In this document: piece after piece, positions 1-46,875 of the stretch
Layout of the letters: every line of letters begins with the position of its first letter
Numbering within the stretch: the stretch's first letter is position 1
Notes under the pieces: generated by a model
What the model was told of the DNA's origin: nothing
The model's database searches: none
The model's input: the letters and a program-made list of their open reading frames with translations, nothing else
Translations under genes and position numbers: made by a program
IMG/VR virus record: IMGVR_UViG_3300033068_001916
Length of the DNA stretch: 46,875 bases
From: a virus
Taxonomy: Duplodnaviria > Heunggongvirae > Uroviricota > Caudoviricetes
Strand: one strand, 5' to 3'

Positions 1-347
1 AATGGAATTCTATTTTTTCTCAATTCCACCATGAATCTAGAAACTACATCTTTAGCAATCGCTTTAGGTTTTGGATCGGCAGCTGGTTTATCTCTTCTTA
101 TAGGACTAGGTCTTTGAGGTGATTTCCCAGGGGAAGTTCCAGGTTTAATTGTAGGTGCTGGTTTTGAGGGAGCTTCTTGTCCTGAAGCTTTAGGTTTTGG
201 ATCGGCAGCTGGTTTATCTCTTCTTATAGGACTAGGTCTTTGAGGTGATTTCCCAGGGGAAGTTCCAGGTTTAATTGTAGGTGCTGGTTTACTTGGCGCC
301 TCCTGTGGACTACCCGCTAAAAACTCATCAATTTTTGTATAAATCAT
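1..347 (-). CDS. Pro/Lys-rich repeat protein, runs off the left window edge
   Basis: Not in the track. ATG at 347 (minus), open to the edge: MIYTKIDEFLAGSPQEAPSKPAPTIKPGTSPGKSPQRPSPIRRDKPAADPKPKA, module repeated, then IAKDVVSRFMVELRKNRIP. Confidence 0.8.
   Translation of the reverse strand, partial: MIYTKIDEFLAGSPQEAPSKPAPTIKPGTSPGKSPQRPSPIRRDKPAADPKPKASGQEAPSKPAPTIKPGTSPGKSPQRPSPIRRDKPAADPKPKAIAKDVVSRFMVELRKNRIP
61..290. repeat. Direct repeat, 104 bp identical, period 126 bp
   Basis: 61-164 is identical to 187-290 and encodes a 42-aa tandem module. Confidence 0.95.
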
Positions 348-369
348 AACTATTATTATTTTTATATGT

Positions 370-383
370 GGATATATATATCC
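370..383. promoter_or_regulatory. Palindromic GGATATATATATCC, putative bidirectional phage (late-type) promoter motif
   Basis: Perfect palindrome between divergent genes (347 minus, 405 plus). GGATATATA recurs at 25592, 29625-29633 (minus) and 45700. Confidence 0.55.
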
Positions 384-404
384 AAATCTAATATTATAAT
401 TATT

Positions 405-2060
405 ATGAAGAATCAAAGTTTTCGTACCTTTTTCGATATCGAACCTCTAATGGAAAATGTTCAGGATGCAAAATCCTATCTAATCAAGAGATATGCAGAA
501 AAAAACAACATTAAGGCATCAGATATAGATGATGAGACAAAAAAAGATATAACAAATAACCCTAAATTTCTAGAAATCAAGGATCTTATGGATAAAAATA
601 AGATGCCAGGTAATACCTATCCGTTTCTTATGTTTCGTATTGATCAGAATGCAACAATCGATCAGATTGAGGAGATTATCGAATTATTGAAAGATAATAA
701 AAATAATCTAAATTCTCTTCCGATGTCTATTATGGAATATGCAAAAATAGACAGAAAAAAGAAAAACGATAAAAATGAGGAGGGCGATGATTATAGACCA
801 GGATGGGAGATGCTTAGAGATGATCTATCAAATATCGAAAGAAAAAGAAAACTTAAGAATTTTATTGATAGATTAACACCTAGAATGAAAGAATATGTTA
901 CTAAAAAAGCAACAACAAAGCAGCTAGAAAAATTAGAGGAAATATCTAATCAATTAAAGCTTATGCCTAAGAGTGACGAAGGTAGAGAAGCATGGGATGC
1001 TTTTTTCTATCCGGATCTTGGTGTTGTTAATGAATTCGGTAAGGTTAAAGGTAGAATGGGATCTTATGACGATATAAGAACATATCCAGATTACAAGGAA
1101 CCAGCAAAAGCATTGGATGGTATAATATTTGACGCTGAGCAGTTTATTGAAAAATGGGGCGAGGACGAAGACGCTGTTATTGCTAAAATAAAAGCTCTTG
1201 GACCTCAAGCTGGTATTATTTATGCTAGAGATGGATTCTTAATTATGTCTGCAAGAACACCAGATGCACAGAGATTAGTTTGTTCTGAAACTGGATGGTG
1301 TATTAGAACCGATTCGACTTTCTGGAGCTATAGCTCTGGTAGGGTACAGATAAACGTTATTAATAACAATATCCCAACATCTGAAAGAAATAGCTTAGTT
1401 GGTATAACAGTAAATAAAAACGGAACAGTTCATACCGATGCAGATAGACCAAATGGAAGAATAAATGCACCAGGGGGAGGAAATTATACAGGTAAACCTG
1501 CTTCAGATCTACTTAGAAGAATCGGCGTACCTCAGGCTGGTATAGAAGCATTTGAGAGAGAATTCCCAGTAGAGGCTGATATAAAAATTGCTCTTGAGTT
1601 ATTCTTTAAAGATTCAAGTAAATTAACACCGCTTGATATAATAACATCTCTTCTAAAATTCAATAGAGGATTTTTAAGCGGAAGTATGTCAGAGGATCAT
1701 TGGGAAAAAATATCCGCTCTTGTATCACAGATAATCTCTGAATTGAAGGGATTAACATCTAAGGATTTCCTTAGAGCATTCCTTGGAGGCGAAAGAGCCG
1801 ATAGTATGGGAGGAATATTTAGTGAAGCAGCATGGAATATATTCGACAAACTTGTTAAGAATGATTATACTCCGGAGCAAATGAAAAAGCTATATTCTGA
1901 ATCATTATTGGGGTATGAAGCTATGGAAGAAATTATGCAGGATATAGAAGCTGGAGAATATCCACATATGAAGGAAAGCGATATTAAGGGCATGAAAAAT
2001 GCATTGGAATATAAAGATAAGTCATTGGCTAAATTTAAAAAATTAATCAAGGATGAATAA
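405..2060 (+). CDS. Hypothetical protein, possible virion-internal protein
   Basis: Track ORF 366..2060. ATG 405 preferred because it lies downstream of the GGATATATA motif. Contains a GWCI motif; no family recognised. Confidence 0.75.
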   Translation: MKNQSFRTFFDIEPLMENVQDAKSYLIKRYAEKNNIKASDIDDETKKDITNNPKFLEIKDLMDKNKMPGNTYPFLMFRIDQNATIDQIEEIIELLKDNKNNLNSLPMSIMEYAKIDRKKKNDKNEEGDDYRPGWEMLRDDLSNIERKRKLKNFIDRLTPRMKEYVTKKATTKQLEKLEEISNQLKLMPKSDEGREAWDAFFYPDLGVVNEFGKVKGRMGSYDDIRTYPDYKEPAKALDGIIFDAEQFIEKWGEDEDAVIAKIKALGPQAGIIYARDGFLIMSARTPDAQRLVCSETGWCIRTDSTFWSYSSGRVQINVINNNIPTSERNSLVGITVNKNGTVHTDADRPNGRINAPGGGNYTGKPASDLLRRIGVPQAGIEAFEREFPVEADIKIALELFFKDSSKLTPLDIITSLLKFNRGFLSGSMSEDHWEKISALVSQIISELKGLTSKDFLRAFLGGERADSMGGIFSEAAWNIFDKLVKNDYTPEQMKKLYSESLLGYEAMEEIMQDIEAGEYPHMKESDIKGMKNALEYKDKSLAKFKKLIKDE

Positions 2061-2102
2061 TAGATATTCTAAAATTACTGAACCAATAAAACACAAATAA
2101 AA

Positions 2103-3371
2103 ATGGAAAAAACACAAAAGGTAATAAGATTCGAGGAATATATTCTTGAGGCTAGAAAGAGATGGGATAATCTGAATGATAAAACCAGCGATATCTATAG
2201 AGCATTCGAAGAAAGCAACGAGGGTAAGGACCTAGCTTCTATTGGTGTTTATGTAGAGGAAAGAACTCCAAGTGTTCTTATATTCAAAAGAAGAGGTGGT
2301 CCAATGGCAACTGTTGAGGCATGGAAAGATGGAGATGGTAAATATTGCTATGAGTACACATCAAGTAAAAAGGGTGTTGAAAGATACAATCTTTCCAGAT
2401 TTGATACACCAACTGCATGTCTAAGAGGATTTCTTTTAAGAATCATAAGAAACAATATACCAGCCGCTATTATACCTAAAAAAGACATACCTAGTCTTAA
2501 CTTTAATGAGCTTGTTCCGATCGGGTCTCAAATGGCATTTCCTGAAATACTTTCTAGAATGAAAGGTGCGATAGGAGGAGAGGAATTAACAGACCTTGAT
2601 GCTAATGCAGTTCAGAAATTACCTATCATACAGAATCTTGAAGATATGGGAATGGTTGGTAGAAGAATTGATAACAGAGAAACTATTATTAAAAAAGTTG
2701 ATATCATTTCTCCTAAGTATAAATTCTATTCAAGAGCAGCATTTAGAGTTGGTGAGATATACGGTAAAACAATTGCCGGTATATTAAAAGTTAAATATGA
2801 CGATCTTAAAAAATCAAGTAAAGGTAAGGGACTATTATTTGATGATGGACAGGAAATATGGAGAGTTAATAACTCTAACCGTCTTCCTCTTAATAGTATT
2901 AATTATAGAACTGGTGACAATTCTGTTAAATGTAACATCCAAGACGAGGAAATATTTGGTTCTGTTTTTGTTTCTATATTCATTAGAACATTCAAGAGAG
3001 CTAAGGGAAGATATGAAAATGAAAAGTTAATAAATCCTAATTCTTATATATTAAGAAACGAGGGTCAGGAAACAATTGACGTTGCAACTGAGCTCAATGG
3101 ACTTTTATCTGATTACTTTACTGAGGCTGCAGGAAGATTGGAACCTACAATATTCATTAACCCTGAGGATGATGACAACAGACCTATAATGGATAATGCT
3201 AATGCATTATTAATTAAATATCTTATGAAACATGGATCGTCTGAGATAAGAGAGAGAATAATGAAAAATTCGGATCTTGATGAGCTTGTTTCGATTACTA
3301 CTAAACACGAGGATATTGACGATGCAACTAGAAAATTAATTAGAGTTTCTAGAGCTCTTAGATTCATTTAA
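2103..3371 (+). CDS. Hypothetical protein with capsid-targeting-like N-terminus
   Basis: 422 aa ORF; N-terminus KVIRFEEYILE; C-terminus RKLIRVSRALRFI. Confidence 0.75.
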   Translation: MEKTQKVIRFEEYILEARKRWDNLNDKTSDIYRAFEESNEGKDLASIGVYVEERTPSVLIFKRRGGPMATVEAWKDGDGKYCYEYTSSKKGVERYNLSRFDTPTACLRGFLLRIIRNNIPAAIIPKKDIPSLNFNELVPIGSQMAFPEILSRMKGAIGGEELTDLDANAVQKLPIIQNLEDMGMVGRRIDNRETIIKKVDIISPKYKFYSRAAFRVGEIYGKTIAGILKVKYDDLKKSSKGKGLLFDDGQEIWRVNNSNRLPLNSINYRTGDNSVKCNIQDEEIFGSVFVSIFIRTFKRAKGRYENEKLINPNSYILRNEGQETIDVATELNGLLSDYFTEAAGRLEPTIFINPEDDDNRPIMDNANALLIKYLMKHGSSEIRERIMKNSDLDELVSITTKHEDIDDATRKLIRVSRALRFI

Positions 3372-3616
3372 TGGAAGAGGTCAGCGAAAGAAAAAAACAG
3401 GATGTCTGTGAAGGATGCGGTAAACAGATAGCTGATCCTGAAAAAGAATGTCCAACATGCGGGACTTTTCCGCATAAGGCATATCACGAAAGAGCAGCAG
3501 CTAAAACACTAAATATTTCTAAGTGGGTTCAAAGCTCACCTGCCATGCAGCCAAATCAGAAATTAAGTGAAAATTTACCACCTCTGAGAAATATAATATC
3601 ATTTGATGATTTTTAA
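3371..3616 (+). CDS. Small zinc-ribbon protein
   Basis: CxxC...CxxC (CEGC, CPTC); start overlaps upstream stop. Confidence 0.65.
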   Translation: MEEVSERKKQDVCEGCGKQIADPEKECPTCGTFPHKAYHERAAAKTLNISKWVQSSPAMQPNQKLSENLPPLRNIISFDDF

Positions 3617-3647
3617 AAAAATTCCGGCACTGTCCGGAATTTTTTTT
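3615..3647. terminator. Intrinsic terminator, possibly bidirectional
   Basis: aaaaaaattccgg-cactgt-ccggaatttttttt. Confidence 0.8.
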
Positions 3648-3667
3648 GATATGTGAGTAGAATATTT

Positions 3668-4438
3668 ATGGAAAGAAAAAAAATAGGAATTGTAATATTA
3701 GCTACCAATTCGTACTTCGTACTTGGTATTAGATTTATAAAGAAATTCATTCATCACTATAAAGGTGATTGCGAGATTAAGTTCTACTTTTTCTCAGATA
3801 CGGATCCTTCCGATTATCTACAGGATTGTATAAATTTTGAGTATCACGAATCCAAACATAATAGCTGGGTTGATGCTACCAATGATAAATTTAGAAATAT
3901 AATCAATCTATCCGAATGCAGTAGTGATTATTTATATTATTTTGATGCTGATACCAGCGTATCCAAGGATTTTACTGAGGAATGGTTTATCGGCGATCTA
4001 GTAGGTGGTGAACATTATGGAAATAAAACGTGGCTAGCTAATGGAGTTGGATTTGATAGATTTGAATTGTCGAAGGCTTATGTTCCTTTGGATAGCACTT
4101 TACCGTATACCTATCATTATGGTGCATTCTTTGGCGGATTGAAGGGCAAGGTTGTTGATTTTTGTAAAACTCTTAGAGAATGGCAGATAGAGGATAAAAA
4201 AATACCATATGAACCTGGTGTTAATGATGAGAGCTACATAAATGCTTATTTTCATTTTAATCCTCCAACATATACAGTTTCATCTGAGAATTTCCAATTT
4301 GATATAAGCCATAAGGGAGGAATAGGTGAAACAAGAAACACAGATCTTGATATATCTAGGCTTAAATCGGAGATGCTTGGTTATAGAGACTTCACTTTCG
4401 ATATAATGGACAATGTAATAATACCGATCAACCGATGA
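3668..4438 (+). CDS. Glycosyltransferase family 6 (ABO-like)
   Basis: KIGIVILATNSY, YFDAD (DxD), YHYGAFFGG and NDESYINAYF match GT6 motifs. Confidence 0.8.
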   Translation: MERKKIGIVILATNSYFVLGIRFIKKFIHHYKGDCEIKFYFFSDTDPSDYLQDCINFEYHESKHNSWVDATNDKFRNIINLSECSSDYLYYFDADTSVSKDFTEEWFIGDLVGGEHYGNKTWLANGVGFDRFELSKAYVPLDSTLPYTYHYGAFFGGLKGKVVDFCKTLREWQIEDKKIPYEPGVNDESYINAYFHFNPPTYTVSSENFQFDISHKGGIGETRNTDLDISRLKSEMLGYRDFTFDIMDNVIIPINR

Positions 4439-5127
4439 TAAATTATCCAATAGTATTAACAAATATGAATAGACTTTCCACGTGTAAAAAAATGGTGGAG
4501 GATCTTTTTAAGCTTAATGGAAATAGCAGAATTAGTATAATAGATAATGCTTCGACATATCCGCCATTGCTCGATTGGTATCGTGAGATTGAAAGTGATG
4601 TTAATATTATAAGGAATCAAGTAAATGAAGGTCCATGGGCATTTTTCTATGGTGGAACTTTTTCTAGTATAGATGATGAAATATATGTATATTCTGATGC
4701 TGATCTTGAGCTGAATCCAAATATGCCATATAATTGGCAGGAGATAATGCTAGATTATATTAAAAAATATGACAGGAAAGCTTCTTTGGCTCTTAGAATA
4801 GACGATATACCAGATTCGTATGAATTTAAGGGAAATATACAGGATCATCAGAGTGTATGCTGGTATGACAGTGGTGAAGAGAATGTTTACAGAGCTATAA
4901 CCGATATGACATTCAGTATGGATATAAAATCAAAGGGTCATAGATATGATAGTGTTAGATTGGGTGGAGATTTTATGTGTAGACATATACCATGGTACAT
5001 AGATTTTAGTAATGTATCAGAAGAGGAAGAATATTATCTTAAAAATATAAATAGAGGGTACGATCAAGCAATGTATACATCTCTCCATTATGATAAATTA
5101 GTGCAAATTACCAATAAGTTAAAATAA
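4435..5127 (+). CDS. GT-A fold (family 2-like) glycosyltransferase
   Basis: IIDNASTYPPLLDWY and YVYSDAD (DxD) motifs. Confidence 0.7.
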   Translation: MINYPIVLTNMNRLSTCKKMVEDLFKLNGNSRISIIDNASTYPPLLDWYREIESDVNIIRNQVNEGPWAFFYGGTFSSIDDEIYVYSDADLELNPNMPYNWQEIMLDYIKKYDRKASLALRIDDIPDSYEFKGNIQDHQSVCWYDSGEENVYRAITDMTFSMDIKSKGHRYDSVRLGGDFMCRHIPWYIDFSNVSEEEEYYLKNINRGYDQAMYTSLHYDKLVQITNKLK

Positions 5128-5149
5128 ATTTCTTTTTATTTTTTTAATC

Positions 5150-5170
5150 CGCAATATTTTTTTATCTTTG
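5150..5170 (+). promoter_or_regulatory. Bacteroidota-type promoter (CG-N11-TAnnTTTG)
   Basis: TATCTTTG at 5163-5170, CG at 5150. Confidence 0.7.
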
Positions 5171-5174
5171 CAAT

Positions 5175-5459
5175 ATGAGGAAATCAAGAACAATCATCCA
5201 CGTAAATCAACATAACATAAAAGCCAATTCGAAGGGTGAAAATAGACCCGTTCTAACTTGTAAGACCAGTAAGGGAAACAAATATTCGAATGATGTAGTT
5301 ATATTGGGACAGGATGGGAAGGAAGCTGCAAGGGTGATATATTCACCAAATAATCCATTAGCGTGTGGTGCCAAAGTTTGGATAGAAACATTTAACGACG
5401 TCCAAATTAACAGCCCTATCGATGTAAAAGAAGCAACAAAAACGATTTGTAAGATATAG
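5175..5459 (+). CDS. Hypothetical phage protein
   Basis: 94 aa ORF directly after the promoter. Confidence 0.7.
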   Translation: MRKSRTIIHVNQHNIKANSKGENRPVLTCKTSKGNKYSNDVVILGQDGKEAARVIYSPNNPLACGAKVWIETFNDVQINSPIDVKEATKTICKI

Positions 5460-5461
5460 AG

Positions 5462-5860
5462 ATGGCAAGAAAAAAATCAAGTGCACACGTTGTAGTATTA
5501 AACAATAAGGGTCAGGTTCTTTGTGTTAGCAGAAAGGATGATCATAATGATTTCGGATTACCCGGCGGAAAAATCGAAAAAAGTGATCTCAACAATAAGG
5601 CAGCAGCTATAAGGGAAACACTAGAGGAAACCGGCATAATTGTAAAAGAAGCAAAATTGATATACGCTGAACATAGAAAGGGATCTATGGGTTATACATA
5701 TCTAGCAACCGAATGGTATGGTGATATTGGAACGGAAGAACCCCATGTTGTTAAGTGGGGAGAGTTTACAGATCTCATATCTGGAACATACGGTGAATGG
5801 AATCTTAAGGTTTTCAAGTCATTATCAGATTATAAAAAAACTAAAAATGGAAACAACTAA
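5462..5860 (+). CDS. NUDIX hydrolase
   Basis: LPGGKIEKSDLNNKAAAIRETLEETG, a slightly variant Nudix box. Confidence 0.8.
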   Translation: MARKKSSAHVVVLNNKGQVLCVSRKDDHNDFGLPGGKIEKSDLNNKAAAIRETLEETGIIVKEAKLIYAEHRKGSMGYTYLATEWYGDIGTEEPHVVKWGEFTDLISGTYGEWNLKVFKSLSDYKKTKNGNN

Positions 5861-6239
5861 AGGATACGTAGCAAGAAAAGATAATAATTGGATATTCAGA
5901 TGGGTGTATCTAATAGAGGATGGTGATTCTGTTCATATGAAGGAAGTACCGCTATCCCCCGAATATATTCATTCTGTTAATGATGGTGAAAGAGTTGAGG
6001 TTTATTTAGTGGAGGACGATCGCGGGGAACCAAAAATTGCAAGACTTGTACCAAGATCGCCATATGATCTACCATATTCTACAGATTTCCCAGATCTATG
6101 GGTTAAGAATGTTGAGGATGGATCTGTTCACGAGGTATTTAAGTATATAAAAAATATGGAAGGTGAGATTCATATATGGTGCACTACATGGTACGGACAC
6201 CATATAATTGGGAGAGATTGTATATTTACTAAAAAATAA
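5847..6239 (+). CDS. Hypothetical protein
   Basis: Track ORF 5718..6239; ATG 5847 (METTKG) avoids the long overlap with the NUDIX gene. Confidence 0.65.
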   Translation: METTKGYVARKDNNWIFRWVYLIEDGDSVHMKEVPLSPEYIHSVNDGERVEVYLVEDDRGEPKIARLVPRSPYDLPYSTDFPDLWVKNVEDGSVHEVFKYIKNMEGEIHIWCTTWYGHHIIGRDCIFTKK

Positions 6240-6248
6240 AATAAAAAT

Positions 6249-6872
6249 ATGAGAATGCCGATGAATAATTTTGATCAAATAAGAGATCTGCTGGATTTTT
6301 CTATCCCCGGTACCTTTTATTTTCTTCAAATACTAAAAAGACGTAAGGATAATCCGGATCTCGGGAAGGATATGATACACATAGCTGACTATTATATAGA
6401 CAGCTTAGTTAAATATGATGACCTGAAACCAATGATAATCAGACAATGCGAAGCAGAGAATGCTAGAGCATACTTCAGACTTAATCGTAGAGATGAAAAA
6501 CGTGTCGCTAGCGAGGCTTTAAAGCTTATGGTTGAATATGTGTTGTCTGAAAATTATAAGCCGGCTAGGAGCGTCTATGCATCATGTGCGGGTAAGTATC
6601 CGTCGGAAAAAAATAAGACATGGATAGTTGATTTGGATTGGGACGGAATACCACAAGGATTCACTAAAGAGATTTATATAGATTCCGTTATTTTTTCAAT
6701 TGAGTCGATAACCAAATCATACAAACCCGATGTTATCCAGAATATAACAAAGATACAAACTATGAATGGTATGCATCTTATAGTTAGTCCATTCAGACTG
6801 GATGAATTCGAAAAGCATTGGCCAAAAATAGACGTACATAAGGATAATCCAACTTGTTTATATCAACCTTAA
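6249..6872 (+). CDS. Hypothetical protein with AEP primase-polymerase-like motifs
   Basis: WIVDLD (DxD) and TMNGMH motifs; family assignment tentative. Confidence 0.45.
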   Translation: MRMPMNNFDQIRDLLDFSIPGTFYFLQILKRRKDNPDLGKDMIHIADYYIDSLVKYDDLKPMIIRQCEAENARAYFRLNRRDEKRVASEALKLMVEYVLSENYKPARSVYASCAGKYPSEKNKTWIVDLDWDGIPQGFTKEIYIDSVIFSIESITKSYKPDVIQNITKIQTMNGMHLIVSPFRLDEFEKHWPKIDVHKDNPTCLYQP

Positions 6873-6883
6873 AAACAAACAAT

Positions 6884-7312
6884 ATGAAAAAATTAGTGAG
6901 TATCGAACCGATTGCAGTAAAGGATAAAAATGATGTTGTTAGTGCATTAAGAATTCTTGAAAAATTAGGAATTCATAGAATGACGGAGGAGCAAAAGGAA
7001 AATTACCTTGCCGATGAAAATAGAACCGTTGATAACAACTTCATGATGCAGGAGGAAGATGGTGGATTTAGAATACAATCACATTATATAGGATTTGGAA
7101 TTTCGATAGAAAGTCTAGAAAAACAAGTTAACGATATACTCGAAAAGTATCCTAATATTTGCGAGAAACTTGTTGAAATAGAAAACAAGAGAGCTGAACT
7201 TGAAGAGGAGGTTGAGAATAAAAGAAAGCAACTAGAGAAAGAGATAAGAGACATCGAAATTGAAATAGATGATCTTGAGGAGTCCAATTCTATCATAGAA
7301 TTAAAGGAATAA
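6884..7312 (+). CDS. Hypothetical protein with C-terminal coiled coil
   Basis: Track ORF 6854..7312; ATG 6884 preferred; E/K-rich heptads. Confidence 0.65.
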   Translation: MKKLVSIEPIAVKDKNDVVSALRILEKLGIHRMTEEQKENYLADENRTVDNNFMMQEEDGGFRIQSHYIGFGISIESLEKQVNDILEKYPNICEKLVEIENKRAELEEEVENKRKQLEKEIRDIEIEIDDLEESNSIIELKE

Positions 7313-7332
7313 TAGCTGAAAGTAATATAAAA

Positions 7333-7683
7333 ATGAGGGACCCAAATTTTAAAATAGGACAGATTGTTTATCATCGGGATATTTACGATCACAGAGAACC
7401 TCTAAAAATAGTAGGTATAAGAGAGACTGAATTAGAATTGGAAGGTGATTATTCAGGAGGAACCCACGGGGTTAGACAGAAACAATGGATGCCGATAAAA
7501 GGTGTCTCAAGAATTAGAGATCATAAGTACAAGAAGGAATGCAGAGACTTTGCAGTTGGAGTTGATGAATTAGCAAAACCTATTACTGACAGAAATCAGG
7601 ACAATATGACAAAAACTATGTTTGATTTGCTTGACATGGTTTTTAAACTTACTAATGACGTTTCACTTAATCCTGAGTCCTAA
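7333..7683 (+). CDS. Hypothetical protein
   Basis: 116 aa ORF in the operon. Confidence 0.65.
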   Translation: MRDPNFKIGQIVYHRDIYDHREPLKIVGIRETELELEGDYSGGTHGVRQKQWMPIKGVSRIRDHKYKKECRDFAVGVDELAKPITDRNQDNMTKTMFDLLDMVFKLTNDVSLNPES

Positions 7684-7685
7684 TT

Positions 7686-7901
7686 GTGGATTTAAAACTA
7701 TTTTTTACATTAGAAATAAACGAATGGAGAAGGAGATGGGAATTTATACCTAATGATGATGTAAGTTCAATTTGTTATTCAGTCAGTTTTAGTGATGCAG
7801 AGAATGAGGATTCTGCCTGGGTAATACTAGATCGGGCTGTTAGAAAAAGTTCCTCGTTCCACTTCAAAAAATTTTATTTTATAGATATACTTAAAGAATG
7901 A
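7686..7901 (+). CDS. Hypothetical protein, last gene before the array
   Basis: 71 aa ORF, GTG start; resembles cassette ORF 11076..11261. Confidence 0.55.
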   Translation: MDLKLFFTLEINEWRRRWEFIPNDDVSSICYSVSFSDAENEDSAWVILDRAVRKSSSFHFKKFYFIDILKE

Positions 7902-7923
7902 CCACAAAACTTAAAATTAATAA

Positions 7924-7961
7924 AAACTTTATGTGGTATTTCACATATACCTTGTTATAAA
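7924..7961 (+). repeat. Half attC-like site H0 (right arm only)
   Basis: 37/38 nt identical to the right arm of H5 (9768-9805); no left arm upstream. Confidence 0.8.
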
Positions 7962-7972
7962 CTGTAAAAATT

Positions 7973-8176
7973 ATGAAATTAATAAAAAATATAGTAAAAA
8001 CTGATTTTATAACTTCTACAAATATACTTTTACTAAAAGGTCAGGAAGTTAGAACTATTTACACTCCTGATTCTGTTCACGGGGATAGATTTATAGATAT
8101 TTGGAGGTGCATTGATGGTTCGTATTGTGGTGGCTTAAATCCAAGATTAGAAGCTGATTATTTAGAAGAAATTTAA
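7973..8176 (+). CDS. Cassette ORF C1, hypothetical
   Basis: 67 aa, between GTTA 7954 and TAAC 8208. Confidence 0.65.
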   Translation: MKLIKNIVKTDFITSTNILLLKGQEVRTIYTPDSVHGDRFIDIWRCIDGSYCGGLNPRLEADYLEEI

Positions 8177-8207
8177 TATTAAACGCATTTTTGGATAAAC
8201 TTTTACA

Positions 8208-8336
8208 TAACGTTCGAGTGCTTTACGTCCGTTGTGGCTAAATAAGCACTAAACTTTCCTGTTATCACGAAATTAAACTGATGCAAAACAATAATTAAAT
8301 CAATCACAATGTAGCAATAGCGTGTAATTGCTGTTA
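8208..8336 (+). repeat. attC-like site H1 (129 bp, chimeric)
   Basis: Left 85 nt are 81/85 identical to H12, but the right arm differs and does not pair with the left arm. Confidence 0.75.
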
Positions 8337-8348
8337 TAAGTAGCTTTT

Positions 8349-8630
8349 ATGATTAGAAAATATAAAATAATAGCAGAAGTAGAAATAGATATTCAAAAGA
8401 TTTTTAAAGACAATATAAAAGATTATATAGAAGATGATAGTATTTCAGATGAAGCGTATGCAACTCAATCTATCTATGGCGTAATACGAGATGGATGTAC
8501 TGAACAAGTAAAGGATAGATGTGAGTGGATGTTTAAAGACTGTTACGACCAGATAAAGCACCATAAGGAAGTAGATGTTTTAATTGGTAAAGAAATACTA
8601 AAAAGTCTAAAGATAAACGTTATCGAGTAA
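8349..8630 (+). CDS. Cassette ORF C2, hypothetical
   Basis: Flanked by gttataagtaGct and agTtacttataac. Confidence 0.7.
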   Translation: MIRKYKIIAEVEIDIQKIFKDNIKDYIEDDSISDEAYATQSIYGVIRDGCTEQVKDRCEWMFKDCYDQIKHHKEVDVLIGKEILKSLKINVIE

Positions 8631-8639
8631 AGTTACTTA

Positions 8640-8767
8640 TAACGTTTCCACAGCTTTGCGAGGTTGCGACCTAAAAACTTAAAATTTACAAACACAAAAT
8701 ACACTTAAAATGAGCAAAAATATTTCAAATACAGACCAAACCAAGCAATCTTGCAAAATTGGTGTTA
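8640..8767 (+). repeat. attC-like site H2 (128 bp)
   Basis: tttgcgaggttgc pairs with gcaatcttgcaaa; contains ATG 8710. Confidence 0.8.
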
Positions 8768-8964
8768 GTGGCAGTCTTTCTAAACGTGAAAAGCTATCAC
8801 TTTTATCAGCCGATATTTTTGCAAGGAGAAAAGATTATAATTTTCATTTAACAAGTGAATTGTGTGCCGTTATTTGGCTTTTGGGTAAAGGAACTAAAAA
8901 CGAATATGATTGTAAGGAAATTATAAATTCTGTTTATTCACAGTTCTTTCAAGATTGCCACTAA
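8710..8964 (+). CDS. Cassette ORF C3 with hairpin-encoded leader
   Basis: Starts inside H2, reads through GTT as Val (KIG-VSGS), stops at the TAA of TAAC. Confidence 0.7.
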   Translation: MSKNISNTDQTKQSCKIGVSGSLSKREKLSLLSADIFARRKDYNFHLTSELCAVIWLLGKGTKNEYDCKEIINSVYSQFFQDCH

Positions 8965-9259
8965 CGGTTGCAAATAAAAATATGTAAAATTAACGGATAT
9001 GGAAGATAAACTAAAAAAACATTTGAATTTTTGTAAAAAGTATCCAGAAACAATAGTAGGATATGAACAAGGTATAAATGTTTCATATTATTTGATGGAA
9101 GGGAACACACCACAAGTGGATTATTTCAAGGTTGGTGATTTAGTTAAAATGTATAATGAAAATCCAAATGTTTTTTCTGAATATAAAAACTTAAAAGATG
9201 ATTGGAACGATTTAATAACCACTGAAGGTAGTTAATTTTATTGTTTTTATTTGTTGTTA
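8962..9259 (+). repeat. attC-like site H3 (298 bp) with an ORF in its loop
   Basis: Left arm caaataaaaatatgtaaaattaac pairs with right arm gttaattttattgtttttatttg. Confidence 0.75.
8999..9235 (+). CDS. ORF inside the loop of H3, hypothetical
   Basis: 78 aa; the stop TAA is supplied by the right arm. Confidence 0.65.
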   Translation: MEDKLKKHLNFCKKYPETIVGYEQGINVSYYLMEGNTPQVDYFKVGDLVKMYNENPNVFSEYKNLKDDWNDLITTEGS

Positions 9260-9284
9260 TGTTCTCGTTTTAATGGAACATAAC
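9256..9284 (+). other. Empty 29-bp inter-site segment C4
   Basis: gttatgttc-tcgttttaatg-gaacataac. Confidence 0.8.
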
Positions 9285-9407
9285 GTTGAAGCATAACTGT
9301 AGTTTAGGATAAGTAAGCCTAATCTATCGAAGTTAAAAACCAAGTTCACAAGTACAAAAACAATTATAAATCAAGCCTGATACCTAAATTACTGTTATGC
9401 AGTGTTA
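9281..9407 (+). repeat. attC-like site H4 (127 bp)
   Basis: gcataactgtagtttagg pairs with cctaaattactgttatgc. Confidence 0.8.
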
Positions 9408-9434
9408 GGGTTAGGTTTTTTAAACATTTACATT

Positions 9435-9719
9435 ATGAAAAGCGAGGAATATAGAATTGTATTAAACAATGTGTTTGAAACAAAAGAAATTGGAAAAGAA
9501 TATTTTGACAGAATTTTATTGGATTTTGCAATGGCATACCATAAAGAGCAATTAGGTATACTTAATGAAAACACTTTTAATAAAGAAAAGTTTGGCGAAT
9601 TAGCTATTATTTTTTTAAATGATTTGCAAAATAAAGAGATTAATTGTAAACATAATTTAGATATAAACGGAGAATGTTTAAATAATTTCTACCAATGGCT
9701 GTGTAAAAATTACAGCTAA
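9435..9719 (+). CDS. Cassette ORF C5, hypothetical
   Basis: ATG 9435; stops at the TAA of TAAC; segment ends only partly complementary. Confidence 0.65.
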   Translation: MKSEEYRIVLNNVFETKEIGKEYFDRILLDFAMAYHKEQLGILNENTFNKEKFGELAIIFLNDLQNKEINCKHNLDINGECLNNFYQWLCKNYS

Positions 9720-9801
9720 CGACTGGGTATATGTGAAGTACCCAACGACAGACTTAATAATTAGTAGAAACTTTATGGGGTATTTCACATATACCTTGTT
9801 A
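9717..9801 (+). repeat. attC-like site H5 (85 bp)
   Basis: ggtatatgtgaagtaccc pairs with gggtatttcacatatacc. Confidence 0.85.
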
Positions 9802-9816
9802 TAAAACGTTTATTTT

Positions 9817-10104
9817 ATGGTAGAATTTAAAAATCCTTTGGTTAGGGTAAGATGTTTGGAATGTAGAGAAGAACATTTTATTGAAATGAAACATATTGGA
9901 ACTGATAAAGAACAAAGAAGTATTGGTTTTGAATATGAACACATATATAGAGGTGAATTAAAATGTTCTCATTGTGGGGAAGATATGAGATTATTAACAA
10001 CGATATTTGAATTTCCAAAAGTATTTTTAAATTATCACGAAACGAATAATGAATCTTGTTTAGTGATGGATGATATTACAGATGATTCGTTAAATGTTTT
10101 ATAA
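9817..10104 (+). CDS. Cassette ORF C6, zinc-ribbon protein
   Basis: CLEC...CSHC; flanks gttataaaacGttta and taaaTgttttataac. Confidence 0.7.
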   Translation: MVEFKNPLVRVRCLECREEHFIEMKHIGTDKEQRSIGFEYEHIYRGELKCSHCGEDMRLLTTIFEFPKVFLNYHETNNESCLVMDDITDDSLNVL

Positions 10105-10361
10105 CGTTTTGCAAATAGGCTTAGTAAAATTAAACTTAATGAAATATAATTATGAAAGGCAAATTACGAGAAATTCAAGCATACAGTAGTAATTCAAGTG
10201 ATGAATTGGATTATAAAAATAAATACTGGTTTCATCAATGGATTGGAAAAACAACTGCTTTAATTGAAGATGAGCATGGGAAATTGATAAAAGCTAAACA
10301 CACAGAATTTCGTTTTAAGACGGATGCTGATGTTTAATTTTATTGAGCCTATTTGCTGTTA
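10102..10361 (+). repeat. attC-like site H6 (260 bp) with an ORF in its loop
   Basis: gcaaataggcttagtaaaattaaac pairs with gtttaattttattgagcctatttgc (two G:T). Confidence 0.8.
10152..10337 (+). CDS. ORF inside the loop of H6, hypothetical
   Basis: 61 aa; the stop is supplied by the right arm. Confidence 0.6.
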   Translation: MKGKLREIQAYSSNSSDELDYKNKYWFHQWIGKTTALIEDEHGKLIKAKHTEFRFKTDADV

Positions 10362-10386
10362 TGGCATCGTTTTAATGTACCATAAC
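10358..10386 (+). other. Empty 29-bp inter-site segment C7
   Basis: gttatggca-tcgttttaatg-taccataac. Confidence 0.8.
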
Positions 10387-10497
10387 GGTTTGCAGATAAA
10401 AGCAGTTTTAAACTAAAATTAAATAATATGGACGAAAGTAAAATTATGGAAGATAACTCAAATAGAAGTGATGAAAAATTGCTTTTATCTGCTGTTA
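10383..10497 (+). repeat. attC-like site H7 (115 bp)
   Basis: gcagataaaagcagtttt pairs with aaaattgcttttatctgc; contains ATG 10428. Confidence 0.85.
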
Positions 10498-10682
10498 TGC
10501 GTAGTGCTTCTGAAATAGAAGAACGACTACGATGTGCGTTGGCTGGATTTGAACACTCAAAAGAATGTGGTGATATTGAAACAGCAAAAGAATATCAGAA
10601 AGACGCTGGTGTTCTATTTTGGGTGTTGGGTCGTAGTGGTAGTTATGAATATAAGGATGGTAAAATTACGTTGTGTGATTAG
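10428..10682 (+). CDS. Cassette ORF C8 with hairpin-encoded leader
   Basis: Reads through GTT as Val (LSA-VMRS). Confidence 0.7.
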   Translation: MDESKIMEDNSNRSDEKLLLSAVMRSASEIEERLRCALAGFEHSKECGDIETAKEYQKDAGVLFWVLGRSGSYEYKDGKITLCD

Positions 10683-10691
10683 CATTACGCA

Positions 10692-10820
10692 TAACGTTTT
10701 GCAGCTTCATTTCAGTTGCGTACCTAAGCACAAAGAAAACAAATAATCACTTAATAAAATTTAAAAAAATGAACAATTCAGATACAAACCAAGCGAAGCA
10801 ATTGAATGAAACTGCTGTTA
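10692..10820 (+). repeat. attC-like site H8 (129 bp)
   Basis: gcagcttcatttcagttgc pairs with gcaattgaatgaaactgc; contains ATG 10769. Confidence 0.85.
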
Positions 10821-11071
10821 ACAGTAGTATTTTTTATAACGCTTTTATAGGTAAAAAAGATTCAAACGGAATTGAATTAAAAAACGGAGATAATATAATT
10901 ATTGAGGTTTGTAAGCCTGATGGTGCTAATAGAAATGGAGTTTACCACAAAGGACAAATAATATATGAAAATTGTTCTTTCTCAATTAAAATGAAAAGAA
11001 GTGAAGAAACATTTGATACAAATCCTTTATCAAATTATGCTTCATATTGTAAAATAAATTTAAACAATTAA
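10769..11071 (+). CDS. Cassette C9 ORF a with hairpin-encoded leader
   Basis: Reads through GTT as Val (ETA-VNSS). Confidence 0.7.
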   Translation: MNNSDTNQAKQLNETAVNSSIFYNAFIGKKDSNGIELKNGDNIIIEVCKPDGANRNGVYHKGQIIYENCSFSIKMKRSEETFDTNPLSNYASYCKINLNN

Positions 11072-11075
11072 TAAA

Positions 11076-11261
11076 ATGGACTTAAGAAAACAATTCAAAG
11101 TTACAGACGATGTAGATAATAAAAGATTCGTCTTTGATTCAGTAGACAATAATTCTTGTTCTTATACGGTTGCGTATTACGAATGTGATTCTGACGAGTC
11201 TAATGCTTGGATTTGTGTTTGGAAAGCGAAAAAAGGAGAAATTGAACGAGCTTCTGTTTAA
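11076..11261 (+). CDS. Cassette C9 ORF b, hypothetical
   Basis: Second ORF within one segment (gttaacagtaGtatt ... aataTtactgttaac). Confidence 0.6.
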   Translation: MDLRKQFKVTDDVDNKRFVFDSVDNNSCSYTVAYYECDSDESNAWICVWKAKKGEIERASV

Positions 11262-11270
11262 TATTACTGT

Positions 11271-11318
11271 TAACGTCTGATGATAAACAATCGTTTTAAT
11301 GTTGTTTATCATTTGTTA
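11271..11318 (+). repeat. attC-like site H9 (48 bp, minimal)
   Basis: atgataaacaa-tcgttttaatg-ttgtttatcat. Confidence 0.8.
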
Positions 11319-11385
11319 TGTGTAGTTATCATTCTGGAAACATCTTATAAAAATACAGATATAATAAACAAAAATAAATAAATAT

Positions 11386-11907
11386 ATGAAACTAATAAAC
11401 GAAACTTTCTTAATTGATACCTTTGATAAAGTATTAAAATCAGGTGATTTACAAAAATTGGTAAATGTTAAAAAATCAGAATCTAATGAATTAGAAGAAC
11501 ATTTGATTTCTATTTCAATTACTTCTGATCAACATAAATTGATTAGATCCCTGAATATAGATGAAAAAACGGAAGAGTATCTATTATCTGAGCTCAAAGA
11601 TTATTTTTTCAAAAAAATACTAGATTTTGTTTATTCCAACTCGACAATATTAGATAAGAACGAGTTGTATCAGAATATAGATAATCAAATAGTGATAGGT
11701 AGTTCTGGTGCAATTATGGATATTCCTGAAAATGTATCTACGATTTTAGATTATAATAAAAGTTTCAGTGACAAAACATTAGTAGTCACAGATAGTGTTG
11801 ATTTAATTTTAGATTACAATTCGATAAAAATACAAACAATTGGTATGGGAGGATTTGCTCCTAAGATGATTTTGAAATTTAGTTTTTGTTTAGCTGACAC
11901 AGAGTGA
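11386..11907 (+). CDS. Cassette ORF C10, hypothetical
   Basis: 173 aa; flanks pair at 16/18 plus two G:T. Confidence 0.7.
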   Translation: MKLINETFLIDTFDKVLKSGDLQKLVNVKKSESNELEEHLISISITSDQHKLIRSLNIDEKTEEYLLSELKDYFFKKILDFVYSNSTILDKNELYQNIDNQIVIGSSGAIMDIPENVSTILDYNKSFSDKTLVVTDSVDLILDYNSIKIQTIGMGGFAPKMILKFSFCLADTE

Positions 11908-11917
11908 TAATTACACA

Positions 11918-12046
11918 TAACGATACTCAGATATATTTAGGTTTTCATTTTTAATATATACTAAAAATAATTTAACAATATGAAAAATAATAAACATGTA
12001 GAAAGTTTCGGAAAATTCAATGAAAACTTGAATATATCTGATGTTA
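11918..12046 (+). repeat. attC-like site H10 (129 bp)
   Basis: tcagatatatttaggttttcatt pairs with aatgaaaacttgaatatatctga; loop contains ATATATACTA and ATG 11980. Confidence 0.85.
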
Positions 12047-12228
12047 GTGAGAGTAAAAAATCAAATCTAAAAATAAATAAATTTCTTGAGGAATTAACAA
12101 TAATATCTCAAAAGTATAATATTTATTTAGATACAACTGATGATATGTTTATGACTGATGATAGTGGTGATATTGGTAGTATTAAATATGACGACAATCT
12201 AAATAAATATATTTATCAGAAATATTGA
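11980..12228 (+). CDS. Cassette ORF C11 with capsid-targeting-like leader encoded by H10
   Basis: MKNNKHVESFGKFNENLNISD-VSES. Confidence 0.7.
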   Translation: MKNNKHVESFGKFNENLNISDVSESKKSNLKINKFLEELTIISQKYNIYLDTTDDMFMTDDSGDIGSIKYDDNLNKYIYQKY

Positions 12229-12242
12229 TTTTTAATTATCAC

Positions 12243-12360
12243 TAACGTTCGATGGCTTGTAGCAGAACGTATAATTAAAAACAAACATTACAGACACAAA
12301 AGAATTATTAACCAACGATGGCAAAGTAGCCTAAAGTAGTTTTGCTACAAACCATTGTTA
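12243..12360 (+). repeat. attC-like site H11 (118 bp)
   Basis: atggcttgtagcagaac pairs with gttttgctacaaaccat. Confidence 0.85.
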
Positions 12361-12374
12361 TAAACAGTTATTTT

Positions 12375-12680
12375 ATGATTATAGTAAACTATTACCGAGA
12401 AGAAGATTGCAACCCTGAAACAGATGGTTATCATTTGCATTTAGCTGGTGTAATAAACGATACTTTAGATTTGCAATATGATATACAATTAATTACAGAT
12501 TGTATTGATAACGATATTAATTTTGAACCTAAAAATGGTATTTTATACGAATTACAATTGACAAGAGCAACTATTCAAGCAGACCCAGTTGATGAGCCAG
12601 CTTTTGCAATTAGAGAAATTATTGAATTAAAAAGATGTAAACATACTGGCGAATTTTCTCCTGAGTTAGTTCGGCTATAA
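12375..12680 (+). CDS. Cassette ORF C12, hypothetical
   Basis: ATG 12375 (track ORF starts at TTG 12342). Confidence 0.65.
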   Translation: MIIVNYYREEDCNPETDGYHLHLAGVINDTLDLQYDIQLITDCIDNDINFEPKNGILYELQLTRATIQADPVDEPAFAIREIIELKRCKHTGEFSPELVRL

Positions 12681-12687
12681 TTGTTTA

Positions 12688-12816
12688 TAACGTTCGAGTG
12701 CTTTACGTCCGTTGTGGTTAAATAAGCACTAACCTTTCCTGTTATCACGAAACAAAACTGATGCAAAACAAATTTAATATTAAACCTAAACCCACAATGG
12801 CGTAAAACACTTGTTA
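12688..12816 (+). repeat. attC-like site H12 (129 bp)
   Basis: agtgctttacgtccgttgtgg pairs with ccacaatggcgtaaaacact. Confidence 0.85.
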
Positions 12817-12841
12817 TGCCTAGTGCTTAAAATCAGAAATT

Positions 12842-13096
12842 ATGCAAACAAAAAAAGGATGGCATAAATCAGGACTTGATTTAACAGAATATTTAGATGA
12901 ACCTTGTGAAATTAACGAGGAATTATTTAATTACATACTAGAATGTACAGCTCCACAATATTTAGATTACGGATTAGGACAAACTGGAGAAGCTGAAAAA
13001 CACGAAGATGGTGTTGGATATTATATGACAGTTTCTTTCGTAAATAACAAGCACTTTTATTTAGGAATTTTACCAGAGTTCGTTCAGTCGCATTAG
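12842..13096 (+). CDS. Cassette ORF C13, hypothetical
   Basis: Flanks gttatgcctaGtgc and gcaTtaggcataac. Confidence 0.7.
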   Translation: MQTKKGWHKSGLDLTEYLDEPCEINEELFNYILECTAPQYLDYGLGQTGEAEKHEDGVGYYMTVSFVNNKHFYLGILPEFVQSH

Positions 13097-13099
13097 GCA

Positions 13100-13228
13100 T
13101 AACGGACGGCGTGTATGAGAAGTGGCGTGCCCACAAACACTAATATTAACTAAAAAACACTAACAAACCCAATAAATACAGTATTTAACAAGTGTGCCCA
13201 AAGTAGCCATTTTTTATACACGATGTTA
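13100..13228 (+). repeat. attC-like site H13 (129 bp)
   Basis: cgtgtatgagaagtggc pairs with gccattttttatacacg. Confidence 0.85.
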
Positions 13229-13258
13229 GTAGCTGTGTTTATTAAAGAATTTTAAAAT

Positions 13259-13483
13259 ATGGGAGATTTATTAGAATTAATGCAAGAATTTGAAAAAAGA
13301 AACAACACTTCAATATCCTTAGATTTATGTAGTGATGGGTCAGGAACTTTAAAAGAGTTTTGGGATGGTGATGAAATAAAATCGTTTGAAAATTCGTCTG
13401 AATTACGCTCGTTTTTAGCGAACGGAAAATTGAAAATGAAAGATGGTCGTTCTGTTAAACCTATTAAGATAGTGGCTCAATAA
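13259..13483 (+). CDS. Cassette ORF C14, hypothetical
   Basis: Flanks gttagtagctGtgtt and aacaTagctactaac. Confidence 0.7.
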   Translation: MGDLLELMQEFEKRNNTSISLDLCSDGSGTLKEFWDGDEIKSFENSSELRSFLANGKLKMKDGRSVKPIKIVAQ

Positions 13484-13492
13484 CATAGCTAC

Positions 13493-13618
13493 TAACGTTT
13501 TGCTACTACAAGCAGTAGCGTGCTGAAAAGCCTAAATTATCGGAGTTTGCCCGAACAAAGCAAGTGCAAAAAAATAATAACCAAAGCCAAATGAAGCTAT
13601 TGATTGTAGTAGCTGTTA
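13493..13618 (+). repeat. attC-like site H14 (126 bp)
   Basis: gctactacaagcagtagc pairs with gctattgattgtagtagc. Confidence 0.85.
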
Positions 13619-13645
13619 TACAACGGTTTTTAAACATCATTAATT

Positions 13646-13915
13646 ATGAAAACTAATAAACAATATAGATTTAAAGACAATCCAAAAGAAAAAGAATTTC
13701 ACGATAAATTCAAAGAAATGTTTGAAAGTAACGGAGTGACAGATAAAACTCTTTCATCAATAGTTTTTGGATGGAAAGATGATAGACAAAATGTTCCTGC
13801 AAAATATCTAACAGAAAAAGAAAAAGATATTTGCTTAAATATAATACAATGGTTAGGTTCTCCTGTTGGAAGCGGATTTCTTCGTGACTGCGGATTTTCT
13901 GAAACTGTTGTATAA
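13646..13915 (+). CDS. Cassette ORF C15 (recombinase-proximal), hypothetical
   Basis: Flanks gttatacaacGgttt and aaacTgttgtataac; stops at the TAA of TAAC. Confidence 0.7.
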   Translation: MKTNKQYRFKDNPKEKEFHDKFKEMFESNGVTDKTLSSIVFGWKDDRQNVPAKYLTEKEKDICLNIIQWLGSPVGSGFLRDCGFSETVV

Positions 13916-13968
13916 CTATATTATATATGTAATAAAATGTAACCCGTTAATTTTCAACAAGTTATATA
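13913..13968 (+). other. Candidate attI-like insertion site
   Basis: TAAC not followed by the usual hairpin; contains aaaatgtaac-cc-gttaatttt and a GTTA 8 nt before the recombinase ATG. Confidence 0.45.
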
Positions 13969-14772
13969 ATGAAAAATCAAAAAATTATAAAGATCTGTAA
14001 AGAAAAGTTTATATATTTAAACTATTCACCTAGAACAAGAGATAATTATATATCTCACATAAAACATTTTTTAGAAAGCTTAGAGGATAAACAGATCGTA
14101 CATTGTAATTCTTCTGATTTTCAATCATATTTGGATAATTACGACTTTACATCAGTCTCTCAACAAAACCAAATTATTAACTCTATTAGATTCTTATACA
14201 AAGAAGTATTGAATAAAAAGTATGATAAAGTTTCCTTTAGGAGGCCTAGATCCGAAAAGAAATTACCTAAAGTAATAGATGGTAATTTTATTAAAAAACA
14301 ATTAGGTAGTATTAAAAATCTAAAACATAAAGCGATACTCACCTTAACATATTCAGTCGGATTAAGAGTCTCCGAAATAGTAAATCTAAAAATTATAGAT
14401 ATTGATTCTAAAAGAATGTTAATTCATATAAAAAATGCTAAAGGTCGAAAAGATAGAATTGTACCTTTATCTCAAATTGTTTTAGAACTATTAAGAGAAT
14501 ATTTCAAAGAATATAAACCAAAAGAATTCTTATTCAATGGTCAAAACTCCCTACAATACTCAGTAGGGAGCTGTCAAAAGATTTACAAAAAGTATATCGA
14601 TAATAAATCATCTATACACACTTTAAGGCATTCCTCATTCACAAATTTATTAGAATCGGGGACAGATTTAAGAATAATACAGAAGATTGCGGGACATTCG
14701 AGTTCAAAAACAACAGAAATTTATACTCACGTTTCTAACAACCTTTTATCCAGGGTTAAATTACCAATATAA
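13969..14772 (+). CDS. Tyrosine recombinase/integrase, compact Xer-like, putative cassette integrase
   Basis: Intact catalytic set: GLRVSE, AKGRKDR, HTLRH, AGH, EIY; N-terminal SAM-like region YSPRTRDNY; no IntI insertion. Confidence 0.95.
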   Translation: MKNQKIIKICKEKFIYLNYSPRTRDNYISHIKHFLESLEDKQIVHCNSSDFQSYLDNYDFTSVSQQNQIINSIRFLYKEVLNKKYDKVSFRRPRSEKKLPKVIDGNFIKKQLGSIKNLKHKAILTLTYSVGLRVSEIVNLKIIDIDSKRMLIHIKNAKGRKDRIVPLSQIVLELLREYFKEYKPKEFLFNGQNSLQYSVGSCQKIYKKYIDNKSSIHTLRHSSFTNLLESGTDLRIIQKIAGHSSSKTTEIYTHVSNNLLSRVKLPI

Positions 14773-16214
14773 TGACTACGAAGAGAAAGAAAAAACCAAT
14801 AGTTGATATAGATGTTCTAAATTCAGATCAAAGGGAAGCTTTTGAAAATCTGAGAGACTTTATATGCGACACCAGTGACGAAAATGTTTATGTTCTTAAA
14901 GGATGGGCAGGTACAGGTAAAACATTTTGTATAAGTGTTCTTGTTAGGTACATTTTAGAAGTCGTTCATCCCAAAAGTGCTTGGTATAAGATAGCTGTAA
15001 CCGGACCAACAAACAAGTCGGTTAGAGTTATAAAGAAAACTAGTAATCTTAGGAATCCTAGAGTTACGTTCCAAACTATACACAAACTTCTTGGACTAAC
15101 AGAGAAGATAACAAATGATGGGCAACAGGTTTTTGTGAATCAGGGGAAAAATTTCAAACCTCAGATCAACTCGATTAAGCTTTTAATTATAGATGAGGTT
15201 TCAATGCTTAATGATGAACTTTTCCACGAGGTTCTTAAATATAGAGACAAGCTAAAGATTATCTGTATGGGAGATCCCGCACAAATCCCGCCGGTTGGAA
15301 AACCTGACTGTATTCCCTTCAGAGACGAGCTAGCAGATGTATATGGTATAAAAACTATCCAGCTGAAAAGAATAATGAGACAGAAGGAGGGTAATGCAAT
15401 AATAGAATCATCCGTTAAAATTAGAGAGGATCTTTGGTCTGAAAGAAATCCGGTTCCCACAGTTACGTCTTTGAATAGCCTAGGTGAGGGTGTAGAATTT
15501 TTAAATCTCAACGATAGTGAAACCAGAAAAGGATTTGGTGATATACTTTCCAAATATTTTAAATCTGAAGAATTCAACAAGGATCCTGAATATTGCAAAA
15601 TAATCGCATGGAGGAATAAAACTGTTACCAGCATGAATAACATCGTCAGAAGGATTCTTTTTGGCGAGGAAGAGAGTAAAACAAAAATTTTGGTAGGTGA
15701 GAAATTGATTGCCAATACACCTATAATCATACAGGGAAATCTTATATTATTTAATACCAATGATGAATTTTCAGTTGAATCGACAAATATAAGAGAAAAA
15801 AATATGGCTCTTAAAACATTCTCCCCCGTTGTCGAGGTTAAACTAAAATATTATGATGCAGTTGTTAGTTATCTGAATGACGAAGACGAGATTGAAAAAA
15901 CATCAATAGAGATTCTCCACGAGGACAGTCAGATCGAATTTGCTAAGATTGCAAATCTTCTTAAATTGAAGGCGATAGAAAAAAAAGGTAGAGACAGGAG
16001 CTGGCTTGATTATTATGATTTTATGAGAAACTTTGCTGATGTGAGCTTTGCATATGCTATAACTGCACACAAAAGTCAGGGAAGTACATATAACACGACA
16101 TTTGTAATTGAGGATGATATCGACGAAAACTATAATGTCGTTGAAAGAAATAGGATTAAGTATACTGCTTATACAAGATCAAGCAAGAAAGTTTATGTTT
16201 TAAAAAGATTTTAA
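14772..16214 (+). CDS. dda: SF1B DNA helicase, Dda/RecD2-like
   Basis: GWAGTGKT, IIDEVSM, GDPAQIPPV, YAITAHKSQGST, YTAYTR. Confidence 0.85.
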   Translation: MTTKRKKKPIVDIDVLNSDQREAFENLRDFICDTSDENVYVLKGWAGTGKTFCISVLVRYILEVVHPKSAWYKIAVTGPTNKSVRVIKKTSNLRNPRVTFQTIHKLLGLTEKITNDGQQVFVNQGKNFKPQINSIKLLIIDEVSMLNDELFHEVLKYRDKLKIICMGDPAQIPPVGKPDCIPFRDELADVYGIKTIQLKRIMRQKEGNAIIESSVKIREDLWSERNPVPTVTSLNSLGEGVEFLNLNDSETRKGFGDILSKYFKSEEFNKDPEYCKIIAWRNKTVTSMNNIVRRILFGEEESKTKILVGEKLIANTPIIIQGNLILFNTNDEFSVESTNIREKNMALKTFSPVVEVKLKYYDAVVSYLNDEDEIEKTSIEILHEDSQIEFAKIANLLKLKAIEKKGRDRSWLDYYDFMRNFADVSFAYAITAHKSQGSTYNTTFVIEDDIDENYNVVERNRIKYTAYTRSSKKVYVLKRF

Positions 16215-16232
16215 TTTATTATTTTTTTATTC

Positions 16233-16253
16233 CGAATATTTTGTATATGTTTG
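16233..16253 (+). promoter_or_regulatory. Bacteroidota-type promoter (CG-N11-TAnnTTTG)
   Basis: TATGTTTG 16246-16253. Confidence 0.7.
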
Positions 16254-16275
16254 CAAAATAAAAATAAAAACATTT

Positions 16276-16770
16276 ATGAAAAAATTTATTGAAAATTTGA
16301 TCTTCGGATCTAGATGGTTACTTATACCATTCTACATTGGTCTTATTGTAGTGATGTTCATTTACACCTTTGTCTATACGAAGGAGATATTTCATCTTCT
16401 AACAGAAATTGGACACCTAACAAAGGAATCAGTTATGTTGATGATTCTGGAAATAGTCGACATTGTAATGATAGCCAACCTTGTTAAGATGATTATAACA
16501 GGAAGTTATAATTCTTTTGTCGATAAGGGACACGGGGTTCAGGGAGAAAATGTTTCATCTGGAATGCTTAAGGTTAAAATGAGTACTTCATTAATTGGGG
16601 TTTCTTCTATACATCTTTTGCAAACATTTATTAATGCTTCAGCTACTAGTTGGGACGAATTGAATAAACAGATGCTTATACATGGATCATTCCTTGTCGG
16701 ATCTCTGATACTTTCAATAATTGATTATTTACACGAAAAAGCAGAGTCAAATGCAGGCGGACACCACTAA
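16276..16770 (+). CDS. yqhA: YqhA/UPF0114 family membrane protein
   Basis: SRWLLIPFYIGL, VDIVMIANLVKMIITGSYNSFV, LKVKMSTSLIGVSSIHLL. Confidence 0.75.
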   Translation: MKKFIENLIFGSRWLLIPFYIGLIVVMFIYTFVYTKEIFHLLTEIGHLTKESVMLMILEIVDIVMIANLVKMIITGSYNSFVDKGHGVQGENVSSGMLKVKMSTSLIGVSSIHLLQTFINASATSWDELNKQMLIHGSFLVGSLILSIIDYLHEKAESNAGGHH

Positions 16771-16945
16771 AAAATCGAGGGAACATCTGGTGATCATCAT
16801 AGATGATCTGGATAAAATACCACCAAAAAAATATTCTTGTCCATTTGAGAACAAGACAAAGGAGGAGGCAATAAAGGCTTCTAAGGCTCAATACGAGCTA
16901 AACAACAAGAATATCCATTACAAATCTTATTATTTTGAACATTAA
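16751..16945 (+). CDS. Small hypothetical protein
   Basis: Fills the gap between yqhA and the lipoprotein; start uncertain. Confidence 0.45.
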   Translation: MQADTTKKSREHLVIIIDDLDKIPPKKYSCPFENKTKEEAIKASKAQYELNNKNIHYKSYYFEH

Positions 16946-16957
16946 TTTATTTTAACT

Positions 16958-17413
16958 ATGAAGAATTTTTTCTATTTAATTCTGGCAATATTAATTGTCT
17001 CGTGTGTTGGTAACACCAAAAAAGGAAACGGTGAAACTTATGCAACCAAGGATAGACCTGGATATTGCTATCATGGAGATGATGGACTCTGGTATATCTA
17101 CTACTTGAACAGCACAACAGGAAGCTATACTTATGCAGGAACATCCCCAAGTTTTACGAATTATGACTCATCGGAAACTGTTGCATGGACTCCAACATCG
17201 GAAAATGTTTCCAATTTTGAATCTGTACCCGAAACTGTAGCTGATGCAATGTCGGAATCCACAGGAGAAAATGCAGGTGGAAGCGAAGCATCGGAAGCAT
17301 CTGATGGCGGAATGTCTGAATCATCAGGAAGTTCTGAAGGTGGGAGCGATTCCAGTGGAGGAGATTCAGGAGGAGGAGACGGTGGTGGAGATGGCGGCGG
17401 AGGCGGCGAATAA
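16958..17413 (+). CDS. Putative lipoprotein with Gly/Ser/Asp-rich tail
   Basis: Signal peptide with lipobox-like IVSC; C-terminal GGSDSSGGDSGGGDGGGDGGGGGE. Confidence 0.7.
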   Translation: MKNFFYLILAILIVSCVGNTKKGNGETYATKDRPGYCYHGDDGLWYIYYLNSTTGSYTYAGTSPSFTNYDSSETVAWTPTSENVSNFESVPETVADAMSESTGENAGGSEASEASDGGMSESSGSSEGGSDSSGGDSGGGDGGGDGGGGGE

Positions 17414-17429
17414 CCAAAAAATATCTATA

Positions 17430-17460
17430 AAAAAACCCAACTCTAAAGGTTGGGTTTTTT
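17430..17460. terminator. Intrinsic terminator
   Basis: aaaaaacccaac-tctaaag-gttgggtttttt. Confidence 0.85.
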
Positions 17461-17495
17461 ATTTTGATAAATTTTGATAAATTATTTTTATATTT

Positions 17496-17516
17496 CGAAA
17501 GAATTTATTACTTTTG
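17496..17516 (+). promoter_or_regulatory. Bacteroidota-type promoter (CG-N11-TAnnTTTG)
   Basis: TACTTTTG 17509-17516. Confidence 0.65.
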
Positions 17517-17534
17517 TGATATAAAAAATAAAAG

Positions 17535-18002
17535 ATGAATAAGGATCTGGCAGAAGCTGAGGAGAGAGCTCTAAATTACATAAGATCAACTAAGGAATAT
17601 TCAGAAATGAATTTCCAGGATAATAATAGTAAAATATGGGTGGCACACAATTCTTTGATTGAAGCTGCCAAAATATATGTTATTGACAATTATAAATTGA
17701 TTGACGATTATTCTGGACTCGATTTAATATTAAGAAGCGGAGCAACCGGTGATAGATTCTATTTTGGACCAAAAAGATCGAGGGAGGTTTCAAGATCTGG
17801 CATGTTGACAAACATATTAAAGGATCTAGATTCTAGAACTATAACGATAGAGACATTTGATGATGCAATCTATGATTGGTCGGACGGAGATTTTTCTGTT
17901 GTCTTTAATGGGGTTTCCTATAATTGGATAGACAGCGATTCAGTTATAAACATAGCATCATACATAGAAAAAAAATTAGAAGAAAATGAAATACAATATT
18001 GA
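17535..18002 (+). CDS. Hypothetical protein
   Basis: 155 aa ORF. Confidence 0.7.
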   Translation: MNKDLAEAEERALNYIRSTKEYSEMNFQDNNSKIWVAHNSLIEAAKIYVIDNYKLIDDYSGLDLILRSGATGDRFYFGPKRSREVSRSGMLTNILKDLDSRTITIETFDDAIYDWSDGDFSVVFNGVSYNWIDSDSVINIASYIEKKLEENEIQY

Positions 18003-19104
18003 AACAATAAATGAATATGTAGCAAAGGGATTGATCGATAAATGCGAGCATAAGGAGCTTCCAATAGCTATTTATAAATATTCACGTAATTGTCAATTCG
18101 AATGGAATTGGGACGATGTAACGAAAAATATGAGAGGAACTGTTCTTGATGATGATGGTAATCTGATTGCCCGTACATTTCCTAAGTTCTTCAATATTGA
18201 TGAATCTAATGTACCTAATCTTAATTTTGAGGTTTTTGAAAAGCTTGACGGATCTCTTGGCATATTATTTAATTATGAAGGGGAATGGCATCTGGCAACA
18301 CAGGGATCATTCTATTCAGATGTTGCTATCTACGCCAAAGAAATATTGAAAAGAAATGAAACGTATAAGGAAGTTTTTTCTGAGAAATTTACTTTTCTTT
18401 TTGAGATCATCTACCCAAAGAATAGAATAGTTTGTTCCTATGGAGATGATGAGAAATTAGTTATGCTGGCTGCTTTTAATACAAATACAGGCAGAGAAGT
18501 TCCTTATCATGAATTAATTGATGTTGCAAATAGAACTGGGTTTGAATGCGCTAAAAGATATGATGGAATAAAAGATCTCAAGAAGATAAAATCCCTAATA
18601 GGAGATAATCAGGAAGGCTTTGTTATAAGATTTTCCGACGGAACAAGGATTAAAGCCAAGGGTGAGGAGTATGTTAGACTCCATGGGGTTCTAACATCAT
18701 TCTCCAATCTTGATATCTGGAGATGTTTAAAGGAGGGAACTGATTATAGATCTCTGATGGTTGATATACCCGATGAATATGACGCCTGGGTTACCAATGT
18801 TGAGGAGGATCTTCAATCCAATTTCAATTTTATAGATGCAACAATAAATGCTGAATATAAATTGATAGCAAAGAAGATCAAGAGTCAAATTCCAACAGAG
18901 GAGGAAAGATTAGACAGAAACTCTCCTGTACTTAAGGCATACAACAAGGAATTTTTTGAACTTGTAGAAGGCCATAGATTAGCTGGATATCTATTAGATC
19001 GTCATAGAAATAAAGACTATTCAGGATCGATATGGAATCAAATAAGACCTGAATATGAAAAACCATTTTGGACAGATTACTCAATGAAAAGAAACGAATT
19101 ATGA
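17986..19104 (+). CDS. RNA ligase, T4 Rnl1-like
   Basis: MRGTVLD...ARTFPKFFN, motif I EKLDGSL, FLFEII, QEGFVI, RIKAKGEEY. Confidence 0.85.
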   Translation: MKYNIETINEYVAKGLIDKCEHKELPIAIYKYSRNCQFEWNWDDVTKNMRGTVLDDDGNLIARTFPKFFNIDESNVPNLNFEVFEKLDGSLGILFNYEGEWHLATQGSFYSDVAIYAKEILKRNETYKEVFSEKFTFLFEIIYPKNRIVCSYGDDEKLVMLAAFNTNTGREVPYHELIDVANRTGFECAKRYDGIKDLKKIKSLIGDNQEGFVIRFSDGTRIKAKGEEYVRLHGVLTSFSNLDIWRCLKEGTDYRSLMVDIPDEYDAWVTNVEEDLQSNFNFIDATINAEYKLIAKKIKSQIPTEEERLDRNSPVLKAYNKEFFELVEGHRLAGYLLDRHRNKDYSGSIWNQIRPEYEKPFWTDYSMKRNEL

Positions 19105-19409
19105 TGTTCCCAATTATAACAAACCAAAGAAGAGAAACAAAGGTTGAGAAACCAAAGATCGAAACAATAGGAAACTATACAAAATTATCAGCCGATGAAT
19201 TTTTAAAACTATTGGCTATAAGAACTAAGGATTCCAGTCTATTTGAATCCATTACTTATATAACCAATTGGTATGGATTTGATAATCTCGAACATGATGA
19301 GAAAATCGATTTCGTCAGAAGAATAGAAACACCAGAATATTACAATCTGATCCCGAGGGTTAAAAGAATGATTAAAAGACTAAGAAATGGAAGAGGAAAT
19401 AGGTCATAA
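19101..19409 (+). CDS. Hypothetical protein
   Basis: ATG overlaps the ligase stop. Confidence 0.6.
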   Translation: MMFPIITNQRRETKVEKPKIETIGNYTKLSADEFLKLLAIRTKDSSLFESITYITNWYGFDNLEHDEKIDFVRRIETPEYYNLIPRVKRMIKRLRNGRGNRS

Positions 19410-19623
19410 GGTAAGAGCTAAAGTTGGTGAATTCCTATGCAAGAATGGATTTGAAGATAATGGAAGAGGATTCTTTAATGAGTATTGCCTAGTTTTAATA
19501 GAGGATGATCATTACTGTGTGGAAATGGATCAGGGACACATGTTTAGTAACGATCTAAATATTTATTGGCTGATAGTAGTATTGACATATAATGGTTTAA
19601 TGGATAAAAATTATAAACAATGA
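19387..19623 (+). CDS. Hypothetical protein
   Basis: 78 aa ORF in the operon. Confidence 0.6.
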   Translation: MEEEIGHKVRAKVGEFLCKNGFEDNGRGFFNEYCLVLIEDDHYCVEMDQGHMFSNDLNIYWLIVVLTYNGLMDKNYKQ

Positions 19624-20018
19624 TGACACCATCACAAATAGAAAAAGAAAAATTAGAGTTTGCTATAGAGCATCTGAAACAACATATTGTACATCCAATG
19701 AAACCTGGATACAGGAGGCATGATGTGATTAATAAAATCAAAGAATTGGAAGAACAACTTGGATCGATATTGATAACGGAGGAGAAAGAAATTATTATAT
19801 TGATTAATACTGATACATCTTGCGAGATGGCGATGGTATCAATAGATGGTAAGTGTGTAATGTCAGGAAACTTTTGGGATTTCCACCCAGGGTGCCATGG
19901 AATAAATGAATATGGAGAATTTAGAGGCCATGATGATTTAGCAATAAAGATATTGTCAAAGCTAACAAAGGAAGGAAAAAAGGCTAAAATAATTAAGAAA
20001 AGTTATAAATTCAGTTAA
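19620..20018 (+). CDS. Hypothetical protein
   Basis: 132 aa ORF in the operon. Confidence 0.65.
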   Translation: MMTPSQIEKEKLEFAIEHLKQHIVHPMKPGYRRHDVINKIKELEEQLGSILITEEKEIIILINTDTSCEMAMVSIDGKCVMSGNFWDFHPGCHGINEYGEFRGHDDLAIKILSKLTKEGKKAKIIKKSYKFS

Positions 20019-20020
20019 TA

Positions 20021-20662
20021 ATGAAAATAATATTGCAAGGACACCAGAAGATATTTTTTACTAGTGATACCCACTACAATCACAGCAACATATGCAGCGC
20101 TACGTCAAATTGGCCAGAGGGTAGAGGAACTAGAAAATTCAATTCATTAAACGAAATGAATGATAGATTAGTATATGAGATTAATTCAGCTGTTGGAACT
20201 GATGATATATTGATACATTTGGGTGATTGGAGCTTTGGCGGAATAGAATCAATATCTGAATTTAGAAATCGAATTAATTGTAAAAATGTACATTTATTCC
20301 TGGGTAACCACGATCACCATATAGCTAGAAATAAAGAGGATGTAAGGGATCTTTTTGCCAGTGTCAATAAACTTGAAACTATCGAACTAAGAGTCCCACA
20401 AGGAAAGGAAACTAAGAAATATACATTTGAATGTTGTCATTTTCCAATAGCTAGCTGGGATGGATTAGGTAAGGGATATCAGCATCTTCATGGTCATGTT
20501 CATTTACCTGGGCATTTAAAAATACACAAAGGGAGGGCAATGGATGTTGGTGTAGATGGTAACAACTACAAGCCATATTCATTGAATGAAATACTTAAGG
20601 CATTAGAGGGAAGACCTAAAATGCACTTAACATTACCAAAGGATCACCATACAGAAGAGTAA
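20021..20662 (+). CDS. Calcineurin-like metallophosphoesterase
   Basis: SDTH, HLGD, GNHD and HGHVH motifs. Confidence 0.9.
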   Translation: MKIILQGHQKIFFTSDTHYNHSNICSATSNWPEGRGTRKFNSLNEMNDRLVYEINSAVGTDDILIHLGDWSFGGIESISEFRNRINCKNVHLFLGNHDHHIARNKEDVRDLFASVNKLETIELRVPQGKETKKYTFECCHFPIASWDGLGKGYQHLHGHVHLPGHLKIHKGRAMDVGVDGNNYKPYSLNEILKALEGRPKMHLTLPKDHHTEE

Positions 20663-20663
20663 A

Positions 20664-20969
20664 ATGAAGGAAATTAATATAGACGGAAGAGTACTTAAGT
20701 ACCAATTAAAAGGTGACTGTAGTGAGCATGATTGTTGGGAATGGACAGAGTTCTATGAAGGAACAGAAATCATTTATAAAACAGTAAGATCTGGATTTTT
20801 TGATTTTTTTGGAACCCGTGTTCAAGTTGAGGTACCAAAATTTATATTTAGAATTAATTGGTCATGCGACGACGATAGCATAACCAAGGGGGAGTGGAGA
20901 GAAAGAATACTTAAAGAATTAGATCTTCTTAACAGAAGAGAGGAATTAGAAAAGGGTGAATTGATATGA
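20664..20969 (+). CDS. Hypothetical protein
   Basis: 101 aa ORF. Confidence 0.65.
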   Translation: MKEINIDGRVLKYQLKGDCSEHDCWEWTEFYEGTEIIYKTVRSGFFDFFGTRVQVEVPKFIFRINWSCDDDSITKGEWRERILKELDLLNRREELEKGELI

Positions 20970-22304
20970 AAACTTTATATCTATTGAGAGGACTGCATGG
21001 ACTTCCGATATGTAATTAAAAAATAATTATGTATACTAGAAAATGTCCATCTTGTTCAGTTGATCTAATATATCACAATATTGTCTCGTACAAAAATGCA
21101 ACAAAACGAGATAGTATGTGTAGATCATGTTCATCCAAGATAAGAAGCCAAAAATATCCAAGTTTAGCTATTGAAAAAATAAACGATGAAATCAGAAACG
21201 GAGAAAGAAAAAGTGGATTTTTTGGTAGAAACCATACTGATTCAACCATTGAGAAATTGAAAAAAGCGGACAAGGTATATACAAAAAAAGAAGAATTTAG
21301 AAAAAATATCTCTAATCTATCTGCGGGCGAAAAAAATGGTATGTTTGGAAAAAGCTTCTATGATGTGTGGGTCGAAAAGTATGGAATTAGCGTAGCTGAC
21401 GAAAAGCTTTCAGTGATGAAAGAAAAAATTTCCAAAAAAACTACAGGAAGTAATAATCCGATGTATGGTACAATAACTCCAGAGGGCAGTGGCAATGGGT
21501 GGTCTGGATGGTATAATGGATGGTATTTTAGAAGTATACTCGAATTATCATATATGATTAACGTTATAGAAAGATTTGGACTTGAATGGGAAGGGGGGGA
21601 AAAGAGAGAATATAGAATAAAATATATTGATAGTAGGTCTATAGAAAGAACATACACCCCAGATTTTATCATATCCGGAAAGTATATGATTGAAATGAAA
21701 CCGAAAAAATTATGGGGACAAATCGACGTACAATTGAAGGCTGCTGCAGCTAAAGAATTTTGCGAATCCAATTCAATGATCTATAAAATGACATATTGTA
21801 CTAAAATAGACAATCAAAAAATAAAAGAATTACTAGAAGCCGGCGAATTGATATTTATAGAAAAATACAAAAACAAATATGATGAAAGATATAACAAATA
21901 AAAAAGCCCCCGATAAGATACTTTATCTATTAAGGGGGCTTCCGTAACTAGGAGCTGGTAAGAGCACATTAGCTAAAAATATTGGTGGGGTTCACTATGA
22001 GGCAGACCAGTATTTTGAGAAATATGCTGATGTTCATTTCGATGGATATCAGCTTCAGAATTCCCATGATTATTGTAGAGAGAACGTAATTGGTGCCATG
22101 GAGTTGGGAGAGCCTAGCATTATAGTCTCTAATACTCTAACTAAAAAAAATGAGGTTGATGAGTATGTGGCATTAGGTGAAAAATACGGGTACCGTGTTT
22201 TTTCACTGGTTGTTGAAAATCGCCACGGTGGGAAAAACATACATGAAGTCGGAGAGAAAACTCTTGCTAAAATGAAAAATAGATTTGATTTAAAATTGAT
22301 ATAA
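20966..22304 (+). pseudogene. P-loop (AAA_33/polynucleotide kinase-like) gene interrupted by an endonuclease element
   Basis: 5' piece MKTLYLLRGL at 20966; body GAGKSTLAK...SNT...VENRHGGKNIH...RFDLKLI at 21951-22304; second N-terminal copy with in-frame TAA at 21945. Functional status unknown. Confidence 0.75.
21029..21901 (+). CDS. Homing-endonuclease-like protein (Zn finger, NUMOD3-like repeats, TnsA-like PD-(D/E)xK domain)
   Basis: CPSC...CRSC; GFFGRNHTDST, NGMFGK, NPMYG; FRSILE...YTPDF...IEMKP. Confidence 0.8.
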   Translation: MYTRKCPSCSVDLIYHNIVSYKNATKRDSMCRSCSSKIRSQKYPSLAIEKINDEIRNGERKSGFFGRNHTDSTIEKLKKADKVYTKKEEFRKNISNLSAGEKNGMFGKSFYDVWVEKYGISVADEKLSVMKEKISKKTTGSNNPMYGTITPEGSGNGWSGWYNGWYFRSILELSYMINVIERFGLEWEGGEKREYRIKYIDSRSIERTYTPDFIISGKYMIEMKPKKLWGQIDVQLKAAAAKEFCESNSMIYKMTYCTKIDNQKIKELLEAGELIFIEKYKNKYDERYNK

Positions 22305-22810
22305 TGGGATACAGAAACTATATTAACAAACTTCCAAGGGTCATTTATGAAGAGTTCAAGGATTTAAGTGTAAGCGAGATAGAGGAAAAATATGGAGAAG
22401 ATTTCTATATTGGAAAGGAGCAGGGTCTAACTGAGCTACATTGTCTTGGTAAATATTGTGATTTTGATATAGAACCTCTAATCAGCAGATTTTTTAAAGA
22501 GGAGATGCCATGGGAATGTGATATGGAATTTTCATTGGGCTCCAAGGAATTATTGGAAAGAATAATAGAACATTACAGGGAATATGTTTATGACTTCTAT
22601 ACGGAATTAGCTGAAAAGTCACCAGAAAAACAAAAGGAGCATGCATCATATATGGCAAGGGAGTGGAGAAAAGAATATCCGCCATATTCTTTGAATGATG
22701 ATAGTGAGATGGTTACTAGTTGGAAATATGAATATGCCATCTTTGAACTTGTTAGAATATACAGGGAATTTGATTGGGAGAATGACGTATTAATCTATAG
22801 TGGATCGTAA
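22304..22810 (+). CDS. Hypothetical protein
   Basis: 168 aa ORF. Confidence 0.7.
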   Translation: MGYRNYINKLPRVIYEEFKDLSVSEIEEKYGEDFYIGKEQGLTELHCLGKYCDFDIEPLISRFFKEEMPWECDMEFSLGSKELLERIIEHYREYVYDFYTELAEKSPEKQKEHASYMAREWRKEYPPYSLNDDSEMVTSWKYEYAIFELVRIYREFDWENDVLIYSGS

Positions 22811-23550
22811 TGGAAAAATATTTAACCCTAGACGAGGCAAAGAAAAAATATGGCACCATAGAGAATGGAAGACTCTATGGGGTACATAAGGCATTTGATA
22901 TCTATATAAACGATAATCCACATACTGTTTATAGCATAAGTGGATACGAACACGAACTTGGAAAAAGCAACGGAAGTCCAGCCCAGTGGTGGCTTGATTA
23001 TTCGACCGAGGTTAACCCAGAGAGAGAATTGGTTCCATATATTGATCGAAATGTTCATAGAGTATGCTGGGAGATTCATTATAAGCAAAAAAATACTAGC
23101 CGACATAAGGGAGGTGGATGGCGTATCAGTGGTTCTGGTTATTGTAAAATTTTTGCAAACGGTAAACATGTCTATAGTATGAGTGGAAGTGATATTGGAT
23201 CTATACTTTCTAATGCCCATACTATGACAGAGAAACTCTTAAGCCATCCATATGATTTCATAAACCCAGAAAATGATAACGGGAGAAAAATTTACTATTA
23301 TGGCCTTCCTGCAACGGTGAGAGTGGGATCCAGTGTTGGTGAGATTTGGATCTATCCAGAATATACGGATATACCAGAGAAGGATTGGTGGAGATTGTAT
23401 AGTGAAAGAAAATATCCAGTTGACATTAATGCCTATTCGAAAGAGACCATGGAGATAGAGAAAAACGATGATAATTATGACAGATCAAATGCGACTATCA
23501 ACCACGGTGATGCATTTTGGGATGGCATGATAAACTGGTTTAGAAAGTAA
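22810..23550 (+). CDS. Hypothetical protein
   Basis: 246 aa ORF. Confidence 0.7.
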   Translation: MEKYLTLDEAKKKYGTIENGRLYGVHKAFDIYINDNPHTVYSISGYEHELGKSNGSPAQWWLDYSTEVNPERELVPYIDRNVHRVCWEIHYKQKNTSRHKGGGWRISGSGYCKIFANGKHVYSMSGSDIGSILSNAHTMTEKLLSHPYDFINPENDNGRKIYYYGLPATVRVGSSVGEIWIYPEYTDIPEKDWWRLYSERKYPVDINAYSKETMEIEKNDDNYDRSNATINHGDAFWDGMINWFRK

Positions 23551-23646
23551 TATTTACAAATCCGCTAATTATCGAATTTATGTGTGAAACAAGATCTTAT
23601 TTTTCTCTAAAAAATATAATGATAATTTTATAGATAATTTGATCTG

Positions 23647-23859
23647 ATGCTTAAATTTAAAAAATTTCTTATATTCACCATAACTTGGATATCAAGTAAT
23701 TTATCAATACCTTTTTGGGTTGTTGGTCACGTTCATCTAAGTGTCAACATATATGAGGATATACACGAGATATTAGCATCATTAGGAATGAATATATTGG
23801 TTGGTGTTGGATTTTTAATAGAATGGAATAAACATAAAAAAGAAGAAAATGAGCTATAA
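23647..23859 (+). CDS. Small membrane protein
   Basis: Two hydrophobic segments. Confidence 0.55.
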   Translation: MLKFKKFLIFTITWISSNLSIPFWVVGHVHLSVNIYEDIHEILASLGMNILVGVGFLIEWNKHKKEENEL

Positions 23860-24259
23860 CCTATTTTTAGACGATATAAGACATCCTTATGATTGCATAA
23901 GATATATGCCATCTCCTGGAATATATTCAAAATACGACTGGAAAACGGTCCGAAATCACGACGAATTCATTTCGTTCATCACGGAGAATGGTCTTCCTGA
24001 TCTAATCTCATTCGATCACGATCTGGCGGACGAACATTACAATCCTGACATGTATAACGGTAAGGAGATTTACAACAAGCACTATGCTGAATTCAAAGAG
24101 AAGACCGGTATGGATTGTGCAAAATGGTTAGTTGACTATTGCATAGACAACAAAAAAGAATTACCAGATTATGTGGTTCATTCGATGAACCCTGCTGGAG
24201 GCGAGAATATAAAATTACTATTAGATCAATTTAAAGAATTTCAACATAAAAATAAATAA
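23849..24259 (+). CDS. Receiver-like domain protein (cyclic-phosphate-processing REC family)
   Basis: LFLDDIR, ISFDHDL, TGMDCAKWL, HSMNPAG. Confidence 0.75.
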   Translation: MSYNLFLDDIRHPYDCIRYMPSPGIYSKYDWKTVRNHDEFISFITENGLPDLISFDHDLADEHYNPDMYNGKEIYNKHYAEFKEKTGMDCAKWLVDYCIDNKKELPDYVVHSMNPAGGENIKLLLDQFKEFQHKNK

Positions 24260-24260
24260 C

Positions 24261-24938
24261 ATGGATTACGGAGTAGAATTTAGAAAGTACGCACAGAGCG
24301 AGAAAGGTATTAGTTCATTAACAATGGACTACCATGCAAAACAGGTGGAGGCATCAATGACACCAATGATCCTCGAGGAAAGAGAGTTAAGAGCAACACA
24401 GATGACTGTTTTTGATAGACTTATGATGGACAGAATTCTTTGGGTTGCTGGACCAGTTAACGATAGAATGTCAACGATAGTACAAGCACAGCTTATGTTC
24501 TTAGATTCTGTTGAGAAGAAGGATATCATTATGCATATCGATTCACCAGGGGGATCAGTTAAAAGTGGATTGAGCATGGTTGATGTTATGGACTATATTA
24601 AATCTGACATTGCTACGATTAATACAGGTATGGCTGCTTCTATGGGATCCGTTCTTTTAGGTGCAGGAACAAAGGGAAAGAGATCATCATTGAGATTCAG
24701 TAAAGTTATGCTTCACCAATCTAGTGGAGGATTCAGAGGAAATATTCAGGACGCTGAGATTGATTGGAAAGAGTGGAAAGAGGTAAACTCAATCTTATTT
24801 GATTTGCTTGGTGATTTCTGTGATAAAGATCCAGAACAGGTTAAGAAAGATTCACAGAGAGATTTCTGGATGAGTGCTCAAGAAGCAGTTGATTATGGAA
24901 TCATCGATGAGATCGTAAAAGGTAAGAGAGTAAGATAA
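24261..24938 (+). CDS. clpP: ClpP protease proteolytic subunit
   Basis: IDSPGGSV, GMAASMG (Ser), MLHQ (His), RDFWM (Asp). Confidence 0.92.
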   Translation: MDYGVEFRKYAQSEKGISSLTMDYHAKQVEASMTPMILEERELRATQMTVFDRLMMDRILWVAGPVNDRMSTIVQAQLMFLDSVEKKDIIMHIDSPGGSVKSGLSMVDVMDYIKSDIATINTGMAASMGSVLLGAGTKGKRSSLRFSKVMLHQSSGGFRGNIQDAEIDWKEWKEVNSILFDLLGDFCDKDPEQVKKDSQRDFWMSAQEAVDYGIIDEIVKGKRVR

Positions 24939-25348
24939 TGGAAAGAAAAATACCGAGTAATCTGAGCGCTCAGATTTTACACCCACTAATTGGATGGGAT
25001 AAAGAAAATCATACAGAGGAAAGGTATATCGAGAAGATACAGGATTTTGAAAGAAAGGTTGAGAAATCACTAATCGAAACTTTTAAAAGAATTGATATAC
25101 ATGGGATCGTTAAAACCGATCCCTATTCTCTTCCCTATAAGAATGAGATTAAAGCTACATTAAGAGGTGAAAGCTACCTTAATGGACCATACGAAATCTT
25201 CAGAGTTGTTAGACCTGTAATAAAACAACTACTCAATGAGAATCAGCATAAGATTAGATTCTATGTTTATATTGATGTTGATACCGATGGAAGACATCCA
25301 CTAAGTATGGGTGAAATTAATTATTATTTTAGATATTATGAGCACTAG
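24938..25348 (+). CDS. Hypothetical protein
   Basis: 136 aa ORF. Confidence 0.65.
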   Translation: MERKIPSNLSAQILHPLIGWDKENHTEERYIEKIQDFERKVEKSLIETFKRIDIHGIVKTDPYSLPYKNEIKATLRGESYLNGPYEIFRVVRPVIKQLLNENQHKIRFYVYIDVDTDGRHPLSMGEINYYFRYYEH

Positions 25349-25601
25349 AGAAATTGAATCCGAAAAAAAGCATAAGTTTATTGTGGATTCCGTGGAAACC
25401 TTCGGTTTGTTTATTGATAACGACCAATGGAAAGATAAGGGATGGATCAGAATAGAAAGCATGAATCATAAGGATCTAAAACCATTAATAATATATGAGG
25501 ATGAAAATGAGGATGAAATATTAGATGAGCTTAGAAACTACATGTATTCAATAGGTGCTTATGTTTTTAAGCAGAGATTTAGAAGTTTATTGGATATATA
25601 A
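25338..25601 (+). CDS. Hypothetical protein
   Basis: ATG 25338 (MSTREIE). Confidence 0.6.
   Translation: MSTREIESEKKHKFIVDSVETFGLFIDNDQWKDKGWIRIESMNHKDLKPLIIYEDENEDEILDELRNYMYSIGAYVFKQRFRSLLDI
25592..25600 (+). promoter_or_regulatory. GGATATATA motif
   Basis: GGATATATAATCCATG, nearly identical to minus-strand GGATATATAATTCATG at 29618-29633. Confidence 0.55.
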
Positions 25602-25604
25602 TCC

Positions 25605-26336
25605 ATGCTTAAACATATAAAAGAATACAACGAATATTCCACCAATGATGACATCATAAATGAGGGTCTTGGAGATGTGTGGGATAGATTTAAAAAAGCT
25701 GTTGGAGACTTCTTCAGTAGGAAAAAAACAATAGTTATAAAGAAGCCAGGTGTCAAAGTTATGGATCCCAAATTAATAACTGGTGAACATATGATATATT
25801 TGACACATCAGCAGGGTCCAAGTGGGCTTGCCAATATAATGAATATTCTTAGGGGAGAGTCTAAAATAGAATCAGGATCAAGAAATAAATTGCTAAATAA
25901 TATGCCGCAATCCGACCCAAGATACACTAAGGTTAAGATTGGAAAAAGCAAGGAGGCAGTTAAGGCATTTCTGGAATATCAGCAATCAACATGGGACAAA
26001 TACAAGAAGGAAGCTCTCAGTAAAATAAACGATCCTGAAAATTTAGAGGTCAAAAAAGCAATAGATAAAACTAAAACTAAATTTCCGGAATTTAGTAAGG
26101 ATTTTATAACAACGGTTGCATACAAGGAATCTAGATTTGATCCAAATCCAAAGACAAACAGAGCATATAGAGGTTTATTTCAGATTGGTGATAGCGCTTG
26201 GACTGAACTTAAGAGAGTTTATCCATCAAAATATAAGGGGCTCAAGGCACCAATTTCTCCAGTAAAGAATACTGAAGCAGGGTGTGATTATTTAAAATTG
26301 GTTTATGATAGATTTGAAAATCTAATCAAGAATTAA
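25605..26336 (+). CDS. Lytic transglycosylase (SLT-like), probable virion-internal
   Basis: VAYKESRFDP and RGLFQI motifs; leader MLKHIKEYNEY...IINE. Confidence 0.75.
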   Translation: MLKHIKEYNEYSTNDDIINEGLGDVWDRFKKAVGDFFSRKKTIVIKKPGVKVMDPKLITGEHMIYLTHQQGPSGLANIMNILRGESKIESGSRNKLLNNMPQSDPRYTKVKIGKSKEAVKAFLEYQQSTWDKYKKEALSKINDPENLEVKKAIDKTKTKFPEFSKDFITTVAYKESRFDPNPKTNRAYRGLFQIGDSAWTELKRVYPSKYKGLKAPISPVKNTEAGCDYLKLVYDRFENLIKN

Positions 26337-26952
26337 AAGCTTCGCAAAAATTATAAAAATTTCTAAATGGTATCCCGTCTAACCAACTTTTTTCGGGATG
26401 AAATTGCAGACCAAAAATCCCAATATCGGTATTTTCAAATCCTGCTATTGGGGTTTCAACAGTTTCTGCTATTAATCTGAATCCTTCTGGTAAGGATCCA
26501 ACCATATATTTATGTGCCATAAAAACAGTTTGGTCAACAGATATATCCAATCCTGTAAAAAGTATACTGTCATATAGATGTACAATAACCTCCGAATATT
26601 CGCCAACCCCAGAATTGCAATCTATTATTTCAGACCCGTAGTATTCACCTATAGATTCCATTCCATAACAAAGACCAAGTTTTGGTAGTCTTGATTCTAG
26701 TATCCGAATTGGCGTTTCTATTTCTGCCTTTGCTGACCCTGATATTATTATACCAAAACATTCTGATAATAGAGATCCTAGGTTTATTTCTAGATTTGGG
26801 TCATTATAACCTATTGCTATAAAGGGTATCCTATTTGCCCTCAATTGTATCTCCACATCAAGATGCGGAGCGTCCATGTGCATAACTAGCAACTTTTTAG
26901 ATGTCCATGATTTAAAGGGAGGTACTCTATTTAGATATAAAGGTATACTCAT
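26326..26952 (-). CDS. Class I glutamine amidotransferase (GMP-synthase-like GATase domain)
   Basis: LGLCYGM (Cys) and GLQFHPE (His-x-Glu); start uncertain. Confidence 0.8.
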   Translation of the reverse strand: MSIPLYLNRVPPFKSWTSKKLLVMHMDAPHLDVEIQLRANRIPFIAIGYNDPNLEINLGSLLSECFGIIISGSAKAEIETPIRILESRLPKLGLCYGMESIGEYYGSEIIDCNSGVGEYSEVIVHLYDSILFTGLDISVDQTVFMAHKYMVGSLPEGFRLIAETVETPIAGFENTDIGIFGLQFHPEKSWLDGIPFRNFYNFCEAFNS

Positions 26953-26962
26953 ATTAATTTTC

Positions 26963-27580
26963 TTATGCTATAAATCTATCTCCTGATATTTCGGAAAGAT
27001 CTATTTCCTCACCGTCTATCTTTATAGAAATTATATTTATTTTAGCACCCTTTACTAATCTTATTTCCATTTCCTCGAAAGAAACAGGTTCTATATTTAG
27101 TCTTATTGTCGGATACCAATCAACAGAAGTCTCATCAACCTCAGCTTCCATTATCGTAGTAAATGGTAATTCTGTATTATAACCCCAGTGTGGTTCTGCA
27201 CCTTTCTCGTCCCAAGACCAATATATCCCGAGATGTTTAGCCTCCGATGAAAGTCTAGATTCCCATTCTTTATTCACTGACATTGCTCTCCAGATTTTAA
27301 TCTTTCCATTTTTTATAAGCTCAGTGTTGGTCTTATTGATAAATTCTGATGCTAGATAATCCAATTCATATTTGGTCCAATTTGAGAATTCATTTTCGTC
27401 AATTTCATCCTCGTTGGAAATACCCTCCTCGTGCATATACTGATGGATTAAAGATTCCCTATTATAGCTATCTGATAATACTATACTTAAGAATTTTTTA
27501 TTTACCACCTCGTCCACTGACAATGATGATATTGATCCCTCATTTATAGGGAAATCTGAATATTCTCTTATTGTTAACAT
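26963..27580 (-). CDS. Putative ADP-ribosyltransferase-fold virion-internal protein
   Basis: Leader MLTIREYSDFPINE; WRAM...IYWSW...EMEI resembles the R-S-E triad. Confidence 0.45.
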   Translation of the reverse strand: MLTIREYSDFPINEGSISSLSVDEVVNKKFLSIVLSDSYNRESLIHQYMHEEGISNEDEIDENEFSNWTKYELDYLASEFINKTNTELIKNGKIKIWRAMSVNKEWESRLSSEAKHLGIYWSWDEKGAEPHWGYNTELPFTTIMEAEVDETSVDWYPTIRLNIEPVSFEEMEIRLVKGAKINIISIKIDGEEIDLSEISGDRFIA

Positions 27581-28327
27581 CTATTCTATTGCATGATTTT
27601 CCCAATATCCATTTGGATAGCTTGGATTTATATAGCATGTATACTCGGCCCAATCCTTGTGGTTATCATTAACATTCCAATGGTTCCATTTTGCATCCTC
27701 GTCCATGAAGGGCTTATATCCAGATTTTTCGATTAGATCAACCATCCATTTTAACAATTCACCTATAATCTTCTCATCTTTTATATTTTCTAGATCCATT
27801 CTGCAAGCAACCCACGGAGTTGTTACATCCTTACCATTCTCTGTGTATGACAATAGCTCAGGGTAAAATACCAATCCAACTTTGTTTATCCATTCAGGAT
27901 TTCTAGAATCCGGATTTAACTCAAATGGGGTCTTTATTTCAATATACCCAGTGTCTATCTGATCGCAGCAGTCATTTTTTAATAGCGCTTCGATTATATC
28001 CGAGATCTCATCATCAAGTTCCTCTGCAATGTTTATTTTGCTCTCGTTAACTTTTTTAAGAATATCATCAGTTACATAACCATCAACCGAATCATCATAG
28101 AAGACTCCAACTTCTTTTCCGCCAATTCTACCTGTGAATGAAATGCAGTTTGCATCGTGATTTTTTATCCAAGACTTAAATTCCACTATTTCACATTCTT
28201 TACCATTGATCCTTATGATGTCACCTGGTTTTTTATCATGTATGGAAAAAAGTGGAGATTGTATATCCGACGTGTCGGTTATTATCCCTTCGTTTAAAAA
28301 CTCCGAAAATTTTAATATCCTAGTCAT
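27581..28327 (-). CDS. Hypothetical protein with capsid-targeting-like leader
   Basis: ATG 28327, MTRILKFSEFLNE. Confidence 0.7.
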   Translation of the reverse strand: MTRILKFSEFLNEGIITDTSDIQSPLFSIHDKKPGDIIRINGKECEIVEFKSWIKNHDANCISFTGRIGGKEVGVFYDDSVDGYVTDDILKKVNESKINIAEELDDEISDIIEALLKNDCCDQIDTGYIEIKTPFELNPDSRNPEWINKVGLVFYPELLSYTENGKDVTTPWVACRMDLENIKDEKIIGELLKWMVDLIEKSGYKPFMDEDAKWNHWNVNDNHKDWAEYTCYINPSYPNGYWENHAIE

Positions 28328-28886
28328 TCTTTTTGCTTTTTGATTTCTTTGCTTGTTTATATAAAGCTCCATCACCAACCTTGGTTGTTCTACCACCTAC
28401 TATGAACGAATTTACTCTAGCAAATCCCCACTGTTCTGGGTTAGTACCAGGCACATGTCCATTTTTCCATGCTGCATATCCTCTAGCAAAAACTTTTCTT
28501 AATATACCTAATGGAAATCCAGATTTTTTAGCCTTGTTCTTTAGAGTGGTATCAACCTTTGAATTTTCAAGTAGTTGTTCCTCTTCCTTGAATTCCTCAA
28601 AAATCTCATAAGCTGCTATCTCCATCTCTGAATTAAATTCCTCTATTGGAACTATATTTCTAGTGCTTTCAAAATCTTCGCTCTCACCGTACATTTCTTT
28701 AAATTTCTTGGTGTATTTGCTTGCCTTTGTTTGGACCTTTTTACCTTTACCTGCTTTACCGCTTTTGTAATCCGCATCCCATGGACCATAGGCTGAATCG
28801 TCATTATCAGCTTTGTCTCCATGCTTTTTTATTTCCCTTTTCATTATGTTGGGATTTGTTGTTAAATATTTCTTTGGATATTTCAT
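28320..28886 (-). CDS. Basic hypothetical protein, C-terminal DUF5824-like domain
   Basis: ILRKVFARGYAAWKNGHVPGTNPEQWGFARVNSF; family name recalled from memory, not searched. Confidence 0.55.
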   Translation of the reverse strand: MKYPKKYLTTNPNIMKREIKKHGDKADNDDSAYGPWDADYKSGKAGKGKKVQTKASKYTKKFKEMYGESEDFESTRNIVPIEEFNSEMEIAAYEIFEEFKEEEQLLENSKVDTTLKNKAKKSGFPLGILRKVFARGYAAWKNGHVPGTNPEQWGFARVNSFIVGGRTTKVGDGALYKQAKKSKSKKND

Positions 28887-29620
28887 GATTGTATATTTTT
28901 TACCCATTCTGTGAATCTTATGATTGATTCATTTAAGGTTTCTCTAAAATTAAAATCCTTTAGGAACTTAGGAAAATCTGCTTTATATCCTCGCTGGGTT
29001 TCGTCGTTTGCATCCTTTGTATACTGCCAATTGAACGATAACTGTGGAGGGGTTTTGAAACCAAAGAACCCTAATACCTCCCTTTCGGTTTTAATCGCTG
29101 TCTCTCCATTCCAATTGTGACCGATTGCTACTACACCACATTCTTTATCCTTTAGTAAATTAGATTCACCTAATGTCGTATGTCTATTTTCCAACCACGT
29201 TAATCTCTCAATCAACTGAGAATAGATAGCATTCATCTTTCCCCATCTAATAGATCCAAAGAATATAATTATATCAGCATCATAAATGGCATTTGCAACC
29301 TTATGCATCTCATCCGTTTTGTTGTTTATTGATGCCCAGCATCTTATAAATTTCTCAGGATTGTTGCTTTTTAGCATTGCTTCTTTAACCCCGCAATTAT
29401 TTCCTTCCCTTGCAGAAACGTTGCCTTCACAAGGAAATATTTTAAGCTTGCTAACATCTATTATTTCTGCATTTTCCAATTTCCTTTTAAGCTCAGCAGC
29501 AATCATGGATGACTTTGGTAATTCCTTCTCTCCTTCCCATCTATTTGAGGTGGTTAGAAAAAGGATTTTCTTTTTCCTGTCTTTCTTAATGTAGTTATAA
29601 AGTCTTTTCAATTTATCCAT
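28883..29620 (-). CDS. Flavodoxin-fold NAD(P)H-dependent FMN reductase/WrbA-like protein
   Basis: ILFLTTSNR, IFPCEG...RCWAS...DEM...ADIIIFFGSIRWG. Confidence 0.75.
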   Translation of the reverse strand: MDKLKRLYNYIKKDRKKKILFLTTSNRWEGEKELPKSSMIAAELKRKLENAEIIDVSKLKIFPCEGNVSAREGNNCGVKEAMLKSNNPEKFIRCWASINNKTDEMHKVANAIYDADIIIFFGSIRWGKMNAIYSQLIERLTWLENRHTTLGESNLLKDKECGVVAIGHNWNGETAIKTEREVLGFFGFKTPPQLSFNWQYTKDANDETQRGYKADFPKFLKDFNFRETLNESIIRFTEWVKNIQS

Positions 29621-29624
29621 GAAT

Positions 29625-29633
29625 TATATATCC
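29625..29633 (-). promoter_or_regulatory. GGATATATA motif heading the minus-strand operon
   Basis: Ends 4 nt upstream of ATG 29620. Confidence 0.55.
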
Positions 29634-29648
29634 ATAATTTTTTTTATC

Positions 29649-29669
29649 CGCAAGATTGTTTTATATTTG
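29649..29669 (+). promoter_or_regulatory. Bacteroidota-type promoter (CG-N11-TAnnTTTG)
   Basis: TATATTTG 29662-29669. Confidence 0.7.
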
Positions 29670-29688
29670 CAATGTAAAAAATTATATT

Positions 29689-30003
29689 ATGACTGTAAGT
29701 GAATTTAGAGAAGATATGGCAGATCTTTCGAGAGAACTCCACGAGAGAGGTGTTAAAGAATTCTATCTTATCTCGGGTACCTCATTAATTAGTAAATATT
29801 CGATACCAGATGAACTGAGAGGTGAATTTGAAGAATTCCATTCAGGTGGGGATTATGGAGAATGGACAGCTAATACTGCTGAATTCATACACCAGTTTGC
29901 TAGAGACATGGAAGCAAATATGATTTTGATGGATTTCGAGATAGATGAATTTTTAGAAAACTTAACAGCTGTCAGAAATTCTGTAGCTGAAAAAATTGAT
30001 TAA
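29689..30003 (+). CDS. Hypothetical protein
   Basis: ATG 29689 lies downstream of the promoter. Confidence 0.65.
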   Translation: MTVSEFREDMADLSRELHERGVKEFYLISGTSLISKYSIPDELRGEFEEFHSGGDYGEWTANTAEFIHQFARDMEANMILMDFEIDEFLENLTAVRNSVAEKID

Positions 30004-30005
30004 TT

Positions 30006-30791
30006 ATGGGACTAGATATAACAGTTTATAAACCAATAAAGGTTACGGACGCCGAGAAAATTGAGGACTATTATGTTCTTAATGAGATGCCAGAATTAAA
30101 TGTATTCAAAGAATTAGCCTTTGAGAAAAAAAACTCATACCACGATCTGGATGCCGCTTTAAAGGAATTGGGTAGAGATCCGGAAGATTTTCTATGGACA
30201 GGTTCTTCTTATGGTGAGATTGCATCTTTTAGCTATCTTGACACAAAACATGAATTATACGAGGTCTATGAATTTCTAAATGAAAATTGGGCTTCAGCAT
30301 ATTTCGAAAGTAAGGAGGAGCTATTCTCTTCCAGCTTATATAATGACTACGTTAGAAGATTTGCTTCCGTGATGAAGAAATTTGGATACCGACCTAGATA
30401 CAAATATTTTGCAAGCGGGAATATGAAGACCTACTATAATCTCAATTCAGCAAGGGATTTTGCTGAGAAATGGGTAAAAATAACAATAGTAGATCCTCCG
30501 GTATTGGATAAGATTGAAACATGTATAGGATTCGAAGAGGTTGGGTATCAAAGAAAGGGAGCTAATAAAAAGTTCTATGAAGATGGGATGTGGGATTCAC
30601 CATGTGTAACTGACATGAAGACTCTAAATTCACATTGGAAGAAATATTTCTCAAAACAAACTCCAGAAAGTAAGGGAGGATGGGGATCAGGTGTTGAATA
30701 CAATAAGGAAGACAATGAAATGCGTGAAGATTTTAAAAGAAATATTATTGACAAGTTTGTTGAGGGAGAGACCTTTGTAATTTATCATTAG
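30006..30791 (+). CDS. Hypothetical protein
   Basis: 261 aa, begins MGLDI. Confidence 0.7.
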   Translation: MGLDITVYKPIKVTDAEKIEDYYVLNEMPELNVFKELAFEKKNSYHDLDAALKELGRDPEDFLWTGSSYGEIASFSYLDTKHELYEVYEFLNENWASAYFESKEELFSSSLYNDYVRRFASVMKKFGYRPRYKYFASGNMKTYYNLNSARDFAEKWVKITIVDPPVLDKIETCIGFEEVGYQRKGANKKFYEDGMWDSPCVTDMKTLNSHWKKYFSKQTPESKGGWGSGVEYNKEDNEMREDFKRNIIDKFVEGETFVIYH

Positions 30792-30812
30792 TATTAATTG
30801 TTTTTATTTTTA

Positions 30813-30851
30813 AAAAATCCTCGGGAATATTTTTTATTCTCGAGGATTTTT
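30813..30851. terminator. Hairpin overlapping the next promoter
   Basis: aaaaatcctcgggaata pairs with tattctcgaggattttt. Confidence 0.65.
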
Positions 30852-30861
30852 ATTATATTTG
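30841..30861 (+). promoter_or_regulatory. Bacteroidota-type promoter (CG-N11-TAnnTTTG)
   Basis: TATATTTG 30854-30861. Confidence 0.7.
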
Positions 30862-30881
30862 TGATGTAATTAAATTGAAGT

Positions 30882-31247
30882 ATGAAACTACAAATAAACA
30901 AAGATCAGATAGCAAGTATTACCCAGCATAACGAGAAAATTTGCCGATATTATGATGAATGGACAGAAGCGGGAAGGGACACATGGTTTTTTGGCCTCGT
31001 AACCATTAATAAATGGGAAGCTGGATACTATTCATCTTTCCTACCTACGTACAGAACTAAGGAGGAGTGGGAGAAAGAGGGACTCTACGAGAAGGAGCCA
31101 AAAGGCGGATTATATTACTATCCACATTTAATCATCACAATGTCAAGTGGTGAAGATGTTAACAAATCATTCAAAAGCATTACTGAGATGGAATGGTGGA
31201 AAGTTCATAATCTTAAAGGAGTAGATCTAATAGAAATAATAGATTGA
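30882..31247 (+). CDS. Hypothetical protein
   Basis: 121 aa ORF. Confidence 0.65.
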   Translation: MKLQINKDQIASITQHNEKICRYYDEWTEAGRDTWFFGLVTINKWEAGYYSSFLPTYRTKEEWEKEGLYEKEPKGGLYYYPHLIITMSSGEDVNKSFKSITEMEWWKVHNLKGVDLIEIID

Positions 31248-31792
31248 TGAAAGTTTTAGTTATACACCCTGAAGACCAATCAACTGATTTCCTAGATGTA
31301 ATTTATAAGGATCATTCGGATTGGACTGTAATCAGATCAGGAATAGGATACGATTTGAGTAAAAAAAAGTTAAAAACACTAATATCTGAGCATGATGTGA
31401 TAATGATGCTTGGACATGGGACAGAATTAGGTCTTATGAATAGTGATTTCAGAGCAGTTATAGATTCATCGTATGTTTATCTTCTGAGAGAGAAATTGAC
31501 TGTCGGTATATGGTGTAATGCAGATCAGTTTTATAAGAAATATAATCTTACCGGATTTGGTACTGGTATGATTATATCCGAGTATATTGAGGCAAATATG
31601 TTTTGTATTAATGCAGATTATTCAGAAATAGATGAATCAAATAGAGCATTTGCAAAAGCAGTAGGTGACAATCTGGATCTTACTAATATACAAAAATCTG
31701 TTATTAACACTAGAAAGGATTATGCTATCATTAACGAAGTAACACAATTTAACAATGAAAATATTTATTCCTTTGAGAAAGGAATCTGTTAG
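31244..31792 (+). CDS. Hypothetical protein, possibly peptidase-like (GHG...WC)
   Basis: MLGHGT...GIWCNA His/Cys pair; speculative. Confidence 0.5.
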   Translation: MMKVLVIHPEDQSTDFLDVIYKDHSDWTVIRSGIGYDLSKKKLKTLISEHDVIMMLGHGTELGLMNSDFRAVIDSSYVYLLREKLTVGIWCNADQFYKKYNLTGFGTGMIISEYIEANMFCINADYSEIDESNRAFAKAVGDNLDLTNIQKSVINTRKDYAIINEVTQFNNENIYSFEKGIC

Positions 31793-31794
31793 CT

Positions 31795-32184
31795 ATGAAG
31801 GATTTATTAGTTGGATTTGAATTGTCAGTGAAGCTTATGAAATTAGGCTTCAATGAACCATGTTTTGCATATTATGGTGAAATAAACGGTGGTGAAATAG
31901 AATTGTTTCATAAGAAAAGTTTCAATATCGAGCATGCTGGTGTTCTTGCTCCGACCATACAACAGGTTGAAAAATGGCTCCTTGAATCACACGAGATTCT
32001 ATTAATACCAAACTTCGACGATAATCACTGGACATGTGATATTTTTGAGTTCGCACAACCAGATTTAATTTATATTGAAACTGTCGCTATAGAGGAGATG
32101 GAATCATATAAGGAATCACTACGTTCCAAGAATTCTGTATTAATTAAGGCAATAGACGAATCAATAAAAAGAATAAAAAGATGA
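31795..32184 (+). CDS. Paralog-family protein 1
   Basis: ELSVKLMKLGFNEPC...APTIQQVEKWL. Confidence 0.7.
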   Translation: MKDLLVGFELSVKLMKLGFNEPCFAYYGEINGGEIELFHKKSFNIEHAGVLAPTIQQVEKWLLESHEILLIPNFDDNHWTCDIFEFAQPDLIYIETVAIEEMESYKESLRSKNSVLIKAIDESIKRIKR

Positions 32185-33173
32185 TAAGAAATCTATTTAA
32201 AAGTTTCCACAAATCGGCACCAGAAAAAGGTGAGGAAATCACGGCCGTGATCACTGATATTTCAGAGGATCAAAGATTGATTGACGAAATCCATAATGAA
32301 TTTGATACAGCTCCGCAGCGTATTCTGGAGCAAGCATTGGAGATCATCAATAGAGAATCCGATGTTAAAATTGGGCTTCAAAGCAATATAGTAGAAAAAG
32401 CCCTTAGATTAAAATCCCTTGGATTTGAAAAAAATGCTTTGGTTCACAATCTTACACACACTGAGAGAGAAATCAGGAGGTCAGAGGGACTTATCGATAT
32501 GAATGGAGAAATGGCACACAGGGTTAGATATTACACAAGTACATATCCATTCTTGAAGTTTCTTCCGGAAAGTGAACTTGATAGGATTTGTGACAAATAC
32601 GGTTTAGTATATGCACCGGTAAAACATTATAAAATGCCAGTTCCTGAAAAGAATTTGAAAGAGATTGAAAATGCACAGCCACTAAAATCAGGGGATGTAC
32701 AAAAATCACTGGTAACATATAAGTTTGAGAACAAATGGACTTCAAAGAACGCGGATTTTGAAAAATTGGTTGAGTTGTTTGGTGGAGACACTTTTAGTGT
32801 AGAAGAATTAGAAAAAATACACCTAGAATATTTTGGTAGTATCATAAATCATAGATTACCTGATACATTTTGGTACTATGGATATCTTGCAAGCAGAGGT
32901 AAAATAAAAGACCCAGTAATTAGTGAGGCATTTATTTCTGATGCAATAGAGACTACCTACGATAGAACAGGACTATTCATAGCTGCTCCAAAAGAACATT
33001 TTGATTTAAGCGAATTAACTTTTGACGAAAAGAAAGGATATTATGAAACTAAGACAGTTAGAATCATTAAGGATCCAATTGTATTCCGTTACGTAAAAGG
33101 TGGGATACAGGTCTTGTCAAAATGGGGTTTAGAGGCTGAGGATCCAGCTTTACAAATAGAAATTTTAAATTAG
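32181..33173 (+). CDS. Hypothetical protein
   Basis: 330 aa; KDPIVFRYVKGG...KWGLEA. Confidence 0.75.
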   Translation: MIRNLFKSFHKSAPEKGEEITAVITDISEDQRLIDEIHNEFDTAPQRILEQALEIINRESDVKIGLQSNIVEKALRLKSLGFEKNALVHNLTHTEREIRRSEGLIDMNGEMAHRVRYYTSTYPFLKFLPESELDRICDKYGLVYAPVKHYKMPVPEKNLKEIENAQPLKSGDVQKSLVTYKFENKWTSKNADFEKLVELFGGDTFSVEELEKIHLEYFGSIINHRLPDTFWYYGYLASRGKIKDPVISEAFISDAIETTYDRTGLFIAAPKEHFDLSELTFDEKKGYYETKTVRIIKDPIVFRYVKGGIQVLSKWGLEAEDPALQIEILN

Positions 33174-33177
33174 CGTG

Positions 33178-33558
33178 ATGAGGAAATTTGAGGATAGATC
33201 AGAGATGACCAGGGAGGAGATCATCGACATGGAGCATTCACTCGAATGTGAAATGTACGGTAAGGATTATCCCGACACATTCAAAAAAGCATACATGCAG
33301 GATTTATCTCCAGATGAAATTGATGAGATTGGTCTGGATCATTCTGCAGTGAATCTAAAAGTTGGAGACAGATATATGACATCCTTCTATACACCATACG
33401 GAATAAAGGGAATAGACTCATGGCTATCTATGCAAATAAAGGAAGGTCCAGGTAGATACACCAAGGAGGAAATGACCAGGATGATCCGTAGAAATCCACA
33501 TCTTTCCAATGTTATAAAAACGAATTTATTGGATAATCTCGAATCAATATGGAAATGA
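33178..33558 (+). CDS. Hypothetical protein
   Basis: Track ORF 33175..33558; ATG 33178 used. Confidence 0.6.
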   Translation: MRKFEDRSEMTREEIIDMEHSLECEMYGKDYPDTFKKAYMQDLSPDEIDEIGLDHSAVNLKVGDRYMTSFYTPYGIKGIDSWLSMQIKEGPGRYTKEEMTRMIRRNPHLSNVIKTNLLDNLESIWK

Positions 33559-33719
33559 CAGTGCAGGATTGCTTAGATCAACTAGACGAGAAAGCAAAAA
33601 TTCTTAAATGGCTTATATATGGAAGTGGTATACATTGTCTTCCTATCTCATCCTTACATATTCTTACAAAAGAAAGAATATGTGAACTTTATAATACTGA
33701 AATGTCATATTTTGAATAA
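33549..33719 (+). CDS. Small hypothetical protein (56 aa), not in the track
   Basis: MEMTVQDCLDQLDEKAKILKWL...EMSYFE; fills the gap exactly. Confidence 0.55.
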   Translation: MEMTVQDCLDQLDEKAKILKWLIYGSGIHCLPISSLHILTKERICELYNTEMSYFE

Positions 33720-33720
33720 A

Positions 33721-34104
33721 ATGATAAAATTAAAAACACCAAAAATAGAGGAGAAGCCAAAATATTGTCATGCTTGGGTTTCGAAGGTTTCGGATAAGGT
33801 CATGTGCAATACTATAATCTGTTGTGGTTATGCATATCACGGTTTACATGACAGAGTAACAAATGGTTTTATGAGATCTGTAAACGAGAATGGAGAATGG
33901 GTTGATGATCCTGACAAGTTAGAAAAAATAGGATCTCATCCTTTGGTTGATGGTAAATTTATGTTCAATGATGGCACATTCCATGATCCCAATAAAACAC
34001 CGGAGCAGTACAAGAAGGATGTAGAGGAAATCCACAGAAGGGTGGACGAGGAGATGAGAGAAAAATTTGGTGATTATATGAACGACTGCGGAGATGATGG
34101 GTAA
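33721..34104 (+). CDS. Hypothetical protein
   Basis: ATG 33721 (MIKLKTPK); track start 33619 overlaps the previous ORF. Confidence 0.65.
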   Translation: MIKLKTPKIEEKPKYCHAWVSKVSDKVMCNTIICCGYAYHGLHDRVTNGFMRSVNENGEWVDDPDKLEKIGSHPLVDGKFMFNDGTFHDPNKTPEQYKKDVEEIHRRVDEEMREKFGDYMNDCGDDG

Positions 34105-34573
34105 GCATTTTGAAAAATATTGTAATCTCCTATATGCATCGGGAGGTCACATGTGGACTAGTCTTAATAACGGAACAGCAATGTACCTTTATGAGGGAGA
34201 AGTTTATTACGAAGGTAGGGATTGTTTTAAGGATGCAAAATACGGCTATCTTTATTTCATAACAAGAGACGATGAGGGTAAAATGTTAGCAAATAAAGCA
34301 TCAAAGAACTATAAGAAGATAGGATATGAACTATCACTAAATCTTGCAATATATTTACTCAAAAAAGCGGACGGTGAGGTTTATAATATTGTCCCGATGG
34401 AAAGAGGGTTTAGAATATTTACTCCCATAGGAACTTACCATTATCACGATGGTAACTTTTATGAGAATCAAGAAATAATAGATAGGCTTTGTGTTGCATT
34501 CGGGGAGGATCTTAAAAAATATCCATTATTTGTGGATCAGGTTGAATTTCAAAATATAGAACATCATGGATAA
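34094..34573 (+). CDS. Hypothetical protein
   Basis: 159 aa ORF. Confidence 0.65.
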   Translation: MMGKHFEKYCNLLYASGGHMWTSLNNGTAMYLYEGEVYYEGRDCFKDAKYGYLYFITRDDEGKMLANKASKNYKKIGYELSLNLAIYLLKKADGEVYNIVPMERGFRIFTPIGTYHYHDGNFYENQEIIDRLCVAFGEDLKKYPLFVDQVEFQNIEHHG

Positions 34574-34971
34574 TGGAAGATAAATTTGTCCCATACGAGG
34601 AAGCATTAAGGCTTAAAGAATTAGGCTTTGATATGCAATGTTTAGCATATTATAGAAAGACTGACAAAAAATTACTACAGACTCAATGGTCTTACATGAT
34701 TAATCATGATAAATTGGATTATGTTATTGGAAATGCTATATTAGCACCAATTTGGCAAGATGCTTTTGATTGGTTTAGAGAGGAACATGGTTATTTCTCA
34801 TCACCAACAGAAAGAGATGATGATTATAAAAAACAATATGATTGTATAATAACCAAAAATTTAGGTTATGGAAAAACTTATATCCATTTCGTAGGATATC
34901 ATAATTCATACCAAGAAGCGCAACTTGCTTGTTTAGATAAACTAATAGAAATTTTAGAGAATGAAAAATAA
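34573..34971 (+). CDS. Paralog-family protein 2
   Basis: PYEEALRLKELGF...APIWQDAFDWFREEH. Confidence 0.75.
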   Translation: MEDKFVPYEEALRLKELGFDMQCLAYYRKTDKKLLQTQWSYMINHDKLDYVIGNAILAPIWQDAFDWFREEHGYFSSPTERDDDYKKQYDCIITKNLGYGKTYIHFVGYHNSYQEAQLACLDKLIEILENEK

Positions 34972-35602
34972 TTTTATACCATACGAACTAGCGGAGAAAA
35001 TGAAATCTCTGGGATATGATGAACCCTGTCTTGCAATGTACTCTGATGAAGTTCTGGAAATGTGGCTTCAGGATCAATATGATTTTAGAGACATTGGACA
35101 GAATGATGGATTCCAATTTAAGAATTCAATGTGGGACGATTCAAGATTTGTAGCAGCACCTCTTTTTCAACAAGCATTTGATTGGTTTCTTGATAATTAT
35201 GGATTATTCGCTGAAACAACTCTATGGGGAGATGGTATAGGATACATGAGCAAGATCAAGGAGATAAGACAGGAGGAATTTAAAGAGGTCTATGATCTTG
35301 GATTTGCAACACCAAATAGGGGAATGCCAAATTGGAATAGAAGCATAGAGTCCTTAGCTTGTCTCAACAAGATAATTGAAATTGCTGAGTCTAAAAGCGA
35401 TCTTGATGAGAAAAGCTGGAGGGTACTAATAAATCCTATTGAAAGGGAGGATTTATTATTATCAATAAGCTCAACTTTACCCGATGATAACGAAACAACA
35501 GAGGAGAGATATAAGGAAACATATAACACCGAACATGGAACATATGAGGTTATATGGGAAAAGAATGATGATGAACCAATTGTTAGAAAATTTATAGGAT
35601 GA
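34961..35602 (+). CDS. Paralog-family protein 3 with C-terminal extension
   Basis: PYELAEKMKSLGY...APLFQQAFDWF. Confidence 0.75.
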   Translation: MKNNFIPYELAEKMKSLGYDEPCLAMYSDEVLEMWLQDQYDFRDIGQNDGFQFKNSMWDDSRFVAAPLFQQAFDWFLDNYGLFAETTLWGDGIGYMSKIKEIRQEEFKEVYDLGFATPNRGMPNWNRSIESLACLNKIIEIAESKSDLDEKSWRVLINPIEREDLLLSISSTLPDDNETTEERYKETYNTEHGTYEVIWEKNDDEPIVRKFIG

Positions 35603-35967
35603 CTGAAGAAATAGTAAAATACGAAACAGCTAAATTAGCTAAAGAAAAGGGATTTAAAATATTGGTAGATGATGCTTATTTCATGGCAAACGATAATGGT
35701 GAAATAACATTGGGATGTTCTAATTATGATGAACCTATATATGGTGAAATTAAGGCACCAACGCAATCTTTGTTACAAAGATGGCTTAGGGAAGTTCATA
35801 ATATTGAGGTTGAGGTGAATAGAATTAGGTATTCAAATAGTAGGGAATATGTATTTGATATTAGAAATAACAATGTTCAATTGAAGTCTTCATTAAAAAA
35901 TACATATGGATCTTATGAAGAATCTTTAGAATATGGATTATTCGAGGCACTAAAATTAATGGAATAA
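35599..35967 (+). CDS. Paralog-family protein 4
   Basis: YETAKLAKEKGF...APTQSLLQRWLREVHNI. Confidence 0.75.
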   Translation: MTEEIVKYETAKLAKEKGFKILVDDAYFMANDNGEITLGCSNYDEPIYGEIKAPTQSLLQRWLREVHNIEVEVNRIRYSNSREYVFDIRNNNVQLKSSLKNTYGSYEESLEYGLFEALKLME

Positions 35968-36494
35968 TGAGAGAACAATTAATAACGTTGGAAACAGCTA
36001 AACTAGCTAGACAAAAGGGCTTTAAGGAACATACTGATTTGAGATACGTTGAAGAAAAAGCATTATCAATGCATAACGATCAAACTCTAATAAATTGGAA
36101 AGATTACAGGGCTCAGGAATTTATAGAAGATTGTGAAACCGGCTATCGTGATAAAGCATTGAATTATTTCAAAGAATTATATTATGATAAATTTGAGGAT
36201 CTTGATGAGGGTTATTATCTTCACGCACCAACACAATCCCACCTACAGAAATGGCTAAGAGAAGTTCATAACATAAGCGTCGAGGTAACTAGAGATTCTG
36301 AAGTTCATTATCAGGATGAGACTAGATGGATCGTTAGATCCTCCAATTGGAATAATATCAAAACCAAAACTTTCCCGATTGCGGAACTTAAATTCCCGGA
36401 ATTTGCTAATTTCACAGATTTCAAATCATACGAAGAAGCTTTAGAAAAAGGATTAATGGCGGGATTAAATTTTATAGACAATGAGAAAATTTGA
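35967..36494 (+). CDS. Paralog-family protein 5
   Basis: LETAKLARQKGF...APTQSHLQKWLREVHNI. Confidence 0.75.
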   Translation: MREQLITLETAKLARQKGFKEHTDLRYVEEKALSMHNDQTLINWKDYRAQEFIEDCETGYRDKALNYFKELYYDKFEDLDEGYYLHAPTQSHLQKWLREVHNISVEVTRDSEVHYQDETRWIVRSSNWNNIKTKTFPIAELKFPEFANFTDFKSYEEALEKGLMAGLNFIDNEKI

Positions 36495-36966
36495 AAAATT
36501 AACACAATTTAGACGGTATATCAATAGAGCCTTAAATAGAGGGCTTAAGGAAGTACATATCGGAGATGACGTTTGGCTATTTGGTAGACAAAAATACATA
36601 AAGGGTAAGGGTATGCACATGGTTGTATACGGTCCGGACAGAAAAACCGAATATCACATCTGGGGCGATGATGTAAATGAATTAATCGTAGATGATGATT
36701 ATGGGAATAATGGATACGTCAACAGAGATGGAAACTTGGCATCAGAATCAAGGGTTAAAATATACATACTAACGAATATCCTGGATAATTGTGGGAATTG
36801 GTGTTTTGATCTCAAGATAATCCCTGAGAATGGTCCACTAAAAGTTATCTATTCGAACGGAACTGTTAAGAATATAGAATTCAATGGTAAATTTGAAAAT
36901 GTTCAGCTAAAGAAGGATTGGGGATATAGATACGACGTTTCACCGGTGGCTTACAGAATTAAATAG
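36481..36966 (+). CDS. Hypothetical protein
   Basis: 161 aa ORF. Confidence 0.65.
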   Translation: MRKFEKLTQFRRYINRALNRGLKEVHIGDDVWLFGRQKYIKGKGMHMVVYGPDRKTEYHIWGDDVNELIVDDDYGNNGYVNRDGNLASESRVKIYILTNILDNCGNWCFDLKIIPENGPLKVIYSNGTVKNIEFNGKFENVQLKKDWGYRYDVSPVAYRIK

Positions 36967-36984
36967 GATTTTATTTTTTTATAT

Positions 36985-37005
36985 CGAATTATTTTTTTAT
37001 ATTTG
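36985..37005 (+). promoter_or_regulatory. Bacteroidota-type promoter (CG-N11-TAnnTTTG)
   Basis: TATATTTG 36998-37005. Confidence 0.7.
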
Positions 37006-37023
37006 CATAACAAAAATAAAACC

Positions 37024-37812
37024 ATGCAGGACTTCTATCTAAAAAACGGCGAGAGAGTAAGGCTTATTGAAAAAATAGGTGAGGGTAGATTCCTAGTTGA
37101 ATCATACATGTACTATACCGGCTATGAGGGCGATGAATACGAAGAGCCTTCTGGTATTCAGATAGTAGTTAGCGAAATATTCAAATCAGTTCAACCGATT
37201 TATGATAAATCTATCGAAGAGAATAGACAAAAGCTTTCTGATATGGATAAGGAGATTTCGGAGAAGAGAAGGGAGCTAAATGATATAAAGAACGAGCTTT
37301 CGGTTAATTTGAAGAAAAAAACTGATCTTAATAGACTCGTAATAGACAGAAGCCAATTTCTAACCTGCAAGGAAATGGTTGTGTTCACGAAGGATAGAAT
37401 AATGCCTACGAGGAGAGATGGAAATACAAGAGGATTGAAAATGTCAATCGAGATAAATCTTGTAACTGGTGAGGAAAGAAGATGGTCATATAAAATCTAT
37501 GATGATTACAACTCAAGCGGTGATTATGTAGAATCACATTCTGATATTCTATTTGATCCAACTGAGGAAGAAATAGAAGAAGGAATAAGATCAAGAATAA
37601 AATCTGGAAGATTTACAACAGCACAGATTTTTCAATTGGACGACATGTATCTCACAGAGCAACAGATCGATGAGAAATACACATCAATTCTGGAGAAGCA
37701 GATGATCGAATATAATAAGATCGAGGAAGAAATTAAGAAGGGAAAGGAAAAAATGGATAATCTCAGTCTTAAAATGAGTCAAAATATAAAATGGAAAAAA
37801 CAGGAAGTATGA
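37024..37812 (+). CDS. Hypothetical protein with coiled coils
   Basis: ATG 37024 lies downstream of the promoter. Confidence 0.7.
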   Translation: MQDFYLKNGERVRLIEKIGEGRFLVESYMYYTGYEGDEYEEPSGIQIVVSEIFKSVQPIYDKSIEENRQKLSDMDKEISEKRRELNDIKNELSVNLKKKTDLNRLVIDRSQFLTCKEMVVFTKDRIMPTRRDGNTRGLKMSIEINLVTGEERRWSYKIYDDYNSSGDYVESHSDILFDPTEEEIEEGIRSRIKSGRFTTAQIFQLDDMYLTEQQIDEKYTSILEKQMIEYNKIEEEIKKGKEKMDNLSLKMSQNIKWKKQEV

Positions 37813-38186
37813 TAAGAATAAACAATAGTGATTATGTCGGAAGATCTATCACGATAAATGGAAACAAGATTATTATAGACGGGAAGGATGTAACTTCGGA
37901 TCACAAGGATTCAAAGACGATTACAATCTCGGTAACCGGAAACTTAGAATCACTTGATGTTGATTACTGCGACAAAATTGAAATTACAGGTGATGTTAAT
38001 AAAGCAAGAACCGGAAGCGGCGACATAAACTGTTCAAATATTCATAACGGAGCACAGACTGGATCTGGTGATATTGAATGCGAAGCCATAAGTGGTGACG
38101 TTCAAACAGGCTCAGGAGACGTAAAAGCAACAATCATCACAGGATCAGTTAAAACCGGTTCGGGTGATATTAAATATAAAAAATAA
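37809..38186 (+). CDS. TGSGD-repeat beta-helix protein (DUF4097/adhesin-like)
   Basis: Four (R/Q/K)TGSGD repeats at about 17-aa period. Confidence 0.7.
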   Translation: MIRINNSDYVGRSITINGNKIIIDGKDVTSDHKDSKTITISVTGNLESLDVDYCDKIEITGDVNKARTGSGDINCSNIHNGAQTGSGDIECEAISGDVQTGSGDVKATIITGSVKTGSGDIKYKK

Positions 38187-39055
38187 TGAGTCATTTTACA
38201 GTTATTGTTTTCGGCGAGGACGCTGAGAAACAATTAGCTCCTTTCCAGGAGAACAACATGGGGAATTGTCCGGAGGAATATATGGAATTCCACGATGAAA
38301 CAGATTACGTCAAAAAGGAATGGGAGGACGAAGATCAGGAAACCAGAGATCAGTATAACAATGACTTCGACGCTTATGTCGATGACTATCATGGTTATAA
38401 GAAGGATGAGGAAACAGGAAAGTATGGGTACTGGGAGAATCCAAACAGAAAATGGGATTATTACCAATTAGGAGGTAGATGGAGTGGACACTTCAAACTT
38501 AAACCAGGAGCAAAGGGAAATACAGGAAGACCCGGTTTATTCTCAATTCAACCTGAAGCTGGATATGTTGACTCAGCTAGAAAATGTGACATTGATTTCG
38601 AGTTCATGAGAACCAATGCAGCTAAGGAAGGCGGAGAGAAATATGACGAGGTAATCTCGATAGTTGGCGATTCCATACATGAGATGCACGACTGGACACA
38701 CGTCAGAGAAAATATGTTCCCTGGAGAAATTGAATTGGCCAGAGATTTCTATAACTCTCAAATAGCACCAACCAGATTAAAGGAATGGAATTCCAAAAAT
38801 GAATATAAAAATTCTTTCTTAAGTCTGGAGGATTTCAAAATGTCGAGAGAGGAATATTGTAAAAAATGTAGTGATGCAGCAATATCTTCATTCGCAGTTA
38901 TTAAGGATGGTGTTTGGTACGAGAAAGGTGAAATGGGTTGGTGGGGAATGACAGCTAACGAAAAAGAGCAATCTGATTGGAACAGAGAATTTAATGATCT
39001 ATTAGACAGTCTTCCTGAAGAAACTGTAATATCGCTTTACGATTGTCACATTTAA
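38186..39055 (+). CDS. Hypothetical phage protein
   Basis: MSHFTVIV...NPNRKWDYYQLGGRW...YDCHI. Confidence 0.75.
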   Translation: MSHFTVIVFGEDAEKQLAPFQENNMGNCPEEYMEFHDETDYVKKEWEDEDQETRDQYNNDFDAYVDDYHGYKKDEETGKYGYWENPNRKWDYYQLGGRWSGHFKLKPGAKGNTGRPGLFSIQPEAGYVDSARKCDIDFEFMRTNAAKEGGEKYDEVISIVGDSIHEMHDWTHVRENMFPGEIELARDFYNSQIAPTRLKEWNSKNEYKNSFLSLEDFKMSREEYCKKCSDAAISSFAVIKDGVWYEKGEMGWWGMTANEKEQSDWNREFNDLLDSLPEETVISLYDCHI

Positions 39056-39065
39056 AAATTATAAA

Positions 39066-39338
39066 ATGACGCAAGAAAAAGACTTATTAATTTGTGACTG
39101 TAATAGTACCGATCACATGATGATGGTATTCTATGCAGAAGACGAAATAGAGGATAAAACGTATCCAACTGTTTATATCCATATACATCTAGCTAAAAGG
39201 CCATTTTGGCAGAGGGTTAAATATGGTATCAGCTATATTTTCGGTAGACAATGTAGATATGGGGCATTTGATGAAATGATATTAAATCCTGAAGATGGAC
39301 CAAAATTCGGAAAGATTGAAGAATTTCTAAAAAAATAA
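39066..39338 (+). CDS. Hypothetical protein
   Basis: 90 aa ORF. Confidence 0.6.
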   Translation: MTQEKDLLICDCNSTDHMMMVFYAEDEIEDKTYPTVYIHIHLAKRPFWQRVKYGISYIFGRQCRYGAFDEMILNPEDGPKFGKIEEFLKK

Positions 39339-39339
39339 C

Positions 39340-39486
39340 ATGGAAGACAAGAAGAAAAATCCATTTATATTTCTATTCATCATGGCATTACTTCCTGCTA
39401 TTATGTATTTCATAGCATTTCATTCTGAGAGGGATAAGGTTAAAAAGCTGGAACAGCAAATAGAAACACTAAAAACCAAAAAGTAA
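39340..39486 (+). CDS. Small membrane-anchored protein (48 aa), not in the track
   Basis: MEDKKKNPFIFLFIMALLPAIMYFIAF plus a charged tail. Confidence 0.55.
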   Translation: MEDKKKNPFIFLFIMALLPAIMYFIAFHSERDKVKKLEQQIETLKTKK

Positions 39487-39640
39487 TATGATGACTAGAT
39501 TGTCCCGGCTTTTAGTTGGAATCTTATTGGTAGCAACACTGATTTCACTATAATTCCATCCCTATTGATATGGGTGGTAACGGGTAGACAATATTTAGAT
39601 GAATTAGCACAATGGGTAATAACAGGAGAAGTTCAATATC

Positions 39641-39856
39641 ATGAAGGCAAAGATAACAAAAACTATGGCATTAGCCATTGAAGTAGGAATAGCAGAGCTA
39701 GAAAATAGCGGAATTTGGGAAGATGAATTGACGGGGAAAGAGAGAAAGAAAGTTTATAAAGGTATTGAGGAGCTTGAAGCTCTTCTTATGAAAATTGAAA
39801 CAAAGAAAAAAGATAAAAAAGATGGAAAGAAAACTAGCGACAATCAGGAAGATTAG
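39641..39856 (+). CDS. Hypothetical protein
   Basis: 71 aa ORF. Confidence 0.55.
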   Translation: MKAKITKTMALAIEVGIAELENSGIWEDELTGKERKKVYKGIEELEALLMKIETKKKDKKDGKKTSDNQED

Positions 39857-40958
39857 CGATCTCCAGCCTATCGAGGGAGCGGATCTTATAGAATTGGCAA
39901 TCGTCGATGGATGGAAGGTAGTAGTTGGTAAGGAGGTTGGACACAAGATAGGTGACTTTGTCATCTATTGTGAAGTGGATTCATTCCTTCCAATCAGGGA
40001 AGAATTTGAATTCCTTAGAAAGAGCTCATATAGAAAAATGGTTGATCAGGAGGGATTCCGTCTTAGAACAATAAAACTTAGAGGACAAGTTTCTCAGGGT
40101 CTTATCATTCCACTATCGATTCTTGAGGGTGAGGAAGATGACGAAAAACTTGGATATCTACAAACACCGGAAGGTCCAGTTTATCAATTAGGACCATATG
40201 ATGGTGCTCTAGTTATAGAGGAAGGTGCTGACGTTACAGTAATGCTTAATATCGTTAAATGGGATCCGCCAATTCCTGCTGAATTAGCAGGTGTTGCTAA
40301 GGGGAATTTCCCAAGTTTTATACCTAAGACCGACGAGGAGAGAATCCAAAATCTTGCAAAGAATTTTGAGAAGATGAAGGAACAAAAATATTACGTGACA
40401 GAGAAGCTGGATGGATCATCATCAACATTCTACGTTTATAATGGTGAGTTTGGAGTTTGCTCTAGGAATCTAGATTTGTGCCGTCCCGAGCCATTCGTGG
40501 AAGGTATGGTTATGTGTGAGGATGGGATAGAAAGACCTAAAAAGGAAAATACATTCTGGAAGGTTGCTAAAGAACTTAATATCGAGGAGAATATGCTTGA
40601 TATGGGAGGAAACTTTGCAATTCAAGGTGAAATTATAGGCGAGGGTATACAAGGTAATCCATATAGAATTAAAGGACAAACTCTTAGAGTTTATAATGTT
40701 TTTGATATTGATACACAAGAATACCTGGAACTTGAGGATTTTAAAATGAAAGTCAGAGCTCTTTGTTTGGAGACCGTTCCTATTATTGATGAAAACTTTG
40801 AACTCCCAGAAACAATAGATGAAATTCTAAAGTTCGCAGAAGGAAAATCGACACTAAACCAGACAGCGGAGAGAGAAGGCTACGTTATCAGAAGCTTAGA
40901 TAGAAAAACAAGCTTCAAAGCTATATCTAATAATTTTCTATTAAAGGAGAATGAGTAA
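39822..40958 (+). CDS. RNA ligase, Rnl2/DRB0094-like with N-terminal OB module
   Basis: RKLATIRKI...IEGADLIE, TEKLDGSS, QGEIIG, REGYV, FKAISNNFL. Confidence 0.85.
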   Translation: MERKLATIRKISDLQPIEGADLIELAIVDGWKVVVGKEVGHKIGDFVIYCEVDSFLPIREEFEFLRKSSYRKMVDQEGFRLRTIKLRGQVSQGLIIPLSILEGEEDDEKLGYLQTPEGPVYQLGPYDGALVIEEGADVTVMLNIVKWDPPIPAELAGVAKGNFPSFIPKTDEERIQNLAKNFEKMKEQKYYVTEKLDGSSSTFYVYNGEFGVCSRNLDLCRPEPFVEGMVMCEDGIERPKKENTFWKVAKELNIEENMLDMGGNFAIQGEIIGEGIQGNPYRIKGQTLRVYNVFDIDTQEYLELEDFKMKVRALCLETVPIIDENFELPETIDEILKFAEGKSTLNQTAEREGYVIRSLDRKTSFKAISNNFLLKENE

Positions 40959-41368
40959 TGTGCTCACCTACCAAAATATCATACCCCGAATATCAGGAGA
41001 TGAAGTTAATGATATGGGACGGGAGGAAAGCAATCTTCTCTTGTGATCAATGTGAAAAATGCAATAGCACCAATATATCACAGATCCGATTTAGAGGGGA
41101 TGATAAAGATAAATTTGAGATTTATATGAGTAATTCATATCTTCCAATTACTGGAAAGATTTTAATGAGATGTAAAGATCACAGGATAAATGAGAATTTA
41201 TTGGAGGTTGATACCATATATTATCCCAATACGATAGAGATCCCATATGGGAATGAGGTTAGAAGAATTCAGGGTGTACCCAGGGCGGAGACAGTAATAT
41301 CTCACGATTTCCAAAGGGATAGTATTATATTTGATGAGAACGATTTTGTATGGCTAGAGATGAAGTAA
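40958..41368 (+). CDS. Hypothetical protein
   Basis: 136 aa ORF. Confidence 0.6.
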   Translation: MCSPTKISYPEYQEMKLMIWDGRKAIFSCDQCEKCNSTNISQIRFRGDDKDKFEIYMSNSYLPITGKILMRCKDHRINENLLEVDTIYYPNTIEIPYGNEVRRIQGVPRAETVISHDFQRDSIIFDENDFVWLEMK

Positions 41369-41550
41369 TATCTAGGGATATAATTACACTCAAGGAATAT
41401 GGTAACTATATAGGTTCAACCATGAATGAACAATTAGAAAAAATTGATGAATTGGAGAAAAGAATCTCGGAATTGGAATCGATAATCTTGAGAGCTAGGG
41501 ATATAGATTGGAAAACAGTCAGATATAATTCGAATGAAACTTTTAAATAG
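41350..41550 (+). CDS. Small coiled-coil protein
   Basis: 66 aa ORF; start uncertain. Confidence 0.5.
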   Translation: MARDEVISRDIITLKEYGNYIGSTMNEQLEKIDELEKRISELESIILRARDIDWKTVRYNSNETFK

Positions 41551-41623
41551 CTTCATTGTATAATATAGTATACGGGGAAATCCGAAAACCGTCAATAGAG
41601 TAGGAAAATCAAAATTTGAAAAA

Positions 41624-42151
41624 ATGAAAAAAATTTTATTTATTGCAATTGCTTTAATGGCAATCCAAACGAGCTTTGCTCAAACATTTTCTAAAGGCGA
41701 TACTTTCGTAGAAGGTACCGTTAAATTCGTATCTTCAGACGATACAAAAACATTCGATTTCAATCCAACAGTTGGTCACTTTGTGACAGACAAATTTGCC
41801 CTTGGGGTTTCTCTTAATACACAAAGCACAAAAACTGATGGTGTAACAACGGACTCTTTTGGTTTCGGTGCATTCGCTAGATGTTACTTTTTAAGAATTG
41901 GTGAGCATTTTAATGTACATTCTCAATTAGGATTAAATAGCGATAAAGCAGGTGATATAAAAACTTTAAGTGCTAATTTAGGTTTAGGTGCTAATTATTT
42001 CGTTACTAAAAACTTATCTTTAACTTTATCTGTAGCTGATTTAGCATCATACAAATCTGTTAAGGGTGGTGACAATACAACAACAATTGGATTTAGCGGA
42101 GTAACAAATCCGTTTACTACACCTAGCTTTGGTGTGAATTATAGATTCTAA
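41624..42151 (+). CDS. Outer-membrane beta-barrel protein (OmpA-like membrane domain, Bacteroidota type)
   Basis: Signal peptide MKKILFIAIALMAIQTSFA-Q, alternating beta strands, terminal Phe (GVNYRF). Confidence 0.85.
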   Translation: MKKILFIAIALMAIQTSFAQTFSKGDTFVEGTVKFVSSDDTKTFDFNPTVGHFVTDKFALGVSLNTQSTKTDGVTTDSFGFGAFARCYFLRIGEHFNVHSQLGLNSDKAGDIKTLSANLGLGANYFVTKNLSLTLSVADLASYKSVKGGDNTTTIGFSGVTNPFTTPSFGVNYRF

Positions 42152-42167
42152 TAAAAATATTGCTGAT

Positions 42168-42200
42168 AAAAGGGCCAGTTAATGACTGGTCCTTTTTTTT
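42168..42200 (+). terminator. Intrinsic terminator
   Basis: aaaagggccagt-taatg-actggtcctttttttt. Confidence 0.85.
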
Positions 42201-42232
42201 GTTTGAATATATAGTAAAAGAAAAGTACATAA

Positions 42233-42964
42233 ATGAAATATATCCAATTATTCGAAGATCATTCAAAAATAACACCAACTGAGATAGAGGTATACGAAGC
42301 TGCTGATGAATATTTTAAGAGTATAAATCCAAATATAATGGACCAGGTTGAGTATGATAAATATGGACATTATGCAAAATATAGCAGGGATAGAACAGAT
42401 TTCAATGGGTCTTATCTCAAATTATCTGATATAACTAACAAGGATAAGGATGAGGTTTATAGTGAACTGTTTATATTTCTGAAGAATAAAGGCTACTCGC
42501 CGGATGCATATTGTCCGATTCTTTCAGATAAAGAGAAAAAAGCTCTAGACCTGGTAGACAAAATCAATTTCAGAGAACAATCATATAGGGATGGAGAATA
42601 TGGTAGAGCGATATTGGTCAAATGTAATTCTGGAAAAACTATATGCTTCTATTTTAATCCAGATGTATCCAAAATATGGTGGCCTACGACATTTGCGATA
42701 TTAAGATTTGGTACTGATACCGATTCCATATATTGGACAAAAACTGGATCCGATGACAAGTTAGTAATCGTATTCTGGAATGGTGATGAGATAGTACATG
42801 GGAATTTTGATGTATCATATGAAGGTATCAGGGAGAATCCATACTATACATGGGAGGATTCCGAATGTGTCAAGGCATCAGATTCAAGAAGTTACACAGC
42901 TTCTTTAAAGATACCGGTGGATGATACGGATGTTGAGGATGTTGAATTAATAAGTAGAAATTAA
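42233..42964 (+). CDS. Hypothetical protein with capsid-targeting-like leader
   Basis: MKYIQLFED; GAATATATA at 42205. Confidence 0.7.
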   Translation: MKYIQLFEDHSKITPTEIEVYEAADEYFKSINPNIMDQVEYDKYGHYAKYSRDRTDFNGSYLKLSDITNKDKDEVYSELFIFLKNKGYSPDAYCPILSDKEKKALDLVDKINFREQSYRDGEYGRAILVKCNSGKTICFYFNPDVSKIWWPTTFAILRFGTDTDSIYWTKTGSDDKLVIVFWNGDEIVHGNFDVSYEGIRENPYYTWEDSECVKASDSRSYTASLKIPVDDTDVEDVELISRN

Positions 42965-42970
42965 AATTAA

Positions 42971-43408
42971 ATGAATAAAAAACAAGAAATTAGTGACCTT
43001 GAGGTTGCTAGAAAGATGATAAAAATACATCAAAGCGCTGCCGATAGAAAGTTAAATTTCGATTTAAGCTTGGATACAGTTAGAAAATTATTAACATATA
43101 AAACCTGTTATTATACAAATAGAGAATTTGATGAAGATGGACCATTTTCAAGAAGCTTTGATAGAATAGATTCATCAAAGGGATACGTTGAAGGAAATGT
43201 AGTTTCATGTACTGTTGATATAAACGGGAAAAAAAGTAATCTAACATTTGATGAAATAGCAGCTCTTTATCATAAATTGAAGCCTGCCAATGGAGATGTT
43301 ATAAATACATGTACCGTTGTAAATCAGGAAGCGGAGGTTAAGGTAAAAAAATTAAAGCCTGCCAGAAAGAAAAAAATTAAGATTGATAATGTCGACGAAA
43401 AAGTTTAA
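42971..43408 (+). CDS. His-Me finger/HNH-like protein
   Basis: CYY...SFDRIDSSKGYVEGNVVSC...NGKK. Confidence 0.6.
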   Translation: MNKKQEISDLEVARKMIKIHQSAADRKLNFDLSLDTVRKLLTYKTCYYTNREFDEDGPFSRSFDRIDSSKGYVEGNVVSCTVDINGKKSNLTFDEIAALYHKLKPANGDVINTCTVVNQEAEVKVKKLKPARKKKIKIDNVDEKV

Positions 43409-44219
43409 AGAGTGGGATATTAACGAGGAAATAGATTATACTTCATATAGCGAGCTTGAAAATTTATTATCCGAAATACCTATGATCAAAAGATGGGAAG
43501 AGCATAGAAATAAACAATCATCTTTTGATAACGGTAGGTATACAATTCATATAGTGAAGGGATATAGAAAGAATAATGACCCTAAAAATCTAAAAATAAA
43601 TTTCAATCTACCTAGAACATTCCTAATTAAGTTTAAAGAACTCGAAAAAAATACAGAATGCGACATAACACCAGACGTGGTAAGTGATAAAATAGTAATC
43701 AATCTCTTATATGATGATAAACTAAGAGGTTATACAAATGACAATGACGTCAAGCGTAAATTCTCAGAAAGCGGTAATATGGAAGTTGATGTTTTCTATA
43801 ATACTGCCAATTTAGAGGATCTCAAAAAAATATTCGAGAAAACGATAGAATTAATAATCGAGGATATCAGAGATGCAAATTACATTTTCAATAAGGATAT
43901 AAGGAAATTCCCAAACCTTAAAAGGATAATGGCAGAGCAGGTTGATGAAACCTACCAATCGATTATTGATAATCTGATTCAAGGAAATTTAGATACCATT
44001 GCTGATGATTATAAATTTGATGATGATACCATTCTAGCGATGATAGCAAGAGCTGTTGAGGAAGATCCATCATTGGAGGATTCTGTTAATAATTTTCCGG
44101 AGGGGGCAAGGGATCTTTGGTTTTCCAATATGGGTGGAAAGGATCTGAAGGTAACACCAAGTCTTTACAAACAGATAAAATCTTTAAAAAGAGTTAAAAA
44201 TAGCCTTAAATTCATATAA
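43383..44219 (+). CDS. Hypothetical protein with capsid-targeting-like leader
   Basis: KKFKEWDINE; C-terminus KSLKRVKNSLKFI. Confidence 0.7.
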   Translation: MIMSTKKFKEWDINEEIDYTSYSELENLLSEIPMIKRWEEHRNKQSSFDNGRYTIHIVKGYRKNNDPKNLKINFNLPRTFLIKFKELEKNTECDITPDVVSDKIVINLLYDDKLRGYTNDNDVKRKFSESGNMEVDVFYNTANLEDLKKIFEKTIELIIEDIRDANYIFNKDIRKFPNLKRIMAEQVDETYQSIIDNLIQGNLDTIADDYKFDDDTILAMIARAVEEDPSLEDSVNNFPEGARDLWFSNMGGKDLKVTPSLYKQIKSLKRVKNSLKFI

Positions 44220-44602
44220 TGGGAAATATAAAAAAGTATGAAAATTGGGATGATGAATCCGAGAAAAATCTTGATATACTAAGAGATTATCTAGAGAATA
44301 AAAAATTCAGAGATGCCTTTGATCAGGCCTTTGAAGATAGGATGATGGAAGCGGATATTGTTGCTGAACCTCTTTCTGATACTGAATTTATAGTGGAATG
44401 GTGGCCAAAATCAAACGATGGAGCGGTTCCAAATAAGATAAGTTATTATATTGACGAGATAGCAAAGATACTCGAAAGCTCATTTGGTATAAAAGAAATG
44501 ACCTGGAGATTTGAACCACGAAAAGGAGTTTCGAGAATAATATTTGATATGAACGAACCAGTTAATAGAAAGATGCTCAGGATTAAAAATATGCTGATGT
44601 AG
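44219..44602 (+). CDS. Hypothetical protein with capsid-targeting-like leader
   Basis: MGNIKKYENW; C-terminus RKMLRIKNMLM. Confidence 0.65.
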   Translation: MGNIKKYENWDDESEKNLDILRDYLENKKFRDAFDQAFEDRMMEADIVAEPLSDTEFIVEWWPKSNDGAVPNKISYYIDEIAKILESSFGIKEMTWRFEPRKGVSRIIFDMNEPVNRKMLRIKNMLM

Positions 44603-44620
44603 ATTTTAGAAATTTCATTT

Positions 44621-44657
44621 AAAAATAACCTTAATTTTCATTAAGGTTATTTTTTTT
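44621..44657. terminator. Intrinsic terminator
   Basis: aaaaataaccttaa-ttttca-ttaaggttattttttt. Confidence 0.8.
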
Positions 44658-44660
44658 GTT

Positions 44661-44681
44661 CGAATATTTTTATTACATTTG
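44661..44681 (+). promoter_or_regulatory. Bacteroidota-type promoter (CG-N11-TAnnTTTG)
   Basis: TACATTTG 44674-44681. Confidence 0.7.
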
Positions 44682-44699
44682 CAATATAACAAATCAAAG

Positions 44700-44921
44700 A
44701 TGGATAAGAAATATAAAGAATGGTTGGCTCTAAGAGAAAGCTCGATCAATTCAGAAGGTGAGAAACTTTGTTACTGTGGTCACACAAAAAGATGTGATTG
44801 TGGTGATCCTGATATTGTCACATTTAAAGAATCATTATCCAGGGGTGACATCATTCTAAAGGATCCAAACAATGGATGGCAATCTGTAGATAATAACCTC
44901 GGAAACGTAGTAATAGAATAG
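44700..44921 (+). CDS. Small Cys-containing hypothetical protein
   Basis: ATG 44700; LCYCGHTKRCDCG. Confidence 0.6.
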   Translation: MDKKYKEWLALRESSINSEGEKLCYCGHTKRCDCGDPDIVTFKESLSRGDIILKDPNNGWQSVDNNLGNVVIE

Positions 44922-44926
44922 AAATT

Positions 44927-45673
44927 ATGCCAAAATTATATAAAGTTGGAGGTTGTGTCAGAGATGCAATACTCGGAATAGATTCCAAAGATATAGATTT
45001 TACATTTGTACTTGATGATCTGAACCAAACAGTAGAGGAAGGATTTCAAGGAATGGATGACTGGATGTCAGAAAATGGATTTGAGATATTTCTTAGAGTA
45101 CCTGAAATGTACACCATCAGAGCAAGATTTCCCAAAGGTGATCCAAATGAGAAACTTGTGGCTGACTTTGTTATGGCAAGAAAAGAGGTTGGCTACATAG
45201 AAGGAACCAGAAGACCAAAGCTTGAACTTGGAACTCTTGAGGATGATCTAATCAGAAGAGACTTCACAATCAATGCAATGGCTGAGGATGAGGAAGGTGA
45301 TCTTATAGACCTATTTGATGGAGTGGACGATCTTAGAGTTGGGGTTCTAAGAACACCCAGGGATCCAATGATAACATTCATGGATGACCCGCTAAGAATC
45401 ATGAGATGTTTTAGATTTCATATAACTAAGGATCTCGTCATATGTGACGATATTTGGGAGGCTATGAAACAAAAGGAGCTTTTAAATAAACTCGAGATGA
45501 CTGTAAGTTATGAAAGAATTAGAGAAGAGCTTAATAAGATGCTGGTTTTTGATACGGTAAAAACAATAAGATTAATCAACGAGGTAGATTCCGCGGTTAT
45601 TCCGGGATTTCTGAATTTATTGTTTTCTGGAGATTTATGGTTATCTGCAACTTTTAAGAAACGATCCATTTAG
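44927..45673 (+). CDS. Class II tRNA nucleotidyltransferase/poly(A) polymerase family protein (short)
   Basis: VGGCVRD, KDIDF, DLIRRDFTINAM, DDPLRIMR. Confidence 0.9.
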   Translation: MPKLYKVGGCVRDAILGIDSKDIDFTFVLDDLNQTVEEGFQGMDDWMSENGFEIFLRVPEMYTIRARFPKGDPNEKLVADFVMARKEVGYIEGTRRPKLELGTLEDDLIRRDFTINAMAEDEEGDLIDLFDGVDDLRVGVLRTPRDPMITFMDDPLRIMRCFRFHITKDLVICDDIWEAMKQKELLNKLEMTVSYERIREELNKMLVFDTVKTIRLINEVDSAVIPGFLNLLFSGDLWLSATFKKRSI

Positions 45674-45724
45674 ATCTCTTCGCGCATTGGATCCGATGTG
45701 GATATATACTATAAAAAATATATT

Positions 45725-46600
45725 ATGTATCAGAAATGGGAGGATCTGGAGATTGATTTTATAAAGGAGAAATATGAATCCGGATTTGATTTACACGATG
45801 TTTATGATCTATACATTAGTACATTTGGAAACAAAAGAACTAAGACATCCATATGGCTGCTTATAAAGAGGAAAAAATTTAAACATACGGAGGAACAAAC
45901 ATTGATAATAAAAAGAAAAAATAGATCCGGTGAAAAAAATGGAATGTTTGGGAAGGAACCGTGGTCGAAGGGGAAAACTAAGGAAACATCAGAAAAAATA
46001 AAGATAGCTAGTGAAAAAATTTCAGAAACAAGAAAGGATCTTTATAAAAAAGGTATATTGGATGTTAGTGGAGATAAGAATGGTATGTTTTCCAAAGATC
46101 CCTGGAACATTGGGAAAAATAAGAGTAATAGTGAAATAGTGAAAAGAATAGGCGAATGTGTTTCAGCTTATCAAAAGAATAGATGGTCTAATATGGATCA
46201 GATCGAAAAGGATGAAATAATAGGTAAATTAACCAAGAGTGCAAATAAAATTAAAAAAGATACCAGCATAGAAAAAATTATGGAAATCTTATTAATAAAT
46301 AATTCTATAGAGTATGAAAAACAATATAGGATAGGAAGATTTGTTACTGATTTCTTCATAAAAGAATCAAATATAGTAATAGAATGTCAGGGAGATTATT
46401 GGCATGCAAATCCGAAGATTTTTCTCGCTGAGCTAAATGAAACACAAAAAGCAAATGTCATAAGGGATACGAATAAGAAGAAATATATGTATGAAAATAA
46501 TATAGAATGTCTTTTTTTCTGGGAATATGATATAAAAAATAATATTGATTGGGTTACAAATGAAATATTAAAAAGAGTAAAACCAACATTCGAACAATGA
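45725..46600 (+). CDS. Free-standing homing-endonuclease-like protein (NUMOD-like repeats plus Vsr/DUF559-like nuclease)
   Basis: NGMFGKEPW and NGMFSKDPW repeats; TSIE...DF...IECQGDYWH...FFWE; GGATATATA at 45700. Confidence 0.8.
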   Translation: MYQKWEDLEIDFIKEKYESGFDLHDVYDLYISTFGNKRTKTSIWLLIKRKKFKHTEEQTLIIKRKNRSGEKNGMFGKEPWSKGKTKETSEKIKIASEKISETRKDLYKKGILDVSGDKNGMFSKDPWNIGKNKSNSEIVKRIGECVSAYQKNRWSNMDQIEKDEIIGKLTKSANKIKKDTSIEKIMEILLINNSIEYEKQYRIGRFVTDFFIKESNIVIECQGDYWHANPKIFLAELNETQKANVIRDTNKKKYMYENNIECLFFWEYDIKNNIDWVTNEILKRVKPTFEQ

Positions 46601-46875
46601 AAAAGAATCTAAAAAAGATAATCATGAATTCCGAGCTTCCACTTACTGGCGACCAGAACATCAGAATATTCGACAAGAATACCGCGGATAAGATAACTGA
46701 GGAGGGAAGGGAAGCAATAAAGATTGCTGCTGCTGGAATTTATGGAGAGATTGGTAATAAATCAGATTTCCAAAAAATGCTGGATATGTGGAATCCTATT
46801 GATTCTCTCGGTTCAGGAGAACCAGAGCAGCTAACTCAGGAAGATATCGACGAAAGACAAGCTTACCTAGATGAC
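46597..46875 (+). CDS. Hypothetical protein, runs off the right window edge
   Basis: ATG overlaps the upstream TGA; open for 93 codons to the edge (MKKNLKKIIMNSELP...). Confidence 0.65.
   Translation, partial: MKKNLKKIIMNSELPLTGDQNIRIFDKNTADKITEEGREAIKIAAAGIYGEIGNKSDFQKMLDMWNPIDSLGSGEPEQLTQEDIDERQAYLDD

Follow-up and report, generated by a model that had tools for sequence, protein, structure and literature searches.

A mobile homing-endonuclease cassette in the Walker A motif of a phage kinase gene, with a six-nucleotide gap probably skipped by a ribosomal stop-hop

Analysis of a 46,875-nucleotide stretch of DNA from a virus of the Caudoviricetes (IMG/VR record IMGVR_UViG_3300033068_001916; hereafter the window) suggested that positions 20966-22304 are a mobile homing-endonuclease cassette lodged in the Walker A motif of a kinase gene, in which a short coding gap is probably skipped by a stop-hop of peptidyl-tRNA-Pro, giving a protein that reads ...RGLP-GAGKS.... 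Somewhat more cautiously, we regard the locus as an example of an undescribed, widespread group of natural stop-hop elements that are borne by PD-(D/E)XK/NUMOD3 endonucleases and target Walker A DNA, which would make it the first natural stop-hop and, after T4 gene 60, the second endonuclease-linked bypass cassette. A published description of the cassette was not found.

All features of the locus lie on the + strand. The cassette is preceded by a remnant of the resident kinase 5' end, MKTLYLLRGLHGLPICN followed by a stop (20966..21019), which is 17 codons long and whose ATG overlaps the TGA of the preceding ORF. The endonuclease gene (290 aa, 21029..21901), recognized from its ORF and domain profiles, starts 10 nt beyond the remnant. 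A leader ORF of 22 codons, MMKDITNKKAPDKILYLLRGLP (21879..21944), which we read as a cassette-borne replacement for the kinase N-terminus, begins within the 3' end of the endonuclease ORF in a different frame and has two start codons, ATG 21879 and ATG 21882, both in frame. The codons that it has in addition to the usual MK(T/E)L(Y/F)LLRGLP start form the 5' arm of a predicted RNA hairpin (21904..21941), in which the outer stem pairs AAGCCCCC (21904-21911) with GGGGGCTT (21934-21941), the inner stem pairs 21916-21920 with 21924-21928, and the last base of the 3' arm immediately precedes the proposed take-off codon CCG (Pro, 21942..21944). The coding gap TAACTA (21945..21950) consists of the stop TAA (21945-47) and CTA (21948-50), the proposed landing triplet. 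The kinase body follows (21951..22304), opening with GGA GCT GGT AAG AGC (GAGKS) at 21951 and running from the GAGKST Walker A core through 117 codons to a TAA at 22302-22304. A 9-nt direct repeat, with its left copy GGACTTCCG at 20999..21007 and its right copy GGGCTTCCG at 21936-21944, is probably the junction or repair footprint of the insertion, and GGA 20999 and GGA 21951 are each in frame with their own ORF.

A preliminary description had set out this anatomy (remnant, second N-terminus, TAACTA, hairpin, repeat and the frames of the two GGA codons), and it was confirmed base for base. That TAACTA might be a read error, as also allowed there, is contradicted by independent assemblies: a 38-kb contig from run X4 (depth 109) is identical over 20500-22600, and a contig from X11, a different wastewater study, spans 21930-22220 with two substitutions and zero indels. 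TAACTA is genuine. The contig from X19, the sole certain RNA run, covers 21357-21508 only, inside the endonuclease gene. No tRNA gene was found within the window, and thus there is no sign of a phage-encoded hopping tRNA.

From profile matches, the body is predicted to be a small AAA_33/polynucleotide-kinase-like P-loop kinase. The body alone matches AAA_33 at 3.8e-5 with 24.5 bits, which lies under the 27-bit cut-off, and the intact allele of a related locus, L002, matches phrog_2071 at 8e-37 and phrog_505 (polynucleotide kinase) at 1e-6. The L002 allele is uninterrupted, comprises 128 codons beginning MKTLYLLRGLPGSGKT, and has no endonuclease, hairpin or N-terminal extension. The window body shares 85% amino acid identity with it (dN/dS 0.09), and the first 27 nt of the window remnant are identical to its start (L002 4968-4994). 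This comparison of alleles with and without the element, a check that had been proposed, supports the claim that the kinase gene was split at Walker A by the endonuclease; the second N-terminus as a recoded duplicate is also supported. The full Walker A motif of the window kinase exists solely when the gap is skipped. In a kinase-sampled control of 72 distinct loci, 67 were uninterrupted, all of them free of both endonuclease and hairpin, while the remaining five carried gap and hairpin, four of these with an endonuclease within 1.6 kb. The cassette is therefore sporadic at one conserved site (0/67 uninterrupted loci versus 4/5 gap loci), with remnants marking insertion into the P-loop. The window also holds RNA ligase genes at 17986-19104 and 39795-40958, and RNA-repair enzymes of the phage (ligase, kinase and phosphoesterase) are encoded near the locus.

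The conserved residues and domain layout indicate that the 290-residue protein is probably a free-standing homing endonuclease with its catalytic residues preserved. It consists of a CxxC...CxxC zinc finger, NUMOD3 repeats and a PD-(D/E)XK nuclease domain, with profile matches to NUMOD3 (6e-7) and Tn7_TnsA-like_N (1.5e-6) and a weak resemblance to T7 endonuclease I. Residues C6, C9, C31, C34, D212, E222 and K224 are invariant among 12 relatives, and dN/dS among relatives is 0.17-0.35. Many relatives at 40-50% identity occur in uncultivated phages; among 50,697 records of cultured phages, neither megablast with 20600-22400 nor tblastn with the endonuclease produced a match, and hence no cultured carrier.

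About 45 related phages carry the device. The same anatomy is shared by 43 distinct kinase genes adjoining relatives of this endonuclease, always in the order ATG leader, hairpin, CCN, stop, 2-6 nt, GxGK(S/T) and open kinase body; one additional instance lies in a MAG contig. The bodies are open for 116-287 codons wherever the contig holds the body whole. The family spans two kinase subfamilies and both endonuclease orientations, and in 27 of the 43 loci the endonuclease is on the opposite strand, outside the kinase transcript, with the small gap still there. A leader ORF of 20-56 codons, in frame with the take-off codon, is found at all 43 loci (starting with ATG at 42), and remnant N-termini ending in the P-loop lie upstream of the endonuclease at 11 same-strand loci (the window and 10 others). 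Recurrence in 43 distinct loci places the arrangement beyond chance, and since these loci are phylogenetically related, the count of 43 overstates their independence. A regular-expression match at L022 (CCA TGA TGTT, without a hairpin, -5.8 kcal/mol) was excluded as a chance occurrence. The exact 20-nt junction pattern was absent from IMG/VR, and a degenerate version retrieved the L005 and L007 contigs only. Five contigs of MAGs had matches (Saprospirales, Bacteroidetes, Gammaproteobacteria, Fimenecus); the binning of phage contigs names no host.

Comparison of the 43 gaps revealed lengths of 6 nt at 30 loci, 5 nt at six, 7 nt at four, 8 nt at one and 9 nt at two, with the frame of the body always set by GxGK and never by the leader, so that the frame changes across the gap in 11 loci (5, 7 or 8 nt). 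The take-off codon is always Pro (CCG 21, CCT 19, CCA 3) and is directly followed by a stop in 43/43, all three stop codons being used and the next base being C in 35. The final triplet of the gap is CCN at 18 loci, CTA at 17, ACA at six and TCA at two; all three gaps of 8-9 nt end in CCN, and the six 5-nt gaps have ACA as landing triplet. The CUA of the window is near-cognate for tRNA-Pro, with one G.U at the middle position against the supposed UGG anticodon, while ACA in the 5-nt gaps is a poorer match than CUA, which implies that re-pairing may not be the whole story. The landing triplet is strongly biased toward a match with the take-off codon, though not every locus has one.

An unlikely alternative is that the gap is decoded, by readthrough at the 6- and 9-nt gaps and by a -1 or +1 frameshift at the Pro-stop at the 5-, 7- and 8-nt gaps, leaving 2-3 extra residues between the P and G of Walker A (RGLP-x-L-GAGKS here). 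The 6-nt gap of the window is in frame, any gap length adds merely 2-3 residues, and a Pro codon, a stop and then C form a leaky context, a property resting on fourth-base effects. However, homologous sites would require three different mechanisms, the would-be inserted residues are unconserved (L, P, S, VT, EL, KS), and all 64 uninterrupted relatives having the Pro carry GxGK directly after it. Decoding also leaves the Pro-like bias of the last gap triplet unexplained, and CCA-UAA-A and CCG-UGA-C give no slippery re-pairing for +1 or -1. With gaps of 5, 6, 7, 8 and 9 nt, readthrough, which had been listed among the options, cannot be the general mechanism, given the 5-, 7- or 8-nt gaps of 11 relatives. 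Reassignment of the stop was rejected together with readthrough on the frame changes, the occurrence of all three stops, and the termination of both the endonuclease ORF and the kinase ORF by TAA in the window.

The window hairpin folds at -17.7 kcal/mol over 48 nt; when 112 nt of the window are folded by themselves, the result beats shuffled sequences by a modest margin (z -1.9), and the case for the structure rests on the family. Mean MFE is -20.5 kcal/mol in gap alleles versus -3.9 for 15 P-G sites without an interruption, and across loci the association of hairpin with gap is perfect. At every one of the 43 loci the hairpin stops 0-1 nt short of the take-off codon and all stem positions from -2 to -8 are paired; compensatory changes occur at -1, -3, -4 and -7. 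The pairs were counted by script, with the stem register of each locus defined by the MFE fold of that sequence, a procedure biased toward pairing. Covariation of the stem involves synonymous sites, and at L289 the 5' arm carries a change that compensates for a CGT Arg codon. This pattern indicates that the hairpin is a conserved mRNA structure and a candidate stimulator of bypass.

The position of the hairpin also bears on the idea that the 5-9 nt are lost at the RNA level, either by a jump of RNA polymerase at the hairpin, with the RNA 3' end re-pairing with the downstream Pro-like triplet, or by cutting and rejoining by phage RNA-repair enzymes. In its favour, the hairpin lies right beside the bases that are skipped and the landing triplet matches the take-off triplet, and either feature would suit realignment of an RNA 3' end. 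The window also encodes the RNA ligases mentioned above. Such a scheme is nevertheless very improbable, as the in-frame stop found immediately after Pro at every locus, in any of three forms and mostly before C, would be without a function, and a kinase repairing its own mRNA in order to be made would be circular. We know of no such transcript jumping or micro-splicing in bacteria or phages.

Substitution patterns indicate that the bodies behind gaps are under purifying selection. The 32 complete bodies have a median dN/dS of 0.21, with 0.34 for the first 25 codons after the gap. For L005 and L007, both interrupted, body dN/dS is 0.15 at dS 1.7 and the endonucleases are 69% identical; for L172 (7-nt gap) and L197 (6-nt gap), body dS is 0.94 with dN/dS 0.14, and endonuclease dS is 1.08. 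Endonuclease and body have thus co-diverged to dS ~1, with body dN/dS at 0.08-0.3. Repeated recent homing into functional genes could in principle keep the bodies intact, and this co-divergence argues against it. The accumulation of inactivating mutations by the body in relatives, which the preliminary description would have taken as evidence against its reading, was not seen: none of the 43 bodies has a second lesion.

These data make it quite improbable that the gene is dead, the cassette having inactivated a dispensable kinase in recent invasions with the hairpin and stop serving target immunity. Such a reading would account for an in-frame stop inside the key motif of the enzyme, and the kinase is accessory. 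The co-divergence and low body dN/dS stand against it, as do the constraint on the codons just after the gap, the retention of an in-frame leader at every locus, the synonymous covariation of the stem and the lack of second lesions. In addition, one gap allele without an endonuclease within 1.5 kb upstream keeps an open body. A simple pseudogene, the plainest of the options first proposed, does not agree with a conserved device, a covarying stem and selected bodies.

The remnant raises a further possibility, a long-range join of GGA 20999 to GGA 21951 by splicing, a 950-nt hop or DNA excision, which would yield MKTLYLLRGLH-GAGKS. The join is in frame, restores the GxxxxGKS pattern and has GG(A/G)CTTCCG at both ends. 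It is hardly credible on the other evidence: an Rfam scan of 20500-22500 (E up to 10) gave chance-level matches only, with no group I or II intron, and the contigs of four runs contained no spliced, joined or excised form, which is weak evidence as all runs are available as contigs. Remnants at other loci end at varied points of the P-loop with no matching join, and the gap persists in the 27 of 43 relatives whose kinase transcript contains no endonuclease. The splicing and DNA excision proposed earlier are unsupported on these grounds, excision between the repeats having the further defect that it would keep the stop. A group I or group II intron or an intein was rejected on the Rfam result and because the endonuclease ORF has separate start and stop codons and a reading frame different from that of the kinase. 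One X8 record touching 21010-21030 and 21894-21911 was set aside as an unrelated AT-rich match, with 23 foreign letters between the two segments and flanks unlike those in the window.

The short ribosomal hop, also among the original options, is favoured by the comparative data, and its mechanics can be proposed from these data together with published bypass mechanics. The cargo of the cassette is the endonuclease gene, a replacement kinase 5' end (start codon, 11-residue extension and first beta strand), the RNA hairpin, whose 3' arm is formed by the R-G-L codons and stops exactly at the Pro codon, and the 6-nt insert TAA CTA between the P-loop Pro and Gly codons. The 17-codon remnant probably supplies ribosomes to the endonuclease start. 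Ribosomes would initiate at ATG 21879 or 21882, open the hairpin and stall, the P site being occupied by peptidyl-tRNA-Pro paired with CCG and the A site by TAA-C, a slow termination context; termination is slowed by a C-terminal Pro (PMC7246954). The hairpin would then re-form on the exiting mRNA and pull the message forward, in line with forward bypassing driven by pairing of mRNA leaving the ribosome (10.1101/2024.12.09.627546) and with forward shifts favoured by a refolding upstream hairpin beside the shift site (PMC6321510). The tRNA-Pro anticodon (UGG type) would re-pair with CUA 6 nt on and decoding restart at GGA, giving a 139-residue kinase with a canonical GLPGAGKS loop. That one polypeptide free of gap-encoded residues would arise from the two ORFs has indirect support in the gap lengths that are not divisible by 3 and in the purifying selection seen to either side of the gap. 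A 2016 recoding review (PMC5009743) describes stop-hops between matched codons on either side of a stop as functional in synthetic constructs and knew of no natural example. Most likely the insert has a second effect, disrupting the site that the endonuclease itself targets, which is Walker A DNA with CCN-GGN uninterrupted; the genome carrying the cassette would thereby be protected, in the way that the T4 gene 60 gap of 50 nt protects against MobA (10.1101/2022.08.31.505936). The minimal device would consist of a hairpin directly in front of a Pro codon that is followed by a stop and a further 2-6 nt, and the efficiency of the hop could be low.

The stop-hop reading would offer homing endonucleases another route into an intolerant coding site without an intron or intein, in which the 5' end of the gene is re-supplied and a target-breaking insert is hidden behind a ribosomal hop. 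For decades, the study of programmed bypassing has relied on T4 gene 60, together with inserts in yeast mitochondria and a handful of sites in Streptomyces phages. The present family would add natural variants by the dozen, built on a much simpler plan and differing in gap length (5 to 9 nt), stop codon (three kinds) and landing triplet (several), so that the exiting-mRNA hairpin, Pro-stop stalling and anticodon re-pairing become directly testable with small reporters. For annotation, kinase genes of this kind should not be labelled pseudogenes. A 2022 survey termed the gene 60 cassette unique (10.1101/2022.08.31.505936).

The closest known system is that cassette, T4 mobA/gene 39-gene 60, which combines a homing endonuclease with a 50-nt translational bypass (Bonocora et al. 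2011, as cited in Manning and Atkins, bioRxiv 10.1101/2022.08.31.505936). As far as these accounts describe it, a free-standing homing endonuclease travels in both systems with a non-coding insert at a conserved position of a coding sequence, this insert is believed to shield the carrier from its own nuclease, and some copies have lost the endonuclease and kept the gap (here L268). Both also have a stop after the take-off codon, an upstream stem-loop and, though not at every locus here, matched or near-matched take-off and landing codons. The same accounts place the two apart in several respects: the gap is 5-9 nt here and 50 nt in T4, and here it has no stem-loop and no room for one; the take-off codon is Pro (CCN) here and Gly (GGA) in T4; the hairpin abuts the take-off codon here and lies 9 nt upstream in T4. 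Moreover, the nuclease is PD-(D/E)XK with NUMOD3 rather than HNH as in MobA, the target is a P-loop kinase rather than a topoisomerase, and the cassette provides a whole new N-terminus, whereas in T4 it splits the protein into two subunits. The synthetic E. coli stop-hops (Weiss et al. 1987 and O'Connor et al. 1989, as summarized in PMC5009743) similarly have peptidyl-tRNA re-pairing just past the stop, with 9 nt giving one amino acid, and the CCG-TAA-CCA type found in relatives is exactly their arrangement. According to that summary, those were low-level events in artificial constructs without stimulators, in contrast to the natural, conserved site here, with its covarying hairpin and tolerance of 5-9 nt gaps. 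The large-terminase sites of Streptomyces phage phiHau3 (PMC10732093) resemble the present loci in their short (7-10 nt) non-coding blocks in a conserved phage gene, flanking RNA structure, proposed bypass and argument from conserved junction residues; there, however, the trigger is the rare sense codon UUA instead of a stop, no homing endonuclease is linked, and three genes are known, compared with dozens here. Other free-standing homing endonucleases that divide phage genes, among them MobE in nrdA of Aeh1 (10.1101/2022.08.31.505936), likewise lie within an ORF without an intron or intein, with added terminal sequences rescuing function, but there two polypeptides assemble, whereas here a 17-residue relic remains upstream and the whole enzyme is re-encoded downstream.

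Inspection of the window's base sequence confirmed the anatomy of the split kinase locus given in the preliminary description. The displaced resident 5' end of the kinase gene (the remnant, 20966-21019) consists of 17 codons (MKTLYLLRGLHGLPICN) and ends 10 nt 5' of the endonuclease ORF (21029-21901, 290 codons), which carries NUMOD3 and a TnsA-like PD-(D/E)XK domain. The replacement N-terminus, or leader, is an ORF of 22 codons (MMKDITNKKAPDKILYLLRGLP) that starts at ATG 21879/21882 within the last codons of the endonuclease ORF, in a different frame, and runs to the CCG at 21942-21944. This take-off proline codon is directly followed by the gap, TAA CTA (21945-21950), and then by GGA GCT GGT AAG AGC (GAGKS), from which the AAA_33-like kinase body is open for 117 codons, to 22304. 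A hairpin stem, in which AAGCCCCC (21904-21911) pairs with GGGGGCTT (21934-21941), ends directly at the CCG. No start codon is present between the stop and GxGK, and no Rfam match to an intron of any kind was found in 20500-22500 of the window.

Comparison of alleles with and without the element was provided by L002, a 434-kb IMG/VR phage contig with the same neighbourhood as the window (RNA ligase, small ORFs, and metallophosphoesterase). Its kinase gene is uninterrupted (128 codons, starting MKTLYLLRGLPGSGKT), and the locus lacks the endonuclease, the N-terminal extension, and the hairpin. The first 27 nt of this gene match the remnant of the window, and the two kinase bodies share 85% protein identity with dN/dS of 0.09. 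Removing exactly TAACTA from the downstream copy of the window yields RGLP-GAGKS, colinear with L002. By its predicted gene content, the kinase neighbourhood is RNA-repair-like, with an Rnl1-type RNA ligase (17986-19104), the metallophosphoesterase (20021-20662), and a cyclic-phosphate-processing receiver domain (cREC_REC, 23849-24259) near the kinase, and a second RNA ligase of the PHA02142 OB fold (39795-40958) further away. The ORFs on either side of the kinase, 20664-20969 (101 aa) and 22304-22810 (168 aa), have no Pfam/PHROG match and are missing from the otherwise colinear L002; the stop of the former overlaps the remnant ATG (ATGA). The window also encodes a tyrosine recombinase (13969-14772; Phage_integrase, 4e-33), which sits in an apparently very large lytic-type phage, the relative L002 measuring 434 kb.

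The stretch is present in sequencing runs from about ten studies. A 38-kb contig from run X4, with a depth of 109, is identical to the window over 20500-22600, and a contig from run X11, a separate wastewater study, shows two substitutions and no indel across 21930-22220, so the earlier concern that TAACTA is a read error can be dismissed. Another strain, from run X8, shares the remnant and the start of the endonuclease, with a diverged gene upstream of them. The differences of this co-occurring strain from window 20659-20756, ~20 substitutions and an indel pair, all fall in the ORF that precedes the remnant; it then matches the window through the remnant and endonuclease, a pattern suggesting a recombination mosaic. 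A joined or excised form was not seen in any contig examined, although contigs show presence, not absence; the sole certain RNA contig maps inside the endonuclease gene.

Relatives of the endonuclease, with 40-50% identity (63% in one case), occur frequently among viral and metagenome contigs, and none was found in the cultured-phage records searched. Scanning loci that hold such relatives revealed 43 distinct sequences with one order of parts, namely leader ORF, hairpin, CCN, stop, 2-6 nt, GxGK(S/T), and open body; one further locus of this arrangement was found in a MAG contig. The take-off codon is CCG in 21, CCT in 19, and CCA in 3, and the stop is TGA in 19, TAA in 18, and TAG in 6, followed by C in 35 loci. 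Including the stop, gaps measure 6 nt (30 loci), 5 nt (6), 7 nt (4), 8 nt (1), or 9 nt (2). GxGK sets the body frame in every locus, with leader and body frames differing in 11 of the 43, and two kinase subfamilies are involved (~120 and ~280 residues). The endonuclease lies upstream on the same strand in 16 loci and is divergent in 27, leaving the small gap as the sole interruption of the kinase transcript in the latter. Eleven same-strand loci carry, like the window, an N-terminal remnant upstream of the endonuclease, ending within the P-loop (after PG, PGS, PGAG, etc.). Joining of the remnant to the body by splicing or excision, one of the earlier options, is thus unsupported and extremely improbable, given the missing intron match and joined contig, the 27 divergent endonucleases, and the varied P-loop points at which remnants end.

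Other endonuclease relatives adjoin different P-loop genes. In L013 (1107-2009), L014 (2959-3861), L015, and L016, the relative follows a P-loop gene (~330 aa, ...NMFLGHSDVGKTT...); the L013 and L014 endonuclease ORFs begin MFLGHTD, a duplicate of the preceding gene's Walker A region, and those of L015 and L016 begin otherwise. The family may have entered the Walker A sites of further ATPases as well. Intact P-loop kinase/ATPase genes lie directly downstream of relatives in L009 (3788-4261), L011 (3803-4282), L010 (3831-4292), and L017 (3813-4352), with Walker A types G-P-P-A-S-G-K-S, G-Q-P-C-T-G-K-S, and G-P-P-G-C-G-K-S; each gene start overlaps the endonuclease 3' end, with no stop-containing gap.

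Folding of the 48 nt upstream of the take-off codon gave MFE values from -17 to -25 kcal/mol across all 43 gap loci, with a mean of -20.5, versus a mean of -3.9 kcal/mol at 15 uninterrupted P-G Walker sites of the same loci. Between the stem end and the take-off codon there is no spacer in 34 loci and a 1-nt spacer in 9. Stem registers were assigned from the individual fold of every sequence, a choice biased towards pairing; on this basis, positions -2 to -8 are paired in 43/43 loci, and pairing is 0.88 in register versus ~0.6 once the register is shifted. At positions -1, -3, -4, and -7, which fall mainly on synonymous sites within Leu/Val, Gly, and Arg codons, variation is matched in the 5' arm: at -7, 22 loci have a U-A pair and 20 a C-G pair; at -3, the pair is C-G in 34 loci, G-C in 7, U-A in 1, and A-U in 1; and L289 combines the Arg codon CGT with ACG in the 5' arm. 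This arm lies within the N-terminal extension, which is exclusive to gap alleles.

As a control independent of the endonuclease, viral contigs were searched with a kinase alignment, and 72 distinct loci were classified. In 64, P immediately precedes GxGK, the endonuclease is absent, and the upstream MFE is 0 to -9.7; three have A or S instead of P. The remaining five have a gap, all with a hairpin (-19 to -24), and in four the endonuclease lies ≤1.6 kb away. The fifth, L268 (1533-1972; CCT TAA CTA), has no endonuclease within 1.5 kb upstream and keeps the leader, hairpin, and open body. Across 32 complete small bodies behind gaps, median dN/dS was 0.21 (238 pairs with usable dS), and 0.34 over the 25 aligned codons that directly follow the gap. 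Endonucleases are constrained too (dN/dS 0.17-0.35) and about as diverged as the adjacent bodies. The interrupted L005 (TAA CTA) and L007 (TAG CTA) have body dN/dS of 0.15 at dS 1.7 and endonucleases of 69% identity; for L172 (7-nt gap) versus L197 (6-nt gap), body dS is 0.94 with dN/dS of 0.14, and endonuclease dS is 1.08. Because bodies remain open and constrained over such distances, the kinase gene is most likely not dead, and the simple pseudogene considered earlier is distinctly unlikely, contradicted by the compensatory changes in the hairpin, the kinase-sampled loci, and this selection.

The ribosome probably hops the gap, and skipping would explain every gap length by a single mechanism. 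Both a short hop and readthrough had been put forward; the hop fits all 5-9 nt gaps, whereas decoding by readthrough or frameshifting, adding 2-3 residues, is unlikely, since it needs several mechanisms and an insertion within the P-loop turn of a kind found in 0/64 uninterrupted relatives. Removal of the gap at the RNA level would account for the hairpin and matched triplets but leaves the obligatory in-frame stop without explanation, and is very unlikely. During a hop, the stop codon would stand in the A site beside the take-off proline codon; a stop with C as its next base terminates weakly. C-terminal proline slows peptide release, according to PMC7246954, which cites Hayes 2002 and Pierson 2016 for this. 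In gene 60, forward movement is driven by pairing of mRNA leaving the ribosome (10.1101/2024.12.09.627546), and a refolding hairpin beside the shift site favours forward shifts, 70S ribosomes included (PMC6321510). As the hairpin 3' arm falls within the 8-9 nt immediately preceding the P-site codon, the re-forming stem would have to pull several message bases from the ribosome. Gaps end in the triplet CCN in 18/43 loci, including every 8-9 nt gap, and in CUA or UCA, each one G.U short of pairing with a UGG anticodon, in 19/43, a bias that fits re-pairing of peptidyl-tRNA-Pro. The six 5-nt gaps (TGA CA or TAA CA; L051, L056, L067, L074, L082, and L129) fit less well, with ACA, a poor match for tRNA-Pro, before the resume codon; landing there may be independent of re-pairing.

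Our literature search found no published description of this cassette. Re-pairing at the landing triplet would resemble synthetic stop-hops, in which one residue is specified by 9 nt; no natural stop-hops were known as of 2016 (PMC5009743). The phiHau3 terminase has UUA-triggered gaps of 7-10 nt, in contrast to the stop-containing gaps of 5-9 nt here (PMC10732093). The nearest known system is the T4 mobA/gene 60 cassette, termed unique in 2022 (10.1101/2022.08.31.505936). By likeness to MobA/gene 60, the gap insert probably also destroys the endonuclease target, and L268 resembles those T4 relatives in which mobA was lost and the bypass was kept.
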